Shown here: positions 1 through 18,693 of the stretch, in pieces
Position numbering within the stretch: the stretch's first letter is position 1
Layout: each line of letters starts with the position of its first letter
DNA from: Candidatus Dadabacteria bacterium
GTDB taxonomy: Bacteria > Desulfobacterota_D > UBA1144 > Nemesobacterales > CSP1-2
DNA length: 18,693 nt
Assembly: GCA_040289575.1 (NCBI GenBank)
Contig: PSLL01000041.1
Location: 1 to 18,693, forward strand
Direction: 5' to 3'
Notes under the pieces: model-generated
Database searches by the model: none
Told to the model about the DNA's origin: nothing
The model's input: only the letters and a program-made list of their open reading frames with translations
Program-made: the position numbers and the translations under genes

Positions 1-17
1 CGAATGAAAAAGGAAGG

Positions 18-45
18 ATACAGTATACAGAACACAGAATACAGG
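18..45 (+). repeat. Four tandem heptamers (ATACAGT ATACAGA ACACAGA ATACAGG)
   Basis: Read directly. Flanked by an 8-bp inverted pair, CGAATGAA (1-8) and TTCATTCG (71-78). Confidence 0.6.
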
Positions 46-103
46 GAAAAACCTCTCATCTAAATTCGTGTTCATTCGTAGCTAATTAAAAAAGAGATAA
101 AAA

Positions 104-1570
104 ATGAACACCGTTTCGGACCTATTTCTATCAACTGTAGAAAAACACCCTGGTAGAATGGCCGTCGTAGAAGGAGACCGAAGGGTTACGTATGAAACTC
201 TAGACCTGATGGTAAGGGGCCTCTCTTCTTTTCTCATCTCCCGTGGAATAGGATACGGTGACAGGGTTGCAATCCTGATTCCCAACTCAATCGAGTTTGC
301 CGCAAGCTTCTTTAGCATATCGAGACTTGGAGCGATCTCCGTTCCCATAAATGTCGGTTGCAAAGAGGATGAAATCAGGTTCTACGTTTCCCATTCTCAT
401 GCAAAAATTCTAATCACGGAAGACTGGCTAAGGTCGGCAGCAGAAAAGGCTACAGTCGAGACGGGTGTGTCTATTGTCATAATAAAAGGAGAAAAAACGG
501 ACTGGTCTTTTTCAGGAGGTATTGCCGAGAATCATGTCAATATTTCAATAAAGCCGAGTGATGAGGCAATTTATCTCTATTCAACCGGCTCTACGGGAAG
601 GCCAAAGCGGGTATCACGAACCCATTTCAATCTTGTCGCCCTTGCAGATAACCACACCCAAACTATAGGATGGACTGAAACAGACAGGATTCTTCTTACG
701 ATTCCCCTCTCCCACACCTACGGATTTGGGAATTTTATAAGCGCGGTAAAGGTCGGGGCTTCAATGTACGTCTTAGGGGAATTCAACCGAAATAAGATAA
801 TTGATATAATAGAAAGCGAATCCATTACGGTCTTTCCAGCAGTGCCTTTTATGTTGAATGTCATTGCAGAAACTTTCTTACCCAAACCCAGAGATTTTTC
901 ATCTCTTCGGCTTGTCATCTCTGCCGGCGCCCCGTTATCAAAAGAGACCTTTTATAAATTCTATGAAAAATTCGGCATATATCCAAGACAGTTCTATGGC
1001 TCTACGGAAACGGGCGTAATTTCAATAAATCTAGGTGATGAAAAAAGATTTGATTCGGTGGGAATTCCCGTTAAGAACGTCGAGGTGAGGATCTTTAGAG
1101 ACGATGGAACCGAGGCCGATATAAATGAGGTCGGAGAAATAGCCGTAAAAAGTCCCTCGATGACAACCGGATATTACGGCCTACAAGAGGAAACAGAAAG
1201 GGCTTTTAGAGGTGGATACTACTTCACGGGAGATTTAGGAAGAATAGACGAAGAGGGTTATATATACATCGTGGGTCGAAAAAAACTGATTATAAATGTC
1301 GCCGGGAATAAGGTTGACCCAACAGAGGTAGAAAATATTCTCTTGAATCACCCTAAGATTAAAGACGCAGTCGTTATCGGCGTTAAAGACAAATACGGAA
1401 ATGAATCTGTGAAGGCAGTGATAGTAGCAAAAGAGGATATAGACATTAAAGAGGTACACAACTACTGCAAAGGTCATATATCGGATTTTAAAATCCCGCG
1501 CATAGTAGAATTCAGAGACGAAATCCCAAGGAGCCCTACAGGAAAGGTTTTAAGGGAGCACTTAAAATGA
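104..1570 (+). CDS. AMP-dependent synthetase/ligase (ANL superfamily; acyl-CoA or acyl-ACP ligase)
   Basis: Adenylation motifs YSTGSTGRPK, FYGSTETG, YFTGDLGRID, IVGRKK and PRSPTGK; followed directly by an ACP. Confidence 0.92.
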   Translation: MNTVSDLFLSTVEKHPGRMAVVEGDRRVTYETLDLMVRGLSSFLISRGIGYGDRVAILIPNSIEFAASFFSISRLGAISVPINVGCKEDEIRFYVSHSHAKILITEDWLRSAAEKATVETGVSIVIIKGEKTDWSFSGGIAENHVNISIKPSDEAIYLYSTGSTGRPKRVSRTHFNLVALADNHTQTIGWTETDRILLTIPLSHTYGFGNFISAVKVGASMYVLGEFNRNKIIDIIESESITVFPAVPFMLNVIAETFLPKPRDFSSLRLVISAGAPLSKETFYKFYEKFGIYPRQFYGSTETGVISINLGDEKRFDSVGIPVKNVEVRIFRDDGTEADINEVGEIAVKSPSMTTGYYGLQEETERAFRGGYYFTGDLGRIDEEGYIYIVGRKKLIINVAGNKVDPTEVENILLNHPKIKDAVVIGVKDKYGNESVKAVIVAKEDIDIKEVHNYCKGHISDFKIPRIVEFRDEIPRSPTGKVLREHLK

Positions 1571-1602
1571 CCTTTTTAGGTTAACCCATAGTAGAGAAGT
1601 GC

Positions 1603-1866
1603 ATGAATAAGGAGATAAAAACCAGAATAAAAAAGGTTTTAATTAATAAAATGCTTCAGGGGTTTAAACCGGAGGATATAGGAGACAATACCCCTCTGAT
1701 TGAGTTTGGAGTGGGGGTTGATTCTGTAGCCACATTAGAGCTAATAGTGGCGCTTGAAGAAGAGTTCCATATAAATATAGACGAAAGCGAAATCAACCAG
1801 GAATTCATCTCAACCATCAATGCCATTTCCGAATATGTATCCAAGCGCATGGAATCAGCCTCTTGA
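1603..1866 (+). CDS. Acyl carrier protein
   Basis: 87 aa, acidic, with phosphopantetheine site GVDS followed by ELIVALEEEF. Confidence 0.9.
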   Translation: MNKEIKTRIKKVLINKMLQGFKPEDIGDNTPLIEFGVGVDSVATLELIVALEEEFHINIDESEINQEFISTINAISEYVSKRMESAS

Positions 1867-2577
1867 TCCTTCTTTTCCCTTAAGGTATGACTCAACAGAA
1901 TTTATGAACTCCTTTCTTACACGCTCGCTTGCCTTGCGTATTGGATCGAGAACTACCTTTTCATAGACCTCCGATGCAGTAGACTCAAGCTTTGAATCGC
2001 CCGTTGTGCGGGCAAGTCTCAGTACGGCTACCGAGTTGTAGAATATAGCCCTAAAAAGCGCCCTCCTCGCATCATTTAATCTAAATTCCTCAAGCGCCCT
2101 CTGGGCCTCAAGAAGGTCATAGAATGCAACTCCACAGAATAACGTAAGGAGCCTTTTTGCCTCTTCTTGAGACATTCCCTCAATGATATAAACAAGTGGG
2201 GCTTCTATTATTGCTTCAAGTTCATTTTCCTTGCTTCCTATGATTCGGGCAAGCTGCCTTATCTTCTCATCGTCGGCGCGGCTTAAAAGGTCTCTTAGGG
2301 CATTCTGCACATATTCAAGCGCAAAGCTGTCCCGAATTTCATCGAGAGAAAGCCCCTGGGATTTGAGGGCTTTTATATGAGCCAGCCTATCGAGTGTAGA
2401 TTCAGGGTAATAGAGCCTAGCCGATTTGTCTCTACCATCTTTAGTCTTTCTAATCGTAGGCTTCGGAATAAAACCCAGCTTTGTATAAAATTTTATCGTC
2501 TTTTCGGGATCGGCTCCCAGATCAATCTTTCTTCTCTTCGCTTCTTTGATAATCTCTTCAATTGTCATGTCAACCAT
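1855..2577 (-). CDS. MerR-like HTH DNA-binding protein with a helical C-terminal domain of unknown function
   Basis: N-terminal pattern TIKFYTKLGFIPKP...RLYYPESTLDRLAHIKALKSQGLSLDEIR fits the MerR HTH/wing. The 3' end overlaps the ACP gene by 12 nt. Confidence 0.75.
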   Translation of the reverse strand: MVDMTIEEIIKEAKRRKIDLGADPEKTIKFYTKLGFIPKPTIRKTKDGRDKSARLYYPESTLDRLAHIKALKSQGLSLDEIRDSFALEYVQNALRDLLSRADDEKIRQLARIIGSKENELEAIIEAPLVYIIEGMSQEEAKRLLTLFCGVAFYDLLEAQRALEEFRLNDARRALFRAIFYNSVAVLRLARTTGDSKLESTASEVYEKVVLDPIRKASERVRKEFINSVESYLKGKEGSRG

Positions 2578-2583
2578 AGGAAG

Positions 2584-2613
2584 ATATTACGCTTTGAGAT
2601 ATAAGCTTGTCAA
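2584..2613 (-). promoter_or_regulatory. Sigma70-type promoter of the MerR-like gene
   Basis: Minus strand reads TTGACA (2613-2608), an 18-nt spacer, TAATAT (2589-2584), 6 nt, then ATG at 2577. Confidence 0.6.
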
Positions 2614-2748
2614 TCTGTATTTGATTATGTCAATTCCAAAATAAAAACATCAATTTATCAGCCATAGAGAACACAAAGTTGACCAAAAAAATAGAGACTA
2701 ATCAAGATTTATCAAGATAGAGATTTAATGAGACAATGTGTTTTATCA

Positions 2749-3561
2749 TTATTTTATCTCCTTATATCCTGAAAGATCAGATAGCTCTTCAAGCGATCTT
2801 ACTCCAGTATAAAAATTCCCTCTTATTTCCCATGTAGGATACACTTTTATACCCTTTTCATAACACAGAGCCAGATTTGCCCTCTCTCCACCCGGATCAC
2901 ATTCAACATATTTAATATACTTAAAAGCATCTCCAAAAAGCCCCTTTTGTTCCATACAGTGGTGGCACCAGTATGCGCCGTACATAGTGGCTCCTACCTC
3001 TGCGAGGTGTTTTGCAAGACCAACTCGCCATGTATCCTCTGAACCAGCTCTCAGGCCTTTTGATTGAAGAGATACGGAAACTAAAAGAACAGGCAAAACT
3101 AAGACTCCGCTTATTAAGGCAAACTTAAACGAACTTCTGGGCAACGGGTCGGGCTTTCCTATTATCAGTGTAATTAATATGCCGGTAATTATAAATGCCG
3201 AAGCCACGCAATATGGGCATATAGCCTTTATAACAAAAAGCTCAATGTATGTGAGATATGCAGAAAAGGCGAATCCCACTAAAGAAAGAAAATAGAGTAA
3301 AAGCCATTTAGCCCTACCATACGAAATAGATACAAGAGATAAAATAAGAATGGATAAATACCCGATAACACCGAAAACCGACACAGGAACTCCAAGGATT
3401 ATAGAATAGGGGCTTTCTCTCACAGTATCACATCCGGAGCCTACGGTACAAAATGCGGCCTGCGCCTTTGCATAATAGAGGTAAGTTAAATACCCAGAGA
3501 GTGCTATTCCTAAAGCCGAGAGGATTAGGATAATTAATCCAGGCGTCTTTGTGTTTTTCAT
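2749..3561 (-). CDS. VKOR (vitamin K epoxide reductase family) fused to a thioredoxin-like domain; disulfide bond formation
   Basis: VKOR loop cysteines CTVGSGC, active-site CPYC and TM helices; C-terminal YGAYWCHHC...YVECD...YPTW as in cyanobacterial/plant VKOR-Trx fusions. Confidence 0.9.
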   Translation of the reverse strand: MKNTKTPGLIILILSALGIALSGYLTYLYYAKAQAAFCTVGSGCDTVRESPYSIILGVPVSVFGVIGYLSILILSLVSISYGRAKWLLLYFLSLVGFAFSAYLTYIELFVIKAICPYCVASAFIITGILITLIIGKPDPLPRSSFKFALISGVLVLPVLLVSVSLQSKGLRAGSEDTWRVGLAKHLAEVGATMYGAYWCHHCMEQKGLFGDAFKYIKYVECDPGGERANLALCYEKGIKVYPTWEIRGNFYTGVRSLEELSDLSGYKEIK

Positions 3562-3595
3562 TCTAATACCATAAGAGTCAAATACACTTAGATGA

Positions 3596-4126
3596 CTACT
3601 CTACAACCCCACAAGCCACACGGTCTCCTTCGCCTCCGAGCGGTTGTGGATGATCGGAATAGTTATCTCCGTCTGCATGGATCATGAGTGAGTGACCCTT
3701 GAGGTCAGAAACTTTAAGGCGAGGGGCAAGCACCGGGAGCAGGGCACGACCATCTTGGTCGACATACAAGGCTCGCAGGTCTCCCATGTGCCCTTGTCCA
3801 TACGGCCCTTCGTGCTTACCGGTACCTTTGGGGTCATAATGCCCACCCGCCTCCAAACCGGGGACGGTCTTACCTTCCTTCTTTCCTGTGCCGCAATTCG
3901 CATTCCGGTGAACATGGAATCCGTGTGTCCCCCGTGTTAGCTCACTTAAGTTCGGTGTTAGAATTAGACCATAAGGGCTGTTGTATGCAGTAACTGTTCC
4001 AATCTCATTGCCGACCCCTTTCGCATTAATAAGGTGCATGTGCACAACCAGTTCTTCTCCATGAACATATCCCGCTGTAAATATTCCTATCAGTAAACAA
4101 ACGAGCTTAACGAGGTATCTTTTCAT
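3596..4126 (-). CDS. sodC: Periplasmic Cu/Zn superoxide dismutase
   Basis: Signal peptide; metal ligands in [24 protein letters not shown] and MIHA; disulfide Cys in NANC and RVACG. Confidence 0.95.
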
Positions 4127-4335
4127 CGTTTTTCCCTTCTTAATTTCTCTCTTGTCATCTCCTATGGCGGCAAACGGTAATTTTTATCAAAATATGAACT
4201 ATATAATCATACCCGACTCATACAACAAATCTCTTCTTAATCCGATTTTATAGACGTTTGTTATATCACAAAAGTCAGTTCAATATCAATAAAACCTCCA
4301 CAAGCATATTCAAATAAATCGTCCCCTTAGAGATC

Positions 4336-5388
4336 TTATTCAATATGGCTTCTCTTTTCCTCCATCCCTGATTTTCCCATATTATGCCCAATATGAGAGA
4401 GGTGCCGAGCGGGCGTCTTGTGTAGAAGCAGTGCCGTGCATATGAGCACCAGTATTATAATGACCGATTCTGCCCAGACCTTGTGCATAAACCAGCGGGC
4501 GACATGAACCAACTCCGGCTTGTGCTGAAATGGATTGATATGAAGTGATTTCCGTCCGGACAAATGACGACCCGACAAATGCTGTAGGAGCAGGACACTG
4601 ATATACCGATTCGATGCACCTAATACAACAAGGGTAAGTAACAACATAACCTTGACAATAACCAATTGACCGTAGGGCGTCTCCCAAAGGGCATGGAGAC
4701 TTCTCACCTCAAGCCACGCATTATATGTTGCGGTAATTGCAACGATGCCCAGTGTAATACCAGCGAGTTTAGAGAACCTTCGAGCCATATCGGTAACTAC
4801 TGCTCCTCCCCGGTCGGGTTGCCTAATCGCTGTCGGGAGGGCGATTGTGGAAAGCACTATAAGACCACCTCCCCAGATTGAGCCTGACAAGAGATGCAGA
4901 CAGTCCATCAACTCGGGAAGCGCTAGGTCTCCCATATCGGCGGCGTGGCCCGATGCGCTTCGTGTTATGGCAATAACAACCCCGGCACCCAGCATAAAAA
5001 CAGGAATCGCACGAGAATCAAGGCGTTTTCTGCCAACCCACCATCCAATCCACAGCGCTACAAGTGCCGCAGGGCGGATAAGCCACAGATTCCCATAGTG
5101 GGTTCGGAGGATAACAACAGGCATCACGAAAAAGATCTCTGAGAGGGGACGGCCGCTCATCTCCATAACACGCATAAACAACTCGGCAACGCTGCTTATG
5201 GTCAACATCGCGACTGCAGCTACGATCAGATGCCAAAGGCGTGTGCGCAGGATCTCAGAAACAGAAGAATCCGAGACCCTACCTATAGGGGGAAGCACAT
5301 ACAAACGGCAGACTAAGGCTCCAATACAGATAAACAGTGCCAGAAGGTCAAATGCCGTGGGGACAATATGTAAGAACCCTTTTTCCAT
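4336..5388 (-). CDS. copD: Copper resistance/uptake inner-membrane protein, CopD family
   Basis: Multi-TM protein with SGHAA, LHLLSGSIWGGGL, RFS and TPYGQL motifs, next to copC. ATG 5388 follows an AAGGAG SD and is preferred to TTG 5394. Confidence 0.88.
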   Translation of the reverse strand: MEKGFLHIVPTAFDLLALFICIGALVCRLYVLPPIGRVSDSSVSEILRTRLWHLIVAAVAMLTISSVAELFMRVMEMSGRPLSEIFFVMPVVILRTHYGNLWLIRPAALVALWIGWWVGRKRLDSRAIPVFMLGAGVVIAITRSASGHAADMGDLALPELMDCLHLLSGSIWGGGLIVLSTIALPTAIRQPDRGGAVVTDMARRFSKLAGITLGIVAITATYNAWLEVRSLHALWETPYGQLVIVKVMLLLTLVVLGASNRYISVLLLQHLSGRHLSGRKSLHINPFQHKPELVHVARWFMHKVWAESVIIILVLICTALLLHKTPARHLSHIGHNMGKSGMEEKRSHIE

Positions 5389-5477
5389 ATCCAACTCCTT
5401 TTATAAGGGCGAACCTTAATAAACACGTTCCCCCTTTCTTCATGGGATGAGTCTGCCCATAAGTTATCCGACCCATT

Positions 5478-5846
5478 TCATTTAACCGTGAATGTGTAGT
5501 CTCCTTCAGTTCGATGTCCGTCTCGAGCGACAACGCTCCATATAACGCGGTAGGTACCAGGGGAAAGGGAAGGCAGACTTGCCTCAAGCATGGTCGGATT
5601 GGATTTATCTACGTGCCCATCCCCTTTGTCCACACGCTGACCGCCTTTATTCTCAACGCGAAGCGTGCTAAATTCAGGCTCCAGCTCACTATCAAACCAG
5701 ATGCGAACTTGAGTAGGAGCAACGTTAACCGTCGCTCCCACTTTTGGCTCAGAGTGATCGGGAAACGCGTGACCCCAGGCGGCCTGTGGCCACGCGTTGA
5801 AGAGCATAAAGCTGCAAAGTGCAATAACTACCCAAATCACTCGCAA
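5478..5846 (-). CDS. copC: Periplasmic copper-binding protein CopC
   Basis: Signal peptide then mature His1 (HAFPDHSEP); C-terminal WSVVARDGHRTEG; no Met-rich Cu(I) loop. Confidence 0.93.
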   Translation of the reverse strand: MRVIWVVIALCSFMLFNAWPQAAWGHAFPDHSEPKVGATVNVAPTQVRIWFDSELEPEFSTLRVENKGGQRVDKGDGHVDKSNPTMLEASLPSLSPGTYRVIWSVVARDGHRTEGDYTFTVK

Positions 5847-5860
5847 GATTCTGATCTCCT

Positions 5861-6754
5861 CTAATGAAAAATTGGTCTCCCCAAACTATTTGGGAACAGG
5901 TCATCTATAAAAAAGTGTACCAAAGCCAAGACTCCCACGTGATCACCTGTACGATCATTAACCGGGATTTGAGCCTCAATCCCAAGCTGTATATATTTAC
6001 CGAACCAGATGACACACGGGTTTACAAACCCCGTTGTATTGCCGCCGCTTCCGCGATTTAAGTCCGTCTCAAAAGGAAACTCAACGAGCAAGATCATTCG
6101 GTTTAATGGAGCCTTAAGACCAATATCTTTAACAAACGATTGAAGGTACTGGAGATTGTATTGTATAGTGAATCCATAGCTCAGTGTATCTGGGCTATCG
6201 CTACTTGTGGGAAAGTTGGGGCCAATGATTCCGGTAATGGCTATGGGCCTCAGGTATTTCACCGAATCCGGCAGATCACCGAATCCCTTGCCAAAAAAGA
6301 GTGCAGGCGAGATTGTAGTGAACTCATCGGCGCCCACAGAGGCATTTCCCGTATCGCCAATCTCCGCACTTAGCCCAACTGAGAGTATGGTTTCGTGGGG
6401 ATCATTTGTGAGGAACTGGTATTTTGCTCCCACTTCAAGGTTTCCAAATCCGTGTTGAGTCTTTTCCCCGTCCGGTTTCACGAACCAGAATGAATCGCCG
6501 ATTCCAATCCCGAAATGGGGGAAGATCCGTTTGGAGTAATCAAATGAAAACTTTGTGGTTTTCCCCTCAGGGTCGTGTATATAGTTGAATAGGAAACTGA
6601 GTTCATCAGAAATAAATGGGTCGTCAACCGAGAGCGTAGTAGGGAAAAACCGCTTGCCTGCAAACCCGTGTGCCCATGAGGGGATAGGCATTAACAGTAT
6701 GGCCAAAGCAAAAAAGGATGCAAAATATACAAGAACAGTTAATAGTCTTATCAT
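5861..6754 (-). CDS. Exported protein, probable outer-membrane beta-barrel associated with copC/copD
   Basis: Signal peptide ending SWA followed by His; amphipathic strands (GFGNLEVGAKYQF, LSYGFTIQY, QLGIEAQIPV); strong SD AGGAGG; 14 nt upstream of copC. Confidence 0.65.
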   Translation of the reverse strand: MIRLLTVLVYFASFFALAILLMPIPSWAHGFAGKRFFPTTLSVDDPFISDELSFLFNYIHDPEGKTTKFSFDYSKRIFPHFGIGIGDSFWFVKPDGEKTQHGFGNLEVGAKYQFLTNDPHETILSVGLSAEIGDTGNASVGADEFTTISPALFFGKGFGDLPDSVKYLRPIAITGIIGPNFPTSSDSPDTLSYGFTIQYNLQYLQSFVKDIGLKAPLNRMILLVEFPFETDLNRGSGGNTTGFVNPCVIWFGKYIQLGIEAQIPVNDRTGDHVGVLALVHFFIDDLFPNSLGRPIFH

Positions 6755-6755
6755 G

Positions 6756-6874
6756 GTTCTCCTCCTATTTTAGAGAAAGACTATAACAACCTTTTCTAGA
6801 AACGCCGCATGAAATCAGATTAGATACTTAGATATATGGACTACCTTAGGATTAAACCGAGATTGGAGGAGAAC
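6756..6874 (-). promoter_or_regulatory. SD/anti-SD long-range pairing between the leader-ORF RSPP codons and the SD of the OMP gene
   Basis: Perfect 10-bp inverted repeat: GTTCTCCTCC at 6756-6765 and GGAGGAGAAC at 6865-6874. Confidence 0.6.
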
Positions 6875-7169
6875 GGATTAATAATTGAGAGCCCCTATAA
6901 GACCCTATTAAACGGTTTTCATTTAGTGGTAAATATTCAACTATGTAATTGTTTGTTAAAAAATTAATTAAAGGTATAGAGACTGCGGATGAAGAGCTCT
7001 GAAGCCAATACGAGAGAAAGAGACAGGGTTTCTCAGATTTCTCTTTTTCAGACTCGCCTATATGATGAATTGAATGGGGTATAGACTCAATAATCAGAAT
7101 AAAGAAGATTATTGAGAGGGCAAATGAGAATATACGGGCTTGAGAATTTAGGCGTATTGCAATACATAT
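6852..7169 (-). CDS. Unannotated leader ORF, DUF2946/CruR/CutF-like putative ribosome-arrest peptide (non-canonical or frameshifted start)
   Basis: Manually translated stop-free frame of 105 codons: ICIAIRLNSQARIFSFALSIIFFILIIESIPHSIHHIGESEKEKSEKPCLFLSYWLQSSSSAVSIPLINFLTNNYIVEYLPLNENRLIGSYRGSQLLIRSPPISV*. It fills the degP-OMP gap and has no in-frame ATG, GTG or TTG. Confidence 0.7.
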   Translation of the reverse strand: MCIAIRLNSQARIFSFALSIIFFILIIESIPHSIHHIGESEKEKSEKPCLFLSYWLQSSSSAVSIPLINFLTNNYIVEYLPLNENRLIGSYRGSQLLIRSPPISV

Positions 7170-7177
7170 CTACCGCA

Positions 7178-8629
7178 CTAAAGCTTCATGGCAATATACA
7201 AAGTAACTTCCCCACGCCTTATGAGAAAAAGTGCGGTTTGTCCTTTTTTCAATGAACTTGCAGTGCTTTTATAATCCTCAGGGGTTGTGATCTTCTTTCT
7301 ATTTATCTCAAGTATTACGTCCCCGCTTTGGAATCCAGACTCATCGGCTAGACTTCCCGAATCCACTTTGGTTACTATAACGCCGCCTTCTTCAATCCCC
7401 AATCTGCCGGCAATCTCAGGTGTTAATTTCTCAACAGTAAGCCCCAATTTACCCTCTGAAATCTGCCCCTCTTCTGTATTTGAGCCTTTTGATGGGAGTG
7501 CCCCCAGTTTAACAGAGAAATCCTTTTCACTCCCGTCCCTCAACGCTTTAATCCTCACTTCTGTGCCCGGTCTGGTCATTGCAACTACCCTCGGAAGCTC
7601 TTCGGTATTCTCAATCTTGTGCCCGTTGAATTCCAAAATGATGTCTCCTCTTTTTATCCCTGCCTTATCCGCCGGACTGCCGCTTGATACATCACTTATG
7701 AGTGCACCTTTTACATCGGGCAGTTTCATTGACTCCGCAATCTCAGGGGTCAGTTCTTGAACCTGCACACCGAGCCATCCCCTTACAACCCTTCCGCCGC
7801 CTTTGAGCTGCTCTATTATATCCCTTGCGAGATTAATTGGTATTGCAAACCCTATTCCCTGTGCCCTCGCAAGTATTGCGCTTGTCACACCCACCACCTC
7901 TCCATTGAGATTAAAAAGAGGCCCGCCACTATTTCCGGGATTAATCGGGGCGTCTGTCTGTATATAGTCATCATAATCACCAAAGCCCAGAACCCTTCCC
8001 TTTGCACTAACTATACCGGCAGTAACTGTATGCCCAAGCCCAAATGGATTTCCTATAGCAATCACCCGGTCCCCGATCTGAAGCTTATCCGAGTCTCCCA
8101 GGGTCACCTTTGAGAGTCTTCTCTTAGGCTCTATCTTCAAGAGCGCGAGATCGGTTTTTGGGTCTGTTCCCACGACCTTGGTTTTGTATTTTTCCCCATC
8201 TTCGAGTACTACCTGAATGTCCTCCGCCTTTTCAACTACATGGTTATTCGTAATTATGTAGCCATCCTCACTTATAACGAATCCTGAACCGAGACCCTTT
8301 TGCCTAAACTCCCTTTGAGGAATGTCTCCAAGGAACCTCTTAAAGAACTCTTCAAAAGGGTCTTCCTCCCCACCGTATGGAGAAGGAAGTGAAAAGAATC
8401 CGGTATCATGGATTACACTGGTCGTGCTGATATTAACTACCGCGGGCTTCAGCCTCTTTACAAGCCCCGCAAAGGACGGAAGAGCAGGCGGCGATACCAC
8501 CACCTGTGGAGATTCTCCCTGCCCCTTGTTTTCATCCCTTTTTGCCTCTTCCTTTTTTTCCGATTTGGTGCAAGATACAAGAAGAATGATCACAAAGAGC
8601 AAAACCGCCAATTTTAAACCCCCTTTCAT
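7178..8629 (-). CDS. HtrA/DegP-DegQ family serine protease with two PDZ domains, probable lipoprotein
   Basis: GSGFVI, TNNHVV, TDLALLK and TDAPINPGNSGGPL motifs; lipobox LLVSC. Confidence 0.95.
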   Translation of the reverse strand: MKGGLKLAVLLFVIILLVSCTKSEKKEEAKRDENKGQGESPQVVVSPPALPSFAGLVKRLKPAVVNISTTSVIHDTGFFSLPSPYGGEEDPFEEFFKRFLGDIPQREFRQKGLGSGFVISEDGYIITNNHVVEKAEDIQVVLEDGEKYKTKVVGTDPKTDLALLKIEPKRRLSKVTLGDSDKLQIGDRVIAIGNPFGLGHTVTAGIVSAKGRVLGFGDYDDYIQTDAPINPGNSGGPLFNLNGEVVGVTSAILARAQGIGFAIPINLARDIIEQLKGGGRVVRGWLGVQVQELTPEIAESMKLPDVKGALISDVSSGSPADKAGIKRGDIILEFNGHKIENTEELPRVVAMTRPGTEVRIKALRDGSEKDFSVKLGALPSKGSNTEEGQISEGKLGLTVEKLTPEIAGRLGIEEGGVIVTKVDSGSLADESGFQSGDVILEINRKKITTPEDYKSTASSLKKGQTALFLIRRGEVTLYIAMKL

Positions 8630-8653
8630 TTACCAACCCTCCCGGTAGGTGGT

Positions 8654-8681
8654 ACCGATCATTCGTAGCCGAATCATCGGT
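8654..8681. promoter_or_regulatory. Imperfect hairpin/dyad upstream of the HtrA gene
   Basis: ACCGAT-C-ATTCG [TAGC] CGAAT-C-ATCGGT, 25-52 nt upstream of the start codon. Confidence 0.4.
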
Positions 8682-8816
8682 CTATTCATAGATAACCGCA
8701 TTAAGACAGACATATCAATCCGTCACTACCGTAAAAACTATCAGAATTATATGCGATGAACTACCAGCTTGTAGCCTCTAGATTATTATACCTAAGAAAT
8801 CCCAGTTCTCTCAGCC

Positions 8817-11315
8817 CTAGCTTCTCACCCACTCCTCTATCCTCTTTGTATACTCATTAATGAGAACCTGAACCTCTTTTTCGGACTTGGCCTCGGTGTA
8901 TAGATGAATAATGGACTTATACTGATCGGGAAACACAAGAATCCAAGAGCCGTCAAATGATATTTTTACACCATCAAGGAAGGTCGCCTTTTTACCAAGT
9001 GCCTCTTGAGATACCTTTCTCATCACCACCCCTTTTGATTCCCATCGGCAGGGGACAGTGGTATGGAGAAAATTGATTTTAGGAATCCCTTTTGAGATCT
9101 CAGAGAGCCTAACGCTCAGCTTTGCCATAATCTCAATAGTCTTTGCAATAGCAAACATCCCGTCGTAGGCAGTCTGAAATTCGGTAAATATAAACCTCCC
9201 ATCGGGAAAACTCACGACCTTTACATCCTTATCCCTTACAGACTCCGATAATGCCCTTATGCTGTTTTTGGTTCTCTTTATTTTAAATCCACTTTCTTCG
9301 GCGGCCTCTTCCAAATAAGAAGGGACAAAAAGAGGAACAGCAATGGCGCCGGAATCTTCGGATTTGAGAATTAGATGGAATAATAGAAGAAAGGAGTCCA
9401 TGTCTCTATAAATCTTTCCGGTTTCATCCACGATGTAGAGCCTCTCAGCCCAGGGGTCAATCCAGAACCCGGCAGTTGAATCCGTAACCTTCACGATGTC
9501 CGAAAGGAGCCTAAGCGCCCTATCTACATTTATCGCACCGCCGTGCTCTGTCGTGTAGGCATTGAGGCTTATCACTTCACATCCGAGCTCATTAAGAATC
9601 GACGGAAAATACTCAGAAGATGGACCGAATGAAAAATCAACCACAATCCTGAACCCTTTTTCCTTTATGCTCTCTCTTTTTATAACCTTTATAAACCCCT
9701 CCCTGTAGAAATCCACTATGCCGCTCAGGTCTGAGATTCTCCCAACCGCCCATTCCTCAACACGGCGGAAATCCTCACGCTGAAATATCCTCTCAAACGA
9801 TTTCTCAAACGATGTGGATGTCTCAAACCCGTTTGAATCATAAAAGAGTATTTCAGTTACCTCGGGGTTTTCGGGAGAGTATTTAAAGTAAGCCCCCCCT
9901 ACCTCACCAAATGTCTGGAGTTTATAACGAAGAATAGGAATGGGAATCGCCTTGAGATCCCTTGCATTCACGCCTGCGGAAAGAACCCCTGCAACAAAGG
10001 CACGCTTTATCATCCTCGGAGCCTTATGCGTGTCCCTCCCTACAAGAACCGATGAACCCCTCGGAAGAAAAGACGCGAATGCGGCGCCCAACTTTGCCGC
10101 AAATTCGGGGGTAAGCTCAAAATTTGAAAGTCCCTTAACCTTAGACTCTTCAAAAAGGCTTCTCTTCCACCTTTCACCCCATATAAGATTAGAAGACACT
10201 ACAGCACCCGGTTCGACCTCTTTACTGGGCCAGATTTTGACCCCGTCCTTGAGTGTTGCGCCGTCACCTATTGAACAGTTCTCCGAGACCACCACCCCGG
10301 GTTCGATCTTTACCTCCTTTCCGACTCTTACACTAGAGCATATAACGCCCCCTTCAATCTCAGAGTTTTCACCAATATATGTATTCCTCCAAAGTATGCT
10401 CTTTTGAATCTTTGTACCCTGATGTATTAGAGAGTGGTCGTCAATTATGGAATTCTTTATTCTTGCTTTTCCCTCTATCTTTACACCCTCTCCAATTATT
10501 ACAGTTCCCCCAAGCTCTGCATCCGGGGCAATATCCACATTATTTCCAAGCCAGATGTCCTTTCCGACTATATCGAGCCGCTTCCCCGAACCCTTTACCC
10601 TCAACCTTCCGGCCAATATATCCATGTTTGCTTCCCAATATGAAGTGGCATCCCCCACATCGCGCCAGTATCCGCGAAGCGGGAATCCGAATATCGGTTT
10701 CCCATCACTGAGAAGCCTTGGAAATAGATCATGACTAAAATCAAAGATCTGCCTCCCCGGAATTGAATCGAGGACCGTGGTATCCATCACATAGATCCCG
10801 GCATTTACTGAATCGCTAAAGACCTCACCCCAGCCGGGTTTTTCAAGGAATTTTACGACCCTTCCATCGCTGTCTGTGATTACTATTCCAAATTGCAGAG
10901 GGTCTTTTACAGATGTAAGCCCAATTGTGGCCATGGCCTTATTATTCTTATGAAAATCTATAAAGCTCGTTAAATCCACGTCCGTAAGAAGGTCTCCGCT
11001 TATTATGAGAAATGATTCCTCGCCCTTGAGGTAGTCCGATGCAAATTTTACGGCCCCTGCGGTTCCGTAATCTTCGGGCGGAATTATATAGTGTATCTTT
11101 ACCTCGAATCCGCTTCCATCGCCGAAATAGCTCCTTATTACCTCAGGTTGAAAGTAGAGCAGGAATATGAGTTCGGTAATTTCGTGATTCTTCAGGAGGT
11201 TTAATACGTGCTCAAGTATGGGCTTTCTGGCAAGGGGAAGCATGGGTTTTGGAAGCGAATAGGTAAGGGGTTTTATTCTTGTTCCGAAGCCCCCCGCTAG
11301 GACTACTGCCTTCAT
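8817..11315 (-). CDS. Mannose-1-phosphate guanylyltransferase-like NTP transferase with hexapeptide repeats, fused to a phosphomannomutase-like domain
   Basis: LAGGFGTRIKPLT, PKPM, GTAGAVK, SGDLLTD, FLEKP and YWRDVG motifs; left-handed beta-helix repeats; C-terminal PGM/PMM fold (GRD, DGVKI). Confidence 0.9.
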   Translation of the reverse strand: MKAVVLAGGFGTRIKPLTYSLPKPMLPLARKPILEHVLNLLKNHEITELIFLLYFQPEVIRSYFGDGSGFEVKIHYIIPPEDYGTAGAVKFASDYLKGEESFLIISGDLLTDVDLTSFIDFHKNNKAMATIGLTSVKDPLQFGIVITDSDGRVVKFLEKPGWGEVFSDSVNAGIYVMDTTVLDSIPGRQIFDFSHDLFPRLLSDGKPIFGFPLRGYWRDVGDATSYWEANMDILAGRLRVKGSGKRLDIVGKDIWLGNNVDIAPDAELGGTVIIGEGVKIEGKARIKNSIIDDHSLIHQGTKIQKSILWRNTYIGENSEIEGGVICSSVRVGKEVKIEPGVVVSENCSIGDGATLKDGVKIWPSKEVEPGAVVSSNLIWGERWKRSLFEESKVKGLSNFELTPEFAAKLGAAFASFLPRGSSVLVGRDTHKAPRMIKRAFVAGVLSAGVNARDLKAIPIPILRYKLQTFGEVGGAYFKYSPENPEVTEILFYDSNGFETSTSFEKSFERIFQREDFRRVEEWAVGRISDLSGIVDFYREGFIKVIKRESIKEKGFRIVVDFSFGPSSEYFPSILNELGCEVISLNAYTTEHGGAINVDRALRLLSDIVKVTDSTAGFWIDPWAERLYIVDETGKIYRDMDSFLLLFHLILKSEDSGAIAVPLFVPSYLEEAAEESGFKIKRTKNSIRALSESVRDKDVKVVSFPDGRFIFTEFQTAYDGMFAIAKTIEIMAKLSVRLSEISKGIPKINFLHTTVPCRWESKGVVMRKVSQEALGKKATFLDGVKISFDGSWILVFPDQYKSIIHLYTEAKSEKEVQVLINEYTKRIEEWVRS

Positions 11316-11680
11316 TTGGACTCTCCTTTTTTATTTAAGACTCTGTTTACCTCCCTCAGCAACTCCTCGGGATCGCTTGACTTTACAATATAGCTCTCCG
11401 CAAGCCAAGATGTATAATCATTCTGGAAAGATACATAAGCCGAACACAAGACCACCGGAAGCTCAGGAAATTCATTTGCTATTCTCTGGAGCACATCAAG
11501 CCCACTCTCAGACCTGAGCTTTATATCTAGGACAACCAGATCAACGGGTTCATGCCTGAGTATATCAAATGTCTCTTTTGAGGATTCAGCCTCTAGAACC
11601 TCGTATCCCCCATCGCTTAGCATCTCTTTATATACAAGCCTTACATTCGGTTCATCATCAACTAATAAGACTCTGTTCAT
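11312..11680 (-). CDS. Single-domain CheY-like response regulator
   Basis: LLVDDE, phosphoacceptor in VVLDIKL, CSA and YIVKS; overlaps both neighbouring genes. Confidence 0.93.
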   Translation of the reverse strand: MNRVLLVDDEPNVRLVYKEMLSDGGYEVLEAESSKETFDILRHEPVDLVVLDIKLRSESGLDVLQRIANEFPELPVVLCSAYVSFQNDYTSWLAESYIVKSSDPEELLREVNRVLNKKGESK

Positions 11681-13373
11681 AACCTACCTCTACTTTTTCT
11701 CCGCTTAGATTCCAATCTACAGTCGGGATTTTTATGGTTACGCTGCAGCCCTTTTCCCTCTCGCACGAGACGACTATGTGGCCACCCATATTCTCAATTA
11801 TCTCCTTCGACGTATATAGACCCAAACCGCTTCCCAGGGTCTTTGTTGTAAAAAAGGGTTTAAAGAGATTCTTCATCACATCATCCGGAATGCCAGGACC
11901 GGTGTCCCTTATATTCACAGAAATAAATCCGTCTTGTGCCATTGTCTCTATGAAAAGCTCGCCCCCCTCAGGCATCGCTTCAATAGAGTTATTCACTATG
12001 TTTTCAATACAGTTATAAAGCTGATATTGATTCGCGAAAACTGGGGAAAGGCTTTCCCCAAGTTTGAGATGTAAATCCACGCCCTGAAGCCTTCCCTTCG
12101 CTCTCTTTTCTTGATAGAGCAGTTCAATCACCTTGTTTACATCTATATAGGATTTATCCGACATATATTTAGTCTTAACTAGGTTCACAAAATCTTTAAG
12201 TGTCTCTTCAAGCTTAATAGCCTCTTCAAGTATGGCATCTGTATACTTCGCAGCAGGCGATCCGGGTTCGGTTTTTTTTCTTAAGACCTTTGCAAGTCCC
12301 GCAACCGCAATTACCGGATTCTTAAAGGAATGGGTCAACTGAAGCACCATCTCGCCAATTGAAGCTTCTTCCCTGAGCTTCATTATGAGTTCTTGATGCT
12401 CCTTTAGTTTAACATTTGCCTCTTCAAGCGTCTCAACCTTCTCTTCCAATTCCTCATAAGTTAATCCCCTCTCAAGGGCAAGCGAAATCTCCGTAGCAAA
12501 GAGCTCTATTGCCTTTAATTCTTCTTCCAATACCTCTCTCCTTGTAAGGAAATTATCCAGCAGTATTGCTCCAAGAGGACGCTTCAGATGTGAAAATAGT
12601 GGGACTATCCAGAATGGGGTGTCACGGTAGAAATTACGCAGTGCTCCGGGCACATCATCCTCAGGCGAAACCCTGAGCATCACGTCCGGCGGGTAGAAGT
12701 CTCGGAATGTGTTAATATCATCGGGGGCAACCCCGAGAACCACGCCGGTTTTGAAAACCCTTTTAAACACGCCCTCATTTATGTCGAATTCCATTTGCCT
12801 AAGAACCTCACCGAATTTCTCCTTCTCCTTTTTGAATATATCGGGAGAAAACCTAAAAAGGTCCGGTAGGGTGAGGTTCTTTTCCGAAATTTCCCTCCAT
12901 ATGGCGAAAGCCTCTTCGGGGCTTTTGGGGCCCAGCGCAAAGTATCCGCGAAGCTTTCTATTCTGAGAAAGAAGCACAATGGCACGATTGAAACCAAAAC
13001 TACTTCCAGATGTAAATGCCACAAGACCTTTATAGAGTATCTCATCTATATCGAGCACAAGCTTAAGCGATGTTGAGAGATGCACCAGCATATCGAACAT
13101 CTCTTCTTTAATCTTAATAGAGCTTCCGTATTTTTTTAGTTTCTGCTCCCTCTTTACGAGTTCATCAAGAATTACCGGAAACGCTTCAAACATAGAGCCT
13201 TTCTCTTCTGCAATCGCCTTTAGATCACCCCTTAGCTCTTGGCACTCGATGCACTTTTCTCCGATGCGCTTTTTAATGTCCCCCAGAAGATACTCCTCTC
13301 CCGGTTTAATATATGGGCATACCGAAGGGTCGTCTTTAATTGTCCAACAGTACCTTTCTCCAAATTTAGCCAT
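11658..13373 (-). CDS. Cytoplasmic GAF-domain sensor histidine kinase
   Basis: H-box LTHSFKNPV, N-box NIVNNSIEAM, G1 DTGPGI, F-box FKPFFTTK, G2 GSGLGL; GAF-like region (FNRAIVLL...PLGAILLDN); no TM segment. Confidence 0.92.
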   Translation of the reverse strand: MAKFGERYCWTIKDDPSVCPYIKPGEEYLLGDIKKRIGEKCIECQELRGDLKAIAEEKGSMFEAFPVILDELVKREQKLKKYGSSIKIKEEMFDMLVHLSTSLKLVLDIDEILYKGLVAFTSGSSFGFNRAIVLLSQNRKLRGYFALGPKSPEEAFAIWREISEKNLTLPDLFRFSPDIFKKEKEKFGEVLRQMEFDINEGVFKRVFKTGVVLGVAPDDINTFRDFYPPDVMLRVSPEDDVPGALRNFYRDTPFWIVPLFSHLKRPLGAILLDNFLTRREVLEEELKAIELFATEISLALERGLTYEELEEKVETLEEANVKLKEHQELIMKLREEASIGEMVLQLTHSFKNPVIAVAGLAKVLRKKTEPGSPAAKYTDAILEEAIKLEETLKDFVNLVKTKYMSDKSYIDVNKVIELLYQEKRAKGRLQGVDLHLKLGESLSPVFANQYQLYNCIENIVNNSIEAMPEGGELFIETMAQDGFISVNIRDTGPGIPDDVMKNLFKPFFTTKTLGSGLGLYTSKEIIENMGGHIVVSCEREKGCSVTIKIPTVDWNLSGEKVEVGYEQSLIS

Positions 13374-13615
13374 ATATACTAAAATCCTCCAATTACATTG
13401 GTTTGATTACCAGTGCAACCACAGGAACTCACATCTCAAGATAATGGGTAAACCCAATCGCAATCCGCTCTAGTGCGAGAAATAGTAATATTAAGGTTAT
13501 CACCGCATATAAAGCGAATCAAATCTTTTTAATCTATAAGTTGATTTCGATTCAAATATCATAGAAGTTATATGAACCCGGGCTCTACGTTCCATCCAAT
13601 GTAGACAGTTAAGGT

Positions 13616-13993
13616 TCAATTCCTAAATAAAACCCACAACCTCTTTTTGCTCCACACTCCCCAGCTAGGAATCAATAAAATAAATCTTCCAGAGAATTTT
13701 TCACACCGGGCTATAAATACAATCTTTGATCTACTCTTCCACTCAATTCTATAGACTCCGCTATCTAAAACCTCTACCTCTCCTATCCCATATCCATCGC
13801 CTATAATTGCCCCAGAGCAGACAAACCCAAGCCCACGGTCGCTGTCCTCTATTGCGAGCCTCTTTTCATACTCAATAGGGAAACCTTTAGGGAGGATCCA
13901 TGACCTTATAATCTCCCCCATCTCAAGCCTCAGGTCGTAATGAGGATAGGGCGTTTTATGTCTTTGAATGATAATTCTATGAGTTCCATTCAT
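13616..13993 (-). CDS. Stand-alone LigD 3'-phosphoesterase (PE)-domain protein, partly degenerate
   Basis: QRH...HYDLRLE...RSWILPKG...KRLAI...[13 protein letters not shown] matches the PE family; start overlaps the coaX stop. Confidence 0.8.
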
Positions 13994-14741
13994 AAATGAG
14001 TCTAAGCCCTTTTAGTGTGAGGAATTCATCTACCTCTTCTATGGTCTTGCTCTCAGGTGTGATGAGGTTTGCAAGCCCTCCTGTGGCAATCACCTTTGGA
14101 TTCGTGCCCATCTCCTTTTGGATTCTCCATACAATCCCATCTACAAGCCCCGCGTATCCATAGACAAGTCCAGATTGGATACTGTGGACTGTGGTTCTCC
14201 CTATCACCATTTTGGGCCTTATAATCTCAACCTTCGGGAGCTTTGATGCCGCCTCAAAAAGGGCTTCGGCAGATATGATAAGCCCAGGAGCAATGGCACC
14301 ACCTAGGTATTCGCCCCTTTCGGATATGCAATCAAATGTTGTAGCCGTGCCAAAGTCCACAATTATGACGCTCTTTTTATATCTATCAAAAGCAGCCACT
14401 GCATTTACAATCCTGTCAGCTCCCACCTCCTGGGGATTCTTATAGAGTATAGGCATACCGGTTTTTATTCCGGGCTCTATAATAAGCGGATTTACGTTGA
14501 AATAAGACTTGAGCATATAATTCAAGGTTCCAAGAAGGGGAGGAACGACACATGAGATTGCGGCGCCTTTAATCAGTTTTATGCTGATTCCCTTTACATC
14601 AAATAGGTTTCTAAAAAGAACGCCGTATTCATCCGATGTCTTAGCCCTATCGGTTCCAATCCTCCAGTGGCTTACAATCTCTTTTCCCTCGAATATTCCG
14701 AATACAATGTTCGTGTTTCCGACATCTATTGCAAGAAGCAT
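13977..14741 (-). CDS. coaX: Type III pantothenate kinase
   Basis: [30 protein letters not shown] and ATGG motifs. ATG 14741 follows a GGAGAGGG SD. Confidence 0.96.
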
Positions 14742-14759
14742 GGTTTCCCTCTCCAATTT

Positions 14760-17006
14760 TTATCTAAGCCCCCATCTTCTAGAGAACAGCCATTCAAGAG
14801 AAAGAAAAGCCAAAAGAGCCATGAAAAACCAGGGCCTATCCCATATTTGAACAGTCCTATAACCCACAATTACCTTTCTAGGGGAGAAATCAATTCCGAG
14901 TTTCTTAGGGTCGTCTTTAACTGTAACAAAACGACCACCCGTCCTCTCTGAAATCATCCTAAGTAGGCCCTCATCCGTAGTGGGACTCCTGAGCTCATTC
15001 TCCGGGGGCTCAACGAGAAACCCTATCTCATCGCTATTTATATCCTCTTCGGTACTAAAATCCCCGCCTTCGGACTTAACCTTTACTCTGTAAACCCCGT
15101 ATTGTTCCGCCTCTATTCCAGCACTGAGCCTATCTACGTCCGTTTTTTCAAGACTCAGTCCCCTTTGTGTGCCGTCCGGAAGTACAACAGAGGCCTCGAT
15201 TTTTTCCTCTGTGTTTCCATAATTAGCCACACGTACATCCACCTTTGTGTTCTCCCCAATGGCATACAGAGCCTTATCTGTCTTTACTCTTACGTCCTTC
15301 AACTCCGGGTCGTTTATCAACCACAAGATCAGTCGGTTCCAGAACTCCTGATAATAAGGCGATACATCCCCCTGCCCTGCGCGAACAAAATTCCATTTCC
15401 ATGAAGAATCTGCAAGAAACGCAGCAACCCTTCCAGATTTGACCCGACTGAGTGTCAAAACTGGCTCTCCATTCGGTGCCTCAAGTAAGGAAAGAACGTG
15501 GGGTTTTAACCCTTCAACCCTATTGAAACCATCAAGCTCAGGCATCCCCTTCCAGTAGTCTTCATTCTCCTTTTCATCGGGAATAATCCTCATAACCGGA
15601 TGACGGGTTCCAATTGGGGTAAGTTTGGCGCGGAACTTCTCAGTAGTAAATGTCTCCTCAATCCTCGGTGGGATTGAGCTAAGCTCTACGGGAAGGATTT
15701 CAGAGAGTGGAGTTCCGCCATAGCTTCCGCTATCAAAACTCTTGTCACCCCCTATCATAAGAAATGACCCGCCTCCCTCTACGTAGTCCCTCAGCTTCTC
15801 AAGGTGAAAGCCATAGATTCCATAGGGTCGAAAGTCAAAATTCTGGAATATTACGACATCAAATGTTCCAAGTTCAGTCCCAAAAAGCTCATCAACGGGA
15901 AATGGAATAAGGCTCAATTCGTTTTGAGGGGCAAATACAAGATCAGAGGCACTCCTCAGTATGAAAAACGCAACGAGGTCAATGCTTGGGTTTTTCTTGA
16001 GAGCCTTTCTTAAAAACCTCACATCCCATGACGGACTTCCAGCCACATGTAGCACGCGGATCCTGTTAACTATAACGTCTATCGCAAATGACTTTTGGTT
16101 GTTCTCCTTTATCAACTCGCCCGCAGATACAGGAATAGAGACCGTATAAATCTTCCTCCCAAGTGATGTCGGCGTAATCACAAACTCTACCTTCTTTTCC
16201 TCCCCGGGGTCTATAGAAATCCCCTGAGTCGAAATAACATTGTCCCCCTCTTTTAGGGTTACAGGAAGATTAGACGCTTTAAACCCGTCGGATTTAATCA
16301 TAACATCTACTGAAACGGGGTATCTCAGAAACGCAACCTCACTTGCCTTTACACTGTCAATCCATATATCTCGGATCTTGTCATCTGAAGTGCCAACCGT
16401 ATTTATATGAAAATCAATATTCTTTAGTAACTCATCGGCGTCTCTTCTCATTGTGCCGTTGTCGGCACCATCTGAAAAGAGGATAACTGAGCTAAGCTCA
16501 CCAGGACGATAATTACTTTCCAATTCCTTGATGGCCTCTCCAATATCTGTACCCCCGCCGGTCGGCTCGTCTGCATATATAGAATCCAATGAGACAGGCT
16601 TCAAGGATTTATCAAATACGTAATAGTTAACAATAAAATCCCTTTCAACCTTCGAGAAGAAGTCACTGTGTTTTTGAAAGAAATTCCTTACAGCCCTGAT
16701 CCTTGAGATTCCTGACTCATCCTCAGGAAGGCTCATGCTCCATGAGCGATCAACGAGGATTGCAAGGTGGGGTTTTTCCTCTCTATATTGCTCAACCCTC
16801 AGCGCCGGATTTAGGAGTATGAAGACTATAAGTAAAAACGACACGACCCTAAGAGAAATGAGAACAGCTCTCTTTTTTGACACCCTTATTCTTTTAGTAT
16901 TCCTCAAAGCGCAGTAAAGAACGACGGAGAATAGAATTAGGATTAAAGTCCAACCCAGGACTCCGGGCTGATTTAGAAAAATAAACCTCTCAACCTCGTG
17001 GGACAT
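14760..17006 (-). CDS. Membrane-anchored VWA plus GATase1-like (DUF1355-type) protein
   Basis: N-terminal TMs with LRxxS...LLNP; MIDAS DRSWSM...GTD...FSDG; GATase-like GGSFLMIGG; C-terminal LSLEWLFSRRWGL. The likely start is ATG 17006 (MSHEV) rather than GTG 17123, which lies inside the RAYT remnant. Confidence 0.8.
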   Translation of the reverse strand: MSHEVERFIFLNQPGVLGWTLILILFSVVLYCALRNTKRIRVSKKRAVLISLRVVSFLLIVFILLNPALRVEQYREEKPHLAILVDRSWSMSLPEDESGISRIRAVRNFFQKHSDFFSKVERDFIVNYYVFDKSLKPVSLDSIYADEPTGGGTDIGEAIKELESNYRPGELSSVILFSDGADNGTMRRDADELLKNIDFHINTVGTSDDKIRDIWIDSVKASEVAFLRYPVSVDVMIKSDGFKASNLPVTLKEGDNVISTQGISIDPGEEKKVEFVITPTSLGRKIYTVSIPVSAGELIKENNQKSFAIDVIVNRIRVLHVAGSPSWDVRFLRKALKKNPSIDLVAFFILRSASDLVFAPQNELSLIPFPVDELFGTELGTFDVVIFQNFDFRPYGIYGFHLEKLRDYVEGGGSFLMIGGDKSFDSGSYGGTPLSEILPVELSSIPPRIEETFTTEKFRAKLTPIGTRHPVMRIIPDEKENEDYWKGMPELDGFNRVEGLKPHVLSLLEAPNGEPVLTLSRVKSGRVAAFLADSSWKWNFVRAGQGDVSPYYQEFWNRLILWLINDPELKDVRVKTDKALYAIGENTKVDVRVANYGNTEEKIEASVVLPDGTQRGLSLEKTDVDRLSAGIEAEQYGVYRVKVKSEGGDFSTEEDINSDEIGFLVEPPENELRSPTTDEGLLRMISERTGGRFVTVKDDPKKLGIDFSPRKVIVGYRTVQIWDRPWFFMALLAFLSLEWLFSRRWGLR

Positions 17007-17018
17007 CAGATTTAATCT
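16991..17018 (-). repeat. Left copy of a perfect 28-bp inverted repeat
   Basis: Reverse complement is AGATTAAATCTGATGTCCCACGAGGTTG, identical to 17879-17906. Confidence 0.95.
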
Positions 17019-17085
17019 ACCACAGAAAAGCACTGTTTTTGAATCCCTTGATTTAAGAACCAAAAAGTAGTCTAATAAAGGTAAA

Positions 17086-17621
17086 AACCCGATAAGACGG
17101 AGAAGAAGAATATGATTATTCACAGACAGGGGCGTATTTTATAACGATATGCACACACAATAAGGAATGCGTTTTTGGTGATGTGGTGGACAGGAGAATG
17201 GTATTAAACCAATTTGGGGAAGATATACGAAAAAATTTGATGTTAGATGAATTTATTGCTATGCCGAACCACATGCACGGGATTATCATCATCGTTGATG
17301 GTAGGGGCACGTTGCAACGTGCCCCTACATTTGAACAATTTGGCAAACCCGTTTCCAATTCAATACCAACCATTATTCGCCTGTTCAAATCCACCACGAC
17401 AAAACAAATCAATGAATTAAGTAAAACACCAGGAATCCCTCTTTGGCAACGCAATTATTACGAACACATAATCCGCAACGAAAACGAATTAAACAAAATC
17501 AACAAACAACCCGCTTAAATGGGAAATGGACTACGATAACCCGATTAGAAAAAAGGAATATAAAGATTTTACGGACTATCTAAAAGAGCAATTAAAAGGA
17601 GAGGTGCGGGGTAGCGCCTGA
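17086..17621 (+). pseudogene. REP-associated tyrosine transposase (RAYT/TnpA-REP, Y1 HUH family) pseudogene
   Basis: YDYSQTGAYFITICT, HUH motif MPNHMHGII, FKS and WQRNYYEHIIR. The N-terminus has no start; a segment is missing after NQFGE; the catalytic REYI segment is missing and the frame shifts to NNPLKWEMDYDNP (from 17506). Confidence 0.85.
17301..17328. repeat. Perfect 28-bp GTAG-type REP-like palindrome inside the RAYT coding region
   Basis: GTAGGGGCACGTTG|CAACGTGCCCCTAC, read directly. Confidence 0.85.
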
Positions 17622-17622
17622 A

Positions 17623-17859
17623 ATGGAGAACACCACACAATATTTCCGAAACGAGATTTTACGAAAGAGGTCGTATCTCACAATAGAGATGTGTAGAAGG
17701 GTAATCGAAAACCCTTTAAGAAAAGAAGCCCAGCCTGATGGAAGAATAAGATTTTGGGGTAAAATAGAAGAATTAGGAGGCAGGTACCTTAGAGTTGTTA
17801 CAATCGAGGACAGCGTTACAATACACAATACCTTTCTTGATAGGGGATTTAAACCTTAA
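17623..17859 (+). CDS. Small toxin-like protein (DUF4258/BrnT-RelE-like), partner of DUF2283
   Basis: 78 aa with QPDGRIRFWG...GRYLRVVT...TIHNTFLDR; directly upstream of a DUF2283 remnant. Confidence 0.6.
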   Translation: MENTTQYFRNEILRKRSYLTIEMCRRVIENPLRKEAQPDGRIRFWGKIEELGGRYLRVVTIEDSVTIHNTFLDRGFKP

Positions 17860-17874
17860 AATTAGGGGGTGCTT

Positions 17875-18049
17875 ATGAAGATTAAATCTGATGTCCCACG
17901 AGGTTGCTCCTGGTATAGTTATAGACTTTGATGAGAACAATAGTATTGTGGGTATTGATATTGACCGTGCAAGCAAAATCCTTAACCTAAGCGATTTAGA
18001 GATAACGAGCCTTCCTACAAAGAAACCCGTGCTTGAGTCATCCGAGTAG
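17875..18049 (+). pseudogene. DUF2283 putative antitoxin with an internal deletion/replacement and frameshift
   Basis: SD AGGGGG then MKIKSD; another frame gives SHEVAPGIVIDFDENNSIVGIDIDRASKIL...*. The usual D-x-LYI segment is absent. A 52-aa ORF remains from ATG 17891. Confidence 0.75.
17879..17906 (+). repeat. Right copy of a perfect 28-bp inverted repeat
   Basis: Identical to the reverse complement of 16991-17018. Confidence 0.95.
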
Positions 18050-18079
18050 GGAAGTGTCCTTTGAAAACGGCGATAAAGA

Positions 18080-18261
18080 ATGGAATTCATTGTTAATAAT
18101 CAAAAAGGCAGTCACGTATCTATGCATAATTTAGAAAGAAATATCTCTGTGTTATTGTCCCATTGCATAAGGAACTTAAGAAAGGAACTCTTAACAACAT
18201 TATTAAGAAGGTTGGCATCACCTTGGATGAACTAAGAAAACTGTTTGAAACAGTAATATAA
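18080..18261 (+). pseudogene. hicA: HicA-family toxin remnant
   Basis: FIVNNQKGSHVSM, then after an apparent 2-nt (GT) slip near 18149, [23 protein letters not shown]. The N-terminal helix is missing and no hicB is visible. Confidence 0.8.
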
Positions 18262-18693
18262 ATGAGTCTCGAAAAGCTTCCTGATATTCTCGATAACTCA
18301 GAGAGCAAGAAGGTTGCCGAGGTTTTGAGGGTATTTCTCAATTCTGAAAAATCGCCCTCTTCCATTTGGGCAGTTACAGCCTATTTCAATCTCGGTGGTT
18401 TTGCTACCCTGAATCAGGGGTTAAATAAGCCAGATAGTGTAAGAATCCTTATCGGGAAGGAACAGGAAAGGGAATTCATACTTGGAGAGCGTCTTAGGGC
18501 TGAGCTTGAGATTGCTTTAAATCGGAAGGAAGTGCCGTCTCTTATTAGGGAGTTTGAGGAGTTCTTAAGTCAGAATAAGGTTGAGGTAAGGGCTTACAAG
18601 AAGAAATTCCTTCGCGGGAAAGCCTATATTATTGAAGGAATTCCTTTTATAGGAAGCATTGGAATCGTAGGGTCTTCAAACTTTACGGAAGCA
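18262..18693 (+). pseudogene. 5' part of a PLD-domain protein of the type fused to SNF2/DEAD helicases; frameshifted and cut by the window edge
   Basis: MSLEKLPDILDNS...EK, then a -1 shift at A5 (18347-18351) into IASSIWAVTAYFNLGGF...VRILIG...VEVRAYKKKFLRGKAYI...GIVGSSNFT. Confidence 0.75.

Follow-up and report, generated by a model that had tools for sequence, protein, structure and literature searches.

A conserved RSPP leader peptide, a candidate ribosome-arrest switch, precedes a barrel-copC-copD operon in Candidatus Dadabacteria

The stretch of DNA analysed here (the window) is the first 18,693 nucleotides of contig PSLL01000041.1 from a Candidatus Dadabacteria assembly (GCA_040289575.1). 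On its minus strand a short leader gene lies between a degP-type protease gene and an outer-membrane barrel gene that is followed by copC and copD.

7178..8629, minus strand: degP-type protease gene, upstream of the leader
7151..7154, minus strand: site of a 36-nt gap; CGCC fits both sides, and the ATG directly 5' of 7154 is absent
6852..7154, minus strand: leader coding sequence in the window, codons 2-101 (RLNSQARIF...IRSPPISV) plus stop
7089..7133, minus strand: hydrophobic segment IFSFALSIIFFILII, residues 9-23, between Arg8 and Glu24 (from the translation)
7062..7079, minus strand: His cluster P-H-S-I-H-H, residues 27-32
7023..7025, minus strand: Cys45 (TGT), the sole Cys of the leader (KPCLFLSYW), 49 residues before Arg95
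6864..6875, minus strand: arrest-motif codons CGT TCT CCT CCA (R95 S96 P97 P98)
6854-6852, minus strand: leader stop codon TAA
5861..6754, minus strand: barrel gene, 297 aa, 12-stranded outer-membrane beta-barrel, FapF/COG4313-like (from the predicted structure)
5478..5846, minus strand: CopC (PF04234, 3.8e-22)
4336..5394, minus strand: CopD (PF05425, 4.7e-15)

The barrel protein has a signal peptide and a conserved N-terminus (AHGFAGKRFFP) and found no family match in Pfam or NCBIfam; its twelve strands come from a structure predicted from 75 sequences (pLDDT 90.2), a 9-sequence model (pLDDT 49.5) having been discarded. Together with the Pfam assignments of CopC and CopD, this identifies the OMP-copC-copD operon that had been proposed from the DNA letters, and a Cu/Zn superoxide dismutase gene lies downstream. 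The degP stop is 20 nt before the leader start (56 nt counting the missing stretch), with no terminator-like site in between. A promoter and terminator scan of 6650-7500 returned no intrinsic terminator and nothing useful upstream of the leader on the minus strand, and neither an SD nor a promoter is evident for the leader itself.

Within the window, the minus-strand stop-to-stop frame 7169..6852 is open for 105 sense codons and reads ICIAIRLNSQARIFSFALSIIFFILIIESIPHSIHHIGESEKEKSEKPC...LLIRSPPISV. It is absent from the open-reading-frame list because it contains no ATG, GTG or TTG anywhere, and its start is absent for the sole reason that 36 nt at 7151-7154 are missing from the window. At this place 32 extra letters are present in contigs of runs X1, X2 and X3; on the minus strand they finish with an ATG immediately ahead of CGC CTA AAT. 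All three runs that cover the place have the ATG (run X4 has no coverage of 7099-7182, and the runs listed for the stretch include none of RNA), and two congeners (G001 and G002) have an ATG start and the same upstream motif as the run contigs. The real leader coding sequence is therefore 101 codons, beginning at an ATG inside the missing 36 nt; the original prediction had recognized the open frame and its omission from the list, and had given its length as 105 codons. An ATA or ATT start, or coupling to degP termination, was dropped once the run contigs revealed the ATG, and an out-of-frame ATG at 7167 gives merely a 26-codon frame.

The leader is 82% and 77% identical in amino acids to its counterparts in two congeners, with no indel in 100 codons, unlike the spacer between leader and barrel gene, which has indels among the same congeners; non-synonymous changes exceed synonymous ones in the leader. 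A profile search recovered homologues in 37 of 120 genomes of the phylum, while a profile search of 1.84 billion proteins returned only 23 representatives at E<=1e-3 and NCBIfam held nothing for the leader. The frame is thus a real, conserved and hitherto unannotated gene. Conservation of the frame and of RxPP in relatives were among the properties on which the original prediction had staked its reading, and the second is equally clear: C45, R95, P97 and P98 are the only invariant residues among 27 aligned sequences (R, P and P in 27/27), and S96 is nearly so. At the second motif position most members have Ser, and two of the aligned rows displayed, L011 and P0015, have Ala. The tail after RxPP spans 1-7 residues across the family and is 3 residues long in the window. 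Spacing from Cys to Arg is 48 residues in 19/27 sequences, 49 in 6/27, and 47 and 52 in one each.

The other peptide features named beforehand (a TM/signal helix, PHSIHH, KPC and a C-terminal IRSPPISV*) could all be read from the sequence at their places. The hydrophobic segment is a putative signal peptide or signal anchor, and the 15-residue hydrophobic stretch after Arg8 aligns across the family. PHSIHH aligns with H-x-[IV]-H-H of several longer members, and H-x-x-H-H is retained in all four genus-level sequences. Cys45 corresponds to the first Cys of a CxCxxC motif in other genera. Most other family members have CxCxxC at this position, its last Cys lying 43-44 residues from the Arg, and the window's genus has lost the CxxC, in agreement with the earlier view that the usual motif is reduced here to one Cys plus a His cluster. 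Leaders with a similar layout (P-H-x-x-H-H ... C ... RxPP) precede orthologous barrels at three other loci (L005, L071 and L087).

The frame had also been likened to DUF2946-type leaders, and HMM searches did not place it in that family. The window peptide had no match to Pfam DUF2946 (PF11162) at E<=1, and none of 10 aligned leaders matched the DUF2946 HMM at E<=10. With the Pfam gathering score of 23.7 bits as the membership cut-off, three proteobacterial leaders out of 18 further proteins passed (38.9, 34.2 and 27.4 bits), and the RSPP-family member P0018 scored 22.0 bits, just under it. Profile-profile comparison by hhalign of 27 RSPP leaders (A4) with 9 RAPP/RGPP Burkholderiales leaders (A5) gave a probability of 0.23% and an E of 0.27. 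Feature by feature, the DUF2946-type Cys motif (CXXC of CruR, CxxxC of CutF) is absent from the window leader, which has a single Cys; the C-terminal RxPP near the stop is present, as RSPP instead of RAPP; a CruR-like fixed Cys-to-RxPP spacing is present in the leader family; and the context, at the head of a metal/outer-membrane-transporter operon, is present at the window locus. In Burkholderiales, bona fide DUF2946 genes with RAPP or RGPP at the C-terminal end stand ahead of orthologous barrels.

The RNA elements between the leader and the barrel gene are as follows.

6865..6874, minus strand: anti-SD arm GUUCUCCUCC
6818..6858, minus strand: predicted inner hairpin 1 of a three-way junction, including the leader stop codon
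6779..6816, minus strand: predicted inner hairpin 2 of the three-way junction
6772..6787, minus strand: predicted weaker back-up anti-SD (…GUCUUUCUCU…)
6756..6765, minus strand: SD and spacer GGAGGAGAAC of the barrel gene, 3' arm of a 10-bp helix

The predicted complementarity between the RSPP codons and the SD and spacer of the barrel gene proved to be an exact 10-nt match: GTTCTCCTCC (6874-6865) is the perfect reverse complement of the stretch at 6765-6756, and the barrel ATG (6754-6752) begins 97 nt past the leader stop. Three additional pairs, 6878-6876 with 6750-6752, extend the helix to the start codon. RNAfold put the 10 pairs in the MFE structure of each stretch folded, from 136 to 461 nt in length, at a mean pair probability of 0.99-0.999. 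The hairpin proposed near 6771-6798 to bring the two arms together was placed only approximately; the inner hairpins predicted here span 6858-6818 and 6816-6779. When 6882-6852 was blocked as if by a stalled ribosome, the predicted cost of opening the SD-AUG region fell from 8.5 to 5.1 kcal/mol. The SD is thus easier to open, as had been expected, but is not completely freed: once the RSPP arm is covered, the back-up arm is predicted to pair with 6765-6750 in a local hairpin of -8.7 kcal/mol, and the SD remains partly paired with it (0.23-0.98 per base). The switch would therefore be graded, not clean.

We asked how unusual this match is. When the 216 nt preceding the SD region were dinucleotide-shuffled, 32 of 2000 shuffles equalled the native duplex (-19.6 kcal/mol), because the upstream region is pyrimidine-rich, and Ser-Pro-Pro codons, themselves pyrimidine-rich, complement any strong SD almost for free. 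Complementarity at a single locus is thus only moderately unusual, and the weight comes from its conservation.

Related loci were gathered through an alignment of the barrel protein, and 33 non-redundant relatives were counted; 14 of 47 loci were left out (13 GC-rich, with unreliable automatic starts, and L125, without an SD). The spacers, at 90-401 nt, cannot be aligned with one another, and pairing was therefore assessed from duplexes, ensembles and synonymous recoding instead of covariation counts. The probability that the SD pairs with the 31-nt stall footprint was at least 0.5 in 29/33 relatives (mean 0.86), compared with 22/211 control gene pairs from the same genome (mean 0.11), although the relatives are kin and such counts therefore overstate independence. 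Two of the top five controls proved to be further RSPP leaders. Pairing with the RxPP codons themselves reached at least 0.5 in 23/33, and in 10/33 these codons are not the SD partner. Native synonymous codons were within the best 5% for the duplex in 13/33 loci and unremarkable in 20/33, the first Pro codon is CCT in 26/33 against a background share of 0.29, and native partners paired slightly better than swapped ones (-13.08 versus -12.33 kcal/mol, p about 0.025, a weak test). At L128 and L129, which encode RAPP as GCU CCG CCU, the RxPP codons have no predicted SD pairing and the footprint zone scores 1.00; from a reading of the codons of the FSS tail, the SD partner there would be UUCUCCUCC. 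Redoing 8 of the 14 loci left out gave one without a recognizable SD, and among the other seven, footprint pairing of at least 0.45 in five and 0.00 in two. An extended SD, GGAGGAGAA[CU], recurs ahead of unrelated downstream genes, both barrels and TonB receptors. The predicted pairing thus recurs in relatives, as the original prediction required. The use of arrest codons as the anti-SD had also been called unusual there; the arrangement is present in the window and is common in the leader family.

The leader family extends beyond barrel operons. Among 15 scanned genes that follow family leaders, three encode TonB-dependent receptors and seven MetA-like barrels, the latter below threshold. A search of the same genome for the C-terminal motif yielded four further candidate leaders whose downstream SDs are predicted to pair with the leader 3' end, and TM-anchored RSPP leaders in this genome precede a sulfotransferase and small unknown cytoplasmic-looking proteins. 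RSPP leaders thus stand before non-metal genes as well, and the module therefore need not sense metal.

On balance we favor the reading in which the leader is a cis-acting ribosome-arrest switch for the barrel gene, and probably for the whole barrel-copC-copD operon. As expected of an SD-masking switch, the downstream SD is predicted to be sequestered by a helix, and a ribosome stalled on the leader would reach the opposite strand of that helix. In the OFF state, the RSPP codons of free mRNA would form the 10-bp helix with the barrel SD and spacer, closing a three-way junction over the 97-nt spacer. In the ON state, a ribosome translating the leader would stall on the two Pro codons, CCU of Pro97 (CCT, 6869-6867) occupying the P site and CCA of Pro98 (6866-6864) the A site, an expected placement modelled on the CruR toeprint (PMC12992588) and the ApdA/ApdP structures. 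Such a ribosome would keep the entire anti-SD arm in its mRNA channel, leaving the SD to face just a weak local hairpin, so that 30S subunits could load. Upon release of the arrest, three more codons would be read, the ribosome would terminate and leave, and the helix would re-form. Release is probably governed by the fate of the nascent chain once it has left the tunnel; Cys45, which is invariant, and the H-x-x-H-H cluster precede the stall site by 50-70 residues. If the leader behaves like CruR, copper bound by the nascent chain would lift the arrest and turn off copper uptake, and copper sensing here would rest on one Cys and three His, because the window's genus is without the CxxC that CruR needs. 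The stall, the copper signal and the ON/OFF polarity are steps that we infer from these comparisons.

The precedents invoked for such a switch (CruR, CutF and RAPP arrest) are described in the cited papers as the original prediction had described them. Published accounts place Pro-Pro codons in the P and A sites at the stall of CruR, ApdA and ApdP, and count RSPP among RAPP-like motifs that are arrest-competent in E. coli screens but only partly permissive in ApdA/ApdP contexts. ApdA, ApdP and the RQH family (PMC7897499, PMC10987492, PMC10951233) share an N-terminal localization signal and a C-terminal R-x-P-P by the stop, and RAPP/RGPP-type arrest peptides are reported to be, like the family described here, poorly conserved elsewhere and patchily distributed. 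Genes reported downstream of RAPP/RGPP upstream ORFs include TonB receptors and CopC (PMC12992588). The surveys, as published, looked for RAPP and RGPP, and in the parts of the arrest-peptide literature available to us we found no description of an RSPP copper leader. In SecM-secA, MifM-yidC2 and VemP-secDF2, a stalled ribosome is described as disrupting an SD-sequestering helix, as proposed here; those systems have other arrest sequences and signals, whereas in the window's family the arrest codons (CCUCC) supply the anti-SD.

A close functional parallel is CruR (Bp2923) of Bordetella pertussis, a DUF2946/PF11162 protein (Roy et al. 2022, PMC9426467). Each is a small upstream ORF whose product is exported or membrane-targeted (by prediction for the window leader), with a Cys motif at a fixed distance before RxPP (45 +/- 2 in CruR, 43-49 here) and R-x-P-P a few residues from the stop, and each stands first in an operon with a copper-linked outer-membrane transporter; in both, downstream expression relies on a ribosome stalled at Pro-Pro, as reported for CruR (PMC12992588) and as would apply here. 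The window leader differs in falling outside DUF2946 by HMM and profile-profile comparison, in having RSPP, in the single Cys plus His cluster of its genus (CruR has a CXXC that is described as needed for the copper response; PMC9426467), and in its host, a low-GC uncultured lineage as opposed to Proteobacteria. The outputs also differ: predicted SD masking by the arrest codons here, demonstrated Rho-dependent termination in CruR (PMC9426467).

That last difference frames the alternative that survives best, in which the ribosome, while stalled, would shield a C-rich, G-poor rut site in the leader from Rho, and its release would bring Rho-dependent termination before the barrel gene, with the SD helix secondary or additive. 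The best-studied functional homologue is reported to act in this way (PMC9426467), no intrinsic terminator was found, and the leader coding strand is 23% C and 13% G (21-24% and 6-10% in 78-nt windows), compared with 18% and 29% in degP and 23% and 22% in the barrel gene. Such a mechanism, however, has no need of conserved SD pairing (29/33 versus 22/211) or of synonymous bias, and folding predictions give the spacer a structure that a typical rut region would lack. We consider a transcriptional output of this kind unlikely.

CutF of Rhodobacter capsulatus (Ozturk et al. 2023, PMC9973294; bioRxiv 10.1101/2025.02.05.636593) raises the question of polarity. Like the switch proposed here, it is described as co-translationally exported and as sensing metal through Cys, with stalling that melts an SD-shielding mRNA structure. 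It has a CxxxC, a poly-proline motif involving EF-P, and an anti-SD in an intergenic stem-loop next to cutO; in the window the arrest codons serve as anti-SD from a distance of 97 nt and are predicted to close a three-way junction. In response to copper, CutF switches ON a detoxifying oxidase, in which it would differ from the window operon. Were the same polarity to apply here, metal would prolong the arrest and copper would turn the operon ON, for copper handling or tolerance instead of uptake. That CutF is reported to use this logic, with an SD-shielding stem-loop (PMC9973294), speaks for it, as do the Pfam and NCBIfam names of CopC and CopD, proteins first named for resistance. Copper supply is nevertheless the more natural role for an outer-membrane channel together with CopCD and a Cu/Zn superoxide dismutase, and the family precedes TonB-dependent receptors, as does CruR, which is reported to be copper-repressed (PMC9426467). 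Copper-induced opening of the operon thus appears distinctly unlikely.

The arrest-switch reading could also hold with a cue other than metal. The leader might monitor membrane insertion or export, the metal sensor being lost and the switch constitutive or export-dependent. This would fit the loss of CxxC in the window's genus and the TM-anchored RSPP leaders ahead of the sulfotransferase and small unknown proteins, and classical RAPP leaders are described as monitoring Sec/YidC. Those Sec/YidC-linked peptides are said to monitor machinery encoded downstream of them, which the window leader does not. Cys45 is still invariant, the His cluster persists in 4/4 genus-level sequences, and leaders of the same P-H-x-x-H-H ... 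C ... RxPP layout stand before orthologous barrels at L005, L071 and L087. The hydrophobic segment, moreover, precedes the stall site by some 70 residues, a distance at which force-profile work suggests that insertion would no longer pull on the chain at the time of arrest. We regard a non-metal cue as improbable at this locus.

Least probable of all is that the small protein works when finished, in membrane or periplasm (for example as a copper-binding accessory), with the RSPP-SD match a by-product: the modest single-sequence significance (32/2000 shuffles), the nearly equal pairing of swapped partners and His/Cys motifs that could bind metal in the mature protein would allow it, but just four residues are invariant while the remainder drifts fast, the Cys-to-RxPP spacing is fixed, tails are very short, codons show synonymous bias, the anti-SD remains within the stall footprint where RxPP codons are unpaired, footprint pairing is predicted in 29/33 relatives versus 22/211 controls, and CutF and CruR are reported as not detectable as stable proteins.

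A broader reading, which we put forward tentatively and think less probable than the arrest switch itself, is that RSPP is a portable cassette in which arrest codons and anti-SD coincide, peptide and RNA function sharing the same ten bases (UCU CCU CC arrest codons as anti-SD). The phylum may have recruited the cassette repeatedly, ahead of uptake operons of the copper and zinc type, of TonB receptors and, in this genome, of a sulfotransferase and of cytoplasmic proteins of unknown kind, as an independent CruR-like invention and not a diverged DUF2946; the window's genus might then have exchanged Cys-based sensing for a single-Cys/His-cluster sensor.

The leader is most likely a built-in translational switch of the kind known from Bordetella and Rhodobacter. 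It adds an unannotated gene and a testable control mechanism to the copper-uptake operon of an uncultured lineage, and would extend CruR/CutF-type nascent-peptide metal switches past the Pfam family used to detect them. The locus illustrates how a 36-nt gap in an assembly can conceal a gene from ORF callers, and it offers a search rule: R-x-P-P a few codons before a stop, in codons that pair with the next SD. Ten bases doubling as arrest codons and anti-SD are a compact overlap of peptide and RNA constraints, and this dual-use design could serve as a minimal synthetic switch.

A minus-strand open frame fills the gap between a degP-type protease gene and an outer-membrane barrel gene, and it ends in the candidate arrest motif RSPP, three residues ahead of the stop codon.

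Features of the leader region (window positions)
8629..7178, minus strand, degP-type protease gene, upstream neighbour of the leader
7169 to TAA at 6854-6852, minus strand, open leader frame filling the gap between the degP-type gene and the 297-codon gene
6754..5861, minus strand, 297-codon barrel gene, downstream neighbour of the leader
After the barrel gene, minus strand, genes for CopC, CopD, Cu/Zn superoxide dismutase and a VKOR-family protein

The frame translates as ...RLNSQARIFSFALSIIFFILIIESIPHSIHHIGESEKEKSEKPCLFLSYW...GSQLLIRSPPISV*, and every element listed in the original prediction is present: a 15-residue hydrophobic stretch, PHSIHH, an acidic/basic linker, a single Cys and RSPP. 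It was skipped by ORF lists because no ATG, GTG or TTG occurs between 7169 and the stop. At 7157-7155 the window reads ATA where both congeners (G001 and G002) have ATG at exactly the same place. We aligned contigs of four public sequencing runs to 6700-7300; X1, X2 and X3 (two studies; depths 25.5, 17.5 and 4.1) cover 7151-7154 and X4 does not. The three covering contigs are identical to the window apart from 32 extra letters between 7154 and 7151, and as four letters match either side of the gap, they are 36 nt longer. On the minus strand, the last letters of this insert are an ATG immediately 5' of CGC CTA AAT, and the insert also includes the GAATTAGAAT-TG motif found ahead of the ATG in the congeners. 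Because run contigs and congeners both supply an ATG, the natural gene is ATG plus 100 codons (MRLNSQARIF...); the 105-codon frame originally proposed is real as an open frame, with its extent revised. The window itself lacks these 36 nt through a deletion at a 4-nt microhomology, which is either an artefact of assembly or a variant of the strain.

The leader is conserved as a protein-coding gene. Peptide identity with the same-place frames of the two congeners is 82% and 77%, and the 100 leader codons align with zero indels while the spacer has several. Between the window and G002 the third codon position differs most often (14, 13 and 28 differences at positions one, two and three), and non-synonymous changes (24) exceed synonymous ones (20), as expected for a fast-drifting leader. 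Among the relatives examined, 11 of 19 matches were loci where the 297-aa gene has a homologue (the others were second gene pieces or weak matches), and in ten of these the frame upstream closes with R-[SA]-P-P and 3-7 further residues, the sole exception being L007. A profile of the ten leader frames retrieved only 23 of 1.84 billion representative proteins at E<=1e-3, so the family is small. Its members are about 130 aa long, with a hydrophobic N-terminus, YSVQPYIPPS, CPSH, an acidic run, CxCxxC, RSPP and, in some, H-x-x-H-H; the short variant in the window's genus lacks a 29-residue CPSH-bearing segment and has other residues in place of Cys two and three of CxCxxC.

The predicted conservation of frame and RxPP was borne out. 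A six-frame profile scan placed the family in 37 of 120 genomes of the phylum, among them 13 of the 14 that belong to the window's family and 22 of the 33 that belong to a second family. Across 27 aligned leaders, Cys45, Arg95, Pro97 and Pro98 are the sole invariant residues and Ser96 is nearly so. That Cys and the Arg lie 48 residues apart in 19 leaders, 49 in six, and 47 and 52 in one each, and 1-7 residues follow RxPP. About 1 kb upstream of the intact leader of one congener lies a partial second copy (L002:13-180, G001:C3:9924-10169; 66% identity over 56 residues, one in-frame TGA) that looks like the remnant of a tandem leader. The records of L020, L021, L024, L030 and L067, with leader tails matching those of the window's closest relatives, are labelled inconsistently (Spirochaetia, Ignavibacteriales, Candidatus Dadabacteria, Thermodesulfobacteriota); public names are not a reliable guide to this uncultured lineage.

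The RSPP codons would also carry a second signal. As originally noted, GTTCTCCTCC (6874-6865), which spans base 2 of the Arg codon through base 2 of the last Pro codon in RSPP, is perfectly complementary to GGAGGAGAAC (6765-6756). The latter forms the SD and spacer ahead of the start codon ATG at 6754, 97 nt past the leader stop. In RNAfold, all ten pairs are in the minimum free energy structure of each stretch folded (136-461 nt), with mean pair probability of at least 0.99, and the helix closes a three-way junction with inner hairpins 6858-6818 and 6816-6779. On its own this pairing is only moderately unusual: when the pyrimidine-rich sequence upstream was dinucleotide-shuffled 2000 times, 32 shuffles equalled the native duplex.

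Comparison across loci strengthens the picture. From 47 non-redundant leader loci we removed 13 GC-rich ones with unreliable start-codon picks and one lacking an SD, and computed ensemble folds for the remaining 33 from 30 nt ahead of the Arg codon to 12 nt beyond the downstream start, taking the stall footprint as 31 nt (-9 to +21 from the Arg codon). Pairing between SD core and footprint reaches a probability of at least 0.5 in 29 of 33 loci (mean 0.86), a count that, like every pairing count here, is not a clean statistic because the loci are kin; spacers range from 90 to 401 nt. Control pairs from the window's genome (211 same-strand gene pairs with 60-300 nt spacers and a strong SD, after 27 of 238 candidates without an SD motif were dropped) gave a mean of 0.11, with 22 at or above 0.5 and five at or above 0.9, two of which proved to be additional RSPP leaders. 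We redid eight of the removed loci, which have DUF2946-type or other GC-rich leaders ahead of barrel orthologues; one had no recognisable SD, and in the other seven pairing was at least 0.45 in five and 0.00 in two.

Within the footprint, the RxPP codons themselves are the predicted SD partner (probability at least 0.5) in 23 of 33 loci and not in ten. Set against every synonymous recoding of R-S/A-P-P, with local codon usage as weights, native codons ranked in the best 5% for duplex stability at 13 loci and the best 20% at 18 (median percentile 0.18), and were unremarkable at 20 of 33. CCT is the first Pro codon at 26 of 33 loci, against a mean share of 0.29 among Pro codons; L005, where CCT makes up 14% of Pro codons, is among them. 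In L128 and L129 (G096 and G095), RAPP is coded GCU CCG CCU and the SD is not predicted to pair with the RxPP codons; pairing stays within the footprint (zone probability 1.00), where by our reading the partner would be the FSS tail codons UUCUCCUCC. An extended SD, GGAGGAGAA[CU], recurs ahead of unrelated downstream genes; in the window's genome it precedes only four ORFs, with its complement upstream only at the barrel gene. Weighing the other way, swapping partners between loci costs little (-13.08 native vs -12.33 kcal/mol, p about 0.025).

These observations suggest a switch. According to a study of RAPP-type peptides (PMC12992588), the two Pro codons of CruR, the Bordetella pertussis DUF2946 leader, occupy the P and A sites by toeprint, and RSPP is reported to induce arrest in random-library screens and to be partly permissive in ApdA/ApdP. 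Were a ribosome to stall here, the P site would hold CCU 6869-6867 and the A site CCA 6866-6864, and the ribosome would cover about 6882-6852, a stretch that takes in the whole anti-SD arm, the tail, the stop codon and some of hairpin 1. With 6882-6852 barred from pairing, the computed SD-to-AUG opening cost dropped from 8.5 kcal/mol to 5.1, or about 200-fold at equilibrium, in the predicted direction; the SD would be freed incompletely, since a weaker local hairpin replaces the helix (6787-6772 with 6765-6750, -8.7 kcal/mol), and the ON state would therefore be only partial. Expression would be OFF with the mRNA free or the leader untranslated, partly ON with a ribosome arrested on the leader, and OFF again once arrest is released and the ribosome terminates four codons further. 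In operation the device would resemble CruR, the Rhodobacter capsulatus leader CutF, and SecM, MifM and VemP, which are SD-masking arrest switches.

The 48-49-residue spacing would set the invariant Cys just outside the exit tunnel upon arrest, as it would the His cluster, 63-68 residues back; the CruR CXXC likewise lies just past the tunnel (PMC9426467). By analogy, we infer that metal binding to the nascent chain would relieve arrest and turn the uptake operon off, with metal identity and polarity drawn from the same comparison; CutF shows that the polarity can also be reversed (PMC9973294). A CruR-like Rho component may also contribute: the leader coding strand is 23% C and 13% G across 6855-7154, with G at 6-10% in some 78-nt windows, unlike the degP and barrel genes, and in CruR a similar C>G bubble acts as a Rho site (PMC9426467). 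We regard arrest-controlled SD unmasking as the probable mechanism, if by a modest degree, and the original interpretation is supported as far as sequence analysis reaches.

The presumed target gene encodes a 297-aa protein with zero Pfam or NCBIfam matches. Its predicted structure (75-sequence alignment; pLDDT 90.2, pTM 0.81) is a beta-barrel of about 12 strands, best matched by FapF (5o68_C, E 9e-9) and a COG4313 channel (4rl8_C, E 1e-6), then porins. This widespread, unannotated family has at least 474 relatives in public genomes, mostly Nitrospirota, Burkholderiales and Verrucomicrobiota. Because an invariant A-H-G-x-x-G-K-R-F-F-P sits directly past the signal peptide, the mature barrel may start with His, a possible metal ligand. 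Past copD on the same strand (1855-4126) lie the superoxide dismutase, the VKOR-family disulfide-bond protein and a MerR-family regulator, a set that fits an operon supplying copper to a periplasmic enzyme.

Leader and barrel do not always travel together. In 15 scanned family members the next gene encodes a TonB-dependent receptor (Plug domain) in three, a barrel with sub-threshold Phenol_MetA_deg similarity in seven and a protein without a match in five. Among the best 80 public-genome loci with a barrel homologue, screened 900 nt upstream for a frame ending R-x-P-[PG], 25 have one (19 leader-like and six chance, by our judgement) and 55 have none, five of these with little upstream sequence. 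In G003, the barrel orthologue (L007, C59) has no leader within 700 nt and the leader (L107, C8) precedes a TonB-dependent receptor; the leader behaves as a movable cassette. The window's genome (G000) also holds a second metal-type leader on C47 (L130:316-687; hydrophobic N-terminus, FCSAC, 44 residues, then RSPPVIL), whose RxPP codons are predicted to pair with the next SD (P 1.00), followed by a 443-aa secreted protein of unknown function, ZnuA (PF01297, 4e-46) and an ABC ATPase. Three further membrane-anchored ORFs end in RSPP plus 3-4 residues (C65, L131:304-729; C20, L132; C28, L133:304-675), with predicted pairing between downstream SD and leader 3' end (zone probabilities 0.99, 0.85 and 0.70); their downstream genes are non-metal, encoding two related small unknown proteins and one sulfotransferase.

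The DUF2946 (PF11162) HMM gave zero matches for the window peptide and all ten aligned leaders, profile-profile comparison found no similarity of RSPP leaders to DUF2946-type leaders, and the leader in the window's genus, unlike CruR, lacks CXXC; by these measures it lies outside DUF2946. Very distant homology may nonetheless exist, since one family member (P0018) scores 22.0 bits, just below cut-off, and architecture, spacing and genomic position are shared. In Burkholderiales the barrel leaders are true DUF2946 members with RAPP or RGPP at their ends (38.9, 34.2 and 27.4 bits; cut-off 23.7), so one barrel family follows DUF2946 leaders in Proteobacteria and RSPP leaders in the phylum of the window. 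A published survey (PMC12992588) already describes RAPP- or RGPP-ending upstream ORFs that precede genes for TonB receptors, CopC and other metal functions in different phyla. Our literature search found no RSPP copper leaders or arrest codons serving as anti-SD, which does not imply their absence from the literature. The leader is thus an HMM-invisible new variant within a described class, not a new kind of system, and its interest lies in the dual coding of arrest motif and anti-SD, in the cassette-like spread before different genes and in the loss of CxxC in the window's genus.
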